Assembly (NCBI GenBank): GCA_902511005.1
Contig: CABXDN010000002.1
Location: 77,595-141,594 of the forward strand
DNA from: an uncultured Candidatus Poseidoniales archaeon
Lineage (GTDB): Archaea > Thermoplasmatota > Poseidoniia > Poseidoniales > Thalassarchaeaceae
Length of the DNA: 64,000 nt
Direction of reading: 5' to 3'
The notes under the pieces are model-generated. The model was not told the DNA's origin. It was given only the letters and a program-made list of their open reading frames with translations, and made no database searches. Position numbers and translations under genes: made by a program. Of the stretch, positions 1-64,000 are shown piece by piece; the stretch's first letter is position 1; each line of letters begins with the position of its first letter.

Positions 1-2
1 GT

Positions 3-626
3 TCTTGGGCCATTGATGGACTAATAGCACTAGGAGGTGCTTCTTTAGGTATCACTGCTTTAATGCCTGGATTCGTACCACCCCTAGCAGAAGGAGCAAT
101 TTCATCTCCAAATAAACATCCTTGGGAACACCCTGTACGTGCAGAAATTCTTTCAACATTAGATAAATCACCGGGAATTCATTTTCGGGAGTTACAACGA
201 AGAATGAATGCTGCGAATGGTACTCTTAGACATCATTTAGATGTTCTAGTGAATGAAAAAACTGTAACTATTATTCCTGTAAATGGAAGAACTTGCTACT
301 ATGCAGGTGCACCTTCACAAATAGAAGAATTACTCGGCACGGGTGTAAAAGACGAAAGAAGAGCTGCTGCAATGTTACCTGTTGGCCTTTCCAGTCTTCA
401 AAAATCAATAGTTGCCAGACTTGCATTAACATGTGCACCCGAAAGCCAAGCACAATTAGCACGAGATTTAGGTAGATCTCGTTCTGCTGTACATTCTGCA
501 ATTTGTGTCCTAAGGACGAGAGGGATTATCTCTTCACACAAACTTATCCTAGCCGATCATTTAATCGGATTAAAGACTTCAAGAATAGAATATAACTGGC
601 TTGACCTTCGTGCAGAGTATGCATGA
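3..626 (+). CDS. Membrane-anchored winged-HTH protein, 5' partial (frame open to window edge)
   Basis: Frame of ORF 63..626 is open upstream (SWAIDGLIALGGASLGITALM, hydrophobic). HPVRAEIL..PGIHFRELQRRM..GTLRHHL is a wHTH; a second HTH-like segment reads SQAQLARDLGRSRSAVHSAI. Confidence 0.7.
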   Translation, partial: SWAIDGLIALGGASLGITALMPGFVPPLAEGAISSPNKHPWEHPVRAEILSTLDKSPGIHFRELQRRMNAANGTLRHHLDVLVNEKTVTIIPVNGRTCYYAGAPSQIEELLGTGVKDERRAAAMLPVGLSSLQKSIVARLALTCAPESQAQLARDLGRSRSAVHSAICVLRTRGIISSHKLILADHLIGLKTSRIEYNWLDLRAEYA

Positions 627-691
627 TTCGCCCATTACTATCGGAAGATAAGCAGAATGCTCTTACACTCTGAATTACGGCATAAGGTTGT

Positions 692-1774
692 ATGTTCAGG
701 GTAAAGCTAGTTGAGCAACCTATGCCAACAGGCAGTAAAGATACAGATACTCTACTTGAATGGTTAATTGATTCTCTTTCCTTAGTAAGGAGAAAGTCTG
801 AAACATGGAATGTAAATGATGAACCAAGTGCATTACATCGAATGTTTCGAGGAGCACTATTAGATGACCCTCTGAAAGGCTGGAATACAAAAGAACTAGG
901 AGATTCTTGTGGATTATCACAAACCGCAATGCATAATCAAATGATTAGATTGAGAGAATCTGGTTTAGTATCTTCTGAACTAAAAGGAAGGTGGCATATC
1001 CATGTTCTAAGAGGAGGGTCGATGAATTCCGCAGTAGAACTCCTCTCAGTACAAGCGAGAAAAATTCTTGAAATACGTCTTGCAGAACTATCGGATTTAA
1101 TCATCGAATCTGATGAAAGAATGACTACACCATCTGAAGAAGAAGAAAGGCCTTTCAAAATTAAAATTTCTGAACCTAGTGCTACGATTCAGAATAGAGA
1201 TCGAATAGACTCATTAATAGATGATTTAGGATTAAACGGAGATCGAGTAAAACCTGAAGATAATCTAGCTAGAAAAGTGTTACAAGAATTGGCCCAAAGC
1301 CATAGGGCAATTACTCTGTTAGTATTAGCAGAGAGAATGGGCGAAACAAGATCTAGAGTTCAGAGGGTACTTGAAAGAATGCTGGAGATGAGTATTGCTG
1401 AACGTGTAGCTATGCCAGAAAGAATTGCACAAGATGTATACCTAGGATTAATGAGACAATATGATGCTAGAGGAGAAGAGTGGCTAATGACGAGAGGAGG
1501 AGTTGGAAGATTAAATGATGATATATCAAAGAAATTAATCTCCGGTATCAAGAAAAAGAGCCTTAGTATTGAAAAAATAGAATCTATTTTGAAAGATGTC
1601 TCCCTAGAAAAACAAAAATTATTACTCAATACATTAGGAGGTAGGATGCCTTATGGTTTTCGGATAGCGGGTAGAAATGGAGATGATATCACTGAACGTG
1701 TACTAAGTAGATTAGATAGAACAATCCGTAGACTCAAAACTGTATCTTCAAGAGTTGATGATTCTCTTGAATAA
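692..1774 (+). CDS. Transcription regulator-like protein with duplicated ArsR-like wHTH domains
   Basis: WNTKELGDSCGLSQTAMHNQMIRLRESGLV and ITLLVLAERMGETRSRVQRVLERM; each preceded by a similar FxxKxxE..LID.L segment. Confidence 0.6.
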   Translation: MFRVKLVEQPMPTGSKDTDTLLEWLIDSLSLVRRKSETWNVNDEPSALHRMFRGALLDDPLKGWNTKELGDSCGLSQTAMHNQMIRLRESGLVSSELKGRWHIHVLRGGSMNSAVELLSVQARKILEIRLAELSDLIIESDERMTTPSEEEERPFKIKISEPSATIQNRDRIDSLIDDLGLNGDRVKPEDNLARKVLQELAQSHRAITLLVLAERMGETRSRVQRVLERMLEMSIAERVAMPERIAQDVYLGLMRQYDARGEEWLMTRGGVGRLNDDISKKLISGIKKKSLSIEKIESILKDVSLEKQKLLLNTLGGRMPYGFRIAGRNGDDITERVLSRLDRTIRRLKTVSSRVDDSLE

Positions 1775-1781
1775 TCACGAA

Positions 1782-2876
1782 TTATTTACCGCCGATAACA
1801 AAATTTTTCCAACGTTTCATATATTCTACAAAAACAGGACTTAAGTCAACATCTAGTAGATGTTTTTCAGAAAACGGAGGGCGCTGTGGAGAATATGAAA
1901 TATCTCCGAGATATTTCGGCCAATCTGGATGAGCGATTCCTACTCTTGCGACACCAACTAAATCTGCGCCTTCATCTAAAACGTACTGAGCATCTTCAGC
2001 TGACCAAATTGCTCCCGTAGATATCAAAGGCATATTATCAGGGATTATTTCACTAAAATATCTGGTTAAACTTTTACTAGTATTTCCATCATTAATTTTT
2101 TCAAACACATCCCAGCATGAAATATGAATAATATCTATCTCCATTTGCGAAATCATACTAGCTAGATTCAAACTATCTTCCAAATAAATTCCAATATTCT
2201 CAATTATTGGAGATATTCGAACAGCAATTAAAAATTCTGGACCGGTAGCAATACGGATAGATTTGATTATCTCTCTTAGAAATTTACTACGTCCTTCTAG
2301 GTCACCACCCCATTCATCCTCACGACGATTTGTGATTGAACCTAAAAACTGACAAATCAAATAAGAATGAGCACCGTGTAATTCTACTCCATCAAATCCT
2401 GCTATCTGGCAACGTATTGCTGCATCAGTAAATGACTGAACCATTTCCATAATTTCTGAATGCTCCAATGCTCTGGTAAATTCTCCCTCCATCCCTGGTT
2501 CAGTATTCACACTAGAAGAAATTGGCTGGACGCCATTGATACTCTGATGTGCTCGCATGCCTCCATGAAATAATTGAGCAAGACTTACAGTTCCTGTTTT
2601 TTTTAATTCACTGGCGAGATTAGTAAGTTCGGGGATATGGTGATCACCCCATACACCCATCTCTCCGAACCAACCTCGTCCATGCTCAGTTACATTTGTT
2701 GCCGCAGTCGTTGTAATTGCAAATTCACCCACAGCTCTACGAACAAGCCATTTTTTCTCATCATGGGAAAGTATTCCATCTTCATGACTTTGTTTATTGG
2801 TCATTGCTGCGAGTACTGTCCTATTTTTCAACAATTTACCAGACCTAGGTAATAAAAAACGATCTGTTGAATTCAT
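1782..2876 (-). CDS. NADH:flavin oxidoreductase (Old Yellow Enzyme family)
   Basis: LKNRTVLAAMT, QLFHGG, AGFDGVELHGAHSYL, NRREDEWGG motifs. Confidence 0.9.
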   Translation of the reverse strand: MNSTDRFLLPRSGKLLKNRTVLAAMTNKQSHEDGILSHDEKKWLVRRAVGEFAITTTAATNVTEHGRGWFGEMGVWGDHHIPELTNLASELKKTGTVSLAQLFHGGMRAHQSINGVQPISSSVNTEPGMEGEFTRALEHSEIMEMVQSFTDAAIRCQIAGFDGVELHGAHSYLICQFLGSITNRREDEWGGDLEGRSKFLREIIKSIRIATGPEFLIAVRISPIIENIGIYLEDSLNLASMISQMEIDIIHISCWDVFEKINDGNTSKSLTRYFSEIIPDNMPLISTGAIWSAEDAQYVLDEGADLVGVARVGIAHPDWPKYLGDISYSPQRPPFSEKHLLDVDLSPVFVEYMKRWKNFVIGGK

Positions 2877-2896
2877 ATAATCACCATGAATTTTAA

Positions 2897-3565
2897 TTAT
2901 TTAGAAAAAGCATCTGGGCGATATATCCAACGAATAGGATCATCTTGCATATTGCTATATCTGGAAAGAATTTCTGGAATTTCCGACATTCTTGTATGGA
3001 AATCTAACAATATATCTCTTCCTTCTATTAATGATACATCGATACCATCATAATTACCGCTGACTAAACCAAAGCAGTCAGAAAATAATCTGATGTCGGC
3101 TATGGAGGGGCCTTCTGTTTCTGCAATCCAACCTGTTTTGGAATTTTCTAATTTGTGACAAAATGTATCATAACAATTACTTAATTTTCCCCCAGGGGCA
3201 ACTAGAGCTTCACGTGCTGCTATTTTTTCATCAATATCATTTATTCTAAATGTGTCAGTCAATATATGCGTCATATCCGATATAGCATCTAAACATTCAT
3301 CTATCTTAGCCGCGGACCATTCATCATTAGGATTTAGATAAGTCATATTCCCAATATATCGTAAAATTGCTGAAGATTCACTCAAAATACCTGAAGGAGT
3401 TTCTAAAGCAGGCAGCAATCCCCAAGGAAGTTTACCCGAATCTCTCATTTCTGAGTATCCTGAAAAATCAACAATTACATTTTCCCAGGAAAATTTAGAG
3501 ATATCTAATACAATTCTGATTGCCTCTGCTCGTCCTGCTGAAGAAAAATAAATTAAACGATACAT
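2897..3565 (-). CDS. Glutathione S-transferase family protein (sigma-like N-terminus)
   Basis: YRLIYFSSAGRAEAIR, LPWGLLPAL, SESSAILRYIG, SIAD motif; start placed at ATG 3565. Confidence 0.85.
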   Translation of the reverse strand: MYRLIYFSSAGRAEAIRIVLDISKFSWENVIVDFSGYSEMRDSGKLPWGLLPALETPSGILSESSAILRYIGNMTYLNPNDEWSAAKIDECLDAISDMTHILTDTFRINDIDEKIAAREALVAPGGKLSNCYDTFCHKLENSKTGWIAETEGPSIADIRLFSDCFGLVSGNYDGIDVSLIEGRDILLDFHTRMSEIPEILSRYSNMQDDPIRWIYRPDAFSK

Positions 3566-3601
3566 AAGATATTGCAAATGACTCTATCTAATTATTCTTT
3601 A

Positions 3602-4366
3602 CTATACAAGACGTCCTTCCATACCACCGGCTACTTCGATAACTTGCCCTGTAATATGACCTGATATAACATTAGAAGAAATTGAAATTACTGTATTTGC
3701 AACATCCTCAGGAGTTGCTAGTTTCTTCAATGACATAGTCGCAATAGCTCTTTTAACGAGATCGTTATCGACTCCTTGTTCAATCTTTTTTGGAGTTATC
3801 GTCCACCCTGGGGCTACCGCATTAATTCTAACATTACCTAATTTTGAAACATCATTTTTGAGCGACATAAGTAAACCGGACGTTATCGCACCCTTTGCTG
3901 TAGCATAGTCAGAATGTCCTGATTCACCATATATACCCGCAGTTGAACCAATGAAAACAAGAGACCCAGTACCAGTTCTAGATGCTTCTTGAAGAAAACC
4001 ACGAGCGGTATTTACAGCTACACCAAGATTAGATGATATCGTTTTATCCCATCTATCGTTATCTATATCCCAAAGAGACAATGGTTCAGGAGGATAATAT
4101 CCTGCATTAGCAATACACACATCCAATTTACCATATTTCTGAATAATAGTATCAATTAATGAAAGAGCCTGTTTCGAGTCTGTAAGATCTGCTTTAAGAG
4201 AAATACCATCTATCTCATTGGCAATTTTCTCTGCATTCTTAGAAGACTTGTGATAATGTACTATTACTTTGGAACCTTCAGATGCAAATGCTCTACAGAT
4301 AGTTTCTCCGATTCCTCCGGCTCCACCAGTTACCAAAACTACACTATTATTGAGACCAGTTTCCAT
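3602..4366 (-). CDS. Short-chain dehydrogenase/reductase
   Basis: TGGAGGIG, NAG, YATAK catalytic motif, RINAVAPG. Confidence 0.92.
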   Translation of the reverse strand: METGLNNSVVLVTGGAGGIGETICRAFASEGSKVIVHYHKSSKNAEKIANEIDGISLKADLTDSKQALSLIDTIIQKYGKLDVCIANAGYYPPEPLSLWDIDNDRWDKTISSNLGVAVNTARGFLQEASRTGTGSLVFIGSTAGIYGESGHSDYATAKGAITSGLLMSLKNDVSKLGNVRINAVAPGWTITPKKIEQGVDNDLVKRAIATMSLKKLATPEDVANTVISISSNVISGHITGQVIEVAGGMEGRLV

Positions 4367-4378
4367 TTAATCACCATC

Positions 4379-5464
4379 TCATAAAGAACGTAATTGACGA
4401 TTACCAGCGCCACCATAACCAACCCAATCTTCGGGTTTATTGCCTAGAATTACATCAATTTCCGACATATGTTTCTCGGTCATCTTCTCCGCAACCGCTA
4501 TACAACCGAGATTTTCTACCATTTGTTCTGGTTTGGTAGCTCCAAGCAATATAGTACTGACATTTTGATTCTTAAGGCACCAGGCCAAGGCAAGTTGGGC
4601 TGTAGAACAATCGAAATTTTCAGATGCATATGCGGTGAGTTTTCTTACAATATCTACTTCACCATTCTTCTTCCTCATTTCTAAGTCTTCAATCAACCAT
4701 TCATATCCTTCTTGCGTAGGTCGAGAATCTTCCGGTATACCGTCATTATATTTTCCTGTCAAGAAACCTGATCGTAAAGGTGACCAAATGGTAGTCCCGT
4801 AATTATATGGGGCCTGATACAGAGGGAAAAACTCCTGTTCGAATCTTTGTCTATGTAGCATATTATATTGTGGTTGTTCATACATAGGAGGCTCGAGCCC
4901 TTCGGACTTAGCGAACCATATTGCTTCCATTATTTGGGCAGCGGACCACTCTGATGTCCCCCAAGATGTCGCCCATCCGTTGCGTACAGCATCTGTCATA
5001 GCACGCACTACTGTTGAAGTAGGTGTAAATGGGTCAGGGCGATGGCAAAATACCATATCTACATAATCTAGTTGTAGTCTTTTTAGACTTGAATCTAAAC
5101 CTTCCATAATATGTTTACGTGAAAGACCCGATTCATTTACTCCGTTACCACCCCAGAATATCTTCGTTGTAATAACTAATTCTGAACGTCTCCACATTTC
5201 AGGATCTTCTTCTTCTAATTCAGAAAGAGCAATGCCGAATATCCTCTCTGCCTCTCCATTAGGATTACCATATGCTTCAGCATGGTCAAAACAATTTACA
5301 CCAGCATTTCTAGCAATTTTCATGCACTCTTTGGCCATTTCTACACCTTCTGAATCTTGTAATCTATTTTTCACCCCATAAGTTGCCCAAAATCCATAAG
5401 ATAAAATTGACACTTGTATACCTGTATTTCCCATCATTCGATAGTACATATTTTCACTTGACAT
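4379..5464 (-). CDS. Aldo/keto reductase, Kv-beta-like subfamily
   Basis: FDHAEAY, LVITTKIFWGG, GLSRKHIMEG, FCHRPD, WGTSEWSA, QPQYNM, WSPL; start placed at ATG 5464. Confidence 0.9.
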   Translation of the reverse strand: MSSENMYYRMMGNTGIQVSILSYGFWATYGVKNRLQDSEGVEMAKECMKIARNAGVNCFDHAEAYGNPNGEAERIFGIALSELEEEDPEMWRRSELVITTKIFWGGNGVNESGLSRKHIMEGLDSSLKRLQLDYVDMVFCHRPDPFTPTSTVVRAMTDAVRNGWATSWGTSEWSAAQIMEAIWFAKSEGLEPPMYEQPQYNMLHRQRFEQEFFPLYQAPYNYGTTIWSPLRSGFLTGKYNDGIPEDSRPTQEGYEWLIEDLEMRKKNGEVDIVRKLTAYASENFDCSTAQLALAWCLKNQNVSTILLGATKPEQMVENLGCIAVAEKMTEKHMSEIDVILGNKPEDWVGYGGAGNRQLRSL

Positions 5465-5503
5465 GTCATACTTTAACCGGTTCATTGGTTTCAAGATTGT
5501 GGT

Positions 5504-6259
5504 TTAGAGAACTAAAATATCATAACCTATCTTGGATATTAGTAAGAAGGAAATTATTAGGAAAAGGGGCCTTAGTAGTTTAGTCCCATATCTTAAAGCA
5601 TAAGTCGAACCTAACAAACCACCAATAATATTCACGATAGCAAATGGAACACCTACTGTATAGTCAATTAAATCTACGGAAGCAAATAAAATTAAAGCCC
5701 CAAGATTTCCTCCAAAATTTACTACCTTGGATGTTGCCGCTGCTCTTTTCATATCAAAACCAGCAGCCTTAACATAGCCGGCAAGCAAAAAATTACCTGT
5801 TCCGGGACCCAGAAAACCATCATAAAAACCTAAACCAGTCGACATTCCAATGGTTACTGGCAATATACGATCTTCTTGAATATCTTCTTCGAGACCGAAG
5901 TCTCTGCTGAAGAGAACATAAAGAAACATAACCAGTAATACAATAAAAACTAGTATTATAACCCATTCCGCCGATACTTTAGTTACTGCAAGAGCACCAA
6001 AAACTGACATGATTAACATCAGTCCCCACCCGATAAACGCTTCTTTCTTAGGTACAATACCGCTTCTCCAGTATTGTGCACTTGACATACCAGCAGCCCA
6101 TGTAGAACCAAATTTATTGGTAGCTAATGCTACGTGAGATGGTAATCCTGCTGCTAATAAGGCGGGTAAACGAATTAATCCACCACCGCCTACGGCACTG
6201 TCTACAAAACCACCCACGAATCCTGCAAGTAAAATTAGAACGAATATGCTGTCGTCCAT
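5504..6259 (-). CDS. TSUP / sulfite exporter TauE-SafE family membrane protein
   Basis: GFVDSAVGGGGLI, ALATNK, GFYDGFLGPGTG; multiple TM helices. Confidence 0.9.
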   Translation of the reverse strand: MDDSIFVLILLAGFVGGFVDSAVGGGGLIRLPALLAAGLPSHVALATNKFGSTWAAGMSSAQYWRSGIVPKKEAFIGWGLMLIMSVFGALAVTKVSAEWVIILVFIVLLVMFLYVLFSRDFGLEEDIQEDRILPVTIGMSTGLGFYDGFLGPGTGNFLLAGYVKAAGFDMKRAAATSKVVNFGGNLGALILFASVDLIDYTVGVPFAIVNIIGGLLGSTYALRYGTKLLRPLFLIISFLLISKIGYDILVL

Positions 6260-6309
6260 GTATTATGCAAAAGGATTCTACATACAGTCATTACGATGAC
6301 ATCAACGAT

Positions 6310-7290
6310 TTAAATCAAAATACCATCTAATTCTGTTAGTTCTTCTAAATACAACTTCACCCTTTGACCCATTTTTTCTTGTGTAGGTATAGAATGTAGT
6401 TCTACACGCATCTTAGATGCTCCAGGAAGTCCTTTAGTGAAAGAGACTGCATGTCGTTTCAAATTTTTATTGTTAGAATTAGAGTATAATTCAGAACTCA
6501 ATTCTAAATATCGATTCCAACACCATAAACGAGATGAAGCAATATTTCCCTCGCCCCATGGGGGTTTTTCAACTGGCCAGCCTAAATCTCTTTTGATTTC
6601 ATGAAATATCATTGGGCGGCCAATTGCACCTCTTCCAATCATTAATCCTCCTGCATCAGTTTGTTTCAAGCATGCTGAGGCAGTTGATGCATCGATAATA
6701 TCGCCATTCGCAATAACTGGTATTTCGACCGAATTAACTATTTCTTTGATTTGAGACCAATCCGCTTCACCTGAATATCTCTGACGGAGAGTTCTCCCGT
6801 GGACACAAATTCTCTCCACCCCTTCTTTCTCTAACCTCTGAGTTATTTCTAACGCAGTATTTGGCCCTGAACCAGTCCCTAACCTCATCTTTACCGTTAT
6901 TGGTACGTTGGTTGCGTTAATACAGGCTCTAACCATCTCAATTACTCTATCAGGATCCCTAAGAAGAGCCGCACCCGCATCATGACGGCATACTTTAGGT
7001 GCTGGACATCCAAAATTAAGGTCAATAATATCCGCCCTGTCTTCGAGTAATTCAACAGTAGTTACCATTTCCTTAATGTCGCCACCAAATATTTGAGGAA
7101 TAAATGGACTTTCTCGGGGATCTGATTCTACCTTTAGCCATGAATTTGCATCGTGTCTAGAAAGTCCTGATGCAGCAGTAAATTCTGTAATAGATAAATC
7201 CGCACCACATTCTCTAGCTAAAAGTCGATATGCTAAATCTGTAACACCTGCCATAGGAGCAAGGAAAAGTGGTACCGTCGGCTCTGGCAT
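6310..7290 (-). CDS. dus: tRNA-dihydrouridine synthase (DusB-like)
   Basis: LAPMAGVTD, IDLNFGCP, GAALL, TVKMRLG, VHGRT, ANGDI, MIGRGA. Confidence 0.92.
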   Translation of the reverse strand: MPEPTVPLFLAPMAGVTDLAYRLLARECGADLSITEFTAASGLSRHDANSWLKVESDPRESPFIPQIFGGDIKEMVTTVELLEDRADIIDLNFGCPAPKVCRHDAGAALLRDPDRVIEMVRACINATNVPITVKMRLGTGSGPNTALEITQRLEKEGVERICVHGRTLRQRYSGEADWSQIKEIVNSVEIPVIANGDIIDASTASACLKQTDAGGLMIGRGAIGRPMIFHEIKRDLGWPVEKPPWGEGNIASSRLWCWNRYLELSSELYSNSNNKNLKRHAVSFTKGLPGASKMRVELHSIPTQEKMGQRVKLYLEELTELDGILI

Positions 7291-7334
7291 ATTTGGCTCC
7301 ACATACTTTTTTTTTATCACAATGACTGAATAAT

Positions 7335-7709
7335 TCAGTTAGAATCGAATCTTCTCAAGGCAATATCTAGTTTCTCTTGGAATAATGACACTTTCTTATT
7401 ACATTCTTCGAGTTCATCAGAATATAAAATAATTTCAAAGCCATCATCAGTTTCTGCTACTACACAGGGAGTCATTCCTTCAGTAACCGATCTTAGACCG
7501 TCTATTTGCTCATTTAAGTGTACTAGATGAAAAGGTGCTGGACTATTCGAACGACAATTCTTCATAGACTTCTTTTCACTAACAAATGAATGAGTAATAT
7601 CACACAAAGCACAATGTGCAGTGCCTCTTAACTTGCCAAGAACGTATTGTAATTCACCAACTATGCCGCCATCAGCATGGTAAATTCCCCATATTGTCTT
7701 TAGTGACAT
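7335..7709 (-). CDS. Conserved hypothetical protein with HCALCDITH motif
   Basis: ATG overlaps the rps2 stop (TAATG); YHADGGIVGEL..HCALCDITH. Confidence 0.7.
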   Translation of the reverse strand: MSLKTIWGIYHADGGIVGELQYVLGKLRGTAHCALCDITHSFVSEKKSMKNCRSNSPAPFHLVHLNEQIDGLRSVTEGMTPCVVAETDDGFEIILYSDELEECNKKVSLFQEKLDIALRRFDSN

Positions 7710-8323
7710 TAGAAAGTAGATTCCCAATCCATTACATCCTGAGCGCGTTCCCAGTCTGCATCTGTTATTACTCCACGAGCTTTCATCATCTCTCTTGCGA
7801 GAAGCCAATAAATTAGAGCCAAGGATCTACGTCCTTTATTATTTGCAGGAAGAGCTAGGTCTACGTTTCGTAGTCTATTGTTAGCATCACATATAGCAAC
7901 AACAGGGAGTCCTGAACTTACTGCCTCAGATAATGCCTGTTGATCAGCAGCCGGGTCAGTAACAACAATTACTTCTGGTTCGATGTATGTTCGTAAACGA
8001 GAGTTTGTCAGAGTCCCAGGGATAAAACGACCTACGATACGCATTGCGCCGATTGTTTGAGCAAACTTTCTTGCAGGTCTCTGTCCGTATTGACGTGCAC
8101 TGACTACAAGGATTCTTTCAGCATCATAATTCGAGAGGAATTTTGCTACCGCGCGGATTCGTGAATCGGTTTGACGTACGTCGATTATGTGGATTCCACT
8201 ATTGTCTTGACGGACTTCATCTAAGAACTGCTTCATATCAGCAGATTTCTGATTCGTTCCTATGTGCACAGCGTGCGTATCATACATTTCAAGCGGTACA
8301 AGTGGAGTTAGATTGTCATCCAT
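7709..8323 (-). CDS. rps2: 30S ribosomal protein uS2 (archaeal)
   Basis: AVHIGT, GRFIPGTLTN, VTDPAADQQA, LPANNKGRRSLALIYWLLARE. Confidence 0.97.
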   Translation of the reverse strand: MDDNLTPLVPLEMYDTHAVHIGTNQKSADMKQFLDEVRQDNSGIHIIDVRQTDSRIRAVAKFLSNYDAERILVVSARQYGQRPARKFAQTIGAMRIVGRFIPGTLTNSRLRTYIEPEVIVVTDPAADQQALSEAVSSGLPVVAICDANNRLRNVDLALPANNKGRRSLALIYWLLAREMMKARGVITDADWERAQDVMDWESTF

Positions 8324-8393
8324 TTAGGTCCCTCAGCAGCGTCGCGACCTGACTTCGATTGATAAGCGCTACGCATAGCGATAAATCAATTAC

Positions 8394-9014
8394 TCATTCA
8401 GATTGAAGGTCAGATAAGTAAGTACATTCGCCCTCATCGTGCGACTCAGCGAATACTACGCATGGTTTAGTGATAGTTACGTAGGTATCGAAGTGGTCAT
8501 AGAAAGATGCTTGATCAATTGGCGCGGTGATGCCATAACCACGCGCTTCAACTTCGAAAATCCAATTGCCAGATATCAAATCTGATTGAGGAAATGAAAA
8601 CCTTTGCTGAGGGAAATCTTGAGTTGCTCTAACCTCCCAAAAAGGTTCACCACCACTTTCTCTGACTCCTGGTTTCCAAAGTTTGGCATCGACGTATCGA
8701 TATTGATTGGTTTCATTACCAACTAACTCTTCTACAACTGAAGAATAGGGGAATTGAGCTCTGAAATTTATTACTAGTTGCGATATTGTATTATCAAATT
8801 CAATTAGAATCTCATCAGTATGATATACTGATTCAATACTATTTGATTCAAAAGTGTAGTCGAAACCAACAGTTTCTTCTTTCAATATCACTTTTGGATC
8901 TTCTCTCCATTCCTCCATTAATTCTCTTTGAAAGGCAAGACCTAAGCACCCAGTAAGAGTTGATGAAATCATTAGGATTGATAACCCTAATCCCAGCACT
9001 CTGTTGGACACCAT
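8394..9014 (-). CDS. Hypothetical lipoprotein
   Basis: Signal peptide ending in archaeal lipobox LTGC. Confidence 0.65.
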   Translation of the reverse strand: MVSNRVLGLGLSILMISSTLTGCLGLAFQRELMEEWREDPKVILKEETVGFDYTFESNSIESVYHTDEILIEFDNTISQLVINFRAQFPYSSVVEELVGNETNQYRYVDAKLWKPGVRESGGEPFWEVRATQDFPQQRFSFPQSDLISGNWIFEVEARGYGITAPIDQASFYDHFDTYVTITKPCVVFAESHDEGECTYLSDLQSE

Positions 9015-9078
9015 TGGATATAGCGAAAAGGACTTGTTTCTTCAAACCACTCTATACAAGATAGTAATGCAAGCGTCT

Positions 9079-9170
9079 ATGATGGGTAATCATTTCCGAG
9101 AATATGCTCCAATGACGACGAAAGGAGAACCGAGCTAAGGCTTTGACGTTCCCTATGAGTACCGAGGGGC
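9079..9170 (+). ncRNA. Candidate C/D-box-like (K-turn) small RNA
   Basis: Intergenic ATGATGG..CCGA, ATGACGA..CCGA and ATGAGTA-CCGA pairs resembling C (RUGAUGA) and D (CUGA) boxes. Confidence 0.3.
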
Positions 9171-9172
9171 AC

Positions 9173-9868
9173 TTATTCTTCTTCTTCAACAACTCGAGGT
9201 TCGTGAACTTCTCTAAAGATTACAGTTCCAACACCAAGATTCTCACGTAGAGAACGGACAAGACTGAACTTAGCATATGCCCAGTTCTGATCGTAAGCCA
9301 TTGCTTCTGGAGTAGTCACTGTCAAGTCATCTTCTTCGAATGATATTTCAAAATCTTCACGGCCTGTGTTCATTTTAAGTAGAGTTTCTACACGTTCTGC
9401 ACGATCTTCTACAACCTTAACGATATTGTAATTATATTTTAGAGTCGCACCAGCTAATGGATGATTATAGTCAATCCTCGCACGGCCTGCACTGATGAAT
9501 TGTAAAACTCCAGTACGTCCACCAATCTCAACTGGTGCACCTATTGCTAGAGTACTTGGATCTCGAACACTACGCATCAATACATTTTGCCCTATGGTTT
9601 CAACTAAACTAGAATCTCTCTCGCCATATCCTTCAGAAGGCTCAATATCGAATTCGTAATCTTTGCCTGCTTCCGCATCATTCAGATGATTTTCAAAACC
9701 ACTAATCAAACGACCATCGCCGACAATGGTAATCATTGGTTGGTAAGTACGCGATTCATCGAAGACATCATGTTCTTTGGCAACATCCTCGCGTGTAGTC
9801 TCGATAAGTCTCTCAGAACCTGCATCGTACAGGTCGTAGTCGATGTGAACAATTGAACCAGCATCCAT
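9173..9868 (-). CDS. slyD: FKBP-type peptidyl-prolyl isomerase (archaeal long SlyD type)
   Basis: VGDGRLISGFE, PSEGYGERD, IDYNHPLAG. Confidence 0.93.
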   Translation of the reverse strand: MDAGSIVHIDYDLYDAGSERLIETTREDVAKEHDVFDESRTYQPMITIVGDGRLISGFENHLNDAEAGKDYEFDIEPSEGYGERDSSLVETIGQNVLMRSVRDPSTLAIGAPVEIGGRTGVLQFISAGRARIDYNHPLAGATLKYNYNIVKVVEDRAERVETLLKMNTGREDFEISFEEDDLTVTTPEAMAYDQNWAYAKFSLVRSLRENLGVGTVIFREVHEPRVVEEEE

Positions 9869-9943
9869 ATTTTGTGCCTCCGGGCAGCCCGCCGACCCGC
9901 TTCCCCTTTTTGATACAAACGGTTATATCGTTGGTAGAAAAAA

Positions 9944-12328
9944 TCAGATTTTTTGCTTTTCAGGATGGAATTTTTGACTGGATAATAGGGCTAAACCACC
10001 ACCTATTATGATTAAAATCCACCCAAGCCAAACAGCATGAGAACCCTGTAAATCATGTACAGTGACACGAATTCGGTCAACTTGACTAGTTTCTCTAAAC
10101 ATCATCGCATCCAATAAATCATTAGATTGAAAAATGTCTAAGATAATTATTGTATCTCCAAATAGACCTACATGACGGTCTGGTTCCGACCGCGGAGTTA
10201 CTTGGCCGCTAGGAGAATCAAATCTTAGTATTCCTGGGCGGAGAGTATCTATCAATTCCCCATCTTTTCTCATTTCGATTACTACACCAAGATACCCATC
10301 TCCAACGGGATAATCATAATCTTCTGAGTCTAAGGCGATGAGCTCTACATCAGTGAAAATAAACTCGTATCCATCATGTAATATTGGTTGGTCACGGCTT
10401 AGAGTCACCAAGTGAGAAGGATCGGACCTATCAATTAGTGTAGTTGTAAAAATATGTCCGACCAAAAGTAAAAGTATTCCGAGATGAGATAAGTGCGAAC
10501 CAAGAAGACGAATACGAGAAGAGTTTTTCTTAGATAGTAAACCATCATCTCGTATTTTAGGAATAACACTTGTTAATGTGGAATATGCTTGTTTGATATT
10601 TGGAGGAATTGCAAGGGCCATCCATGTTAGTAAGAAAATTGAAACTGATCCTCGGCTAAAACTTGAAGCGAATAATAATGATGAATCCCCCGGTAAATTA
10701 AATTTCTCAGAATAAATTGCTAATAATATTGAGATGAAAAAGATAGAGACAAATATGGTGTTTCCAGTCTTGATATCTACGGATTTACCCCAGGCATATA
10801 TTGTTAAACCAATCGCCAATAAACCAATAAAAGGAGCCCCATAGAATTCATGGGCTTCTAAATTAGTGCCATCTATTTCAACAGTTAATAACAGCCAAGT
10901 AAGGAGAAGAAAAGCAGATGTCCCATACCATGGTATTGCTTTAGCAAACTTCATTCTAGCTGATTCAGATTTGAAAGGGAGTAACAATAGTTGTAAATCA
11001 TCTTCATCATCAGAAATTAGCCAGATAATAAGAAAAGGAGACATTCCTGCAATTGCCTGAGGAATTGTTGCAGAAGATGACCAACTCGCATAAAACATTA
11101 GAATTACACCTGAAAAAACCCATTGAAGAGATGGATTACTGGAATCGCTAGTTAGTAATAAGATCATAATTGAAATTCCTATAATTAAAACAGCAGTAGA
11201 GCCAATCCATACTGAAATCACTGCTAGCATAGTAAGTAATATCAGTGAATGGACTCTTTTTTCTTCGAATAATAATTTTTTATTTTCAGAACGTAGATCA
11301 TTCATTTGTTGATTGACTAAGAAATAAATTGCAAATGAACCAAGCAATATTATCGCAAATACATAAGATGCAAGTTCAAAACCAATAGGACTGGAATCAA
11401 TAATGTACATCACACGTATGTATGGGTCTTGGCTATCAGTGCCTAACCCATCCGCCGCAAAAGCATGTACAGATGCCCAAACACCATTGGCACGGGTCAC
11501 CAAGGTTGCGTGGATTGCAAGTAATCCGGAAATCAATCCTAATGCAGGAGAAATTTTGATTGATGTAGAAACATTGGAGGTTGATCGTGCATGAATTATC
11601 AATAGAAGGGCAAACCATGGAAGGATAGAACCTGTTTCAACGGGATCCCAGGCCCAATAACCACCCCAATCAAGAACTGTGTAAGCCCAAAGACCTCCAA
11701 GACCTATTCCAATTGTTCCAATCAAAAAAGCTGCTCTGGCCCAGTGTAACTGTAAGTCATGAATTTCCTTAGCAGATTTTTTGTGGATTACTCCAGACAT
11801 CGCAACTGAAGCTGTAGCAATACAAAGTGCATAATATGAAAATACTACTGGGGGATGAATAACCATTAAATCAGTCTGTAATAAAGGATTCAATTCACTA
11901 GGTATAATTCCTTCAGAGGTAGCGAAAGGACCTAGGAACCAAGAAATAAACAGTATTCCCAATGTGAAACCATGCATTATACGAACATCATAATCTAATT
12001 CTTCATTATCGGTCATAAACCAAGTTACAATTGATATCAGAGCCGCAAACAGAAGCAAAGGTCCTGCTCGACCCCCCCATACTGCGGAAATCCGATATAG
12101 AATCGGAAGGTCTGAACCTCCATATTCTGTGACTAATTTTAGAGAAGATGCGTCAATAATAAAGGCTAAGACAAGAAATAAGAATGGAGCATTCTGAGAT
12201 AGAGCAGTTATGTTTTTGAATAATTTTAAACCTGCTTTTTCTGGCCTAATAATCTGATGCATACTCATCAGAATCCCAAATATGAGCAATATTTGCCCAT
12301 AATAAGATAGGATGTAATCACCATCCAT
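9944..12328 (-). CDS. ccmF: Cytochrome c biogenesis protein CcmF/NrfE
   Basis: LNPLLQ..MVIHPP, WAYTVLDWGGYWAWDPVE (WWD), SVHAF, LSHLGI; many TMs; start placed at ATG 12328. Confidence 0.9.
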   Translation of the reverse strand: MDGDYILSYYGQILLIFGILMSMHQIIRPEKAGLKLFKNITALSQNAPFLFLVLAFIIDASSLKLVTEYGGSDLPILYRISAVWGGRAGPLLLFAALISIVTWFMTDNEELDYDVRIMHGFTLGILFISWFLGPFATSEGIIPSELNPLLQTDLMVIHPPVVFSYYALCIATASVAMSGVIHKKSAKEIHDLQLHWARAAFLIGTIGIGLGGLWAYTVLDWGGYWAWDPVETGSILPWFALLLIIHARSTSNVSTSIKISPALGLISGLLAIHATLVTRANGVWASVHAFAADGLGTDSQDPYIRVMYIIDSSPIGFELASYVFAIILLGSFAIYFLVNQQMNDLRSENKKLLFEEKRVHSLILLTMLAVISVWIGSTAVLIIGISIMILLLTSDSSNPSLQWVFSGVILMFYASWSSSATIPQAIAGMSPFLIIWLISDDEDDLQLLLLPFKSESARMKFAKAIPWYGTSAFLLLTWLLLTVEIDGTNLEAHEFYGAPFIGLLAIGLTIYAWGKSVDIKTGNTIFVSIFFISILLAIYSEKFNLPGDSSLLFASSFSRGSVSIFLLTWMALAIPPNIKQAYSTLTSVIPKIRDDGLLSKKNSSRIRLLGSHLSHLGILLLLVGHIFTTTLIDRSDPSHLVTLSRDQPILHDGYEFIFTDVELIALDSEDYDYPVGDGYLGVVIEMRKDGELIDTLRPGILRFDSPSGQVTPRSEPDRHVGLFGDTIIILDIFQSNDLLDAMMFRETSQVDRIRVTVHDLQGSHAVWLGWILIIIGGGLALLSSQKFHPEKQKI

Positions 12329-13547
12329 AATACTTAGCACGAGAATAACCAAAAGATAGCATTGCAGGTATTATTTTTCTTGCATAAAGTCCAGGTCTTC
12401 TGATTAATATTTTAAGACAAACTGCTAATTTACCATGAGGCCCCATGTTACTCATCTCGTCTGGAAAGCACTGAGCCATCAAAGACATATCATCATCTGA
12501 TAAATCAAATAGTGCTGATTTACCACGTAGAATCTTAGAATAAGGGGGGAATTCTTTCTTCCATGACTTAGAATATTCTTCAAGTGAGCTAGCAGATAAA
12601 TCATCAGAAGCTATGGCTTTAGCAGCAGTTTCTGCAGCAAATACTGCTGATTTTAATGCTAGATGAGAACCTCCTTCAAATAAGGGGGAAGTAAATCCTG
12701 CAGCATCTCCAACGAGCATTAGGCCATCTGCATGAGTATTTTCATGAGGACCAGAAATTGGAATTGTTCCACCGAATGCAGGATTTCCTTTCTTCTTCCA
12801 AGGAGGTGCTACCTGTTCTAGATCTTTGAAATGAGTAACTTCAATAAATTCATCCAAACCTTTCTTGGTTCGTGATTTGTCTTCACTAACTAAACCAACA
12901 TTTGCTCTACCATCACATTTAGGAATCATCCACACATATCCCTTTTCAGCATATTTAGGCCAAATATAGAAATCTAGATAATCATCAGTTGGCACATCCA
13001 GCATCTCATACTGCATTCCTGCAATAACTTGTGGACGAGGGTTTAGCTCTAGTATCTTAGAACAAACTCCTGCAACTCCTGAAGCATCAATTACAATTTT
13101 AGCATCAATTGGAAACTGTTCACCTTTACCTTCACAACGCCATCCAATAAATTTTTCACCATCAAACATTTTTTCCATACTTGTTAATTTGTGGTTTAGA
13201 CTTAGAGTAGCACCTTGGGATACTGCTTCATCTGCAATCCATCTTTCGAAAAGATGCTTTTCTAGTACATAGCCCTCTTCAGTTAATTTCTTTTCAGTAC
13301 CGTCTGGAAATATAACTCTGATTCCATGAACTCTCTTACTAATTACATGATCAGGTAAATCTAAATTTAGATTATCGCAAGCGACATCAGAAATACATTC
13401 TCCACAATGAACGGGAGTGCCTATTTCCTCATGATCTTCGATTAAAATTGTCGAAAGACCAGCTCTCGCACTGTGCAAAGCGGCGTTCCCACCACCAGGT
13501 CCAGCACCAATTACCAATACATCACAGGCGGTCACAGCCTCTCCCAT
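12318..13547 (-). CDS. Geranylgeranyl reductase family FAD oxidoreductase
   Basis: VIGAGPGG, IGTPVHCGE, GYVWMIPK, VGDAAG..SPLFEGG. Confidence 0.88.
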   Translation of the reverse strand: MGEAVTACDVLVIGAGPGGGNAALHSARAGLSTILIEDHEEIGTPVHCGECISDVACDNLNLDLPDHVISKRVHGIRVIFPDGTEKKLTEEGYVLEKHLFERWIADEAVSQGATLSLNHKLTSMEKMFDGEKFIGWRCEGKGEQFPIDAKIVIDASGVAGVCSKILELNPRPQVIAGMQYEMLDVPTDDYLDFYIWPKYAEKGYVWMIPKCDGRANVGLVSEDKSRTKKGLDEFIEVTHFKDLEQVAPPWKKKGNPAFGGTIPISGPHENTHADGLMLVGDAAGFTSPLFEGGSHLALKSAVFAAETAAKAIASDDLSASSLEEYSKSWKKEFPPYSKILRGKSALFDLSDDDMSLMAQCFPDEMSNMGPHGKLAVCLKILIRRPGLYARKIIPAMLSFGYSRAKYYGW

Positions 13548-13641
13548 GAGTATAGTCAGGAAGGCCATTAGTCAAAGAAACCGTCGGTCTAAAGGCCTAT
13601 GATTACGAACGAACATATTCAACTAATAAGCGCGTCGAATA

Positions 13642-15525
13642 ATGTATATGGCGTGGCGCGACCTCCGTGAGTATATCCTCAATTTGAGAGATTCTGACGA
13701 ACTTATTCGTATCAGTCACCCTGTTGACTGCTATTTAGAAGCAGGTTGTATCGCTGACAAACTTGTAAAAAAAGGTGGTCCAGCAATTATTTTCGATCAA
13801 CCACGTTTAGCGAATGGAGAAATTAGTAAATATCCTCTTGCAATGAATTTATTTGGAACTAGAGAAAGAACCAACAAAGCACTCGGAGTAAAAGATCCAA
13901 AAGAAATTGGAGAAACTATGGTTAATTTGATGAAACCTGATATCGGAGGCATTCTAAAAAAGCCTTGGACTGGTTTAGGGCTGGCCATGCAAGGGATGTC
14001 AATGGCACCAAAAAAAGTAAGGAAAGGTGCTTGTCAAGCAGTTGTTATTGAGAATCCAGATATGACTAAACTCCCTATACCTACTACATGGCCGATGGAT
14101 GGTGGGCCATTCATCACATTGCCATTAGTTGTGACTAAGGATCCTAAAACTGGCCAGCATAATATGGGTATGTACAGAGGACAAATATTCGGAGAAAAAG
14201 AGATTGGGCTTCATTGGCAGGCGCATAAACATGCAGCAGATCATGCTGACGAAATTGGAAAAGAGAATCGTATGCCTGTTGCAATTTGCTTAGGTGGACC
14301 TCCTCCAGTAATGTTTAGTGCGATTTCCCCACTACCAGATAATCTTTCAGAATATGAATTTGCAGGATTACTAAATGGAAGAAGGTTAAGAATTACAAAA
14401 TGTCTAACTAATGACTTATGGGTCCCTTCAGAAGTTGATTTTGTAATAGAAGGATACACCATCCCAGGAGAAACTAGGACTGAAGGCCCATTTGGAGACC
14501 ATTTTGGATATTACTGCTTAGAAGAAGAATACCCTGTAATGCATGTTACGGCAATCACTCATAGAAAGAACCCGACTATTCCGATGACTATAGTTGGAGT
14601 TCCACCAATGGAAGATGGATATCTGGGAGAAGCAATCGGTGACGCATTCCGTCCAGTACTACAATTTCAGCACAGAGACGTAAAAGATCTCTTCTTACCT
14701 CTTGAAACGGGATTCCATAATCTTGCTATCGTGTCTTCTAAACAAAGATATCCTAGACAGGCAAGGAAAACTGCTCTGGGGTTAATGGGTGCTGGGCAAA
14801 TGATGTTTCTAAAATCAATAATTGCAGTAGATGAAGATCATGATGTAAAAGATCTCGATGCACTTCTGAAAGCTGTTGATTATAATGTCAGAATACCTGA
14901 AGATTTGATAATTCTAGATGGAATGGTTGCAGATTCTTTAGCTCATGCATCCCCATGGCAGAACGTTCATTCAAAATTACTAATCGATGCTACAACACCA
15001 ACTTCTAACGATTACAGAGCCAATGAACCCAAAATGATGGGATGTCCTGATTCTTTAGGTGTATCTGCATCCGGTGTTGAGGGTGTTACTAAAGCGAAAA
15101 TGATGGCTTCATCAATGCTGGTAATAACTACTAATATCGAAGGAGGCCCTCGTCCAGAATCTAGTATGGAGGAAGTAAATGAAGAAGGTGCAAAGGCTCA
15201 GAGAGAGCAGATAGCAAGAATTCGAGATGAAATATGGTCATTAGAATCGGCTAAAAATCTTAGATGGTTATTCATTACAGATGATGATGCAGATTTAGAT
15301 GAAGAACATTGGAGAAGAAGACTTCTGTGGCAATTATTTTGTAGATTTGAAGTAGCAAGAGATTTCCATTTTGATAAGGAAAGGAAAAGAGTTGCTTGGG
15401 ATGCAACTGCTCCTATACCATCGAATGAAGGGCCATTACCAGTGAGAAGATGGCCTGCAGTAACTTTACATGACCCTGAAATCGAAGAAAGGGTTGAAAA
15501 GTGGATGGAAAGAGAGGGTTTGTAA
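13642..15525 (+). CDS. ubiD: UbiD-family decarboxylase (menaquinone futalosine-pathway type)
   Basis: DGGPFITLP, NMGMYR, EGPFGDHFGYY, TIVGVPPMED, IDAT. Confidence 0.9.
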   Translation: MYMAWRDLREYILNLRDSDELIRISHPVDCYLEAGCIADKLVKKGGPAIIFDQPRLANGEISKYPLAMNLFGTRERTNKALGVKDPKEIGETMVNLMKPDIGGILKKPWTGLGLAMQGMSMAPKKVRKGACQAVVIENPDMTKLPIPTTWPMDGGPFITLPLVVTKDPKTGQHNMGMYRGQIFGEKEIGLHWQAHKHAADHADEIGKENRMPVAICLGGPPPVMFSAISPLPDNLSEYEFAGLLNGRRLRITKCLTNDLWVPSEVDFVIEGYTIPGETRTEGPFGDHFGYYCLEEEYPVMHVTAITHRKNPTIPMTIVGVPPMEDGYLGEAIGDAFRPVLQFQHRDVKDLFLPLETGFHNLAIVSSKQRYPRQARKTALGLMGAGQMMFLKSIIAVDEDHDVKDLDALLKAVDYNVRIPEDLIILDGMVADSLAHASPWQNVHSKLLIDATTPTSNDYRANEPKMMGCPDSLGVSASGVEGVTKAKMMASSMLVITTNIEGGPRPESSMEEVNEEGAKAQREQIARIRDEIWSLESAKNLRWLFITDDDADLDEEHWRRRLLWQLFCRFEVARDFHFDKERKRVAWDATAPIPSNEGPLPVRRWPAVTLHDPEIEERVEKWMEREGL

Positions 15526-16403
15526 TGGGAACGAAAGAAATCCTTGAGTTTGTAAAAATTGAACATACTCTATTTTCTCTACCTTTCGTGCTTATTGGAT
15601 ATATTCTCGCTCATGAACAATTTATTGATGAGCTTGAAACTCAGAAATTCGGTATCGATTTACTCTGGATTCTTGTAGCTGCAATTGGAGCTAGAGGGCT
15701 TGCAATGGCTCTTAATCGTATAATAGATCGTGACGTAGATGCTGAAAACCCACGTACAGCTAACCGACACTTAGTCTCTGGCTCAATGACTATGCAAACT
15801 GCATACTTACTTTCTATTGGGTTTCTTTCAATGCTTCTCTTAGGCGCCTGGCAATTAAATGAAGTAGCCTTGATGATGGCTTGGTTACCAGTTGCAGTAT
15901 TCACAATATACCCATATGTCAAAAGATACTCTTGGCTCTGCCACCTATGGCTTGGAATTTGTCTAGGTTTAGCCCCAGCTGGTGCATGGCTAGCAGTTGC
16001 GGCAGACATCCATGGTTGGGGTGCAATAACTGATTATTTGTGGAGTCCTGAAATATTATTCATTTCTCTTGGAGTGATGTTTTGGATTACCGCTTTCGAT
16101 ATTAACTATGCGCGTATGGATGTAGAAAGCGATAGAGAAAATGGGATATATTCATTTCCAGCACGATTTGATGAGAATACAACCACAAGGACATCTGTAC
16201 AATTAACTCTAGTTTGGTTCGCATGCTTTGCAATATCAGACCCAATGGATGAGCTTTGGTTTCTCGCTGCTGCCCTTACTATGGCATTAGCCAATATAGT
16301 AGTAATATTATCTAGGACCAAATTAGAAGACTTTCAAACTACCTTTTTCAGAGTTTCAATGTTAACAGGATGGGTACTTCTGGGCGCGATAATGCTAGAA
16401 TAA
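15525..16403 (+). CDS. ubiA: UbiA-family prenyltransferase (MqnP-like)
   Basis: VKIEHTLFSLPF, NRIIDRDVDAENPRTANR, YPYVKR, FDINYARMDVESD; TAATG overlap with ubiD. Confidence 0.92.
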   Translation: MGTKEILEFVKIEHTLFSLPFVLIGYILAHEQFIDELETQKFGIDLLWILVAAIGARGLAMALNRIIDRDVDAENPRTANRHLVSGSMTMQTAYLLSIGFLSMLLLGAWQLNEVALMMAWLPVAVFTIYPYVKRYSWLCHLWLGICLGLAPAGAWLAVAADIHGWGAITDYLWSPEILFISLGVMFWITAFDINYARMDVESDRENGIYSFPARFDENTTTRTSVQLTLVWFACFAISDPMDELWFLAAALTMALANIVVILSRTKLEDFQTTFFRVSMLTGWVLLGAIMLE

Positions 16404-16411
16404 TCGGTTGG

Positions 16412-18715
16412 GTGTGCAATATATTTGTTTTGAAGTCTGACTATGGTACTGCCGGAGACCAAGAACAGGCAATTCAAGAATTAATTAATCAAATTAATCA
16501 AGGTCAAGAAAGATGCGTCTTAATGGGTGTTACAGGTTCAGGTAAAACATTTGCAATGGCTAATATTATCGAAAGATTACAAATTCCTACATTAATATTA
16601 TCGCATAATAAGACTTTGGCGAGACAGTTATGGCAAGAAATGAGCGAATTATTTCCTAAAAATGCTGTAGAGTATTTTGTAAGTTATTATGATTATTATC
16701 AGCCGGAAGCATATCTTCCAGGAAGAGACATGTATATCGACAAAGAATTACAGATGAATGAGAGAATTGAGCAAGAAAGATTCTCCACAGTTGCATCTTT
16801 AGTTAGTAGACCTGATGTAATTGCTGTAGGTACTGTTTCTGTCATTTATGGCCTTAATCCACCTGAAGTATTCCAACAATCACATGTTCGCCTAAGTGTA
16901 GGACAAGAAGCAGATCCTCAAGAGATTGTTAGAGAACTGGTTGCTTTACAGTATAGGAGAACTAATGGCGAAATAGTACGAGGTGACGTTCGACTTCGAG
17001 GAGAAGTTCTAGACGTTTGGATGCCGAGTAGAGACGACCCAATTCGAATTAGGTTTGGATGGGATGGAATAGAAAGAATACAGGTATGCGAAGCAGTTTC
17101 TTGGGAGCCGTTAGATGAAATAGAAGAAGCATGGATACATCCTAGAGAATTCTACATGACAAGTGAGGAGAAATTTGGTCAAGCAATTGAAGACATAGAA
17201 ACAGAATTAGATCAAAGAATAGACCATTATCATTCAAAAGGAATGGAAATGGAAGCTCATAGAATAGAACAGAGGACAAAATTTGACCTAGAAATGTTAA
17301 CTGAGATAGGGTCGTGTAAAGGAGTTGAAAATTACTCGAGACATTTTGATGGTAGAGAGAAAAACGAGAGGGCCTACTGTCTTCTTGATTTTTTCTCAAC
17401 CTGCGCTGAACAATTTCATGGAGATCCAGAAAAATATCTTGTAATAATGGATGAAAGTCACGTAACATTACCTCAAGTTGGAGGAATGTATGGAGGTGAC
17501 TATTCTCGAAAGAAAAATCTGATTGATCATGGTTTCCGACTCCCTTCAGCATTTGATAATAGGCCATTAAGAATTGATGAGTTTCAAGAGTTAATACCTC
17601 AAATGCTCTATGTTAGTGCAACACCAGGAGAAAGAGAATTAAGGCATCTAGCAGAGATAACTAAGCAGCCTATACCAGAAGGATTACTACATGTTCCAAG
17701 CAAAGGCGGAGGTGGAAAACCGGATATTGAGAAAAGAAAGAAAAGAGCCTTTCTTGCAGAGACTATGCAGTCTATTAATGGAGTCGTACAAATGGAAATA
17801 CGACCCACTGGGCTATTAGATCCAGTAATTGAAGTTAGACCAACAGAAGGTCAAATTCAAGATCTTGAAGATGAAATTCGCTTACGTATTGAATCGAATG
17901 AACGAGTTCTGGTTACTGTGATGACAATTAAGTTCGCAGAAGAAGTTGCAGAATATCTCAATCGTAACGGATTCAAGGCTCATCATCTACATAGTGAGAT
18001 TGATACACTAGAGAGGACTGAAATTATCAAAGCACTCAGATTGGGGCATATCGATATTATAGTTGGAATAAATCTTCTAAGAGAAGGATTAGATATTCCT
18101 GAAGTTAGTTTAGTGGCTATATTTGATGCAGATAAAGAAGGTTTCTTGAGGAATGAACGTTCACTACTACAAACTATAGGTAGGGCATCAAGAAACCAAA
18201 ATGGTAGAGTCATTCTATACGCAGATTCAATATCAGCAGCGATGGAAGCATCAATTAAACAAACAATTGAGAGAAGGAAAAGACAAAATAATTACAATGA
18301 AGAAAATCAAATAACTCCTCAAACGATAAAAAAAGCGATGCCTGTGATGAATTCTGAAACTGGAGATTTAATGGCAGGTGTTGCAGGAAAGGGAGTTGGT
18401 GGTGGAAGAAGATTAGTTGCTAAGAAACCTGGGAAAAAGGGAGTTGAAGGTTTAGCGAAAAAATTCTCTCTGGGAGCAGCGGCATGGAATACTACTGGTT
18501 CAGTTTTAGATAATATTAGTCAACCAGATTGGAATGATGAAAGTAATATTTTGGTAGACGAAAATATGGAGCAGTCTATCGAAAATAATGATGACAGAAT
18601 CAAACTAATAAATAGGATGGAAAGAGAAATGAAGGCTGCAGCCGCGAGACTTGATTTCGAAAGGGCAGCACAATTAAGAGACCGAATTTATCAATTAGAG
18701 AATCCGACTAATTGA
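16412..18715 (+). CDS. uvrB: Excinuclease ABC subunit B
   Basis: GVTGSGKT, YYDYYQPEAY, DESH, VSATPG, GINLLREGLD, QTIGRASRN, C-terminal UVR domain FERAAQLRD; start uncertain (GTG 16412). Confidence 0.96.
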   Translation: MCNIFVLKSDYGTAGDQEQAIQELINQINQGQERCVLMGVTGSGKTFAMANIIERLQIPTLILSHNKTLARQLWQEMSELFPKNAVEYFVSYYDYYQPEAYLPGRDMYIDKELQMNERIEQERFSTVASLVSRPDVIAVGTVSVIYGLNPPEVFQQSHVRLSVGQEADPQEIVRELVALQYRRTNGEIVRGDVRLRGEVLDVWMPSRDDPIRIRFGWDGIERIQVCEAVSWEPLDEIEEAWIHPREFYMTSEEKFGQAIEDIETELDQRIDHYHSKGMEMEAHRIEQRTKFDLEMLTEIGSCKGVENYSRHFDGREKNERAYCLLDFFSTCAEQFHGDPEKYLVIMDESHVTLPQVGGMYGGDYSRKKNLIDHGFRLPSAFDNRPLRIDEFQELIPQMLYVSATPGERELRHLAEITKQPIPEGLLHVPSKGGGGKPDIEKRKKRAFLAETMQSINGVVQMEIRPTGLLDPVIEVRPTEGQIQDLEDEIRLRIESNERVLVTVMTIKFAEEVAEYLNRNGFKAHHLHSEIDTLERTEIIKALRLGHIDIIVGINLLREGLDIPEVSLVAIFDADKEGFLRNERSLLQTIGRASRNQNGRVILYADSISAAMEASIKQTIERRKRQNNYNEENQITPQTIKKAMPVMNSETGDLMAGVAGKGVGGGRRLVAKKPGKKGVEGLAKKFSLGAAAWNTTGSVLDNISQPDWNDESNILVDENMEQSIENNDDRIKLINRMEREMKAAAARLDFERAAQLRDRIYQLENPTN

Positions 18716-19725
18716 ATACGAAAGTGTTTTTCGAAAGACTTGTGTCTACCTACTCACGTGATGATTTTAGTGCGCCGGTTGAGGACTATAACTTCTCAAA
18801 AATAGACGACGTACACTCACTAATTAATCAGATGTCAAGGGCAGGAGGATTTACTGCAACAAAACTTGCTCATGCGCGAGATATACTGAAAATGAGTATC
18901 GAAAAGACAGATGAAAAAGGAGTTCTAAACTGGCTTTCTTTCCCTGCTTGCTTGTGTGCAACGGGAACTAGAGGATTTTTCTTAGAAGCAATAAAGCGTA
19001 AGTCGTTCAATGTGATAATTACAACTTGTGGAACTTTAGATCACGATATCGCTAGAACGTATCAAGACTATTTTCATGGAGATTTCAGTCTTGATGATAT
19101 CGCATTAGGAGAGGAAGGATTGAATCGATTGGGTAATGTAATTGTTCCGAACGAATGTTATGGAGATATTTTAGAGAAAAGAGTCTTACCTTGGTTAGAA
19201 GAGATTGAAACAGAAAGAAAAGAGAAATTTCCAGATAATCCATGGTTAGGATTTGGTTCCGTTGAATTATGTTGGGCTATGGGAGATAGAATTCAAGATG
19301 AGACATCATTACTTTATTGGGTTGCAAAACATAGAATCCCGATGGTAATCCCTGGACTTTCAGATGGCTCGATTGGAGCTCAGCTTTTCATGCACAGACA
19401 AAAGAATCCTAATTTCATGGTTGATTTCTTGGCAGATGAACAAATATTATCCGATTTAACTTGGACAGCTGAAGAATCACACGCACTAATGGTTGGGGGT
19501 GGAATATCCAAACATCATGTGATCTGGTGGAATCAATATAGAGATGGTCTAGATTCTGCTGTAGGAATCACAACCGCGCCCGAACACGATGGTTCGTTAT
19601 CGGGTGCTCGGCTCAAAGAAGCTATATCCTGGGGAAAAATACGTCCAGAGGCGCCTCAAGTAGTAGTTGAGGGAGATGCAAGTGTGTTATTGCCCCTTTT
19701 AGGCGCTGATTTATTCAGAAATTAG
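18712..19725 (+). CDS. dys: Deoxyhypusine synthase
   Basis: GGFTATKL, TCGTLDHD, DGSIG, GGGISKHH, DGSLSGARLKEAISWGK. Confidence 0.95.
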   Translation: MNTKVFFERLVSTYSRDDFSAPVEDYNFSKIDDVHSLINQMSRAGGFTATKLAHARDILKMSIEKTDEKGVLNWLSFPACLCATGTRGFFLEAIKRKSFNVIITTCGTLDHDIARTYQDYFHGDFSLDDIALGEEGLNRLGNVIVPNECYGDILEKRVLPWLEEIETERKEKFPDNPWLGFGSVELCWAMGDRIQDETSLLYWVAKHRIPMVIPGLSDGSIGAQLFMHRQKNPNFMVDFLADEQILSDLTWTAEESHALMVGGGISKHHVIWWNQYRDGLDSAVGITTAPEHDGSLSGARLKEAISWGKIRPEAPQVVVEGDASVLLPLLGADLFRN

Positions 19726-19840
19726 CACTTTTTATCACTTTTTAGGCGTAAAACGGCTATTTCTAAAACACTTGAATAATGACGATTACAAGCATTGAGG
19801 GGCACAATGGCTAAGAACGGACATAGATGCCGGCTTTTCT

Positions 19841-20020
19841 ATGTCCGTTGAATCGATGGTACAAGGAATGATAGATGCACTAACAGAAGCTATGGGAGAT
19901 GCTGCAAAGCACGACAAGGGTAACGCCGCTGCTGGCACCCGTGTTCGTAAGGCTATGCAAGCTGCAAAGGCAACAGCACAAGATGTTCGTGCTAAAGTCC
20001 AAGCAGATAAGAACAACTGA
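19841..20020 (+). CDS. Histone H1-like (Hc1-family) small protein, 59 aa, absent from ORF track
   Basis: Manual translation MSVESMVQGMIDALTEAMGDAAKHDKGNAAAGTRVRKAMQAAKATAQDVRAKVQADKNN; KGNxAAGTRxRK signature. Confidence 0.8.
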   Translation: MSVESMVQGMIDALTEAMGDAAKHDKGNAAAGTRVRKAMQAAKATAQDVRAKVQADKNN

Positions 20021-20044
20021 GTTCGTTAATACGATCTCTAAGTC

Positions 20045-20776
20045 TTATGACTCTGGCTCTGACTGGAATTTAGCGTAAGCAAGAAATTCCATCAAGGCCA
20101 CACGCATTGGGGTTAAAGGCCTCCAACCTTCTTCTCTACCTGCATTTTGCATTGCTTCATGCAGAGGTTTTAGATCCGGTCGGAGCCTTTTTCCTTCGTA
20201 TTGAATAGCTGCCGGACTTGGTATGCCAGAAAGTGATTCTACTGTATGAGAATTTGTGATAGCATTCGTAAATCGATGCCATAGCAAATTTATTTCAGAA
20301 ATCACTGCATCAGGAGTCCAGGCTCTTCTGCCGCACAAATCAATCACTCCTTGTGCGAAAGCATCAGTATCTGCCATAACCAATAATGAAACTGCATCGG
20401 TAGTATCTCGAATATGTACCCAATGCTTAGGTTTTATCTCAGGAGTCAAGTCTAATGACTCGACCCTAATCCACTCTACCCAATCTTCAACATCAATTGG
20501 ACCCCATCCTTGACTGCCTTCAGGTATCATCAAATCATGGATTCTAATAATAAGACCTGCATTTTTAATTTGATCTAAATTACCACTACGTGGATCATCA
20601 TTTTCTGCAATAATAGCTACGTCGACTAAATCATTTGTAGCGTATTGGCCAAGTCCTACCGTAATATCTGCTTCAGCTGAATCATGAGTAAATATAGCAC
20701 CGGCTCTCTCCAGCCTATCCTTTAATGCGTGAAAGAAATTATCTTTCTCCCCTAGAAGAGCAATCTTCTTCGACAT
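20045..20776 (-). CDS. Hypothetical protein, degenerate NAD-dependent epimerase-like fold
   Basis: KHWVHIRD and terminal GWRPLTPMRVAL resemble extended-SDR C-terminal motifs; no clear Rossmann GxxGxxG. Confidence 0.5.
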   Translation of the reverse strand: MSKKIALLGEKDNFFHALKDRLERAGAIFTHDSAEADITVGLGQYATNDLVDVAIIAENDDPRSGNLDQIKNAGLIIRIHDLMIPEGSQGWGPIDVEDWVEWIRVESLDLTPEIKPKHWVHIRDTTDAVSLLVMADTDAFAQGVIDLCGRRAWTPDAVISEINLLWHRFTNAITNSHTVESLSGIPSPAAIQYEGKRLRPDLKPLHEAMQNAGREEGWRPLTPMRVALMEFLAYAKFQSEPES

Positions 20777-20811
20777 ACAGCACCTAAACTTGGCGAGTAG
20801 GGTCTAAAGTA

Positions 20812-22317
20812 TCATACTGCCGCAAGAAGTTCTTTTTCAGCAAAAGCAATCAAACAATCTCTGACAACATCGATTACTAAATCTATTTCTTTAGAAGTAA
20901 TGCCAAAATGAGGTGTGAAACGTAATGCATTTTGACCACCATGGATAACTCCAAGACCATTTATTCTGCACCATTCTTCTACACAATCAAATCCTACAAC
21001 AGGTAATCTCTCTGGATCAAGTTCAGCGCATAAAAGAAGACCTGAACCTTGGACTAGATGTATATCATTTGGAAATTCATGCTTCAATACATTGAGCTTC
21101 TCGACAAATTCTTCGCCTCTTTCGAGAATATTTGCACGCATTTCAGGAGTTACCTTACTCAAAACTTCAACTGCAGTTTCAAGAGCACGGGGATTGGTCG
21201 TCATAGTATTTCCATAAATTCCTACTACATACAATTCAGCTGCACGTTCGGACAATCCAAGGACTGAAAGAGGATACTGACCTGCATTTAGAGCTTTAGA
21301 CCAAGTTTCTAGATCGGGAACTTCAGCAGTTTGGAAACCAGGATAGTCAACAATTGAGAGACATCCTTTACCACGGAATCCTGCCTGGATTGAATCAACA
21401 AGCAACATACTCCCATGCTCAGTTGTTAATCTACGCGCTTCATCGTAGAATTCTCGGCTGATATCTTGCCCTGGTGAGCCTTCTCCTTGCACTGGCTCCA
21501 AAGCCATTAGTTCAATGAAGAAACCTTCTAAATCTGCTCTATGAAATGCTGATTGTAAGTCTGCAATATTATTTGGCTCAACAATAATTATACTCTCACG
21601 ATCACGGAAAGTTGCAAGATTTTTGATATATTTTGTTTTACAAGAATCTGAAATTGTCGCAGGTCTCTGTGTGCGCCCATGAAATGCTTGCTTCAAAGCA
21701 ATCTTCTTGATTGGTTTTCCTTCATAACGCCCTCCATGGCCAGTCATTTGCTGTGCGTTAACGTCGGCAATCCTCATACCTATTGTTACAGATTCGGAAC
21801 CACTATTCATACAAACAAATTTTGAGAATGGGCATTCACCGCGAGAATAACCTACTTCTTTACGAAGTGCTGCTGCAAGTCTTTTTTGACTGAATGATGC
21901 TGTCATTATGTTGGCCATAACCCAATTTTTTGACATAACGCCAATTATATCGTCTGGCCCGTGACCTCCTCCGAGCATACCATATCCTCCATTATCATGC
22001 AATACGGCACCATGAGATGTCACAATCCAGGGACCACGCGCTGCAATTGCAACATACGGATTTACAGTAGCGGGATTGTAAAAGTTGATGTAATCTGATT
22101 GTAAATGTGTGATTAAATCGGATTCATCCATCATCATGTACTCAGAACCAAACTCATCGAGATGTTGGTGATGAATTTGTGAGGCTTCTGAAACTGCCCG
22201 AATTAAACTTGGATCATCGTTTGCAAAACTGGTAACGATTTCGTCTTTCAAACCTACAGTTTGTTGATTTCCAGTATTGGCGCGGATTTCCGCCAGTTGA
22301 GCGAGTACATCTGACAT
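20812..22317 (-). CDS. Class III PLP aminotransferase, L-lysine 6-aminotransferase-like
   Basis: NSGSES, FHGRT, EPVQGEG, DSIQAG, WSKALNAG; N-terminus PYVAIAARGPW..GGYGMLG resembles bacterial Lat. Confidence 0.8.
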   Translation of the reverse strand: MSDVLAQLAEIRANTGNQQTVGLKDEIVTSFANDDPSLIRAVSEASQIHHQHLDEFGSEYMMMDESDLITHLQSDYINFYNPATVNPYVAIAARGPWIVTSHGAVLHDNGGYGMLGGGHGPDDIIGVMSKNWVMANIMTASFSQKRLAAALRKEVGYSRGECPFSKFVCMNSGSESVTIGMRIADVNAQQMTGHGGRYEGKPIKKIALKQAFHGRTQRPATISDSCKTKYIKNLATFRDRESIIIVEPNNIADLQSAFHRADLEGFFIELMALEPVQGEGSPGQDISREFYDEARRLTTEHGSMLLVDSIQAGFRGKGCLSIVDYPGFQTAEVPDLETWSKALNAGQYPLSVLGLSERAAELYVVGIYGNTMTTNPRALETAVEVLSKVTPEMRANILERGEEFVEKLNVLKHEFPNDIHLVQGSGLLLCAELDPERLPVVGFDCVEEWCRINGLGVIHGGQNALRFTPHFGITSKEIDLVIDVVRDCLIAFAEKELLAAV

Positions 22318-22601
22318 GAACTTCGGACGGAGGTGACACTCATCAATATATGCCGTATTAGATTAAAATATTGTTCTTTAAATTGATTTTAAATTAATCG
22401 AAATATTGGAAAAAGTCAATTTCCGATAATCATACATAAAATTAAACTAACTTTAGTTTTTCAATTGAAATTTTTAATTATAACTAAAAAAATCAATTGG
22501 ATTATCAGTCTCAACTAGCGCATAGTATAAGTGCTAATTCCACGACTCAGACTCAGGAGACACGCGACGGGATGCACCACTCCAACAATTGAGGAACAAA
22601 T

Positions 22602-23189
22602 ATGAACGAAGAAATAAGAATACAAGAGCTACTACAAAGAGACGTATATGTGGGAGAAACATTGGTTGGGACGATCACAGGAGAAAGATTCCATCCAAGA
22701 GACGAATGTGTACAATCAGTGAGGATTCAAGTGACTGACGATGTCGCTGGAGAATACATGAGAAAACCTGCAGAATATGCACCACTCTCGAAAGAATTGG
22801 TCCACAGTGTCAGACCAGATGGTAGCGTGAAACTAACTAAATCTATTCGAGAATTACAAAGAAGATGGAGAAATACAGTTAGAATCAATGAAAAACTCTA
22901 CGCACCAGATGAATTAATGGATAGAGCAGTATTAGATAATGATGGTATTGACATCGGTAATGTAATTGAAATGAAGAAAACAAAAAGAACATTCAAGGGA
23001 GTTGTAGTAAAGACTCACTTTACTGTAAGAAACAGGTACAACCTTCCAGAAACCATCGTAGTTCCTGTAGCACAATTAGGTCGAACTACAGCTCGTTTAG
23101 ATGAAGTTATACTGAGATGCTCTACAAAGCGCCTAGTAACCCTGCCTACATACCTGAAACTTAATGATCCAAACTTCGAAGAAGAGTGA
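22602..23189 (+). CDS. Tandem PRC-barrel domain protein
   Basis: ELLQRDVYVGETLVGTI and ELMDRAVLDNDGIDIGNV repeats; SD-like GAGG upstream. Confidence 0.65.
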   Translation: MNEEIRIQELLQRDVYVGETLVGTITGERFHPRDECVQSVRIQVTDDVAGEYMRKPAEYAPLSKELVHSVRPDGSVKLTKSIRELQRRWRNTVRINEKLYAPDELMDRAVLDNDGIDIGNVIEMKKTKRTFKGVVVKTHFTVRNRYNLPETIVVPVAQLGRTTARLDEVILRCSTKRLVTLPTYLKLNDPNFEEE

Positions 23190-23233
23190 TTATTGTTCAT
23201 TTGAAGCAATATAGTATCCACTGAAAGAAATAA

Positions 23234-23311
23234 TGGTGGGCATGACAGGATTTGAACCTGTGGCCTCCCCGTTATCAGCGGGGTGCTCCAGCCAAACTAA
23301 GCTACACGCCC
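23234..23311 (-). tRNA. tRNA-Ile(GAT), CCA encoded
   Basis: Reverse complement GGGCGTG...CCCCG-CTGATAA-CGGGG...GTTCAAATC...CATGCCCACCA cloverleaf. Confidence 0.95.
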
Positions 23312-23441
23312 TAAAGCAGAGTCGGCGAAATCAAGTCCTATTTTGAATATGTCCCTTGTCTAATCATAGGTTTCTATCACTAACTTGTTCAATTTATTTG
23401 CGGCAGAGTCATGAAGTACCGGCTCGTCCAGCGGCTTACAC

Positions 23442-24371
23442 ATGGTGGTCGTGAGTGGTTCTTCGGGCCGTGATGTAGCAGAAGCTCTGGCTCCATTGTT
23501 AGGCATGCAGTACGTCGAACTAGTTACTCGAAGATTCCCTGATAGTGAAGGATATGTACGCGTTCCAGAGGAAGCAATAGACGTAATTCGTTCAGAACCT
23601 GTAGTTTTAGTCTCGAATACATATCCAGATTCTGGAATTCTTCAAACTATTCTACTTCTGGAAGCGATTGGGGATGTCCGGAAAGGAGACCTAGAAAATC
23701 TAAAGGGAATTGAACCACAAAGTATGGAAGATGTAGGCCCTGGTGTATATCTGGCAATACCTTACTATGGTTATTCAAGACAAGATAAACGCTTCTCAAA
23801 GGGAGAAGTCATCTCTGCTAAAGTAATTGCAGAACTATTTGCAAGAAGTTGTGACGGCATGGTAATTCTAGATTTACATGCACCTGCTGTTCTCGAAGAT
23901 ATGGACTTCCCAGTTAAATTCGTTAGCGCTATGCCAGAAGTTGCAGAAAGACTTGCAAATGTCGTAAAACCTGATTTCATACTAAGTCCAGATAAAGGGG
24001 CTATTAGTAGAGCTACAGAAGTTGCTAATCTTATAGGATGTGAATTTAGCTATCTAGAGAAAACAAGAATTGACGCACATACTATTGAGCATACACCAAA
24101 AGATCTCGATGTCAATGGAAAGGTCGTGGCGATAGTCGACGACATGATTAGTACTGGCGGAACAATTTGTAGAGCAAGTGATGCTTTGCGCCGCCAAGGA
24201 GCAAAAGAAGTTCATGCAGCTTGCACTCATGGATTATTTACTGGCGGAGCGATATCTCGCTTAGCAAACCACGTGGATGGGGTACACAGTACCGATTCAC
24301 TACCAAATCCGAGAGCGGTTGTGAGCGCTGCACCAGCATTAGCTAGAGGATTAAAGGAACTATTAGATTGA
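23442..24371 (+). CDS. prs: Ribose-phosphate pyrophosphokinase
   Basis: RFPDSEGYVR, PYYGYSRQDK, DLH, SPDKGA, IVDDMISTGGT. Confidence 0.95.
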   Translation: MVVVSGSSGRDVAEALAPLLGMQYVELVTRRFPDSEGYVRVPEEAIDVIRSEPVVLVSNTYPDSGILQTILLLEAIGDVRKGDLENLKGIEPQSMEDVGPGVYLAIPYYGYSRQDKRFSKGEVISAKVIAELFARSCDGMVILDLHAPAVLEDMDFPVKFVSAMPEVAERLANVVKPDFILSPDKGAISRATEVANLIGCEFSYLEKTRIDAHTIEHTPKDLDVNGKVVAIVDDMISTGGTICRASDALRRQGAKEVHAACTHGLFTGGAISRLANHVDGVHSTDSLPNPRAVVSAAPALARGLKELLD

Positions 24372-24487
24372 ACTTTCGATTGCCGAAATTTCATTAATTT
24401 ACAATAATCATTCGTGCATTTATTATCCGTTCCGTTTATATGACCCACGTCCTGCGCCGACTTACCCCAACATGAGGAGTCGTTCCA

Positions 24488-24868
24488 ATGAGTGTACATA
24501 TAGCGTTTGAAACCCCACAAGACGTACAAGAGCAAGTCTATGAGATGGTAAAATCTCTAGGTAAAGATGGTAGAGGGCGCCTAAAGAAAGGCGCTAACGA
24601 AGTTACCAAGGCTGCAGAGCGCGGGACTGCTCAAATGATTGTAATGGCTGAGAACGTTAATCCTGGAGAACTTCTAGCGCACATCCCTATGATTTGCAAG
24701 GAGAAATCAATACCATTCATTTACGTAAACGATCAAGCATACTTAGCAGAAGCTGCTGGTATGACTACTGGAACACGTACTGCAGCAATTGCAGTTATGT
24801 CAGTAGAAAAAGATGGAATGGACAGATTCAATGAAGTCAAGTCTCACTATGAGACAATGACTGCGTGA
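24488..24868 (+). CDS. rpl7ae: 50S ribosomal protein L7Ae (eL8)
   Basis: LKKGANEVTKAAERG, HIPMICKEKSIPFIYV; SD GAGGAG. Confidence 0.96.
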   Translation: MSVHIAFETPQDVQEQVYEMVKSLGKDGRGRLKKGANEVTKAAERGTAQMIVMAENVNPGELLAHIPMICKEKSIPFIYVNDQAYLAEAAGMTTGTRTAAIAVMSVEKDGMDRFNEVKSHYETMTA

Positions 24869-24899
24869 ATTTTCTAAAGGATAACTGGAGGAAAAAAAT

Positions 24900-25115
24900 A
24901 TGGCAGTAGAATCATGGCCAGCAGAGGTCGTAGAAATTGTCGGCCGTACCGGTATGACTGGTGAAGCAACTCAAGTTAAGGTCCGTGTAGATGACTCAAA
25001 CAATCCACGTGACATTGGACGTATCATTTCTCGTAACGTAGTCGGACCAGTCCGTGTTGGAGATATTTTGATGTTAAGAGATACAGGTCGTGAAGCACGA
25101 CGTCTAGGACGCTGA
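24900..25115 (+). CDS. rps28e: 30S ribosomal protein eS28
   Basis: [32 protein letters not shown]. Confidence 0.97.
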
Positions 25116-25126
25116 GGTGAATTAAG

Positions 25127-25318
25127 GTGCCAGAGCGTAGAATATGCAGTTTCTCACACGAAGAGATTGAACCAGGTACAGGCATTATGTTTGTTAAGAG
25201 AGATGGTTCAGTACTTTGGTTCAAGGACAGTAAGGCTCGAAAGAACATGCTGAAGCTTGGCCGTAACCCACGCAGAATGAAGTGGACGCGCCGATATGTT
25301 AAGGGCGGAATAAACTGA
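25127..25318 (+). CDS. rpl24e: 50S ribosomal protein eL24
   Basis: CSFSHEEIEPGTGIMFVKRDG, RNPRRMKWT; SD GAGGTGA. Confidence 0.96.
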   Translation: MPERRICSFSHEEIEPGTGIMFVKRDGSVLWFKDSKARKNMLKLGRNPRRMKWTRRYVKGGIN

Positions 25319-25337
25319 TTCTTTTCCGATCGATTAT

Positions 25338-25535
25338 ATGGAAAAAGAAGGAAATAATATAGACGGTGAAAACTTTAGAGAAATAATGACTCTCTTAAGA
25401 AAAGTATTGAGCATATATGTTCATGAAGGTGAAGAAAGAAGAAGAGAAGAAGAAGAATATGAGTTGTATAAGGAACAATACCCTTTCGACGAATATTACC
25501 ACTTCAAAGAAGAATTCAAATGTGAATGGGAATAA
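25338..25535 (+). CDS. Small acidic hypothetical protein
   Basis: 65-aa ATG ORF, Glu-rich, 19 nt after rpl24e. Confidence 0.5.
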   Translation: MEKEGNNIDGENFREIMTLLRKVLSIYVHEGEERRREEEEYELYKEQYPFDEYYHFKEEFKCEWE

Positions 25536-25638
25536 GATAAGTGAAAAGAAACTATGATTATTCTAGGTAATTATATAATTACACAAGCGCAAAGTTAAGT
25601 TACCTTGTTTAATCGGGTCTATCTTAACAGGAAGAAAT

Positions 25639-27060
25639 ATGCTCGAAAAAATCAATTCAGAATCATTGGCAATTGCTAGTCCAGATAGTGAAAAAAAGTA
25701 TAACCAATTTTTCACACCTCATGAAATTGCTAGATTTATGGGCTCTATGTTTTCCTTCTCAAGGAAAAAATCAATCAGATTACTAGACGCTGGCTCAGGG
25801 ACAGGAATCCTAGGAATTAGTGCGGCGATTCATGCTATTGAAAGTGAGGTATCAAAAGTACATCTTATATGTATTGAGACTGAAAAAAAGTCATTGAAAT
25901 TGCTTCGTTCGAATTTAAAGAGCTTGCAAAAACAAAATGCAAATTTCACATTCGAAATTTTAGAGAAAGATTATTTGCAAGAGAACGATATGGGTAATTT
26001 TGATTACATCATCTCAAATCCACCTTATGAAAAAATTAGTCCTGAAATAAACCATGGAGGTATTAGTCCGAATATGTATTCAAGGTTCATGGAAGTATCC
26101 ATTGATCTGCTTAGTTCAAATGGACAAATGGTATTCATTGTTCCAAGAAGTTTTACAAATGGAGTATATTTCAAGAATTTTAGGGAAAATCTTCTGACCA
26201 AATTATCAATAACTCAAATTCACTTATTCCATTCAAGAAGGAAGATTTTCAACCAACAGGTGCAGCAAGAAACGATGATAATTTCTCTAGAGAAAAATTG
26301 TGACTCAAGGTTTGTATCAATAACATCTAGCGAAAATCGGGAAGATTTGCACAAAGGTATTGGAATCAATATCTATCGTGAACTAGTGGAATTGGGTAGG
26401 AAAAACGACCACAGGATTGCGATTCCAACAACAAAGAGAGATGTCGAAATATTGGAATTATTCAATTCTTGGAAAGGTCGATTTGACGATCATGGAATAG
26501 TGATATCTACTGGTCCTGTAGTGCCCTTCCGATCTAAGAAATTCTTGAGGAAAACATCAACAAAGGGGAGTTCTTATCCAATGATTTGGCCAGCAAATGT
26601 TAGTCTTCAAGGAATAGACTGGCCAAAGAAAGAGTCCAAGAAGAAGCAATATATTACTTCCTCTGCAACTGATAGAATTGTACCAAATCAGAACTATGTA
26701 ATAATGAAGAGATTCACTTCAAAGGATGAAGACAAACGGCTGTACACATGCTCTCTGAAAGCAGGGTCTTTACCTGGCGATTACATAGGTCTAGAAAACC
26801 ATCTTAATTACATCCATACGGACGAAAAGAAAATGAATTTCACCTTGTGTAAAGGAATTTCATTTATGCTCAATACTACTTTATTTGACAATTACATCCG
26901 AATTGTGAATGGGCAAACACAAATCAATGCTACTGATTTGACAAATCTACCAATACCAGAATTACAACTCATCAAGAAGTTGGGAAAGTGTAAATCGAAA
27001 AGCGGGGATTATTCAAAAAATCTTGAAAGATTATTGAATTCAGGAATTCGTACGACGTGA
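25639..27060 (+). CDS. Type II N6-adenine DNA methyltransferase, gamma class (M.BsuBI/M.PstI-like)
   Basis: QFFTP, motif I LLDAGSGTG before motif IV NPPY, GPVVPFR, KRFTSKDEDKR, GLENHLNY, NGQTQINATDL. Confidence 0.92.
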   Translation: MLEKINSESLAIASPDSEKKYNQFFTPHEIARFMGSMFSFSRKKSIRLLDAGSGTGILGISAAIHAIESEVSKVHLICIETEKKSLKLLRSNLKSLQKQNANFTFEILEKDYLQENDMGNFDYIISNPPYEKISPEINHGGISPNMYSRFMEVSIDLLSSNGQMVFIVPRSFTNGVYFKNFRENLLTKLSITQIHLFHSRRKIFNQQVQQETMIISLEKNCDSRFVSITSSENREDLHKGIGINIYRELVELGRKNDHRIAIPTTKRDVEILELFNSWKGRFDDHGIVISTGPVVPFRSKKFLRKTSTKGSSYPMIWPANVSLQGIDWPKKESKKKQYITSSATDRIVPNQNYVIMKRFTSKDEDKRLYTCSLKAGSLPGDYIGLENHLNYIHTDEKKMNFTLCKGISFMLNTTLFDNYIRIVNGQTQINATDLTNLPIPELQLIKKLGKCKSKSGDYSKNLERLLNSGIRTT

Positions 27061-27066
27061 TTATAT

Positions 27067-28083
27067 ATGGGAATTGAGGCAAATATACTAAAAATCTCCA
27101 AACAACAAGGGGATATTGAAAGTTTTGGCACTCACGAAGTCCCAGACGTTTTGCAAGAGATTTCATTTTCCAGAGTCGTTGAGGCCATGAATCTTCTAGA
27201 CTGCAATAATGATAGGATACATCGAGTATTATTCTCCCTCTTAGATAATGTTCGTCCATCTTGGTATAGAGCTGCCAGAGAAAACGGATTACATTTTTCA
27301 GATGGAGCTCAACAGGCACACATTTCATGCCATATTGGAATTTTACAGGAAAACAATCCAGACCAACGAAGAAAAATTGACAGGGAACACGTAAGAGATG
27401 AGGCTATATTTCCGCTCATTAGACTTGGGATTATTGAAAGAGTATTTCATGACTCTGGAGAGTTCTTGTCTGGACATTTGCGCGCCAACTCGGGCAGTAA
27501 TTGCTACAGATTGACTCAAACGTTCATTAGGGTGCTGCAAGCAAACGCTGAAGATCTAAGATCAAAACTCGAAGAATGGTCGGGTATGGATAATGAAATA
27601 CAAAGAGCCATTATGTCTGCGGATGCATTGTCAGCATCGACAGAGAGAATAGGCTCACCTCATGCTAACCTGATACAGGATATTGTTGAGATTTATGTTC
27701 CAAATTTTCTTCTCGGTTTTCAAGTGGTTTATATCGATGTAGGTGATGGTACGAGAGTGACAGATGGTGATACAAGATGTTTGGCAGATGCTGGCTTAGG
27801 AATAGAACGCGGTGATGCATTTCCGGATGTACTACTTTGGAATCCAGAAACAGATGAATTATGGGTAATCGAAGCGGTAGTTAGTGATGGAGAAGTTGAT
27901 TTCCACAAAGTTCAGAGGATGAATAGTTACTGTGAGAGGTATGGTAAATCAGGGGTTAATTATACCACAGTCTACGAGGACTGGACCAAATGCGGGAGGA
28001 GGCAGAATCGACATCGAAATATTCACCCTAGCTCGTATTTGTGGATTAGAAATGATCCCTCAAAGCACTTTCTTTGCGAGTAG
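27067..28083 (+). CDS. BsuBI/PstI-family type II restriction endonuclease
   Basis: PHANLIQDIVEIYVPNF, FPDVLL..WVIEAVVSDG (PD..ExxxS), WIRNDPSKH; directly follows the MTase. Confidence 0.85.
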   Translation: MGIEANILKISKQQGDIESFGTHEVPDVLQEISFSRVVEAMNLLDCNNDRIHRVLFSLLDNVRPSWYRAARENGLHFSDGAQQAHISCHIGILQENNPDQRRKIDREHVRDEAIFPLIRLGIIERVFHDSGEFLSGHLRANSGSNCYRLTQTFIRVLQANAEDLRSKLEEWSGMDNEIQRAIMSADALSASTERIGSPHANLIQDIVEIYVPNFLLGFQVVYIDVGDGTRVTDGDTRCLADAGLGIERGDAFPDVLLWNPETDELWVIEAVVSDGEVDFHKVQRMNSYCERYGKSGVNYTTVYEDWTKCGRRQNRHRNIHPSSYLWIRNDPSKHFLCE

Positions 28084-28150
28084 ACCATAGAAATGAACTC
28101 TGTGACAGAGATGGTTGTGCGAACGAGACAAAATTATAAAATTGGAACCA

Positions 28151-31100
28151 TTACTCATGTTCAGAGCCTTCATTATCACTAGAAAGCATGTTTAGCAACC
28201 TTTCCATTTGAGAACCACTAGGAGCCTTGATTAATGAGGGGGAACGTTTTGAGAAATTACTAGGATATGGTTGTAATTGTAATTCGACAGATGTATCAAT
28301 TTTTCCAACATATGTGCCACCTTTACCTCTCTGATAGGTAACACATCTGCCATCAATATCATGGTAAACCGCTCCAGCCTTTTTCATTTCTTCTAAAACC
28401 GAAGCAATGTCAATATGATCTTTATTAAGAATACGCATTCTACTAAGATTACCACTGGAATTTTGCTTTTTAATAAAAGGAATCCAATCACTAGAAACTG
28501 AAAATTTCCCACCCTCTACTCGTCCTTTCACAGGATCCCCAATATCGATATTTGACCAATCAATATCTAAATTACGAGGCCCCCATTTAATCTCAGATTC
28601 TTCTTGTTCTTGAGGTTGTTTATCTTCTAAATTCCAGTGCCAATATTTAATCACATCATCTGAAATACGTTCTCGGAAATCAATATTCTCAAAGAATCTT
28701 GTCTCTGTTGTATCTCGTGCATAAAGAACCCAGAAATCACTTTCTTTCTTACCATCTTTAGTTCTTAAAATTCGTCCTAATCTCTGAATTATTGTTCTCA
28801 GAGAACTAGTTGGTATCCTGACAATTCCTACATCTACTGCTGGAACATCAAGTCCTTCATCAAGTTTCTTTGCAGAGAAAACCACATTAATTATATCCTT
28901 TCTTAAAATATCTAGGGTCATTCTATCTCGATATTTAGCTCTTCTACTATGAACACTACTTGGACGGTAATATGTAGTCTCAAGCATATTTCTAATATCC
29001 CCTCCTGAAGGATACATGGCATCCTGAATCTGACTTATCCTTTCTTGGAATACTAATGCCTTTTTACCAGTAGAATTACCAGCATTAACTAAAGTTTTCT
29101 TCAATATATGTTCAAAACATGCTTGACGATTTTGAAGACCCTCTCCTTGAAGACCATGAGAAAGTAAATCCTTACGTTCCCTAATTCCTTCGAAGTAATC
29201 TTTGAGACCTGGTATCTTTATGCCCTCAGAAGAAAGTGTATTGATTTTGACCTCAAAACCCCCCCTCATACGATCTAAGCGGTGACCTACTGCATCTATG
29301 ATTTTCTTCCTAGAACGGCTTATTTTGTCACTATAAATTTTATATTTGTTTCTCTCACTTGGACTGAGATCAAAACCAACAAGATTGATTGAGAAGTCTG
29401 GAATCAGTCGATCATCTCTCGCCCTTTCATATCCATAAAAATATAATCTTTCACCCAAATAACCCGACACTATCAGTTTATCATCTTCAGATTCAAGTTT
29501 ACCTACATCAATATCATCTTTCTCTCCTAGTGGAGTAGCTGATAGACCTAACTTTGCATCCTCTTCTCGAATATACCACTCTAATGACTTACGGAATTTT
29601 TCACCTCTAAATCTATGGCATTCATCGGCTATTACTAATAATTTACCTGGATCGGGAATACCTGCAGAGATTAACCTTTCATGCACATACTCTAACGATA
29701 ACGAATTAACAATTCCTAATACTACTCGAGTCTGTTCCTTTTCAGACATAGAACCATGATTATTATCACCAATCAGAGAAACATATTTTGGTCCAATATT
29801 CAAATATTTAGCTAATTCACTGTACCACTGATGTAAAAGCACCTCAGTTGGAACAATAATCAAAGCTTTATTCTGAGGATCATTGTCTAAGAACTGTTTA
29901 ATTATCTGTATTGCAAAAACTGTCTTACCCGCACCGGTTACAACCTCAGCTATTCCACTACGAGGTTGAATCTGTTTGATGGTTCCATCGGAAAGTTTCG
30001 CATTTCCTTTCCACCAAGCTTCAACCGCTTCATCCTGCCACTCATATGGTGTAAAATCAGAAGGATAGGTAAAAGCAGGACGCTCTGAATCTAGATTCTT
30101 AGACATTATTTCTTTATTGAATTCAGGTATAGTTAGTTGTAATAGAGATTTAATTTCATCTTTAGAACCGCCATTATCTTTCATCCATTGAAGATATTCT
30201 ATGAATTTGAATGCATTACGTTTACCGCCCCATCTTAAAGAAGTAATGATGGGGTCATCTTTGTCAGTTTCTAGAATCTCGGCTGCTCTCCTCTGATAAT
30301 AAACGGATAATTTAAGATTTTCACCATCTTTAAATATACTTTCACCGGTCCATTTAGACCGTCTTGGTTGGGCAAGTCCTGCTTCTAATATCTTATTTAG
30401 TGAAAGAAGTTCCCATGTTGTGTTACCCCATCTATCTAATTTTTTATCTGTCATATCATCTACTCTAAATAAAGGCCAGACTGTTCCATTCAAACGATGT
30501 TCCTGTTTCTTTCTTGATTTTGAAGCTTGATATATGTGAGATTGATATCTATCTCCCCAAATTGCCTCTTGAATCCTGCACATTGATTCATTGAAAGTTC
30601 TAGTATTAGCTCTTGTCAAACCACCAGTTCGAGACGTTTGGCTCTCTATATGTGCCGATGCAATAGCCCATTGACCAAAAATTTCATCTTGCAAATAATT
30701 TTTCATATTTTTATCAATAAAACCTTCTTTTTCAGACCACTCTAATATGTCTCCAAAATGTATCTGTTCTGCATAACTTATTGGACACCAATCTTTCCTG
30801 AAAGGCGGGCACCGAGAATATTGGTCGTCTACATTGATATATCCCTGCTCACCTGATTTAACAAGACCTGCTCTAACTAACATCTCTAATACAAGACTCA
30901 CTCTTCTGTTAGTATACTTAGGATTAGTATGATAACTGAATTTTTTCTGCATTGAGGCCCAGATTTCAGATTTCTTAACCCAACTAGTTTTAGAAATAGA
31001 ATTAAGCATGTCACGCAGGGAATATATTAATTCCCATTCTTGACCAGTGAACCACATTGATTTGATACAATTTATTGCAAATAACTTATCTTTTTCTCCC

Positions 31101-31528
31101 GTAACAGCAGTCCAAATATCCATATTCTTCCGCCTAGCATAATACCAATCTCTGGTCCATTTAGGAACTATGATACGCTGTACAATAGAAGATTCTTCAT
31201 TATTATCAATATCCTCCTCATTAAATTTGATTAAACGAAATACTCCCATCCTAACTAAAGTTGAAACACGAACTGAGACATGCAATACGGAGTCCTCATC
31301 TGTATTCTTAATAATTCGTGAAACAAACTCACTTTCTCCACGGAACGTTTCTTCTTCATCATTATGATACCGCCACTGTCTCTCGTGCTGGGGATTATCT
31401 AATGCATGTACTACCCAACTTTCTAGCGTGTCAAAGTATTCTCTTGGTTTACCTGAAATTTGACTATCAAGATATGCAAGTGTAGGGCCATAAGGATGGA
31501 TTTTAGGTATTTTTGATTCTTTACTCAT
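28151..31528 (-). CDS. SF2 (ResIII/XPB-like) DExH helicase with long N-terminal extension and unnamed C-terminal domain
   Basis: PYEWQ, VVTGAGKT, IADECHR, GLSATP, LDEGLDVP, QRLGRILR. Confidence 0.88.
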   Translation of the reverse strand: MSKESKIPKIHPYGPTLAYLDSQISGKPREYFDTLESWVVHALDNPQHERQWRYHNDEEETFRGESEFVSRIIKNTDEDSVLHVSVRVSTLVRMGVFRLIKFNEEDIDNNEESSIVQRIIVPKWTRDWYYARRKNMDIWTAVTGEKDKLFAINCIKSMWFTGQEWELIYSLRDMLNSISKTSWVKKSEIWASMQKKFSYHTNPKYTNRRVSLVLEMLVRAGLVKSGEQGYINVDDQYSRCPPFRKDWCPISYAEQIHFGDILEWSEKEGFIDKNMKNYLQDEIFGQWAIASAHIESQTSRTGGLTRANTRTFNESMCRIQEAIWGDRYQSHIYQASKSRKKQEHRLNGTVWPLFRVDDMTDKKLDRWGNTTWELLSLNKILEAGLAQPRRSKWTGESIFKDGENLKLSVYYQRRAAEILETDKDDPIITSLRWGGKRNAFKFIEYLQWMKDNGGSKDEIKSLLQLTIPEFNKEIMSKNLDSERPAFTYPSDFTPYEWQDEAVEAWWKGNAKLSDGTIKQIQPRSGIAEVVTGAGKTVFAIQIIKQFLDNDPQNKALIIVPTEVLLHQWYSELAKYLNIGPKYVSLIGDNNHGSMSEKEQTRVVLGIVNSLSLEYVHERLISAGIPDPGKLLVIADECHRFRGEKFRKSLEWYIREEDAKLGLSATPLGEKDDIDVGKLESEDDKLIVSGYLGERLYFYGYERARDDRLIPDFSINLVGFDLSPSERNKYKIYSDKISRSRKKIIDAVGHRLDRMRGGFEVKINTLSSEGIKIPGLKDYFEGIRERKDLLSHGLQGEGLQNRQACFEHILKKTLVNAGNSTGKKALVFQERISQIQDAMYPSGGDIRNMLETTYYRPSSVHSRRAKYRDRMTLDILRKDIINVVFSAKKLDEGLDVPAVDVGIVRIPTSSLRTIIQRLGRILRTKDGKKESDFWVLYARDTTETRFFENIDFRERISDDVIKYWHWNLEDKQPQEQEESEIKWGPRNLDIDWSNIDIGDPVKGRVEGGKFSVSSDWIPFIKKQNSSGNLSRMRILNKDHIDIASVLEEMKKAGAVYHDIDGRCVTYQRGKGGTYVGKIDTSVELQLQPYPSNFSKRSPSLIKAPSGSQMERLLNMLSSDNEGSEHE

Positions 31529-31533
31529 ATTAC

Positions 31534-32604
31534 TTACTCCTTTTGTTCTTCTCTTGACGAATATGGACTTTCTTCGTCTCCGTCTATCTTATTTGGATCA
31601 TTAGAAGTTCTCTTATACCCCAATTTAATTTTTGTTATTGGGATACTACCATCATCAAAATCAGCACAATTACCCAAATAAATAGGCAAGCAACCTTCTT
31701 CTATTGCTTTATCACCTCTCGTGGCTTCCATTCTTGTATTATACATTTGAAGAAGTGGATGATTTGGAATATTAATTAATTCGCTAATTGTTTCACGCAT
31801 ATTTTTTGCTAAACGACCCCATACATCATCATCTCCGACATCTTGCTTTCTTACATTCATCCAAATATCTCCACCTAGTAAAATATACAATCTTCCCCCA
31901 CAAGGTCTCACTTCTAAATAAGCATCAATTAATTCAGCATGTTTTGGTTCAGTTCCAAGAATTATCAAACCTTTGGAAAGGGCACTGCTTAGTTTACCTG
32001 GCCATGTCAATTGAGAAGTCTCTCTAGATCTCTGACGAACCGTCCATGGCTCTCCTGTCTTAAACATACATCCGGTCCAAAGTCCTACTTTCTTAGGATC
32101 AAACCATTCTTTAGCAGATGATTTATTTGATGGATACAAACCATTGACTCCTGGATGTTCAGGAATTTGAACCATCACAGGATCCAGATTAACAATTCCA
32201 ATATAATACGGATTCCACTCATTATCATCTCTCCTCCACATTATTGCTTCTCCTTTTGATGTTATTGTTACCGGACCATTTCCATATTTTCTGATGCTTT
32301 CAATTAATCTGATTGTTTCTGGTTCCACTATGGGGCCAGGAGAGAACTCTTTCAGACGGTTCATTCCAATTCTACGCTGATCACCCATTGGATCGTCTAA
32401 TATTTCAGGCTCAGAGTGTTTATTTTCATAGGAAACAGATTTCACTGAATATTGTATCTTATACTTACTACCTCTAACTGCAATAGGCCAAATTTCTCCA
32501 GATTGGATAGAACATTTCTTATTTGTTACGTGACATATTGTTACCTTAGTAGCTATGGGGTCAATTTTAAATTTAGTTTCTAAAGATATTTCTGATAGTC
32601 TCAT
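31534..32604 (-). CDS. Hypothetical protein with two copies of an unnamed domain; paralogue of 32601..33593
   Basis: 356-aa ORF; 4-nt overlap with upstream gene and 5-nt gap to helicase; motifs RGSKYKI, GPVTITSKGE, GGRLYILLGG, PIYLG. Confidence 0.8.
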   Translation of the reverse strand: MRLSEISLETKFKIDPIATKVTICHVTNKKCSIQSGEIWPIAVRGSKYKIQYSVKSVSYENKHSEPEILDDPMGDQRRIGMNRLKEFSPGPIVEPETIRLIESIRKYGNGPVTITSKGEAIMWRRDDNEWNPYYIGIVNLDPVMVQIPEHPGVNGLYPSNKSSAKEWFDPKKVGLWTGCMFKTGEPWTVRQRSRETSQLTWPGKLSSALSKGLIILGTEPKHAELIDAYLEVRPCGGRLYILLGGDIWMNVRKQDVGDDDVWGRLAKNMRETISELINIPNHPLLQMYNTRMEATRGDKAIEEGCLPIYLGNCADFDDGSIPITKIKLGYKRTSNDPNKIDGDEESPYSSREEQKE

Positions 32605-33593
32605 GAATTGTCACCATCCAATGAAAACATACTAGTTAATTTTTTAATTTGAGAATCGGTTAGAGGGTCATGAATACTAGGTCCTCGCTGCAAATCAATA
32701 CCACCTTTATGAATTCCCAAAAATACTGGAACTTTTCCAGTCCGACTAATACGACCTGAGAGATATTGTCTTTGCTCAGAACTCATATCTTGTACAACTT
32801 GTGTGAAATCTAGTTCTAAATTCTCAGCACTAATATTTGCAATAAATGCGCCCTGTTCAGTAATGTAAAAACGACCTCCCACATAATCTGTTAGACTCAT
32901 GAACATACTCCAAATTTTATCACTGATACCTGAACTTCGACGTTCGATAAGCCATCTAGGACTAGAGGGGTGGCTACGGAATATTGTCTTTCCATCACTT
33001 GAATATCGCATACCATCAACTGGGCCTTTCCAGATATCTTTTGGTTTGTATAATGAAGGATCATTTGGCAACTCAGTAATCGATGGGAATTCGCCCCCGA
33101 TATCTTCAATATTTCCTATTACACACCAGTTACTAATTGACTCTACAGTTGAACCTTCTTCATCAGGATCTAAATCTTCATTTGGAACTTCAGAATTCCA
33201 ATAAGCAAGTATTTCTTTCTTATCGGTTAAACGAACACGTCCCGGACCTCGGAAATCTAAATACATCTTTTTTAACCTCTCAGAATTTTTAACCTTCAAT
33301 CTCTCCCCAGTTCCAGGTAACCTAAGCCAAATACCTTCATTATTTACGACATATTTGCTCCCACTTGGAATTCCAACATATTTATTTTGATATTGACTAA
33401 GATTTTTTGTCATTAGTTCAATAATATCAGAAGAATCTTCACTGTGAATAAATTCTTCTGCTTTCTCCTTCATCTGTGCAAGCTGATAAGATATCGCAGA
33501 AGTGGATAATCCTATCTTTTCTGAAATTTCCTCTAGATTGTATCCATTTCCTCTTAATGCAGCTATTTTTGCTCTTTGTTCCTTACTCGCCAT
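32601..33593 (-). CDS. N-terminal HTH plus two copies of an unnamed domain
   Basis: LRGNGYNLEEISEKIGLSTSAISYQL HTH; SGSKYVV, GRVRLTDKKE, GGRFYITEQG, PVFLG. Confidence 0.8.
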   Translation of the reverse strand: MASKEQRAKIAALRGNGYNLEEISEKIGLSTSAISYQLAQMKEKAEEFIHSEDSSDIIELMTKNLSQYQNKYVGIPSGSKYVVNNEGIWLRLPGTGERLKVKNSERLKKMYLDFRGPGRVRLTDKKEILAYWNSEVPNEDLDPDEEGSTVESISNWCVIGNIEDIGGEFPSITELPNDPSLYKPKDIWKGPVDGMRYSSDGKTIFRSHPSSPRWLIERRSSGISDKIWSMFMSLTDYVGGRFYITEQGAFIANISAENLELDFTQVVQDMSSEQRQYLSGRISRTGKVPVFLGIHKGGIDLQRGPSIHDPLTDSQIKKLTSMFSLDGDNS

Positions 33594-33619
33594 TGTCTCG
33601 CCGACCCTTGGGGGTGATG

Positions 33620-33645
33620 ATTCCTATATTAAACTAATTAGGAAT
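33620..33645. promoter_or_regulatory. 7-bp inverted repeat over an AT-rich TATA-like tract upstream of the HTH gene
   Basis: ATTCCTA-N12-TAGGAAT. Confidence 0.35.
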
Positions 33646-33744
33646 AATGCCTATTTTTAAAAAAAGAGGAAAGGTCACGTATGCCATTTCATCATAATGC
33701 TAATTGTCCCTTTGTTTGAAATAGGGATGGTCGGTCGGCCGAAT

Positions 33745-34200
33745 ATGGCAGACATGCAAACAACCTACATTATGATCAAACCTGATGGCGTACAAAGAGG
33801 ACTTGTTGGAGAAATAATCAACAGATTCGAGCGGAAAGGGCTGCGCATGGTTGGCCTTCGCCAACTAACACCTTCAATGGAATTAGCAGAAGCTCATTAC
33901 GCGGTTCACTCAGAGCGCCCATTCTACTCTGGGCTCATTGAATTTATTACTTCGGGACCTGTTGTAGCTATGGCATGGACCGGAGTCGATGTTATTTCAG
34001 TTGCTCGTAACATCATTGGCCCTACAAATGGAAGAGATGCTGCACCTGGAACAATCCGTGGAGACTGGGCAATGGATATTGGCCACAACATCATTCATGG
34101 CAGTGATGGAGAAGATACAGCTGCATTCGAACTTGGACTATGGTTCCCTGACGGACTATGTGACTGGGTACTTGACGCAGAGTCACAAATCTACGAATAA
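33745..34200 (+). CDS. ndk: Nucleoside diphosphate kinase
   Basis: [32 protein letters not shown]; start placed at ATG 33745. Confidence 0.97.
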
Positions 34201-34241
34201 AACAATTCAATTAATTGAGGAAGGAACATGAGGTGGTCACG

Positions 34242-36020
34242 ATGGAAAACCGTAGACAACCAATTGTTTCCGTATTAGGTCATGTAGATCATGGTAAAAC
34301 CAGTCTACTGGACCATATTCGTTCACTTGGTTCAGGCAGACAGGCTTCTGTAATGGATAGAGAAGCTGGCGGAATTACTCAACATATTGGAGCTACTGAA
34401 GTTCCTGCAGATTTGTTGAATGAATTATGTTCACCACTAATGGGTGGAAAATCATTCGATTCTCCAGGACTTCTATTCATCGATACTCCTGGTCATCATT
34501 CATTCTCAACTCTACGTTCACGAGGTGGTTCTTTAGCAGATGTTGCGATCTTAATGGTAGATATTCATGATGGCTGTATGCCACAAACAGTTGAGTCAAT
34601 TCGTATTCTAAAGAATTCAAAAACGCCTTTTGTTATTGCTGCAAATAAAGTAGACAGAGTTCATGGTTGGCAATCAGTTCGAGACAGACCGATGGCTTTA
34701 GCTCTAAGAGAACAGACAAAAGATACGATAGGATACTTCGATCAAAAGTACTGGAACTTAGTTGGCTCTTTTGCCGAACATGGATTCAATATTGAGCGAT
34801 ATGATAAAATCAAAGATTTCACTAAAGAAATTGCTCTAGTACCAATCTCTGCAAAACAAGGTGAAGGGATTCAAGACTTACTAGCAGTAGTTATTGGAAT
34901 GGCTGAAAGATATCTTGGTGACAAACTAACAGATGTTGATGGAGCAGGAGAAGGTACTGTTCTAGAAATGAAAGAAGAAAGAGGTCTTGGTAAGACTCTG
35001 GATGTTATCCTGTATCGTGGTTCTATTCACAAAGGTGATGAAATTATTCTAGTAACACAAGAGGGAGGAATTTCAACACGTGTTCGCGGAATGTTCTCCC
35101 CCAGAGGAATGTCTGAAATGAGAGATGCAGGGGATAGATGGGACGATTCAAATGTTGCTCATGCGGCATCGGGTCTGAAAGTCTCAGCACCTGATATTGA
35201 CGGTGTTTTAGCAGGTACTACACTTAGAGTCGTAAAGACTGATGAAGAGCGTCTAGAGGCACTTAATGCAGCTAATAATGAGGCTAATCTTTCAATTGAA
35301 CTAGACGAAGAGGGTGTGACTATCAAAGCAGATACAGTTGGTGGACTAGAAGCTCTAGCAAAAGAATTGAAAGAACTTGATTTACCAATCCGTCATGCCA
35401 CTATTGGAAAGGTAAATCGTCGAGATGTCAGATCTGCTGAAAATGCTAAAGATCCATTACATCGAATCATTATGGCATTCGCAACAGATATTCTGACTGA
35501 TGCAGAAACTGAGATTGAGAAATCAGAAAATGGTGTCAAATACATTAGTTCAGATATCATCTATCGTATTCTTGAAGAAAGAGAGGAATGGGTAGAAAAG
35601 AGAACTAAAGAATTGGAAGAAGAATCTAGAGAAGTTGTAGTATATCCTGGAAGAATTAAATTCCTTCCCGATCATACATTCCGTGCCAGTAAACCTGCTG
35701 TAATTGGTGTCAGAGTATTAGCTGGAAGAATACATGTTGGACAGTATTTACTGAAAGAAGGAGTTAGACTTGGAAGAATAAAATCAATTCGTTCGGGACA
35801 AGATTCAATGAAGGAAGCTTTGCAAGGAGCCGAGATAGCAGTTGCAATCGATGGGGTCACTGTAGGAAGACAACTTGAAGAGAATGATATCATGTTAGTT
35901 GATGTCCCTGCGTCACATGCAAAAAAGCTGAGAAAGATGGACTTATCTGCCGCTGAAGAAGAGGTTTTAGAGGAATTAATGGAGATTCACCGTAAAGATG
36001 ACCACTTCTGGGGACGCTGA
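34242..36020 (+). CDS. infB: Translation initiation factor aIF5B (IF-2)
   Basis: RQPIVSVLGHVDHGKT, EAGGITQHIG, DTPGH, NKVD; SD GAGGTG. Confidence 0.97.
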   Translation: MENRRQPIVSVLGHVDHGKTSLLDHIRSLGSGRQASVMDREAGGITQHIGATEVPADLLNELCSPLMGGKSFDSPGLLFIDTPGHHSFSTLRSRGGSLADVAILMVDIHDGCMPQTVESIRILKNSKTPFVIAANKVDRVHGWQSVRDRPMALALREQTKDTIGYFDQKYWNLVGSFAEHGFNIERYDKIKDFTKEIALVPISAKQGEGIQDLLAVVIGMAERYLGDKLTDVDGAGEGTVLEMKEERGLGKTLDVILYRGSIHKGDEIILVTQEGGISTRVRGMFSPRGMSEMRDAGDRWDDSNVAHAASGLKVSAPDIDGVLAGTTLRVVKTDEERLEALNAANNEANLSIELDEEGVTIKADTVGGLEALAKELKELDLPIRHATIGKVNRRDVRSAENAKDPLHRIIMAFATDILTDAETEIEKSENGVKYISSDIIYRILEEREEWVEKRTKELEEESREVVVYPGRIKFLPDHTFRASKPAVIGVRVLAGRIHVGQYLLKEGVRLGRIKSIRSGQDSMKEALQGAEIAVAIDGVTVGRQLEENDIMLVDVPASHAKKLRKMDLSAAEEEVLEELMEIHRKDDHFWGR

Positions 36021-36104
36021 AAATACGATGCAGAACTAGTTCATAGACACCCAACCCTTTAGTATTAAAAAACGGGGCAGGTAGATGTTAGAAGGTGTTG
36101 AAAG

Positions 36105-37088
36105 ATGACTATGGCAGCCAGTGACCCGAAGTCCCGTGAGTTAATTCAAACGGTTTCGCAAATTTCAAATGCATTAATGAATGAAGTTTCCAAGGTAATT
36201 ATTGGCAAACAAGAAAACCTTCGAAGAGTGTCTGTAGGTATACTATCAAACGGAAATATGCTGATTGAAGATTTCCCTGGACTAGCTAAGACTTTGATGG
36301 CTAACACATTCGCTACTGCACTTGGTTGCAAGTTCAAGCGTGTTCAATTTACTCCAGATCTTCTACCTGCAGATATCATGGGGACATACATGTATGATCA
36401 ACAAGCTGGTGAGTTCAAACTACGTCCTGGCCCTCTTTTCACAAACGTACTTCTGGCTGACGAGATTAACCGTGCTCCACCTAAGACACAAGCTGCTTTA
36501 CTAGAAGCGATGGAAGAAAAGCAAGTAACAATTGAAGGTATTACTCACAAATTACCAGCTCCATTCATTACAATGGCTACACAAAATCCAATTGAACAAG
36601 AAGGGACTTATCCTCTACCAGAAGCACAGATGGACCGTTTCTTGATGAAGATGTCAATGGGATACCCTAACAGGCAAGAAGAGAAGGCAATTTTACAGCG
36701 AAGAAAACTTCGAGGTAAAGATGACCACGAAGTTGAACAAATCACATCTCCAAAGAAAGTAGTTGCAATGCAAAAGGCTCTGGAAACAGTACATGTTGAC
36801 CCAGCAATCATGTCTTACATCGTTGAACTCGTACACCGTACACGTGAAGATCACAGAGTAATTACTGGTGCTTCACCTCGTGCTAGTCAGTCACTATTCA
36901 AGACTAGTCGTGCAAGCGCTGCAATTGATGGTAGAGACTATGTTATACCTGACGATATCAAGAATGTTGCACTTCAAGTTGTAAGCCACAGAATCGTATT
37001 GAAACCTGAGTCAAAAATTCGTGGAGTAACAGGTCAACATCTAATGCGAAAAATCCTTTCAGAAGTACCAGTACCGGTAATTCAGTGA
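36105..37088 (+). CDS. moxR: MoxR family AAA+ ATPase
   Basis: PGLAKT, RVQFTPDLLPAD, LADEINRAPPKTQ, ATQNPIEQEGTYPLPEAQMDRF. Confidence 0.95.
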   Translation: MTMAASDPKSRELIQTVSQISNALMNEVSKVIIGKQENLRRVSVGILSNGNMLIEDFPGLAKTLMANTFATALGCKFKRVQFTPDLLPADIMGTYMYDQQAGEFKLRPGPLFTNVLLADEINRAPPKTQAALLEAMEEKQVTIEGITHKLPAPFITMATQNPIEQEGTYPLPEAQMDRFLMKMSMGYPNRQEEKAILQRRKLRGKDDHEVEQITSPKKVVAMQKALETVHVDPAIMSYIVELVHRTREDHRVITGASPRASQSLFKTSRASAAIDGRDYVIPDDIKNVALQVVSHRIVLKPESKIRGVTGQHLMRKILSEVPVPVIQ

Positions 37089-37144
37089 GAATTTAGCCAA
37101 CAGGATTGAACACCTTCAGTCTTCCCAGACCATTAGTGAAGAGC

Positions 37145-38053
37145 ATGGCGAAGCCAATAGTAGTTGCAGTTGTCAACCATAAAGGTGGTTGTTCGAAGAC
37201 AACTACTGCAGTTAATCTCGCTGCGGCCTTAGCTACAGGTAATATCGAAATGGGAATTAAATCCCGTAGAGTATTACTTGTTGACTTGGACCCTAAGGGA
37301 AACGTTGCAACTACTTTTGGAATAGATAAAAGGACACTCGGAGCAACGATGAATGAATTATTCAAAGGTGGAATTGATGGGACACAAGTTAATCTCAATC
37401 AATGCCTATTAGGTCCAGGGAATCTTACACAATCAATGAAAAAATCTTGGAGAAAACATAATCCAGAGAAAAAACGCGGACCTCCAAAAGAAATTGCTAT
37501 CAATAATTTGTGGATTTTACCAGCAGACTTAGATCTTTCTGGCGTAGAAATCGATTTGGCTACTAGATTTGGTAGAGAAGCAAGATTAAAATCTGTTTTA
37601 CATCAGGCACAAGAACACTTTGACGTTATCATCATAGATACACCTGCATCACTTGGACTATTGACTACTAATGCGCTAACTGCGGCGCAATGGGTACTAA
37701 TTCCAATACAAGCTGAGTTTTATGCATTAGAAGGAATGGGGCAATTAATGAATACAATCAAAAATGTTCAGAAAGCTGTAAATCCTGAACTGAAATTATT
37801 CGGAATTGTTTTGACAATGGTTCAATCTCGTAGCAAATTATGTGAAACGGTAGCTGAGCAAGCAAGGAAACATTTTGGAGATCGTGTTTTCAAAACACAA
37901 ATTGCAAGATCAATTGCAATAGCTGAATCACCGTTAGAAGGAGCACCAATTGTTATTGCTAAAAAACCGAATAAATCTAATCCAGCATGTCAGAATCTTT
38001 GGGATTTTGCTAAAGAAGCGGATTTAAGAATTAAAATAATCTTAGGCAACTAA
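37145..38053 (+). CDS. parA: ParA/Soj family ATPase (paralogue 1)
   Basis: Deviant Walker A HKGGCSKTT, VDLDPKGN, IIDTP, PIQAEFYALEG. Confidence 0.9.
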   Translation: MAKPIVVAVVNHKGGCSKTTTAVNLAAALATGNIEMGIKSRRVLLVDLDPKGNVATTFGIDKRTLGATMNELFKGGIDGTQVNLNQCLLGPGNLTQSMKKSWRKHNPEKKRGPPKEIAINNLWILPADLDLSGVEIDLATRFGREARLKSVLHQAQEHFDVIIIDTPASLGLLTTNALTAAQWVLIPIQAEFYALEGMGQLMNTIKNVQKAVNPELKLFGIVLTMVQSRSKLCETVAEQARKHFGDRVFKTQIARSIAIAESPLEGAPIVIAKKPNKSNPACQNLWDFAKEADLRIKIILGN

Positions 38054-39150
38054 TTTTCAGATACCTTTTCAAGAGTGGATTGTTTAGCGTCTAGTATTAT
38101 TTTTTCCCATTTAACCTTCAATTGAGACTCAAGAGATTTCATAATTTCATTGACCTCTTTCTTAGATATGTCAGTCCTTTTAGAGAACTGTTCATCTAAC
38201 GTAGAAAGTAATTCGGTTTCTCTTTCTTTAGCATATGTAGCAACTCGTTGTTCCATCTCAACTTCACTTTCTAAAGCCAATTCTTGCCGACGAAGTGAAA
38301 GAGCAGCTTCCATTGTCTTTCTCTCTGCCCTAAACCTTCTATCTAAATCGGATAAGGCATTTTGTTCCGCTTCTTCTTCAAGAGATTTCGTCCTAACATC
38401 AACATCAGTTAACATATCTTTTTCTAGTGATTTACGTTCGCTTTTAAGTTGCTTATCTAATTCAGATTCTCTTGATTTTCGTGCTTCTGCTAGCCTTTCA
38501 CGCATCTGAATCTCTTGATCTAGACGATAAGACTCAGCTTTTCTATGAACCTGAGATTCCATGACTTCACGAAGATCCATTTCTACTCTTCTTTCCATCC
38601 TCTCTAAATCTTGATTTGCTTCTAATTCTAATCTTTCATTCAAGAATGCTTGACGACGAGTAAGTGCAATCTCCATCTCGCCTTTCAATCTAGTACGTAA
38701 TTTTGAGGTATGAGCTTCAATACGCCTGTCTCTTTCCAAATCTAATTGTTCTCTTAATCGATTTTCTTCTCGACGTAATCTGTGTAACATTTCTTCACGA
38801 AGAAGTCTTTCTTCTCGTTCTAGTGCTTCAGTTTCAAGACGTTCCATCTCATCTTCAAGACCTGCACGTAGATCTGCTTCGATATTTTGCAACTGTTCTT
38901 CAAATAGAATTTCATTTGCTTTTCTTATTGCCCCATGCATTCCTGAGACTCTTTCTGTCATCTCAGCAATACGCATTCTTCTCTCTCTTCGAATACTAGA
39001 CCTTAGTTTGGATTCTTCATCAAGTCTATCGCGAGCTCTAGCCACTGAATCCAGAGTAGAGGATGCTGAAAGAACATGTTGAGCACGAAGGCTCGATAAC
39101 TCCTCGATACCTTCGGTATCATTCTCAGTTGGCGACTTGCTTTCACTCAT
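38050..39150 (-). CDS. Long E/R/L-rich coiled-coil protein
   Basis: 366 aa, almost devoid of Pro/Gly, heptad-like E/R/L pattern. Confidence 0.75.
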   Translation of the reverse strand: MSESKSPTENDTEGIEELSSLRAQHVLSASSTLDSVARARDRLDEESKLRSSIRRERRMRIAEMTERVSGMHGAIRKANEILFEEQLQNIEADLRAGLEDEMERLETEALEREERLLREEMLHRLRREENRLREQLDLERDRRIEAHTSKLRTRLKGEMEIALTRRQAFLNERLELEANQDLERMERRVEMDLREVMESQVHRKAESYRLDQEIQMRERLAEARKSRESELDKQLKSERKSLEKDMLTDVDVRTKSLEEEAEQNALSDLDRRFRAERKTMEAALSLRRQELALESEVEMEQRVATYAKERETELLSTLDEQFSKRTDISKKEVNEIMKSLESQLKVKWEKIILDAKQSTLEKVSEN

Positions 39151-39269
39151 GGGTACCCATCCCCATCATTACGGTATTTCCTGAGTATATGAGAACGATG
39201 GGTATAATTCTCCCGATAATCCCGATTTTGCAATAGTTTGAGTATTGATCAAACTACACAATAGAGGTC

Positions 39270-39662
39270 TCAAAATGTCACATTAAATGCTGATTCACAA
39301 GCTGGACAATCCAGTTGACGTGTTCCAGGACGAGGGCGTATGCGTAGTTTTCTTTCACAACCAGGGCACTCAATTTCTACCTTGACTACTTTTGCCGTTA
39401 ATGTAAATACTCCAGTACAACCACTGCAGGTCAAATCTACCGGCCTTTCATCAGTGCCTGCGACAAGAATCATGTTACAAAGAGGACAAGGAACTGATTC
39501 TTCAATCAGTGCGTCAATCGTTGGTTGATGAGAGACTCTACAAACTGCTCCACAAATTTCGCATTGAATATCGCCAAGCCCAGGAGGCAACATATGGTTA
39601 CAATGAGCGCATTCTGCTAAAGGTGCTACATGTTTCGACTCGACTTCTACTGAATCAGCCAT
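39270..39662 (-). CDS. Triple zinc-ribbon protein
   Basis: Six CxxC motifs: CAHC, CEIC, CPLC, CSGC, CPGC, CPAC. Confidence 0.8.
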   Translation of the reverse strand: MADSVEVESKHVAPLAECAHCNHMLPPGLGDIQCEICGAVCRVSHQPTIDALIEESVPCPLCNMILVAGTDERPVDLTCSGCTGVFTLTAKVVKVEIECPGCERKLRIRPRPGTRQLDCPACESAFNVTF

Positions 39663-39687
39663 ACCCCTCGCTACCCCCTATTGGTTA

Positions 39688-42468
39688 TCAAGCGGTCGTA
39701 TTATTGGATGTAAATAATACCACAAACGCTTCTTTAAGATCTTTAGCCACGTCTTTCATTAAGTCGCTTAAAACAGTAATTCTACCGGAATTATTACTTG
39801 ACACAAACATACCGTTGATAATTACCAAAAATACACTTGCTTCATGGATTGCAATACCTGCTGCAATACTTTGATTGATATTTAACAAAGTAGTTAACAC
39901 TAAAATCAGAGTTATTATTACCGATATTCCGATATTGACATTGACAATGAATTTTGTCCTTTTTGCTAATTTTAATAACTTTACAATTGCCCTTGGGTCT
40001 TCACCAGGTATCAATACATCTGCAGCCTCCAAATTAACCTGATCACCACTACCTACAGCGACTCCGATATTGGCTGCTGCTAAAGCACCAGCGTCATTAA
40101 AACCGTCTCCAGCCATCAGAGTACGACGTGCTTTACTTCTTTCCTCAACCCATTGAGCTTTACCTTCGGGGTCAACGTTACCTCGACATATCGAAGGATC
40201 AATTCCTAATTGACTAGCAAAAGATTCCACTGATGATTGTTCATCTCCACTAAGAATTTCTACAATGATTCCTTGATCTTGCAACATTTGAACCATCTCT
40301 CTGACGCCTTCTCTAGCATCATCATGTATGAAAGAGAACGCAGCTACTGATTTTCCTGATAATGATAATACGCTAACTCCGTGACCTTTTTTTCGAGAAC
40401 TATCTAGGGTTGATTGAATTTCTTCAGTTATTTCTACTCCTTGAGAAATTAGCCAATCTGCTCTTCCAAAAATAATCTCTTTACCGCTCATCTTACCAGA
40501 CACTCCTGCGTCACCATCACTAATTCCAGTAATCCTCTTTGGTATGACATTTGATTCATTGGCTAATGAAATTATAGCCTTGGCATAAGGATGATTTGAG
40601 CGCTGTTCTAATGCTGAAACCATTGATAAGATATCTTCTTTCTTATGACTACTAGTACATACAAACTCGCCAATTTTAGGCTGACCTGTTGTCAAAGTCC
40701 CAGTTTTATCTAATAATGCTAGTTCTATCGAAGCCGCTGATTCAAGAACATCTCCACCTCTCGCCACAAGTCCTGATGCAGAAGCGGTTGAGAGCGCCGT
40801 TGCATGAGGAACTGGTGCAGCCAAAAGTAAAGAGCAGGGGCATGAAACTACCCACAAAATTAGGGTAGTTCTGAAATCTTTGGTTAAAGCCCCATAAAGT
40901 AGAGAACTAATCAATACAAATGGAACCCACATGGCAGTAAAACGCTCTATTGTAGTTTGAGTTCTAGTTGGTTTATCGCGATAACTGCGAACTAAATCAA
41001 TAAGGCTCGCAAGTCTGGTCGTATCTCCACTAGCCTCACATCTAACAATAATAGGACCGCGAACTAACACTAGACCTGCTTCAACATAATCTCCTTTCAT
41101 TACACTAATTGGGATGGGCTCTCCAGTCAGAGGAGCACGATCAATTGCGCCACTGCCTTCAATTATTACACCGTCAATAGGGACAATCTCTCCAGATCTA
41201 ATTTCAACAACGTCTCCAATAGCTAAAGACTCGATAGGAAGCCACTCATCTTCTGATTTAATTACTTTTAAATTAGAATCGCATGTATCATCATCGCAAC
41301 AACTGACTTCAACTGGCTTAACAGTAGATCCACAAGTTCCATCATCACAGCAACTAGTTTCATTGGAAGATGAAAGTCGAGCTAACCTCGGTAAGCGATC
41401 AAGTCCTCCTTGCATAGCATTTCTGGCTTTTACAAGGGCGCTTTCTTCTAGATGTGCTGCAAAGGCAACCAATCCTGTAACTATGAGTGCTTCTGGGTAT
41501 TCTTGCATCAACATCGCCCCAATTACTGCCAATGAAGTCAATACCTGAAAACCGAGTACTCGATTTTGAATACTTGCTATGGCAGCCTTAAACATTGGAA
41601 AACCTGCAAATGAAACTCCGACTAAACATAACAGTATAGCTAAAGAATCAGGTATTGAATTTAATCCATCAATAGCGACCACACCTACAAGTAAAGGCAA
41701 TGTGAGAACTGCTGATAAAAGTTGGACTTGGTCAGGTCTAAGTTTTAAGGTAGTAGATTCTTCAAGTTTTAAATCACTACCAAGAAGTTGTTGTAGCCTT
41801 TCATTTGAGATATCTTTCATTTTTATTGAAGTGAAGGTAATTCTTTGGAATTCAATTTTACCATCTTCAAATCTTACATTAATCATTCCTGGGACTTCTA
41901 ATAATGCTGTTCTAAGCATTTTACGTTCTATTCCAAGATTAGTAGCTGCACGACTAGGCGTAAGGCCGAACACAGATTGCCAGAGAATCTCAGGATTGTG
42001 TCCAAGACTCTCTAATACAGAGTTTGCTCTAGATACTCTACCTTTTGCTAAATCTAAATCCATTCTAACGATACCTTCTGTAACTGATACCTTCACATTG
42101 TTGACGCCGGGTAATCTATTGACTGCTTTTCTAGCCTTCATTGCACAATCTGCGCAATCCATGCCGCCTATTTTCCATTCTATGTTGTAAGTTCCATCAA
42201 CAACTAAATCTGCATCGATTATTTTATCTGCACTTTGTGCAAATGAGATTATATTGTCATTTTTTTCTTTCATCGACTTCTTCAGATCTGATGATTCTTT
42301 CAGTTTCAAAGGAATCTGTGAAATACTGTCCCCGACTGTTTTAGATATGTTGGATAATATTTCCCCAGGTGTATGTTTTGCTACTTTATCGGTAATTGAT
42401 TTGTCATTAGAAGAAATGACGATTTCTTCCTCGTCATCATCAAGAAGAAGAAATTCTTCCTCATCCAT
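39688..42468 (-). CDS. Heavy-metal P1B-type ATPase
   Basis: GMDCADC HMA domain, LTGEP, SCPC, DKTGTLT, HP, GDGFNDA; start placed at MDEEEF (42468) to avoid overlap with the HAD gene. Confidence 0.93.
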   Translation of the reverse strand: MDEEEFLLLDDDEEEIVISSNDKSITDKVAKHTPGEILSNISKTVGDSISQIPLKLKESSDLKKSMKEKNDNIISFAQSADKIIDADLVVDGTYNIEWKIGGMDCADCAMKARKAVNRLPGVNNVKVSVTEGIVRMDLDLAKGRVSRANSVLESLGHNPEILWQSVFGLTPSRAATNLGIERKMLRTALLEVPGMINVRFEDGKIEFQRITFTSIKMKDISNERLQQLLGSDLKLEESTTLKLRPDQVQLLSAVLTLPLLVGVVAIDGLNSIPDSLAILLCLVGVSFAGFPMFKAAIASIQNRVLGFQVLTSLAVIGAMLMQEYPEALIVTGLVAFAAHLEESALVKARNAMQGGLDRLPRLARLSSSNETSCCDDGTCGSTVKPVEVSCCDDDTCDSNLKVIKSEDEWLPIESLAIGDVVEIRSGEIVPIDGVIIEGSGAIDRAPLTGEPIPISVMKGDYVEAGLVLVRGPIIVRCEASGDTTRLASLIDLVRSYRDKPTRTQTTIERFTAMWVPFVLISSLLYGALTKDFRTTLILWVVSCPCSLLLAAPVPHATALSTASASGLVARGGDVLESAASIELALLDKTGTLTTGQPKIGEFVCTSSHKKEDILSMVSALEQRSNHPYAKAIISLANESNVIPKRITGISDGDAGVSGKMSGKEIIFGRADWLISQGVEITEEIQSTLDSSRKKGHGVSVLSLSGKSVAAFSFIHDDAREGVREMVQMLQDQGIIVEILSGDEQSSVESFASQLGIDPSICRGNVDPEGKAQWVEERSKARRTLMAGDGFNDAGALAAANIGVAVGSGDQVNLEAADVLIPGEDPRAIVKLLKLAKRTKFIVNVNIGISVIITLILVLTTLLNINQSIAAGIAIHEASVFLVIINGMFVSSNNSGRITVLSDLMKDVAKDLKEAFVVLFTSNNTTA

Positions 42469-42554
42469 AGTTACCCGACAAGAGCCCCATCCTTGAAGAT
42501 GACTAGATGATGTCTGAGCGATGAGATGATGAAATAGGACTGCTACGCAAGCAT

Positions 42555-43277
42555 ATGAGTACGATGCCTCAAGGCGATGATTGGGAAATGATTGTCTTCG
42601 ATATAGATGGCACATTACTAGATTTTGACGGGTTCCAACCTGATTTAATCCCTTTAATAAGAGAAATAGAGAATATGGGCATAACAGTATCTTTAGCCTC
42701 AGGAAGAACTCTACCAAATGTTACGCCAATACAACAAGTGCTTGCGATATCAGGATTTGCAATAGGTGAGAATGGAGGAATGGTTTGGGATAGTAAAGCA
42801 GGATTTCCGATAAGATGCCTAGCTGATGGAAAGAGGGCAAGAGATGCGGCGGAATGGCTAGCTACTCAAATTGAAGGATTAGATCCAAAAGGAATTGAGA
42901 CAAATCGCTGGAGAGAGACCGAATGGTGCTTGTTGGATACGGAAAATTATGAAAAAATGAAAGATGCTCTAAAAGATTCACAGTGGCCTGATTTACGAGT
43001 TGTACCTACAGGATTTGCAGTACACATTACTGAAAAAGAATTGAATAAAGCTAGTGGACTTAAAGTTGCATTTGAACAAAGAGGTATTGATCCAAAGAAA
43101 GTTATCGCAGTTGGAGATGCGTCGAATGATATCCCTATGTTCAATATGTGTGGTTTTTCTGTAGCAGTAAATAATGAATTCCCAGGCGTGGAAGAAGCTG
43201 CTGATCATCTAACAAAAGTAAAGGGGACTTTAGGGACAATTGAGTTTCTAAAAGAATTTATTAGAACGCGAAAATGA
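42555..43277 (+). CDS. HAD-superfamily IIB phosphatase (archaeal phosphoglycolate phosphatase type)
   Basis: FDIDGTL, LASGR, GENGG, NKASG, GDASNDIPM. Confidence 0.9.
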   Translation: MSTMPQGDDWEMIVFDIDGTLLDFDGFQPDLIPLIREIENMGITVSLASGRTLPNVTPIQQVLAISGFAIGENGGMVWDSKAGFPIRCLADGKRARDAAEWLATQIEGLDPKGIETNRWRETEWCLLDTENYEKMKDALKDSQWPDLRVVPTGFAVHITEKELNKASGLKVAFEQRGIDPKKVIAVGDASNDIPMFNMCGFSVAVNNEFPGVEEAADHLTKVKGTLGTIEFLKEFIRTRK

Positions 43278-43280
43278 AGA

Positions 43281-43365
43281 TGGTGCAGGAGGCAGGATTC
43301 GAACCTGCGAAGCTCTACGCATCGGAACTTGAGCCCGACCCCTTTGACCACTCGGGTACACCTGC
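43281..43365 (-). tRNA. tRNA-Leu(CAA), CCA encoded
   Basis: Reverse complement GCAGGTG..TCGGG-CTCAAGT-TCCGA, long variable arm, GTTCGAATC..CCTGCACCA. Confidence 0.95.
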
Positions 43366-43479
43366 GACCCTCCGAGAGGTTTTTTCTTATTGAGTCCAAC
43401 GGATGAACAGACTTGAAAGAAGATAAACAAAGGAATCATTCATGGCCTTCCTCTCTCTGCCGTTACACAGGTTGCTCAC

Positions 43480-44361
43480 ATGATTGACGAAGTCGCTTCA
43501 TCAAGATTATCTAAGCAACAACTAATTGTTGTCGAAAAAGCCCTTTTTGAGTTGACTAGGCAACAAAAAGCGAGTCAAAATGTACCTGTGGAAATTACAG
43601 TACCAAATTTCTGGTCTTCGATTTATCAATTACTAAGTCATTTAGAAAATGAGTTGGCTGAAACTATAAGGAATGAAGGAATGAATGCAAAAACACAATT
43701 GCAATCACGCAGACTTGGAGTAGCAAGAACGTCTGTTTCGGATCTGACAAGAATGAGGATGAATGCGTTCACTCAACATGCAATTTTAACAAATTTACTC
43801 AAAATGTCGAGTGGAAATCAGAATGGAAATAAAGTCCCACCATTAAATTGGCAACGTCATGACCCTTCAGAAAGAGCCTATTATACAAATGTTGAAAGAT
43901 TAGTTGAGAAATACAAAAATGATGTTTCTTGGGATAATATGCTACATGGAGGAAAACCAATGTCAGCGAGTAAACCAAGTTTAGGAGGTAATGCTGCACT
44001 AACGGAATTTAGTGATTTAGATAAAGAAGAAGAAATTATCTCTTCTGTAATACCTACGCCGGAACCATCTCAAGAAATATGGGATGATCCCGAATTTGAC
44101 GAGGAAGACAGAATTCGTCAAATGGATGAATTTCCAGAAAGAGCTACCGGGGCAATCTCATCAACTTCAATAAACCAAGAACAAGATATAAGAAATAATT
44201 CAGATATGAAAAGAATCAGAATTATTCAAGATTTAATGGACCCTATTATTGACGAAGACGGAACGGCAATTCAGCTTACTGCGGGTGAGGTTGCTAACTT
44301 TTCTTCACTTATGGCGGATACTCTAATTGCAGCAGGTTTTGCTGAATCTGCAGAGATATAG
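43480..44361 (+). CDS. DNA replication complex GINS subunit Gins51
   Basis: Helical A-domain (NFWSSIYQLL..RMRMNAF..SERAYY), acidic linker, C-terminal B-domain RIRIIQDL..IIDEDG..LTAGEV..ADTLIAAGFAE. Confidence 0.7.
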   Translation: MIDEVASSRLSKQQLIVVEKALFELTRQQKASQNVPVEITVPNFWSSIYQLLSHLENELAETIRNEGMNAKTQLQSRRLGVARTSVSDLTRMRMNAFTQHAILTNLLKMSSGNQNGNKVPPLNWQRHDPSERAYYTNVERLVEKYKNDVSWDNMLHGGKPMSASKPSLGGNAALTEFSDLDKEEEIISSVIPTPEPSQEIWDDPEFDEEDRIRQMDEFPERATGAISSTSINQEQDIRNNSDMKRIRIIQDLMDPIIDEDGTAIQLTAGEVANFSSLMADTLIAAGFAESAEI

Positions 44362-44416
44362 AGAAGCAATGACTTAGAGTCGTCATTGTACGACTAGCCT
44401 CACCGAAGGTGAGCCG

Positions 44417-45763
44417 ATGGGAGAATCAGTAACAAATAAACAACTAAAAGAATTCAGAAATAATTTTGCAAATGATCCAGCAGCGAAAGTTGCACAGAAT
44501 GCAGTAACAAATGGAAACCTACTAGATGTTGCGCTAAATAGAGACTTAGTACAAAATATTGATTCGTCATTTTCTGTAAAATTGGATGATTGGAAAGTCA
44601 CAAATCAAAAAAGTAGTGGAAGATGCTGGCTTTTTGCAACTTTGAATTTATTTAGACCTGGTACAATGAAGAAATTAAATGTCAAGAACTTTGAATTTAG
44701 TCAATCACATATTCATTTCTGGGATAAATTTGAAAGAAGTAATCATTTTTTCGAAGCAATTATTGACACAGCAGATAGACCTCTAGACGACCGAACTATT
44801 GGATTTCTTCTGGGTGATCCAATTGGAGATGGCGGGCAATGGAATATGGCAATGAACCTAATCCGTAAACATGGATTAGTGCCAAAAACTGCTTATCCAG
44901 AGAGTATCTCATCATCGAGTACAAGATGGATGAATGCTATACTGAAAGACATTCTAAGAAGTGGAGCAAGTGAACTACGTGAAATTTTAGATAATGGTGG
45001 GTCGAAAGAGGAAGCTAGAGTGCACAAAGATAAGAGAGTTGAAGATATTTGGAGAATATTATGCATCCATCTAGGCACACCTCCTGAAGAATTCGATTGG
45101 CAATGGGAAGATAAAGACGGAGATTTTCACAGAAAAGGGAGCATGACGCCGCAGGAATTTGCTAAAGAATATGTAGATATGGATTGGGAAGATTATGTTT
45201 GTATAGTCAATGATCCGAGAAATGAATATTACCAAACTTACACCGTCGATTACCTGCAAAATGTAGCGGGCGGCCCACCAGTAGTATACCTGAATGTACC
45301 AAGTCAAGAAATGAAAGATGTAACACAGAAGTTACTGGAAGATGGTTTACCTGTATGGATGGGCTGTGATGTAGGGAAGCAAATGCATAGAAAAAGGGGA
45401 CTTTGGGATGCTAAACTATTCGACTTTGCTGAATTGTATGGGGCAGAATTTGGCATGGATAAAGCAAATCGTCTGAGATTTAGTCAGACTATGATGACTC
45501 ATGCTATGTTGTTTACTGGTGTTGACGTCGTTGATGGAGTACCAAGAAGATGGCGAGTTGAGAATTCATGGGGCGCTAAAGAAAGTGGCAAAGAAGGATT
45601 CTATACTATGAATGATTCATGGTATGATGAACACATGTTCGAAATTGCAGCACCTACTGGTTACCTCACTGATAAGATGAAAAAAGGTCTCAGTACAACT
45701 CCTGTAGTATTACCTGCTTGGGATCCTATGGGTAGTCTGGCGAAAGATGAAGCTGCTCTCTGA
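44417..45763 (+). CDS. pepC: Aminopeptidase C / bleomycin hydrolase (peptidase C1B)
   Basis: QKSSGRCWLF, DGGQW, MTHAM, ENSWG, PAWDPMGSLA. Confidence 0.95.
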   Translation: MGESVTNKQLKEFRNNFANDPAAKVAQNAVTNGNLLDVALNRDLVQNIDSSFSVKLDDWKVTNQKSSGRCWLFATLNLFRPGTMKKLNVKNFEFSQSHIHFWDKFERSNHFFEAIIDTADRPLDDRTIGFLLGDPIGDGGQWNMAMNLIRKHGLVPKTAYPESISSSSTRWMNAILKDILRSGASELREILDNGGSKEEARVHKDKRVEDIWRILCIHLGTPPEEFDWQWEDKDGDFHRKGSMTPQEFAKEYVDMDWEDYVCIVNDPRNEYYQTYTVDYLQNVAGGPPVVYLNVPSQEMKDVTQKLLEDGLPVWMGCDVGKQMHRKRGLWDAKLFDFAELYGAEFGMDKANRLRFSQTMMTHAMLFTGVDVVDGVPRRWRVENSWGAKESGKEGFYTMNDSWYDEHMFEIAAPTGYLTDKMKKGLSTTPVVLPAWDPMGSLAKDEAAL

Positions 45764-45789
45764 ATATTTATGCAGACTAGGTCAATAAT

Positions 45790-46140
45790 ATGTCAATAGG
45801 CAATAAAACTAATATTTGTACAATTTGTAGAAATAAAGGTGAAACAAATTGGTATAATATTTCTAACCATAATAAAAAAAATAATCAAGAGAGATTATTT
45901 TCTAATCCAAATAACAAGATCGAACTTTGTAATAGTTGCCATAGTAAAACCACGGGAAAAAATCTACCTCCTGAAAGAGAACATATTCATGATGAAGAAA
46001 GTTCTACTAAACAAAAATTACGTGAAGGAAAAGCTATCGCTAAACAAAAATCAATTCATGGAAGAATTCTTGCACAAAAGAGAAATCTAGAAAGGAAAGA
46101 CAAACAAGAAAGAATTACTTCTAGAAAAAGAAGTTTATAA
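45790..46140 (+). CDS. Degenerate HNH-fold protein, paralogue of 46875..47744
   Basis: CTIC..ETNWYN..NPNNKIELCNSCH aligns with CKIC..RTEWHH..DPNNVIELCRKCH. Confidence 0.65.
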   Translation: MSIGNKTNICTICRNKGETNWYNISNHNKKNNQERLFSNPNNKIELCNSCHSKTTGKNLPPEREHIHDEESSTKQKLREGKAIAKQKSIHGRILAQKRNLERKDKQERITSRKRSL

Positions 46141-46239
46141 TTAATTACTGAGTTTTTGTGTAAAGCTGTTTTTGGTGTTATATCATTATTTCTGATACGG
46201 TTTATATGAAACCTCTATTATGAAAATTATAGAGGAATA

Positions 46240-46518
46240 GTGATGACTAAAATTACACAAAAACTGCTAACTGAAAAAATGATACCGATTGCCCCCCTAA
46301 ATAGTGAGAAATTCGAGAAATTGAGAGTCTCAATAGATGGATATAATGCTGAATGCTTTATTTTTCAGCGAATAAATTCAGATAAGATAATCATTTTATT
46401 TGAAAAAGAGCATCCTGAATTTGGAAAAGAATTTACAACCAAATATTTTCTATTTAAAGAACCAGGGAAAATGATTTGGGGTCATGAAAAGAGGATTATG
46501 AAGATTGTAACAGTATAA
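46240..46518 (+). CDS. Hypothetical protein (AT-rich island)
   Basis: 92-aa ORF with SD-like GAGG. Confidence 0.55.
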   Translation: MMTKITQKLLTEKMIPIAPLNSEKFEKLRVSIDGYNAECFIFQRINSDKIIILFEKEHPEFGKEFTTKYFLFKEPGKMIWGHEKRIMKIVTV

Positions 46519-46552
46519 TTTAGAAAATATAATTCTGTATTAAAATTAATTT

Positions 46553-46590
46553 TTTTGTATTATACAAAATATTATAATATAATACGTATT
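46553..46590. promoter_or_regulatory. Palindromes upstream of island-2 HTH gene
   Basis: TTTTGTAT-T-ATACAAAA (46553-46569) and AATACGTATT (46581-46590). Confidence 0.35.
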
Positions 46591-46607
46591 CCGACATATT
46601 GATAATT

Positions 46608-46865
46608 ATGGCACTCGACGCGAAACAATTGGCGGAATTGTTGAAGCTCAGAGCTATTGGATGGTCTCAGAAAGATATTGCTGAGGCAATAGGTCAATCC
46701 CAACAAGTCGTTGCCTATCAATTAAAGAAATTGAAAGAACAATCGATGAAAGAGGGTGTAGACAACGTATTTTCTGCAGCATTACTAGGAGGAATTGCAG
46801 GGGCAGCAGGAGGTTTTGCTTTGGCTGCAATGATGTTTGAACAATTAACAAAGAAAGAAGAATAG
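46608..46865 (+). CDS. HTH protein with C-terminal Gly/Ala-rich hydrophobic helix
   Basis: LRAIGWSQKDIAEAIGQSQQVVAYQL; ALLGGIAGAAGGFALAAMMF. Confidence 0.75.
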   Translation: MALDAKQLAELLKLRAIGWSQKDIAEAIGQSQQVVAYQLKKLKEQSMKEGVDNVFSAALLGGIAGAAGGFALAAMMFEQLTKKEE

Positions 46866-46874
46866 GTAGATTAT

Positions 46875-47744
46875 ATGGTATTGGGAAGAAAAACAGGTGA
46901 ATGTAAAATTTGTAAAAAGAAAGGAAGGACCGAATGGCACCACATAATTAGTCAAAATCATGCCAAAAAAACTGGACAGCCACATCTAATTTCGGATCCT
47001 AATAATGTAATTGAGCTCTGTAGAAAATGCCACAACCAGACTACAGCATCAATGGTTCGTAAACGTTTGATTAGAGAAGAAGGAAAAAAGACAATCGAAA
47101 ATAGATCCATTATAGAAAGAAAAAGAAGGGAAGAAGCCCTTGCTAAAAGAAAGGCGAAAAATAAACTAGAACTTGAGAGAAGGAAAGTCAGTCTTGTTAA
47201 AGAAGAAAGAAGAAGGACTGAAAGAAAGGTACAGAATGATGAAAGAATAATCAGGAAAAAACAACGTAAGGAAGAAAGAGCAAGATTAGCAAATGAGTAC
47301 GAAGAGAGGAAAGTAAATTCAATTAATCAATTGAAGGAAAGAAGTGTATTTATTGAGAATCCTCCGTCACATAAGAAAAGAGATTTTGTAAGATATCTTA
47401 AACAAAATTTAGATAATGACAAGTCTGTTAAAAATTGGTTTGATTTTTTCCATAATAATTACAGGAGAATAAAACTCTGTAAACTATATCCTACAGATCA
47501 CTGGCTACATAATCCAATTGAGTTTGATAAAAAATTGTCTCAAGATTATGAAAGAGATGGTTTTATGTGGACTGAAACAGGATTTACATGGCATAAGCCA
47601 GTTAATAAGAAACCTCAAGAAGATGAAATATACCAAGAAGCCATAAAAATAATCAATTTAGTTACGAAGGAATTCACCAAAGCAAAAAGAGATTTCAAAA
47701 AGGAAATTAACGGAGTCTTAAATTACCTTTTAATCGGTAAATAA
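46875..47744 (+). CDS. HNH endonuclease with charged coiled coil and C-terminal domain
   Basis: CKIC..EWHHI..N..LCRKCH Zn-HNH motif. Confidence 0.8.
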   Translation: MVLGRKTGECKICKKKGRTEWHHIISQNHAKKTGQPHLISDPNNVIELCRKCHNQTTASMVRKRLIREEGKKTIENRSIIERKRREEALAKRKAKNKLELERRKVSLVKEERRRTERKVQNDERIIRKKQRKEERARLANEYEERKVNSINQLKERSVFIENPPSHKKRDFVRYLKQNLDNDKSVKNWFDFFHNNYRRIKLCKLYPTDHWLHNPIEFDKKLSQDYERDGFMWTETGFTWHKPVNKKPQEDEIYQEAIKIINLVTKEFTKAKRDFKKEINGVLNYLLIGK

Positions 47745-47745
47745 A

Positions 47746-48075
47746 TCATCCGAGATTTCGAAGTGAAAGTTCAATAGTGACCGAATCTGGATATTCAATC
47801 ATCATGATTGCTTTCAATGCCTTCTCATCTTTAGAACTATTAGTTACAAGTTCTAAGAGACGCTTGTGGAAACGCATTTCCCAATGATCCCAAGTTTCTG
47901 CGCCCTCACCATCTGGAGCTTTTCTGCATGGAACAACTAATTTACGAGTAGGTAAAGGTATAGGTCCACGAAGTGCAACTCCAGATTTATCTGAAATAGC
48001 CTTAATGGTAGCACATACCAAATCTACATCTTTGTAGTTATCACCAGTTAACTTGATTGTAGTAACGACTGGCAT
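47746..48075 (-). CDS. rps10: 30S ribosomal protein uS10
   Basis: GPIPLPTRKL..RKAPDGEG..WDHWEMRFHKRLL; SD GGTGA. Confidence 0.95.
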   Translation of the reverse strand: MPVVTTIKLTGDNYKDVDLVCATIKAISDKSGVALRGPIPLPTRKLVVPCRKAPDGEGAETWDHWEMRFHKRLLELVTNSSKDEKALKAIMMIEYPDSVTIELSLRNLG

Positions 48076-48104
48076 TTTATTCACTCACCAATCTCTCTAA
48101 AAAT

Positions 48105-49391
48105 CTAAGCTTTCTTCTCAATCTTCATGCAGACGCCAGCAGCCACAGTCTTACCCATGTCACGAATAGCGAATCTTGCAAGTTCAGGGAATGCATCCAT
48201 CTGCTCGATAGCCATAGGCTTGGTTGGTCCGAAACGGATTAAAGCAGCATCTCCAGTCTTCAGGAACGGAGGGTTTGCTTCCTTAGTCTTAGAATTCTCT
48301 AGTAGTTCTACAAATCGAACTGCTACTTGGCTAGTATGGCAGTGGAACACGGGCGTGTATCCTACACCGATAGCTTTCGGGATTTCCATAAGTTGAATTT
48401 GTCCAACGAATGTTTCGTCGTGACGTACGAAGTTAGGTGCAGATTCAGGATATCCTGCAACGTCTCCACGGCGGATATCAGTTGCAGCTAATCCACGAAC
48501 GTTGAATCCAACGTTGTCGCCTGGTTCAGCCTTAGCGTGAACTGTGTGGTGCATCTCAATCGACTTAACTTCAGCAGATTTTTGACTTGGATTGAAAACT
48601 ACAGTTTTACCTGAGTTTAGTGTACCAGTCTCAATCTTTCCTACCGGAACTGTTCCAATACCACTGATTTTGTAAACATCCTGAATTGGCAATCTTAGAG
48701 GACGGTCAGTTGGTTTTGGAGGCATCTGAATAGCATCAATTGCTTCGAAAAGAGTAGGTCCATTGTACCATGACATGTTCTCACTCTTGTTGTAGATGTT
48801 CTCTCCGTAGAAAGATGATCCTGCAATCATTGGAACGTCAGCCGGATTAAATCCTGCCATCTTTAATAGATTAGATACTTCTGTCTTAACTGAATTGTAT
48901 TTATCTTCTGAGTAATCCACACCGCTAATATCCATCTTGTTGATGTTAACTATTAGTTGTTTTACTCCAAGGACACGTGCTAGGAAAGCGTGTTCCTTAG
49001 TTTGCGCGTTTACTCCATCGTTTGCAGCTACACAAAGTACTGCAGCATCTGCTTGGCTAGTTCCAGTGATCATGTTCTTTACGAAATCACGGTGACCAGG
49101 AGCATCAATAACTGTGAAGTAATAGTTTGGAGTGTAGAATTCTTTGTGAGCTACGTCAATAGTAATTCCACGCTCTCGCTCTTCTTTCAGTCCATCCATA
49201 ACATAAGCCAGACCGAAACCTGCCTTACCTTGCTCTGATGCAAGTTTCTCATTTTTGTCAATTACGTGCTGTTCAATATGACCGCTGTCTAGAAGTAGTC
49301 TTCCAACTGTTGTCGATTTTCCATGGTCAACGTGACCAACGAATACTATATTCAAGTGCGGTTTCTTTTTATCTTCCCATTGTGAACCCAT
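48105..49391 (-). CDS. tuf: Elongation factor EF-1alpha
   Basis: [44 protein letters not shown]. Confidence 0.98.
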
Positions 49392-49498
49392 ATGATACAC
49401 CCCTAAGGTAGCCCGCCGACCGTAGAGGCATATTTGAATCCATTCATCTTAATGTATATATTGATATGTGAAATAAAACATTCAAATTGCGCCGCAGT

Positions 49499-50707
49499 TC
49501 ATCGGTATTGTAACTCAATTATGAAATGTTTGACCTCAGTGTTGTGAGTTTTCTCATTTTGTATGTCTGCAGTCCAATCGCCCGGCAATTTGCCTCGTAT
49601 CGTGGAACCACTAATTACCATCCAAACACAATGGTCATCCGAGTCACAATCTCCTGCATCTCTATTATCTGCTCCAATCGCAGAAGTATTGGCTACTTCA
49701 TCATCTGTGTTATTGTAAACATAGATATCAAGTATATTCTCTGAATCGACAGTTATTCCCCCTGCACCATCGTCTTCCTTAGGATAAATTAATTTGATTC
49801 TGAGATAACGTATCCTATCATCAGTTTCGGTATTATATGATACAGGATACTCCCAAGACATAATTATTGGATCGTTTCCTAAACGACGATCTATTTCAAA
49901 ATCTGACCAAACACCACGATAATTAACATAAACTTTAGTTTGTTCTGAAGAGGTTAGGCCATTGTTATCTACAACAGTCAAACTTACTTCCCATGCACCT
50001 CCACTAATTGCTTCACCGGTAGAGGGTAAATTTTCCCATTCAATTACTTCTCCTGTAGCATCAATATCGTTCTCAAAATCACCATCATTATCTGAATCAT
50101 AACTGGTATCTAAATCCCAGTTCCATTCTACAATATATTCTTCAGCATAACAATCTGAATCATCTGGATCACAACCAGCCCATGAATCAGAAGCGTCAAG
50201 AGTGATTTTTGTCGTAAATTCTACAGACTTGTCACTTATTTCTTTATCTTCTTCACAAACCCAAATTAAAACAAATTGTCCTGCTGGCGCTGACTCTCCA
50301 TCACAATCTTCATCTTTATCCGAACTAATGTCCGCCTGAGGAACTCTCGCATCTGGATCAATAATATTCACAGTTTTCTTAGTTGTAGTCTCCAATGAGC
50401 CATCACTAACAGTTAATTTTACAGAATATTCACCGTCTTGAACGTAAGAGTGAGTGGTTGTAAGGCCGGATCCGATATTGCCATCACCAAAATTCCAAGT
50501 GAAAGTTAGGGAATCTCCATCAGGATCGCTAGAACCTGCCGCATTGAATGTTATTTCATCTCCTGCCCGAATATTTGAATTAGGGTTCATAGAAAATGTA
50601 GAGGAAGGTGCATTATTCCCACTAAAAGAGTCTAAACAACCTGCTAAAGGTGTACTAATCATCAACAAAACCAACATAAATGCAAGTCCATGAACGCGCG
50701 CCATCAT
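49499..50707 (-). CDS. PKD-domain lipoprotein
   Basis: Lipobox LAGC; SSDPDGD..WNFGDG..HSY..YSVKLTVSD; second PKD-like segment. Confidence 0.85.
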   Translation of the reverse strand: MMARVHGLAFMLVLLMISTPLAGCLDSFSGNNAPSSTFSMNPNSNIRAGDEITFNAAGSSDPDGDSLTFTWNFGDGNIGSGLTTTHSYVQDGEYSVKLTVSDGSLETTTKKTVNIIDPDARVPQADISSDKDEDCDGESAPAGQFVLIWVCEEDKEISDKSVEFTTKITLDASDSWAGCDPDDSDCYAEEYIVEWNWDLDTSYDSDNDGDFENDIDATGEVIEWENLPSTGEAISGGAWEVSLTVVDNNGLTSSEQTKVYVNYRGVWSDFEIDRRLGNDPIIMSWEYPVSYNTETDDRIRYLRIKLIYPKEDDGAGGITVDSENILDIYVYNNTDDEVANTSAIGADNRDAGDCDSDDHCVWMVISGSTIRGKLPGDWTADIQNEKTHNTEVKHFIIELQYR

Positions 50708-50758
50708 GACTTGCGTGACATCCTTGTTTCATCAAACCTACGGATTCCTGTAATAGTA

Positions 50759-53410
50759 CTAAAAGTCGAATAAAGACTTCTGAGTTGAAGGATTTTTGGC
50801 ATAATCTTTGAGTTGTGATTCGTCAAATTTCAGTGCAGATGTAATGCGGCCAAGCGATTTCGCTAGTCGATTCACATAATATTGAGGATCCGGTTCTGGT
50901 GCTTCACCACCGATTTCATCAACTAACCATGCTTTGACTTCCATTGGACTTGATTTAGAGTTTGTAATGATATAACCAACTTTCATCCCTGGTGTAAATT
51001 GCAGTCCACGACTAATTCTTTCTTTAGCGGCTCTTACATATGGAAGACTATCAGGATTCGCGTATATCTTATCAAAAACCCACTTGCCAGATTTTTTATC
51101 CCAACTACCTTTACAACTTCGACTAACTATCAAATCAGAAGTTTCTACATTTCCATGATGAACATCGGTAATTACAGACTTAGCTAAACCTATGGCGCCA
51201 TCTTCATCACCTTCTAGTATTAATTCAAACATCTCAGTCATAGTTTTACTTAGTATAGTGAATGAATCAGTCCTTCTAACTTCGTAGCCTCTTATCAGTA
51301 ATTCTTCACGTGGCCATATGACTCTTCCTACGTATCTTTTTTTGGCACCATGAGAAAAAAATGCAGATAGTGCTGTTTCGAACTCTAACTCCGCGCCTTC
51401 TTTGGTAAATTGGTTAGCTAATTGTTTACCAAGTTTGATTGTTTCATCTTTCGCATTTTCCCATGCTAATAATTTCGGCCCTTCAACAGGTTTCTTAGCA
51501 GGGGTATTTTCTTCGGTGCGAGTACAAACAAATATAGAATCAGTATCCGAATAAACCACATCATAACCATCTTTCTCTAAGTTAGATATTATTTCAGTAA
51601 TATTATACCTAGCCCATTCTGTAATACTAGCACCTAATTTCTCATGTGTGAAACGATAAAAACTGGAAGCGAAAACACCGTAAAATGAATTCATTAGAAT
51701 TTTTACCGCATATTGAAGTTGATCATTTAGAAATGCTTCATCTTCGTCACCTTTCTCAATAGCTTGGGCATATGCTTTCTTATATTTATCACGACTATCC
51801 ATTAATCCTTGAAGTAATAAAGGAACAAGCCCCACTCTATCTTCTTTCGATAAGTAACGTGTTTCAGTAACTGGAGAAATAAAATGACTAGGGTCTTTTT
51901 CGCCCTCTCGAATTAATGTTGTTGAACAGATATTATTAGTAATCATTATTGAAGGGTACATAGATTTGAAATCAAGAACTGCTACCCAATTTTTGGTACC
52001 AGGTTCGACTTCATGGACATAACCACCTGCAATCTGTTCTCTTCTTCCAGTAGCTCTATTTGTTGAGGGAATTGCAACTCCATTTCTATCGGCTAATCTA
52101 ACGACTAACGAATCTATCCACTGACTAGTAGTTCCATTAGATGCTGTTTCTACGGTTGTTGAAGATACAGAGGCCAATGCTTCTTTTCTGGGTATTGATT
52201 TTAGTTTATCTAAAATATCTAATGGCAGTATTGTATCTCTCACGCAATACTCCATAACTTCATCAGGACGATTCGCCCATTCCATATCCATTTGGCTAGC
52301 ATCAACATCTAATTTTTGCTTATCATCTTGATTTGGCCATAATAAATTTGACACGTATTTCAGGGATTCTCTCTGAGGACTCAAAGTTTGTCTTGCCTGC
52401 CACCAGGCATCTAAGGGGATTCGGCCAGAAATATTCCAAACTCTATTTAATCGCCGAGAAGGGAACACTCTGAGTGGTTTTTTCGTTCCTATTTCTGCAT
52501 TTGTAAAAGGTAAACGACCCCATCCAAACATAGATGCGCGATCTGATAATGACTTACCGCTATTCTCTTCAGAACGTTCTTGCATCCTAGGGAGATCGAA
52601 GTTGTCGATATTATATCCTGTGATAAAATCAGGATCTTCATCTCTGACTAATCTTGTTAGGCCTTCCATTATTTCTCTTTCTGTACCCTTAAATTCGCTA
52701 ATTTGCCTTTTTCCATTTCTGTCGATAACAGCAGCAGCACATAGGATAGTATTATGCTGCACGCTAGTTTCTAAATCATAAGAAAATGTGACAAAAGGCG
52801 TGGGGAACGGTTCTATACGCTGTAAATCTGAAATATCGCAATGCATTATCAAATCAACGGGGTAAAGTCCTGCACCACCTAATTGCTTTATTTTCTGAGC
52901 AGCTGAATCAGAATCAGTTGTTTTTTCGATAAGTTCAGGAGCGCGTTTACCCGCCCAAAGTACTTCACCACTAAATGAAATGTGGGGACCTAAATCACAA
53001 TCCATTAGAAGCCTATGCACTAAGAGAATATCTGAACTTGTCACATCCCAACCTGAAGAAGATAATGCCTTTCTAAGATCGCGAACTTTCATAGTATCTG
53101 TTACATTGACTTTCCAATGAGGTTTTTCTCGACCTTCATACAACTTATTTCCTAACGCAATCGGTTCTCCTACCACTCTCGAGTCTTTAGATACTGAATT
53201 CAAGGATAAGCTAGGATTTTGAGAATTAGAATCGGTTCTAGGATCTGAAATTTCTATGTAGGGATTTAATCCATTAACCAATAATAATACAGAATGGCCC
53301 GATTTAGAACGGCACCAGAGTTCTATAGCAGTTTTGCCAACACCACCCGGCCAGGCACGATTCTCTCCCGAGATAATACAAGCTTCTTCCCGCCATTCCA
53401 ATGTACACAC
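50759..53410 (-). CDS. polB: Family B DNA polymerase with 3'-5' exonuclease
   Basis: ExoI YDLET, ExoII GYNIDNFD, ExoIII YCVRD, DFKSMYPS, KILMNSFYG, YSDTDS; start uncertain. Confidence 0.95.
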   Translation of the reverse strand: MCTLEWREEACIISGENRAWPGGVGKTAIELWCRSKSGHSVLLLVNGLNPYIEISDPRTDSNSQNPSLSLNSVSKDSRVVGEPIALGNKLYEGREKPHWKVNVTDTMKVRDLRKALSSSGWDVTSSDILLVHRLLMDCDLGPHISFSGEVLWAGKRAPELIEKTTDSDSAAQKIKQLGGAGLYPVDLIMHCDISDLQRIEPFPTPFVTFSYDLETSVQHNTILCAAAVIDRNGKRQISEFKGTEREIMEGLTRLVRDEDPDFITGYNIDNFDLPRMQERSEENSGKSLSDRASMFGWGRLPFTNAEIGTKKPLRVFPSRRLNRVWNISGRIPLDAWWQARQTLSPQRESLKYVSNLLWPNQDDKQKLDVDASQMDMEWANRPDEVMEYCVRDTILPLDILDKLKSIPRKEALASVSSTTVETASNGTTSQWIDSLVVRLADRNGVAIPSTNRATGRREQIAGGYVHEVEPGTKNWVAVLDFKSMYPSIMITNNICSTTLIREGEKDPSHFISPVTETRYLSKEDRVGLVPLLLQGLMDSRDKYKKAYAQAIEKGDEDEAFLNDQLQYAVKILMNSFYGVFASSFYRFTHEKLGASITEWARYNITEIISNLEKDGYDVVYSDTDSIFVCTRTEENTPAKKPVEGPKLLAWENAKDETIKLGKQLANQFTKEGAELEFETALSAFFSHGAKKRYVGRVIWPREELLIRGYEVRRTDSFTILSKTMTEMFELILEGDEDGAIGLAKSVITDVHHGNVETSDLIVSRSCKGSWDKKSGKWVFDKIYANPDSLPYVRAAKERISRGLQFTPGMKVGYIITNSKSSPMEVKAWLVDEIGGEAPEPDPQYYVNRLAKSLGRITSALKFDESQLKDYAKNPSTQKSLFDF

Positions 53411-53536
53411 CGCAGCCTATCATTAGTGCGTAAGTATCAGTACTTGTGAAGTTCTCCTAGTGCTATTTTGAGTTTGATTGAGCACAACCGTTGAAAGCCG
53501 TCCCCTCTCCCTATGCATTTGATAGAGGCCTTTACG

Positions 53537-54562
53537 ATGTTAGATGATTCAAAGCCAAGTATTGATTGGGATAGTCTAACATTTAGTTTTACAGAAACCG
53601 ATAAGATGTTTATTGCTAACTGTAAACAAGGCGAGGAATGGCAAAATGGAATTATGCAGGACTATCAAGACTTGAAAATTTCTCCCGCGGCAGGAGTGAT
53701 AAATTACGGCCAAGGATTATTTGAAGGCATGAAAGCAAGACGGGCAGAAGATGGGAGAGTTCTTTTGTTTAGACCAGAATTTAATGCTCGAAGATCGGCT
53801 GAAGGTTGCAGAAGATTAGGGATGCCTCCAGTATCTGAAGAAATGTTCCTAAATGCTGTAAGAAAAGTTGTTCATGAAAATATTAGATGGTTGCCGCCTA
53901 CAGGAAGAGGAGAGTTATACATACGTCCTTTGATTTTCGGTAGCGGTCCAATTTTGGGTGTTGCTCCAGCGCCAGAGTTTACTTTCTTAATTTACGCCGT
54001 ACCTGTAGGACCATACTTCAAGGGAGGTATGAATCCTATCTCATTGAAAGTATCTGATGAATACCATAGAGCTGCCCCTGGAGGCTCAGGTGGAGTGAAG
54101 GCAATTGGAAACTATGCCCCTGGAATGATGCCTTCTAAGAATGCAAAAGCACAAGGTTATGCTGAAATTATTTATCTCGATGCTGTAAATCACAAATATG
54201 TTGAAGAAGTAGGTGCTGCGAATTTCTTCTGCATTAAGAATAAAGTAATATATACACCTGAACTTACAGGAACAATTCTCCCAGGAATTACTAGAATGTC
54301 TACAATTGAATTAGCTAGATCATTAGGATATGAAGTAAAAGAAACAAAGGTAGATATTGAATTTGCAATGACTGCTGATGAGGCTTTTTGTGCTGGAACT
54401 GCTGCAGTTATCTCCCCTATTGGCTCAATAGAGCACAGTGGTAAAATTGCAAATTATTCGGATGGAGGTATTGGAAAGATAACTCAGGAACTTTATGTGG
54501 CTTTAACCGATATTATGAATGGTCGTGTTGAAGATAAATTTGGATGGACTCCAGAGCTTTGA
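53537..54562 (+). CDS. ilvE: Branched-chain amino acid aminotransferase
   Basis: YGQGLFEGMKA, LYIRP, KAIGNY, EEVGAANFF, ILPGITR, GTAAVISP. Confidence 0.95.
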   Translation: MLDDSKPSIDWDSLTFSFTETDKMFIANCKQGEEWQNGIMQDYQDLKISPAAGVINYGQGLFEGMKARRAEDGRVLLFRPEFNARRSAEGCRRLGMPPVSEEMFLNAVRKVVHENIRWLPPTGRGELYIRPLIFGSGPILGVAPAPEFTFLIYAVPVGPYFKGGMNPISLKVSDEYHRAAPGGSGGVKAIGNYAPGMMPSKNAKAQGYAEIIYLDAVNHKYVEEVGAANFFCIKNKVIYTPELTGTILPGITRMSTIELARSLGYEVKETKVDIEFAMTADEAFCAGTAAVISPIGSIEHSGKIANYSDGGIGKITQELYVALTDIMNGRVEDKFGWTPEL

Positions 54563-55015
54563 TCATTTACGACCAAATTTCTTCTTTCTTTGCCCGCCAG
54601 TATTTCCTTTGAACGATTTACGCTGATTTCTAATTTGCTTATCTCCCTTCTTCTGAGATTTTTTATTTGTCGATTCATTGGCTTTTGCTTCTTTAAATTG
54701 ACGACGAAGCCGTAACCCAATAGATTGCATTACTCCTTCTTTTGATTCCGCTCTAGTTACAGAGATTGCTTCTTGAGTAGAAAGAATTAATCTCCCTTCT
54801 TTAGAATGAGGACGAGAAGGGTGACTGGCTTCTAAATCTCTCTTCATTTTAGAAAGTCCTGCATCACGAGCAGCCCAAACTAAAGCATCTAAACTTGGAT
54901 TTGGAATAGACGCTTCTTTAGGAACTCTTCTTCCTTCGGAACGAGATAATTTGGAGTCGAAATATCGAGTCCAAAGAGTCATCTTTGACTTGTCCGCTGT
55001 CATGCTATCGCTCAC
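54563..55015 (-). CDS. srp19: Signal recognition particle 19 kDa protein
   Basis: LWTRYFDSKLSRSEGRRVPK..P; follows rps8e as is usual in archaea. Confidence 0.88.
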   Translation of the reverse strand: MSDSMTADKSKMTLWTRYFDSKLSRSEGRRVPKEASIPNPSLDALVWAARDAGLSKMKRDLEASHPSRPHSKEGRLILSTQEAISVTRAESKEGVMQSIGLRLRRQFKEAKANESTNKKSQKKGDKQIRNQRKSFKGNTGGQRKKKFGRK

Positions 55016-55052
55016 TCCGCGTTATTTGACTAACTTGAGGGCTTCGACTGAA

Positions 55053-55445
55053 TCATTCTTCGATAAGAACGCCAGAAACTACTCCGTCCATGCCTGGTCT
55101 ACTAGTTACTTTGACTTTGCCTAGATCGGTTTGAATGATTGCGCCTTTAGTAACTATGTTACGACGTACAAAGTTAAGATTTGCACTGTTTTCAATAACG
55201 TTTGATATTGTAGAACGAGTAGTCTTACCATCCTTTGAGTGGACGTTTACTGTGTGAGCAGAAGTAACTCTAACGGTCTGTGAACCTGCGTTCTTTCGGT
55301 ATTTCTTAGAAGCGTCTTCACTGCCTACAAAAGCGTATTGAGTTTCGCTAGAAATCTCTGTTCGGCGCTTGCCTCGATAACGGTTTGGTCGCTTCAAGCG
55401 TCCGCCTGTCGCCTTGCGTCGAGAGATACCATGCCACTTTGCCAT
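55053..55445 (-). CDS. rps8e: 30S ribosomal protein eS8
   Basis: SRRKATGGR, NFVRRNIVTKGAII, TSRPGMDGVV. Confidence 0.96.
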   Translation of the reverse strand: MAKWHGISRRKATGGRLKRPNRYRGKRRTEISSETQYAFVGSEDASKKYRKNAGSQTVRVTSAHTVNVHSKDGKTTRSTISNVIENSANLNFVRRNIVTKGAIIQTDLGKVKVTSRPGMDGVVSGVLIEE

Positions 55446-55570
55446 GCAAGTCGCCGACTTGCCACCCTTATTTCAATAGATTGGAATAAACAATGAAAAT
55501 AAAATTAGTATATTCCATTCAAAATAACTATTCAGATAGTTTATTTTCTGATAGTTTATCTTAAGTATAT

Positions 55571-56104
55571 TTGATAGATGATATCCTCTCAGAACTAACC
55601 GTGAGTGAGAAGAGACTTCGTCGTCGAACACCTGTTAGATTGAAACAAATACGTAATGAAATCCAAGAAATATCTGAGCGAATAGATGTAAAATTAGACC
55701 TATCAGGTTCTTTCTTAGAGAGAGGCCATTTCCAAGAAAGAGACCTCATACTTGTTGATAAAATACCTCTTGCAATGCAAATACAAACTGACTCCGGAAA
55801 ATTATGGTATCCAACTATCAGAGGCATCTTATCTTGGGGCGCTGAAACAAACTCAGCTTCCGTAGATCATGGCGCTATTCCTTTCTTGATGAATGGAGCA
55901 GATTGTATGGGTGCAGGGGTTCACGATGCTGATTCTCAAATCCAACCTGGCGACTTAATGTGGATTAAAGATCAACAACATGGTAAGCCTCTAGCAATAG
56001 GAATGGCAATTGTAAGTGGTACTGAGATGGCAGAAATGACGAAAGGTAAAGCAATTACAACTATTCATTGGGTTGGAGATGAACTGTGGGAACTAGAAAC
56101 ATGA
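55571..56104 (+). CDS. PUA-domain RNA-binding protein (DUF1947-PUA, Tma20/MCT-1-like)
   Basis: PTIRG, VDHGAIPFLMNGADCMGAG, KGKAITTIHWVGDELW. Confidence 0.88.
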   Translation: MIDDILSELTVSEKRLRRRTPVRLKQIRNEIQEISERIDVKLDLSGSFLERGHFQERDLILVDKIPLAMQIQTDSGKLWYPTIRGILSWGAETNSASVDHGAIPFLMNGADCMGAGVHDADSQIQPGDLMWIKDQQHGKPLAIGMAIVSGTEMAEMTKGKAITTIHWVGDELWELET

Positions 56105-56119
56105 ATCAATAGGATTCAT

Positions 56120-56695
56120 TTGTGTGAATCTCTTGGAACTGTTGTGCACAAACTTATCGCAGTTGCTATTGTTATGATTTTAGCATTCAATGTTACTGCC
56201 TCTGAACAAGGAGGATTTAACGAAGAAACTCCCGTAGAAGGAACTGATATTGCCTCCATTGACTATCATCATCAGGCATCCGCTGGAGAACTGTTTGGTA
56301 TTAATGTAGAATTAACAAAAAATGCTCAAAATAATACTACTAATATAAATTGGGTCACTCAAATATGTATTAACTCAGGAATCTGCTACCCACCAGAAAC
56401 TAACCCTCTAGAATATAGAGAAAATGGGATGTGGAACGGATCAATTACCCCTGGAGATCATGTGACCTATGTTAATTGGAGAATTGACTTAATAGACTCT
56501 AATGAAAATGTAACAAAGGTCCCTGAAAATGGATTCGGATGGAAAGTGTGGTCTGATTGTTGGTATGATGGAAGCGACTGGGGGGGAAATGATAGTTCAT
56601 GTCAAGAAGATAATGATGACAACGTCCCTGGTTTCATTACACCACTAACTCTGGCAGCAATAGGGACAGCAGGTTTGATGGCTCGACGCGACTGA
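56120..56695 (+). CDS. Secreted protein with PGF-CTERM sorting signal
   Basis: N-terminal signal peptide; C-terminal VPGF + TM + RRD. Confidence 0.75.
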   Translation: MCESLGTVVHKLIAVAIVMILAFNVTASEQGGFNEETPVEGTDIASIDYHHQASAGELFGINVELTKNAQNNTTNINWVTQICINSGICYPPETNPLEYRENGMWNGSITPGDHVTYVNWRIDLIDSNENVTKVPENGFGWKVWSDCWYDGSDWGGNDSSCQEDNDDNVPGFITPLTLAAIGTAGLMARRD

Positions 56696-56703
56696 GCGTA
56701 TTC

Positions 56704-57384
56704 ATGACCGATGCTGCTGAGGAGTCAGGATTTATTGATTTAGAGTTTGATGAACTATCAAAAGAAGATATGAATACACGGGCTTTAAATTTTTTTAATT
56801 TAATGAATAAAAGAAGGACTACAAGGCATTTTTCTGATAAAAATGTGCCACGGGAACTTATAGAGTATGCCATAAAAACAGCAGGGACATCCCCCTCTGG
56901 AGCTCACTTACAACCATGGACTTTTGTTGCTATATCAAATAATGATTTGAAAAAGAAGATACGGGAAGCTGCAGAAGAAGAAGAGAGAAAAACATATTCT
57001 GAAAGAATGCCAGAATCATGGGCAGAATTATTACGTCCTTTGGGTACTGATTATGTTAAAGAACACATAACAGATGCTCCATGGATTATTGTAATCTTCA
57101 GACAAACGAAAAGAATTAGAAAAAATGGTGAAATTGGTCCGACATATTATTCTCAAGAATCTTGTGGTATTGCGACCGGTCTCTTTATCGCAGCAATACA
57201 AAATATGGGACTTACGACTTTAACTCATACGCCTTCTCCAATGAAATTTTTGAGAGAGTTATTAGGGCGTCCAGAACATGAACATGCAATGCTCTTAATG
57301 CCTGTCGGTTATCCGGCTAGTGATGCTAAAGTTCCAGATTTAGATAGGAAAGATATTGATGAAATTTCAGAATGGTTTGATTAA
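56704..57384 (+). CDS. Iodotyrosine deiodinase-like nitroreductase
   Basis: RRTTRHFS, GTSPSGAHLQPW, IREAAEEEERKTY..W..L.PLGTD..K, ESCGIATG, LTHTPSP. Confidence 0.85.
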   Translation: MTDAAEESGFIDLEFDELSKEDMNTRALNFFNLMNKRRTTRHFSDKNVPRELIEYAIKTAGTSPSGAHLQPWTFVAISNNDLKKKIREAAEEEERKTYSERMPESWAELLRPLGTDYVKEHITDAPWIIVIFRQTKRIRKNGEIGPTYYSQESCGIATGLFIAAIQNMGLTTLTHTPSPMKFLRELLGRPEHEHAMLLMPVGYPASDAKVPDLDRKDIDEISEWFD

Positions 57385-57389
57385 GGAAT

Positions 57390-58343
57390 TCACTCATTTG
57401 TAGAAGGTGTAAAGAAAATTAAAGCGACTCCTGAGCCAATAATTAGAAGACCTCCTATGATGATTTTAGTACTCAACACTTCATCAAATAATATTATTCC
57501 ATATATTGTTGCAATTATCACAGTAAGATATGAAAATGCACTAACCCAAGCGGCATTTGCCTGATGGTATGCCATTGTTATTCCGACTTGACCGCCTCCT
57601 GCCCCTACTCCAATTCCTACTAATGCTGCAGTCATTTCCCAAGTAAGACTAGATAATTCAGGTGCTGCTTGGAAAACTGAACCTAATACAGAAAATGCTG
57701 CAAACCAAAATACAACTGTTGAGGGAGAATCTGTCTTTCTTAAATCACGAACAAAAATATATGCTAAACCTGCAAAGAAACCAGATCCTAGAGCCAATAA
57801 TGCATTAGGATCTATACTATCTAAATCGGGGGAAACAATTAATATAATTCCAAAAAATGCCGTAATTAATGAAATTAGTACTGAAGTAGATACTTTTTCA
57901 CGGATTATGCTTCCTGATAAAAGTGCTACAAATAAAGGAGCAGTATACTGTAGTGTTACTGCTTGACCGATTGGAATTAAAGACAGAGCTGAGAAATATA
58001 GTATCATAGCAATTAATCCAACTAAACATCGCAGAAACATCTTTCTTGGATCATTCATTTTGAGACTGATTCCCTGAAATCTAGCAAATATTGCAACGGC
58101 TAAAGCAATAACTAGAGAACGAATAAAAATTATCATCCAAACATCAGCATTTATCGAAGTCCATTTGACAAGTGCATTCATAGTTCCAAAGCAAATACTC
58201 CCAAATATCATCCAAAGAACTGCGACTTTAGGTGAATCAACAGGGTTCTTTGATTCTAATGTAACATAAGATGAAAGATCTGGGCCATCTTTTGCCAGTT
58301 CAGATATAGATTCAAGCCCTCGGCCAAGTCCTTTAGATGACAT
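57390..58343 (-). CDS. EamA/DMT transporter with N-terminal ParB-like LGRGL peptide
   Basis: About 10 TMs, FIRS, LQYTAPLF..IREKV; N-terminus MSSKGLGRGLESISEL. Confidence 0.9.
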   Translation of the reverse strand: MSSKGLGRGLESISELAKDGPDLSSYVTLESKNPVDSPKVAVLWMIFGSICFGTMNALVKWTSINADVWMIIFIRSLVIALAVAIFARFQGISLKMNDPRKMFLRCLVGLIAMILYFSALSLIPIGQAVTLQYTAPLFVALLSGSIIREKVSTSVLISLITAFFGIILIVSPDLDSIDPNALLALGSGFFAGLAYIFVRDLRKTDSPSTVVFWFAAFSVLGSVFQAAPELSSLTWEMTAALVGIGVGAGGGQVGITMAYHQANAAWVSAFSYLTVIIATIYGIILFDEVLSTKIIIGGLLIIGSGVALIFFTPSTNE

Positions 58344-59291
58344 CTAAATAAGACTCCATCGTTTTTCTAGAACACTTGAAACACCCTGATAATCTTGACC
58401 ACCATTACTATTTGGATCATGAAGATGAATAGGGACGCCATGACTAGGGGCCTCGGCTAATTTGATATTTCTACGAATAGCGGGATGAATGACAAATTCT
58501 GGTAAATGATCTAAAATTTCTGAGGCTACCTGCTGATTTAGAAGGGTACTTGCATGCATTGTCAACAATACACCATCAACTCCTAATTGAGGATTGAGAA
58601 GATTTCTAACTTCCCTTAGAGTTCCTGCTAACATTGCTAATCCCTCTAGAGCAAAGTATTCTGTTTGAACTGGTATCAATACACCATCACTAGCCACTAA
58701 TGCGTTGATTGTCACTAAACCTAAAGATGGAGGAGTGTCAATTATCACAATATCATAATGTGGCAATAATGGCTGTAAAGCTTCAGTCAATCTTCTTTCT
58801 CTACCTAACTGACGCAACATTTCTTGCTCTAGACCTACTAAACTTCTATCACCGACAATCATATGTAACCCTTCTACTGCTGTAGCATGACGTGCTGTAA
58901 CTGCTGTTTCAGGAGATAATATCAGATCTCTAGTTGTGTGTTGGACCTTACTTTTGTCAACTCCTAAACCAGTAGCACAATTGCCCTGAGAATCGGCATC
59001 AACTACCAATACTCGATGACCACGTAAAGCAAGTTGAGATGCGATATTAATTACAGTAGTTGTTTTTCCAACACCTCCTTTCTGATTAATTACAGTAACC
59101 ACTCTAGCACGCCCACTGGGAGTTGGAGATGGAAATGGTAAGTCTAATGGTTTACTCGTTCTTTGAGTCGGAAGAGGATTTAATTCATCAATAGAAGTTT
59201 GAATATCTTCTTCCTCAGTAAATTCTGCATCAATTATCAATGGGACATTTTCAACTTCAGGAAGTCGAGTGCCTTCATCTTCGATGGACAT
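58344..59291 (-). CDS. parA: ParA/Soj family ATPase (paralogue 2) with acidic N-terminal extension
   Basis: NQKGGVGKTT, DADSQGN, IIDTPPSLG, PVQTEYFALEG, LAEAPSHG; start placed at ATG 59291. Confidence 0.93.
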   Translation of the reverse strand: MSIEDEGTRLPEVENVPLIIDAEFTEEEDIQTSIDELNPLPTQRTSKPLDLPFPSPTPSGRARVVTVINQKGGVGKTTTVINIASQLALRGHRVLVVDADSQGNCATGLGVDKSKVQHTTRDLILSPETAVTARHATAVEGLHMIVGDRSLVGLEQEMLRQLGRERRLTEALQPLLPHYDIVIIDTPPSLGLVTINALVASDGVLIPVQTEYFALEGLAMLAGTLREVRNLLNPQLGVDGVLLTMHASTLLNQQVASEILDHLPEFVIHPAIRRNIKLAEAPSHGVPIHLHDPNSNGGQDYQGVSSVLEKRWSLI

Positions 59292-59374
59292 ACAAGCGCC
59301 TTCGGCGCTTAGAAGGGAGTTGAATGTGCCGCTAGAATCAGAGGTAAATCTATTCAATTCAATGGTCGGTCAGA

Positions 59375-61627
59375 TTAACCGATAACTTCAGCCCAAGCAA
59401 GCATTCTTCCATTTTGAGCATCCATTGCGAAATTTACACTATGTTCACGATTAGAATCTGTCCATTCTCTACTCCCTACAACTAACACTTGTCCTTCTGT
59501 TAAATCACCAGGAAGGAAGGAAAGTAGATCATTCTCTTCAGATACTGATAGCCTGTAACCATAGGTCGTACCAACTAAATCATGAGATACCTGTAAATCT
59601 TGATATCTATTATCATCAAGAATCCTATCTTCTAAATTCTTCAATGTGTGTGTCGATGGTATAGCATCTTGATTCCAGGTAATTTCGCCATCATTTCTTC
59701 TCTCGCTCTCAAAGGAACACCCATCATTTTGACGAACTATTGCCCATCCTGAAGTCTCATCAGAACGAACCCAAGAGAGATTCCATTCTTCGAAACCGCC
59801 ATTGTCATCTTCATTATAAGAATAAATTGCTTGCCAAATATAGCCCTCCGAATCAATTGCAACAGTAATATCACGATTAGTATGATTGGCCCGTAAACAG
59901 TTAGTTGCATCTTCTAGACTGAAACTTCTAATTTCCGATTCATCCCACATAGCAGTAGACCAATCTTTCTTTGCTGATTCACTTAATTTATCCTCACCGG
60001 GTCCGGGTCGGCTCACATAGGTGGAACCCCAAGAAATTGATTTAGTACCTGAATCTGAGGTTATTTCACTCATTTTCATATTTATTCTCAAGGTACCTTC
60101 TGGTAAAGCTGCATCAGTTGCTGTACTCTCAATAAAACTACAGTCAGACGTACTCTGATCTTTATCGATCAAAACATCGACTATTTGTTCAACGGGCCAA
60201 GGCACCCCATTTTTAACTAAAATATCAATATTCATTCTACCAAGACATCTTTCAACTTCTGTATGGGTAATTTCAACCGGATAAACTAGGCCGTAACCTT
60301 CTTTTCTCTGTTCAATACCAACGGACCATTTCCAATCTTTATTCCAATCAGACAAGTCCTCAGACTTCATCCCAGATTCTAACTTAATATCTCCAAAAAA
60401 TTCATGTAATTCAATAGGGGTGAGTGGGAAGGTCAATAATGTAGCAATTCCATCTAAATTACTAAACCCATCAACGCCAAAAGTTACGATGTTCGCGTTT
60501 GTTCTAACATTATCAATATCAGTAAAAGATATCGCAGATTCAGATCTTAAGAGACTATGTTCTGCTAGTTCATCATAAATATCTGTAGTCATTTCAAGTT
60601 GATTACCAGATAGTGACCAACCGAGATTACCACAAACATTTGTGCTTCTATCTTTCCAAGTCTTACCCTCCAAATCAACAGTAAGGCTGTGAGTAACTCT
60701 TTGTTGAACAGTCAAATGAGAACGGCCATATGCATCTTTCGCAGAAACTGTACCTTGTAAATCGGTTACAGTTTTATCAACCGGATGTGTGATTTCATCA
60801 TCATTTCCTTTGATAATTTCAATTGAACCGGTCCCTCCAATATTTACTGTTAATCGATTACATGCATCTTGAATTGCAGTATCAGGCAATAAGTCTCTCA
60901 ATAAAGAAACCATTTCATCGCCTTCAAAATCAATTAGTCCGTCACTCAAGGTAAAAGTCATTGAATCTTCGTAATTTAGAGGCCGTGCTTGAAACGAAGA
61001 ATCAGAGGAAAGAAAGTAAAATACACCTGCTCCAACGAGTAAAATAACTACAAATACTGCTGAAATCTGAGGCCAGTATGTTTTGAAAATATCCAATGAA
61101 GGAAGTGTGATGGTCAGAGAAGGTTTCTCAATATCTTCATTCGAATCGATGAAATCTTTCTTAGTGTCTGTAAATTCAGTAGAGCCCCAAGAATCTTCTT
61201 CATCTAATATCAGAGATTCTCCCACTATTTTGTCTACAGAAGGAGCCGGTTCTTCGAGAATTTCCGCCTCTAATATTTCTGCCACCATGACCTCATTTTT
61301 AGTAATCTCTTCTGAAGGAATAGTAATACTTTCTTTAATATCAACGCGTGATATTAAACGATCTATCGCATCATCAATATCTCTAGATGAACGGATTTTA
61401 TCTTTAGTTTCAATAACAGGAGGTTGAACCTGATTTATTTCAGCCATATCCTCTTCGAGAAATAATTCACCATCTTCTTGATTTGTAGAAGCATTTTCTA
61501 AAATCCTCACAATTAACTCTGCTTTATTACCTGAGATTAATAATTGGCTGTTTTTGCATATCTCTCTTAACTCTGAAACCTTCATTTTTGATAATGAGTC
61601 GAAGCTAAAAGACTCGTCGTCGGCCAT
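59375..61627 (-). CDS. SAP-domain bitopic membrane protein with large extracellular domain
   Basis: LSKMKVSELREICKNSQLLISGNKAELIVRI (SAP), acidic linker, TM ISAVFVVILLVGAGVFYFL, about 530-aa C-terminal region; start placed at ATG 61627. Confidence 0.8.
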   Translation of the reverse strand: MADDESFSFDSLSKMKVSELREICKNSQLLISGNKAELIVRILENASTNQEDGELFLEEDMAEINQVQPPVIETKDKIRSSRDIDDAIDRLISRVDIKESITIPSEEITKNEVMVAEILEAEILEEPAPSVDKIVGESLILDEEDSWGSTEFTDTKKDFIDSNEDIEKPSLTITLPSLDIFKTYWPQISAVFVVILLVGAGVFYFLSSDSSFQARPLNYEDSMTFTLSDGLIDFEGDEMVSLLRDLLPDTAIQDACNRLTVNIGGTGSIEIIKGNDDEITHPVDKTVTDLQGTVSAKDAYGRSHLTVQQRVTHSLTVDLEGKTWKDRSTNVCGNLGWSLSGNQLEMTTDIYDELAEHSLLRSESAISFTDIDNVRTNANIVTFGVDGFSNLDGIATLLTFPLTPIELHEFFGDIKLESGMKSEDLSDWNKDWKWSVGIEQRKEGYGLVYPVEITHTEVERCLGRMNIDILVKNGVPWPVEQIVDVLIDKDQSTSDCSFIESTATDAALPEGTLRINMKMSEITSDSGTKSISWGSTYVSRPGPGEDKLSESAKKDWSTAMWDESEIRSFSLEDATNCLRANHTNRDITVAIDSEGYIWQAIYSYNEDDNGGFEEWNLSWVRSDETSGWAIVRQNDGCSFESERRNDGEITWNQDAIPSTHTLKNLEDRILDDNRYQDLQVSHDLVGTTYGYRLSVSEENDLLSFLPGDLTEGQVLVVGSREWTDSNREHSVNFAMDAQNGRMLAWAEVIG

Positions 61628-61761
61628 GGTTAACAGGCTTAGTCGAATAGGTGAGTCTTTCAATACCTTCCTTCTTCTGTGTTACAGAATGGCCAGTAGT
61701 GGATAAAAATACGATTTACGGAGGCAAAGAACTCAAGAAGGGTAGGAGGCCGCGACAAAAT

Positions 61762-62721
61762 ATGGACCCTCGATTGGTAATTCTATCTCGTGGGCCGCAG
61801 TTGTACTCAACTAAACGTCTTGCGGAAGAGGCTGAAAAGGTAGGATGGGACGTTAGAATTCTAGATCCTCTCTCACTAACAGTCGTAGTAGATGATAAAG
61901 GAGGTAGAATTTTTCACAAAGGATGGGAAATTAAATGTGAAGCGATTATACCGAGAATTGGATATTCGATTACTGATAGAGGAGTCCCTATAGTACGTCA
62001 GTTTGAAAGAATGGGAGTTATTGTAATGAACTCTGGCGATGGGATAATAAGGAGTAGAAACAAACTAATCGCGTGCCAAATGATGTCTGCAGGAAATATT
62101 CCTGTGCCCGTTACCGCTCAAATAGTATCTTGGGAAGATACAAACAGAGCAATTAACAGAGTAGGAGGAACTCCTTGCGTAGTAAAATCAACTCAAGGAA
62201 CACATGGAGCGGGCGTCTTTTTAGCACATACTGATCAACATGCTAGGCAATTAGTCTATCAAATGTTAGAAAGAGGGATGAGACCTCTCATTCAAGAATA
62301 TATCAAAGAGTCTCATGGAAAGGATATACGTGCATTAGTAGTTGGAGGAAAAGTAGTAGCCTGTATGCGTCGAAGAGCAAATGGAGATGAATTTCGTTCA
62401 AATTTTCATCTAGGAGGAAGTGTAGAAAAAGTCCAAATAGACCCGAAATTCGAGACTATTGCTATTGAAGCAGCAAATATTTTAGGACTTGAAATTGCAG
62501 GTGTAGATTTACTAGAATCAGAAAGAGGTGCTCTTGTTTTAGAAGTAAACTCAAGTCCTGGATTAGAAGGTATTGAGAAAGCATCAGAAAAAAATGTAGC
62601 GGGAGCTGTGGCTGAAAGACTCAATCAATTACTACAAAATTCTGATCAAGATGATGGTGATTTATCTGCTAATTTTCAGGATTCAAATCATAGTAAAACA
62701 GGTAGTTTCTCAGAATACTAA
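61762..62721 (+). CDS. rimK: RimK-family ATP-grasp alpha-L-glutamate ligase
   Basis: LYSTKRL, IPRIG, GTHGAGV, QEYIKE..GKDIR, FRSNFHLGG, EVNSSPGLEGIE. Confidence 0.92.
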   Translation: MDPRLVILSRGPQLYSTKRLAEEAEKVGWDVRILDPLSLTVVVDDKGGRIFHKGWEIKCEAIIPRIGYSITDRGVPIVRQFERMGVIVMNSGDGIIRSRNKLIACQMMSAGNIPVPVTAQIVSWEDTNRAINRVGGTPCVVKSTQGTHGAGVFLAHTDQHARQLVYQMLERGMRPLIQEYIKESHGKDIRALVVGGKVVACMRRRANGDEFRSNFHLGGSVEKVQIDPKFETIAIEAANILGLEIAGVDLLESERGALVLEVNSSPGLEGIEKASEKNVAGAVAERLNQLLQNSDQDDGDLSANFQDSNHSKTGSFSEY

Positions 62722-62834
62722 TTTTTGATATCGGCATTTAGAATATTCAGCAGAAAAGGCCCCTCCTCCACTAGAATAGGAGAAGCATTCAAGTCCAAGC
62801 AGGGAACCTTGGGCTTGTCCATAAGGGACATGGG

Positions 62835-63983
62835 ATGCGCGTCGTTCGCGACGATGAGGCGAGGGAATTGACTAAACAGAATGAACAGATTGACAACTCT
62901 TGGGTGGATGAAAAACCACAAAATGAGTCTGATTTAAGCAGTAGTGAATTATTAATTCATACAAAGAATCTACCTCAAAGACTTCAGAGATTAGCATTAT
63001 TACCTTGGTTCGAATGTTGGAAACAGCAACTACGAACTGAGAAAAAAAGTGAGCATACCATTAGAGCATATGTTGTAGCAGCAAAAACATTCACTATTAC
63101 ATCATTACCTAATGAAGAAAATGAAACATGGGATACCATACAGAATCTCCGAGTTTCAGAGTTGTTTACTAGAAGTAACCCAAATAATGGTCGAATTGAT
63201 TCATGGCTAAATACAATTGGAGAATTACGGCCAGCAACTATCAATGCAAGGATTGCAGCAATTACTCATCTTCTAAAATGGCTAGGATATACGATTCCTG
63301 AGTGGATTCAAAGACCCAGTAGATCAAGATCTTTGCCTCGAACTTTAGGAAAAAGTGATTTGAAAAAAGTTAGACTTGCAGCAACTAGATCGGAGGATCC
63401 AATAGCATTTCCAATTATTACAATGATGCTGGATACTGGATTGAGATGTTCAGAAATTTGTAATTTAGACTTAGATGACGTAGATTTAGATGATTTGTCA
63501 GCCTTAGTAATTGGAGGAAAAGGAGAGAAAGATCGTACTGTTCTTTTTACTAATGCTACATTAAATGCTTTAGAATCTTGGAGGCCAATAAGAAATGCAA
63601 GATTGAAATCTTGTACTAGAAAAGACGATGAAAGATCGTTATTCTTTTCCAGTAGGAGTAGAAGATTGAACCCCCGGTCTGTTCAAAAGTTACTTGATCG
63701 AATTGCAGATGCTTCCGATATACCAAGGTCAAGACTCAGCCCCCACGTTCTAAGGCACTCTTTTGCTACTGGATTATTGGAAAGAGGCGCCGATTTAGTA
63801 ACAATACAGAGACTTCTAGGGCATGCTAATATTTCCACTACAAGAGTATACTTAGAGATTGGTGATCAAACGCTCAGAGAAATTTACCACCGTGCGCAAT
63901 CATCACAAGAAAATGATAAAAATGAAAGTGATGAAGAAATTTCTACAGGAAATAAAATTGAAAGTGCGCCAATAATTGAATGA
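62835..63983 (+). CDS. xerA: Tyrosine recombinase XerA
   Basis: LPRTL, TGLRCSE, GKGEKDR, SPHVLRHSFAT, LLGH, TTRVY; housekeeping context. Confidence 0.88.
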   Translation: MRVVRDDEARELTKQNEQIDNSWVDEKPQNESDLSSSELLIHTKNLPQRLQRLALLPWFECWKQQLRTEKKSEHTIRAYVVAAKTFTITSLPNEENETWDTIQNLRVSELFTRSNPNNGRIDSWLNTIGELRPATINARIAAITHLLKWLGYTIPEWIQRPSRSRSLPRTLGKSDLKKVRLAATRSEDPIAFPIITMMLDTGLRCSEICNLDLDDVDLDDLSALVIGGKGEKDRTVLFTNATLNALESWRPIRNARLKSCTRKDDERSLFFSSRSRRLNPRSVQKLLDRIADASDIPRSRLSPHVLRHSFATGLLERGADLVTIQRLLGHANISTTRVYLEIGDQTLREIYHRAQSSQENDKNESDEEISTGNKIESAPIIE

Positions 63984-64000
63984 TTATTTACGAGCAGGAT

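Follow-up and report, generated by a model that had tools for sequence, protein, structure and literature searches.

In eukaryotes, HeH/LEM/SAP proteins of the inner nuclear membrane act as tethers in which a small helix-extended-helix module of the DNA-binding type lies at the membrane and faces the chromosome. Bacterial Noc, a paralogue of ParB, recruits DNA to the membrane (PMC8429893, partial text). Bacterial ParA docks the arginine of ParB at a tyrosine, Y81 in M. xanthus, and the Y81L substitution abolishes ParB-stimulated ATPase activity (PMC12462528). HpaAB of the archaeon Haloferax volcanii serves the secondary chromosome; HpaB is a ribbon-helix-helix centromere-binding protein, and HpaA clusters with MipZ (PMC13722703, partial text). 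The cargos of ParA/MinD ATPases listed in the available part of PMC11407121 include microcompartments, flagella and archaella, chemoreceptor arrays, and conjugation and secretion machinery.

The window analyzed here, a 64,000-nucleotide stretch of an uncultured Poseidoniales archaeon (contig CABXDN010000002.1), encodes a ParA between a SAP-domain membrane protein (SAP-TM) and an EamA/DMT permease (Table 1). The explanation we favor, and to which we give about an even chance, is that this locus represents a ParA module specific to the Poseidoniales lineage (Marine Group II) in which canonical ParB has been replaced and nucleoid-bound ParA is read by a partner in the envelope. All five genes named in the first-pass annotation are present at the positions given there, with SAP-TM, ParA and EamA on the minus strand and rimK and the Xer-type recombinase divergent. 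The recombinase scores 183.8 bits against the XerA_Arch model NF040815, under its cut-off of 220. The EamA start codon (ATG) immediately follows the ParA stop codon, and the longest ParA reading frame begins 17 nt past the end of SAP-TM. In RNA libraries from two studies, contigs span the EamA/ParA junction at 58343/58344 (X1 and X5) and the ParA/SAP-TM junction at 59357/59375 (X5 and X6), which is compatible with an operon but is no proof of one, as DNA carry-over could yield the same contigs.

Table 1. Features of the locus, in window coordinates
Feature	Position	Strand	Basis
SAP-TM protein, 762 aa	59375-61663	-	ORF and Pfam SAP
SAP domain, residues 24-56	61496..61594	-	PF02037, E 9.5e-9
Conserved acidic motif in the cytoplasmic linker of SAP-TM (predicted)	61244..61291	-	Alignment of orthologues
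Single TM helix of SAP-TM, residues 200-218	61010..61066	-	Hydropathy scan
Soj-type ParA ATPase, 337 aa	58344-59357	-	Pfam, NCBIfam and PDB matches
EamA/DMT permease, 317 aa, in the parB position	57390-58343	-	PF00892, E 4e-25
Predicted cytoplasmic N-terminal tail of EamA with ParB-type motif, residues 4-27	58263..58334	-	Sequence
RimK-family ATP-grasp ligase, divergent neighbor	61651-62721	+	TIGR00768, 238 bits, above cut-off
Xer-type tyrosine recombinase, neighbor	62835-63983	+	Phage_integrase, E 1.7e-35

The ATPase is a Soj-type ParA of bacterial ancestry. It matches the Pfam families AAA_31 (E 7.8e-54) and CbiA (9.7e-23), and its best PDB match is 8RAY (2.5e-58), followed by 1WCV (2.4e-51) and 6IUB (1.1e-42). 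Identity to bacterial homologues is 42-49%. The archaeal proteins form a monophyletic clade (40 tips, support 1.0) on a long stem of 0.97 substitutions per site, are 54-97% identical across genera in mostly stop-free reads, and in the family alignment have an acidic stretch of about 84 residues added at the N-terminus. The deviant Walker A sequence K-G-G-V-G-K-T is intact, and the Walker motif is retained in all aligned members. The position equivalent to M. xanthus Y81 is tyrosine in 78 of 80 bacterial homologues and R, K or H in all 39 archaeal members, 37 of which have R or K (R143 in the window). M. xanthus D110 is likewise not conserved in the archaeal clade, and canonical docking of the peptide arginine is therefore doubtful. 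As the first-pass annotation had noted, the protein contains T-M-H-A-S-T-L-L and lacks the TMxDxR arginine found at this site in bacterial homologues. Loss of DNA binding does not follow, since a second DNA-binding basic residue, K299, is retained; it corresponds to M. xanthus R238, and the position is basic in 38 of 39 members.

The EamA protein begins M-S-S-K-G-L-G-R-G-L, and the fuller tail reads K-G-L-G-R-G-L ... D-G-P-D-L-S-S-Y-V. It has 10 hydrophobic segments with 15 lysines and arginines in the even loops, tail included, against 2 in the odd loops, a bias that predicts a cytoplasmic tail. Across the whole 1.30-Mb assembly this is the sole carrier of LG[RK]GL among 1313 ORFs of at least 100 aa, so the motif is not there by chance; in a bacterial control, the ORF downstream of a Soj homologue has LG[RK]GL within its first 60 residues at 60 of 69 loci. 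The LGRGL sequence singled out by the first-pass annotation is genuinely of the ParB type, a ParA-binding motif encoded where parB would be. All 74 database proteins that match EamA residues 1-40 are themselves EamA proteins; relatives are publicly named only 'DMT family transporter', the close ones being labeled Thalassarchaeaceae or Poseidoniales. Orthologues occur in 47 of 151 genomes, confined to seven genera of one family and always beside ParA. The tail peptide is present in 12 of 17 aligned orthologues. Scored as lost where the orthologue aligns only from query residue 9 or later, it is kept in 26 of the 47 and missing from 21 (∼45%), whose ParA neighbor is intact. A search of four peptide-less EamA genomes for a substitute protein with an N-terminal GLGRGL found none, with pattern matches at the control level.

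Elsewhere in the order the same peptide is borne by a small orphan protein of 130-160 aa, which consists of a disordered N-terminal peptide and a compact alpha/beta domain and whose N-terminus is homologous to the EamA tail. The small protein is found in 96 of 151 Poseidoniales genomes and EamA in 47, with no genome containing both; the small protein is missing from all 53 genomes of the seven EamA genera, including that of the window. The small protein is the ancestral ParA partner, and in the subclade of the window its globular domain was swapped in place for the 10-TM EamA, with the peptide retained on the tail. Full LG[RK]GL is present in the small protein at 21 of 27 loci with ParA, spread over three families, as compared with 1 of 63 loci without ParA, and GRGL at 24 of 27 as compared with 17 of 63. 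The arginine and the helix after it are kept in most ParA-less lineages, which points to a ParA-independent role for part of the peptide.

SAP-TM scores 35.1 bits against the Pfam SAP model (cut-off 23.9), and its SAP domain, which is conserved at the N-terminus of orthologues, gives weak single-sequence matches to the SAP domains of SIZ1 and MKL1. The AF2 model places the SAP domain at residues 21-60, a helix at 94-105, disorder at 106-190 and the membrane segment, the only hydrophobic one in the hydropathy scan, at 191-219. The beta-rich ectodomain (223-762) has conserved cysteines and pLDDT values mostly of 80-95. The flanks ahead of the TM helix are basic in the orthologues, and of the seven cysteines one precedes the helix and six lie in the C-terminal ectodomain. 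An extracellular SAP domain had been raised as a case against the first-pass reading; these features predict a cytoplasmic one. The acidic linker motif, of the type V-x-E-A-E-hydrophobic-hydrophobic-E-A-E, is conserved in the orthologue alignment, and a pattern written for it post hoc matches 5 of 1313 ORFs, SAP-TM and the ParA N-terminal extension among them. A full-length orthologue is present in 147 of 151 genomes of the order and was not found in searches outside it. SAP-TM is independent of ParA: five genera have no copy of this ParA, yet all 66 of their genomes retain SAP-TM. The order SAP-TM then ParA is kept at 36 of 40 ParA loci; at the other four a contig end cuts the locus or tblastn missed a gene. 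Adjacency of SAP-TM and the small protein outlasts ParA loss in four genera (g16, g17, g18 and g21). In four genomes of genus g15 the two genes are apart, by 100-130 kb in three, one of these distances (G003) being reckoned across contig ends on the supposition of a circular chromosome, and on different contigs in the fourth (G012).

The first-pass annotation proposed that the two jobs of ParB are split, SAP-TM binding DNA and LGRGL-EamA activating ParA, to give a ParB-less segregation system working with XerA. The predicted cytoplasmic positions of the SAP domain and of the ParB-type peptide agree with this. Canonical ParB was not found with PF02195 in the window's genome (72% complete) or in seven other genomes of the genus; across the order there are marginal matches in 31 of 151 genomes, 11 of them above cut-off, and the four such loci that were read (L245-L248) are peptide-free ORFs of 131-171 aa away from ParA. 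The synteny that the proposal called for holds for SAP-TM and ParA, and xerA is near at most loci, but it fails for EamA, which is restricted to its seven genera, took over from a soluble protein and lacks the peptide in nearly half of its orthologues. A role in segregation is likewise unsupported, as is a place for rimK or the Xer recombinase in the module: all 10 kb of the region are collinear throughout the Poseidoniales, including those two genes and the housekeeping genes for SRP19, ribosomal protein S8e and a PUA protein, so that even SAP-TM adjacency alone is weak evidence of function. As to the position relative to the replication terminus, which the first-pass annotation listed as a check, in two single-contig genomes the locus is neither adjacent to nor opposite the origin marked by orc1/cdc6, the nearest orc1 being 0.52 Mb away in a genome of 1.60 Mb and 0.29 Mb away in one of 2.06 Mb. 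With SAP-TM persisting in the genera without ParA, we regard the idea of a divided ParB as partly supported and the proposed segregation system as a whole as unlikely.

A nucleoid ParA might instead distribute protein and not DNA, in the manner of McdAB, PpfA-TlpT or HpaAB, the cargo being the binding partner of the small protein, or EamA with membrane companions, and SAP-TM a mere neighbor or the cargo itself. Partners of ParA/MinD ATPases commonly work through an N-terminal peptide (PMC13722703 and PMC11407121, partial texts), an exchangeable globular part is expected of an adaptor with a changeable cargo end, and the small protein belongs to no recognizable DNA-binding family. No cargo is identifiable, however; a lone permease is not what a gradient on the nucleoid would be expected to carry, and structure comparison gives the small-protein domain no fold assignment, its best Z of 7.7 being in the noise range. 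The adjacency that survives ParA loss suggests that the small protein is linked with SAP-TM and not with some unrelated cargo, and we consider protein positioning of this kind improbable. Very unlikely, in our judgment, is a decaying relic, in which a bacterial parAB was acquired once, ParB was cut down to a peptide, the remnants are drifting and the gene order is general collinearity. In its favor, 66 of the 74 genomes sampled from one family (f3) have no ParA, many lineages have an eroded peptide or none at all, and the ParA clade has other residues in place of the docking tyrosine and a long stem. Against this, ParA remains well conserved across genera with its Walker motifs kept throughout, the motif persists at most ParA-containing small-protein loci and in over half of the EamA orthologues, and the conservation of R or K at position 143 indicates selection, not drift.

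In the envelope-partner module that we favor, ATP-bound ParA dimers would sit on the nucleoid via K299, and the peptide, which EamA, or elsewhere the small protein, would present at the membrane, would capture ParA and trigger ATP hydrolysis. The nucleoid ParA gradient would then be read by an envelope-embedded partner, not by a centromere-bound ParB. SAP-TM may be a direct DNA-membrane tether. The module would probably serve to position the nucleoid and the envelope with respect to one another, with membrane sites spaced over the nucleoid, or the nucleoid held or partitioned along the membrane. The clade's own Arg or Lys at the site where the ParB arginine docks may make ParA partly independent of its partner, which would explain the repeated loss of the peptide. 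A ParA between an inward-facing SAP membrane protein and a peptide-tipped transporter suggests an undescribed form of chromosome-envelope coupling in abundant marine archaea; our literature search found no description of a SAP-TM/ParA/peptide-partner module.

SAP-TM resembles the HeH/LEM/SAP tethers and, going by the partial text on it, Noc in architecture or outcome. Homology is limited to the SAP motif of this putative DNA binder, which crosses the membrane once and has an ectodomain of 540 residues. With bacterial ParABS (M. xanthus ParAB, PMC12462528, PDB 8RAY) the locus shares a Soj-type ParA with deviant Walker A, a partner gene directly downstream that starts with LG(R/K)GL, and the basic residue equivalent to R238. 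Where bacteria have ParB, the Poseidoniales have a membrane permease or a small orphan protein as partner, without the ParB/Srx CTPase domain, HTH or dimerization domain, and no parS is known; their ParA differs in the Y81-equivalent residue, the TMxDxR arginine and the acidic extension, and the locus is not origin-proximal. HpaAB, as described in part of PMC13722703, likewise pairs an archaeal ParA that came from bacteria with a small protein, unannotated until then, which is encoded immediately downstream and whose N-terminus is proposed to contact the ATPase. The Poseidoniales ParA is Soj-like, however, the peptide on its partner is the canonical ParB motif, joined either to a permease or to a domain of alpha/beta fold, and the gene for a SAP membrane protein comes ahead of ParA. 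The cargo systems McdAB and PpfA/ParC share the logic of a nucleoid-bound ATPase whose lifetime is limited by a partner peptide, and neither a transporter nor a SAP membrane protein is among the cargos in the available part of PMC11407121. Finally, the window's EamA protein has the two EamA repeats and 10 hydrophobic segments of EamA/DMT transporters (PF00892; YddG-type), to which it adds a 39-residue, predicted cytoplasmic tail with the ParB motif and a gene fixed in the parB position next to ParA.

The three co-oriented minus-strand ORFs described by the first-pass annotation, encoding a bitopic SAP-domain protein (SAP-TM), a Soj-type ParA and an EamA/DMT permease, were recovered in the source sequence (C2:77595-141594 of a 1.30 Mb assembly in 35 contigs, 72% complete), with a RimK-family ligase gene and a tyrosine recombinase gene reading divergently. 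The EamA ATG abuts the ParA stop codon. The SAP-TM to ParA order is conserved across the order Poseidoniales: tblastn placed SAP-TM directly upstream of ParA in 36 of the 40 fetched ParA loci. The exceptions are loci L120, L136 and L145, which reflect a contig end or a tblastn miss, and L147, where the SAP-TM match lies ~3.8 kb upstream. Logan contigs, drawn from the RNA libraries of two studies, span both gene junctions, and the whole stretch was covered in three of four runs; these contigs are compatible with an operon without proving one, since they reveal neither a single transcript nor a strand or expression level and the libraries may contain DNA.

Features of the module and related loci (window positions unless a contig of the source genome, G000, is named)
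Feature	Position	Strand	Basis or remark
SAP-TM protein, 762 aa	59375-61663	-	ORF and Pfam SAP
ParA, 337 aa	58344-59357	-	AAA_31, E 7.8e-54
EamA permease, 317 aa	57390-58343	-	EamA, E 4e-25
N-terminal extension of Xer-type recombinase	62835-63010		~60 residues ahead of SAM-like domain
PGF-CTERM-like protein, 191 aa	56120-56695	+	Tail with P-G-F, hydrophobic stretch, R-R-D
Second ParA/MinD-family gene, 315 aa	37106-38053	+	Arginine kept in T-M-V-Q-S-R segment
MoxR-type AAA gene	36105-37088	+	Before second ParA
Coiled-coil-rich ORF, 366 aa	38050-39150	-	After second ParA, convergent
Acidic motif, ParA residues ~33-48	59230-59260		I-I-D-A-E-F-T-E
Acidic motif, SAP-TM residues ~125-140	61244-61291		I-L-E-A-E-I-L-E
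ORF with N-terminal SAP-like domain	G000:C1:92421-92702	-	Outside the window; E 4e-15 against SAP-TM profile
ORF with N-terminal SAP-like domain	G000:C15:26589-26708	-	Outside the window; E 1.4e-9 against SAP-TM profile

The permease has the features of an EamA/DMT family member, with two EamA stretches and 10 hydrophobic segments, and its N-terminus reads M-S-S-K-G-L-G-R-G-L. Residues 5-10 carry the LG(R/K)GL ParA-binding motif, on a protein encoded directly downstream of parA. Of the genome's 1313 ORFs with 100 aa or more, this EamA alone carries LG[RK]GL. A contig scan with the ParA query returned 80 loci, all with bacterial Soj homologues of 39-49% identity, and no archaeal loci; 69 of these bacterial loci have a downstream ORF and were used as controls, and in 60 of the 69 the motif lies within the first 60 residues of that ORF. 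Because it is unique in the genome and occupies the corresponding place in the bacterial controls, we identify the EamA motif with the one at the N-terminus of ParB, here in the place of parB, as the first-pass annotation had proposed. The lysines and arginines of EamA are distributed 15 to 2 between the even loops, among them the 39-residue N-tail, and the odd loops, and the N-tail is therefore predicted to be cytoplasmic. All 74 database proteins matching EamA residues 1-40 are themselves EamA proteins, publicly named only "DMT family transporter", some of them from Thalassarchaeaceae or Poseidoniales MAGs.

EamA orthologues were found in only seven genera of family f1 (47 genomes), always beside ParA. 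Outside these genera the gene downstream of ParA is a small ORF of 130-160 aa whose N-terminus, (K/R)-x-G-L-G-R-G-L-d-d-L-l-x-Q-x-x-t-D-L-P-F-L-d-A-Y-G, shares homology with the tail of EamA (G-L-G-R-G-L-...-D-G-P-D-L-S-S-F/Y-V). Searched with its own profile, the small protein occurs in 96 of 151 genomes of the order and is absent from all 53 belonging to the EamA genera. The two partners thus exclude each other, the signature of an in-place replacement, in which ~28 N-terminal residues would have been kept. The proposal that the functions of ParB are split between SAP-TM, binding DNA, and EamA, activating ParA, thus stands in that EamA bears a ParB-type peptide, but not as a general arrangement, EamA being confined to seven f1 genera and the small protein occurring elsewhere. 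At L136, a locus of family f2, the frame preceding the start called for the small ORF reads ...K-R-L-K-R-G-L-E-D-L-I-R-Q-N with no prior ATG, GTG or TTG, indicating either a non-canonical start or a peptide in the course of being lost.

The small protein matched no Pfam family and no PDB sequence. Its profile gave 92 matches at E <= 0.001 among 1.84 billion cluster representatives, all of 264 aa or less apart from a single 1609-aa protein with no matched stretch given; of eight relatives read, two of the longer ones were ParA read-through fragments, and neither a ParB-domain fusion nor a wider family was seen among these representatives. The AF2 model has a disordered N-terminus followed by an alpha/beta domain predicted with confidence (residues 52-155, pLDDT above 90), for which Foldseek found no PDB match at E <= 0.001 and the Atlas search returned only the protein's own clusters. 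VIA-align proposed frataxin-like YdhG (Z 7.7), YjbR (7.2) and the T4 MotA C-terminal DNA-binding domain (6.8); Z values in this range are commonplace, and no fold was assigned. The modelled resemblance to MotA and YjbR is only a lead for DNA binding.

The distribution of ParA was examined in 151 genomes of the order, spanning 22 genera and three families. ParA orthologues were present in 68 of 75 f1 genomes, the source genome included, at E <= 1e-104, and in two pieces in one further genome (G002); both f2 genomes have one, and in f3 they occur only in genera g19, g20 and g22 (8 of 74 genomes). The remaining 66 f3 genomes contain the paralogue only (E about 1e-31 to 1e-36). The small gene persists in ParA-less f3 genera, directly after SAP-TM in g16, g17, g18 and g21. 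In g15 it stays with the block running from BCAT to the PGF-CTERM-like gene, and its relation to SAP-TM varies (L179-L184): it adjoins SAP-TM in G060, is separated from it by two large inserted genes in G034, lies on a different contig in G012, and is 100-130 kb from SAP-TM-RimK-Xer in G003, G044 and G056 (in G003 across the contig ends, if circular).

The N-termini of 90 loci were then compared, 27 with ParA and 63 without, four pattern misreads being settled by reading. LG[RK]GL was present in 21 of 27 loci with ParA and 1 of 63 without, GRGL in 24 of 27 and 17 of 63, and RGL in 27 of 27 and 37 of 63, counts in which kin are not independent and one or two losses may underlie all the ParA-less genera. 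An intact L-G-R-G-L without ParA occurs in a single genome, G060 of g15. Decay took different forms in different ParA-less genera: x-R-G-L after acidic residues in g16, (S/T)-G-R-G-L at the very start in g17, A-R-G-L in g18, x-R-D-L in g15 and S-L in g21. The segment after the motif, L-D-H-L-M-E-Q-N-x-T-x-L-x-F-L-S-A-Y-G, is kept everywhere. This pattern is what a ParA-dedicated motif placed ahead of a ParA-independent helix would be expected to give. A simple co-dependence of peptide and ParA appears to be contradicted by the EamA genera, in which 21 of the 47 EamA orthologues align only from query residue 9 or later, leaving the peptide uncovered, although their ParA is intact; 5 of 17 aligned EamA sequences have no peptide. 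When a second protein with N-terminal GLGRGL was sought in four genomes with a peptide-less EamA, pattern matches occurred at control level and none was at an ORF start.

The PDB matches of ParA (8RAY, 2.5e-58; T. thermophilus Soj, 1WCV, 2.4e-51; H. pylori Soj, 1.1e-42) place it closest to bacterial Soj. The deviant Walker A, K-G-G-V-G/A-K-T, which conforms to the KGGxGK[ST] pattern of ParA/Soj ATPases, is kept in all aligned orthologues. In a tree of 40 archaeal and 76 bacterial proteins, with its root on the paralogue from the window, the archaeal proteins formed one clade (support 1.0, stem 0.97). The apparent absence of a Soj DNA-binding arginine, remarked on in the first pass, was borne out: the T-M-x-D-x-R arginine, which we take to be R189 of B. 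subtilis Soj, is present in only 6 of 40 archaeal proteins versus 78 of 80 bacterial homologues.

Further residues could be placed by reference to M. xanthus, for which one study reports that ParB R13 docks near ParA Y81, E82, D110 and E117, that Y81L abolishes ParB-stimulated ATPase activity, that R238E abolishes non-specific DNA binding, and that extra positive charge beside Y81 "may mimic" R13 (PMC12462528). These positions were mapped onto the window ParA through the ungapped 8RAY alignment and then counted. R238 corresponds to K299, and the position is R or K in 76 of 80 bacterial and 38 of 39 archaeal proteins. Y81, a tyrosine in 78 of 80 bacterial homologues, corresponds to R143, and 39 archaeal proteins have R (34), K (3) or H (2) here. 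E82 corresponds to D144, D110 to S172 (variable in the archaeal clade) and E117 to E179 (E in 30 of 39 archaeal proteins), and the pocket for the peptide's arginine formed by these four positions in ParABS is not reproduced in this ParA. The archaeal clade, as aligned, appears to have kept one DNA-binding residue and lost another, and to have a conserved basic residue at the site that senses the partner's arginine. This combination argues against a fully canonical activation, and we hypothesize that it may account for the peptide being dispensable in some lineages.

The clade also has a conserved acidic N-extension of the type L-P-E-V-E-x-A-P-L-V-I-D-V-E-F-x-E, which resembles an acidic motif in the SAP-TM linker. 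The two motifs consist of alternating hydrophobic and acidic residues; the corresponding pattern, designed after both proteins had been seen, matches 5 of 1313 ORFs, and the likeness is treated as a lead only. Matches at E of about 1e-31 to 1e-39 across the order's genomes are probably to the second ParA/MinD-family gene, which lies with its two neighbours at 36105-39150 and could be the cell's general positioning ATPase.

That no canonical ParB partner is encoded, another premise of the first pass, agrees with searches using PF02195 (ParB/Srx), which found no match in the source genome (72% complete) or in seven other genomes of the genus. Across the order, marginal matches occurred in 31 of 151 genomes, 11 of them above the cut-off. 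Four such loci that were read (L245-L248) encode ORFs of 131-171 aa scoring 26-31 bits, which lack the peptide and are not beside ParA; these ORFs adjoin a ribosomal-protein-like gene. The CTPase and HTH domains of ParB were found on neither partner, EamA matching EamA only and the small protein no Pfam family.

SAP-TM contains a SAP domain at residues 24-56 (PF02037, E 9.5e-9; 35.1 bits versus a gathering score of 23.9), and AF2 models its helices at 29-38 and 47-60 with pLDDT 83-90, a predicted DNA-binding-type domain. A single TM segment spans residues 200-218, with one cysteine before it and six after it, and the N-flanks of the orthologues are strongly basic. The full AF2 model (mean pLDDT 71.8) consists of the SAP domain (21-60), a short helix (94-105), a disordered acidic linker (106-190), the TM helix (191-219) and a beta-rich ectodomain (223-762). 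Because of the cysteine distribution, the basic N-flanks and the modelled layout, the SAP domain is predicted to face the cytoplasm, the side on which the first-pass proposal depended. No fold could be assigned to the ectodomain: the Atlas search gave nothing beyond uncharacterised clusters of Thermoplasmatota and a lead to DUF3108 at 0.76, and the Foldseek candidates (TbpB, DUF1849, AttH and LolA-like) had TM-scores of just 0.06-0.17 by query.

Full-length SAP-TM was found in 147 of the 151 genomes of the order, and the four genomes without it also lack ParA, which suggests assembly gaps. Among 251 genomes sampled from the rest of the phylum, matches were at the level of the SAP domain only (query positions ~5-50), in 7 of 7 genomes of the sister family, with one weak match beyond that family. 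The source genome encodes further ORFs with an N-terminal SAP-like domain, and SAP-bearing ORFs of 200-660 aa recur in the order and the sister family; this archaeal class seems unusually rich in SAP modules.

The RimK and recombinase genes usually flank the module on its other side, but BCAT, SRP19, S8e, PUA, the PGF-CTERM-like protein and a nitroreductase are likewise collinear, and the neighbourhood of xerA, as part of this general collinearity, therefore carries little functional weight. The recombinase clearly matched Phage_integrase and scored below all Xer equivalog cut-offs (183.8 bits against 220 for XerA, NF040815; 180.1 against 335 for XerC). A position near the replication origin or terminus was rejected, the nearest orc1/cdc6 lying 0.52 Mb away in a single-contig genome of 1.60 Mb and 0.29 Mb away in one of 2.06 Mb. 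The 191-aa protein is conserved beside the module, and in g15 genomes it is retained beside that of the small partner where SAP-TM has moved away; its tail suggests a surface protein processed by an archaeosortase.

The first-pass observation is borne out, and its interpretation in part. We see about an even chance that the locus encodes a ParA module without ParB, in which an envelope protein displays the switch peptide. That it acts in chromosome segregation, and what SAP-TM contributes, we infer. The more comprehensive proposal, that Marine Group II handles its nucleoid by a ParB-less, envelope-anchored system in which a SAP tether and a rewired Soj-type ParA partition the chromosome through envelope attachment, is improbable when taken as a whole. 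It would have the cytoplasmic SAP domain of an order-wide membrane protein tether chromosomal DNA to the membrane, as a prokaryotic counterpart of the HeH/LEM tethers of the nuclear envelope; a horizontally acquired Soj-type ParA, with an arginine built into its docking site, would have been rewired to membrane-displayed ParB peptides and would move or space the tether sites along the nucleoid, and partition would proceed via envelope attachment, not a centromere complex.

How chromosomes are handled is unknown for most archaea, and Marine Group II, though uncultured, is among the most abundant planktonic archaea. The locus can be viewed as a natural experiment in ParA wiring, in which a 10-residue ParB switch peptide appears to have been kept while the rest of ParB was discarded, the peptide to have been transferred to a membrane permease from a protein that was small and soluble, and the ATPase meanwhile to have changed the very residue with which bacterial ParA senses the peptide's arginine; it bears on how ParA/MinD ATPases gain new partners. 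If true, this would be the first ParA/MinD ATPase with an integral membrane transporter as its readout, beside a eukaryote-type SAP module facing the nucleoid. No description of the module was found in the literature searched. The module resembles ParABS in its Soj-level ParA with a deviant Walker A and in the LG(R/K)GL motif on the directly downstream product, but its partner lacks the ParB/Srx CTPase and HTH domains and the arginine pocket of its ParA is altered. It resembles the adaptor-type systems McdAB, PpfA-TlpT and HpaAB in having an ATPase gene beside that of a peptide-bearing partner, the contact itself being predicted. Among archaea the closest precedent is HpaAB of Haloferax, although its partner protein is of the ribbon-helix-helix type and its ATPase is MipZ-like (PMC13722703). 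The module probably functions as a pair of ParA and partner, in the manner of ParABS or of the adaptor systems.
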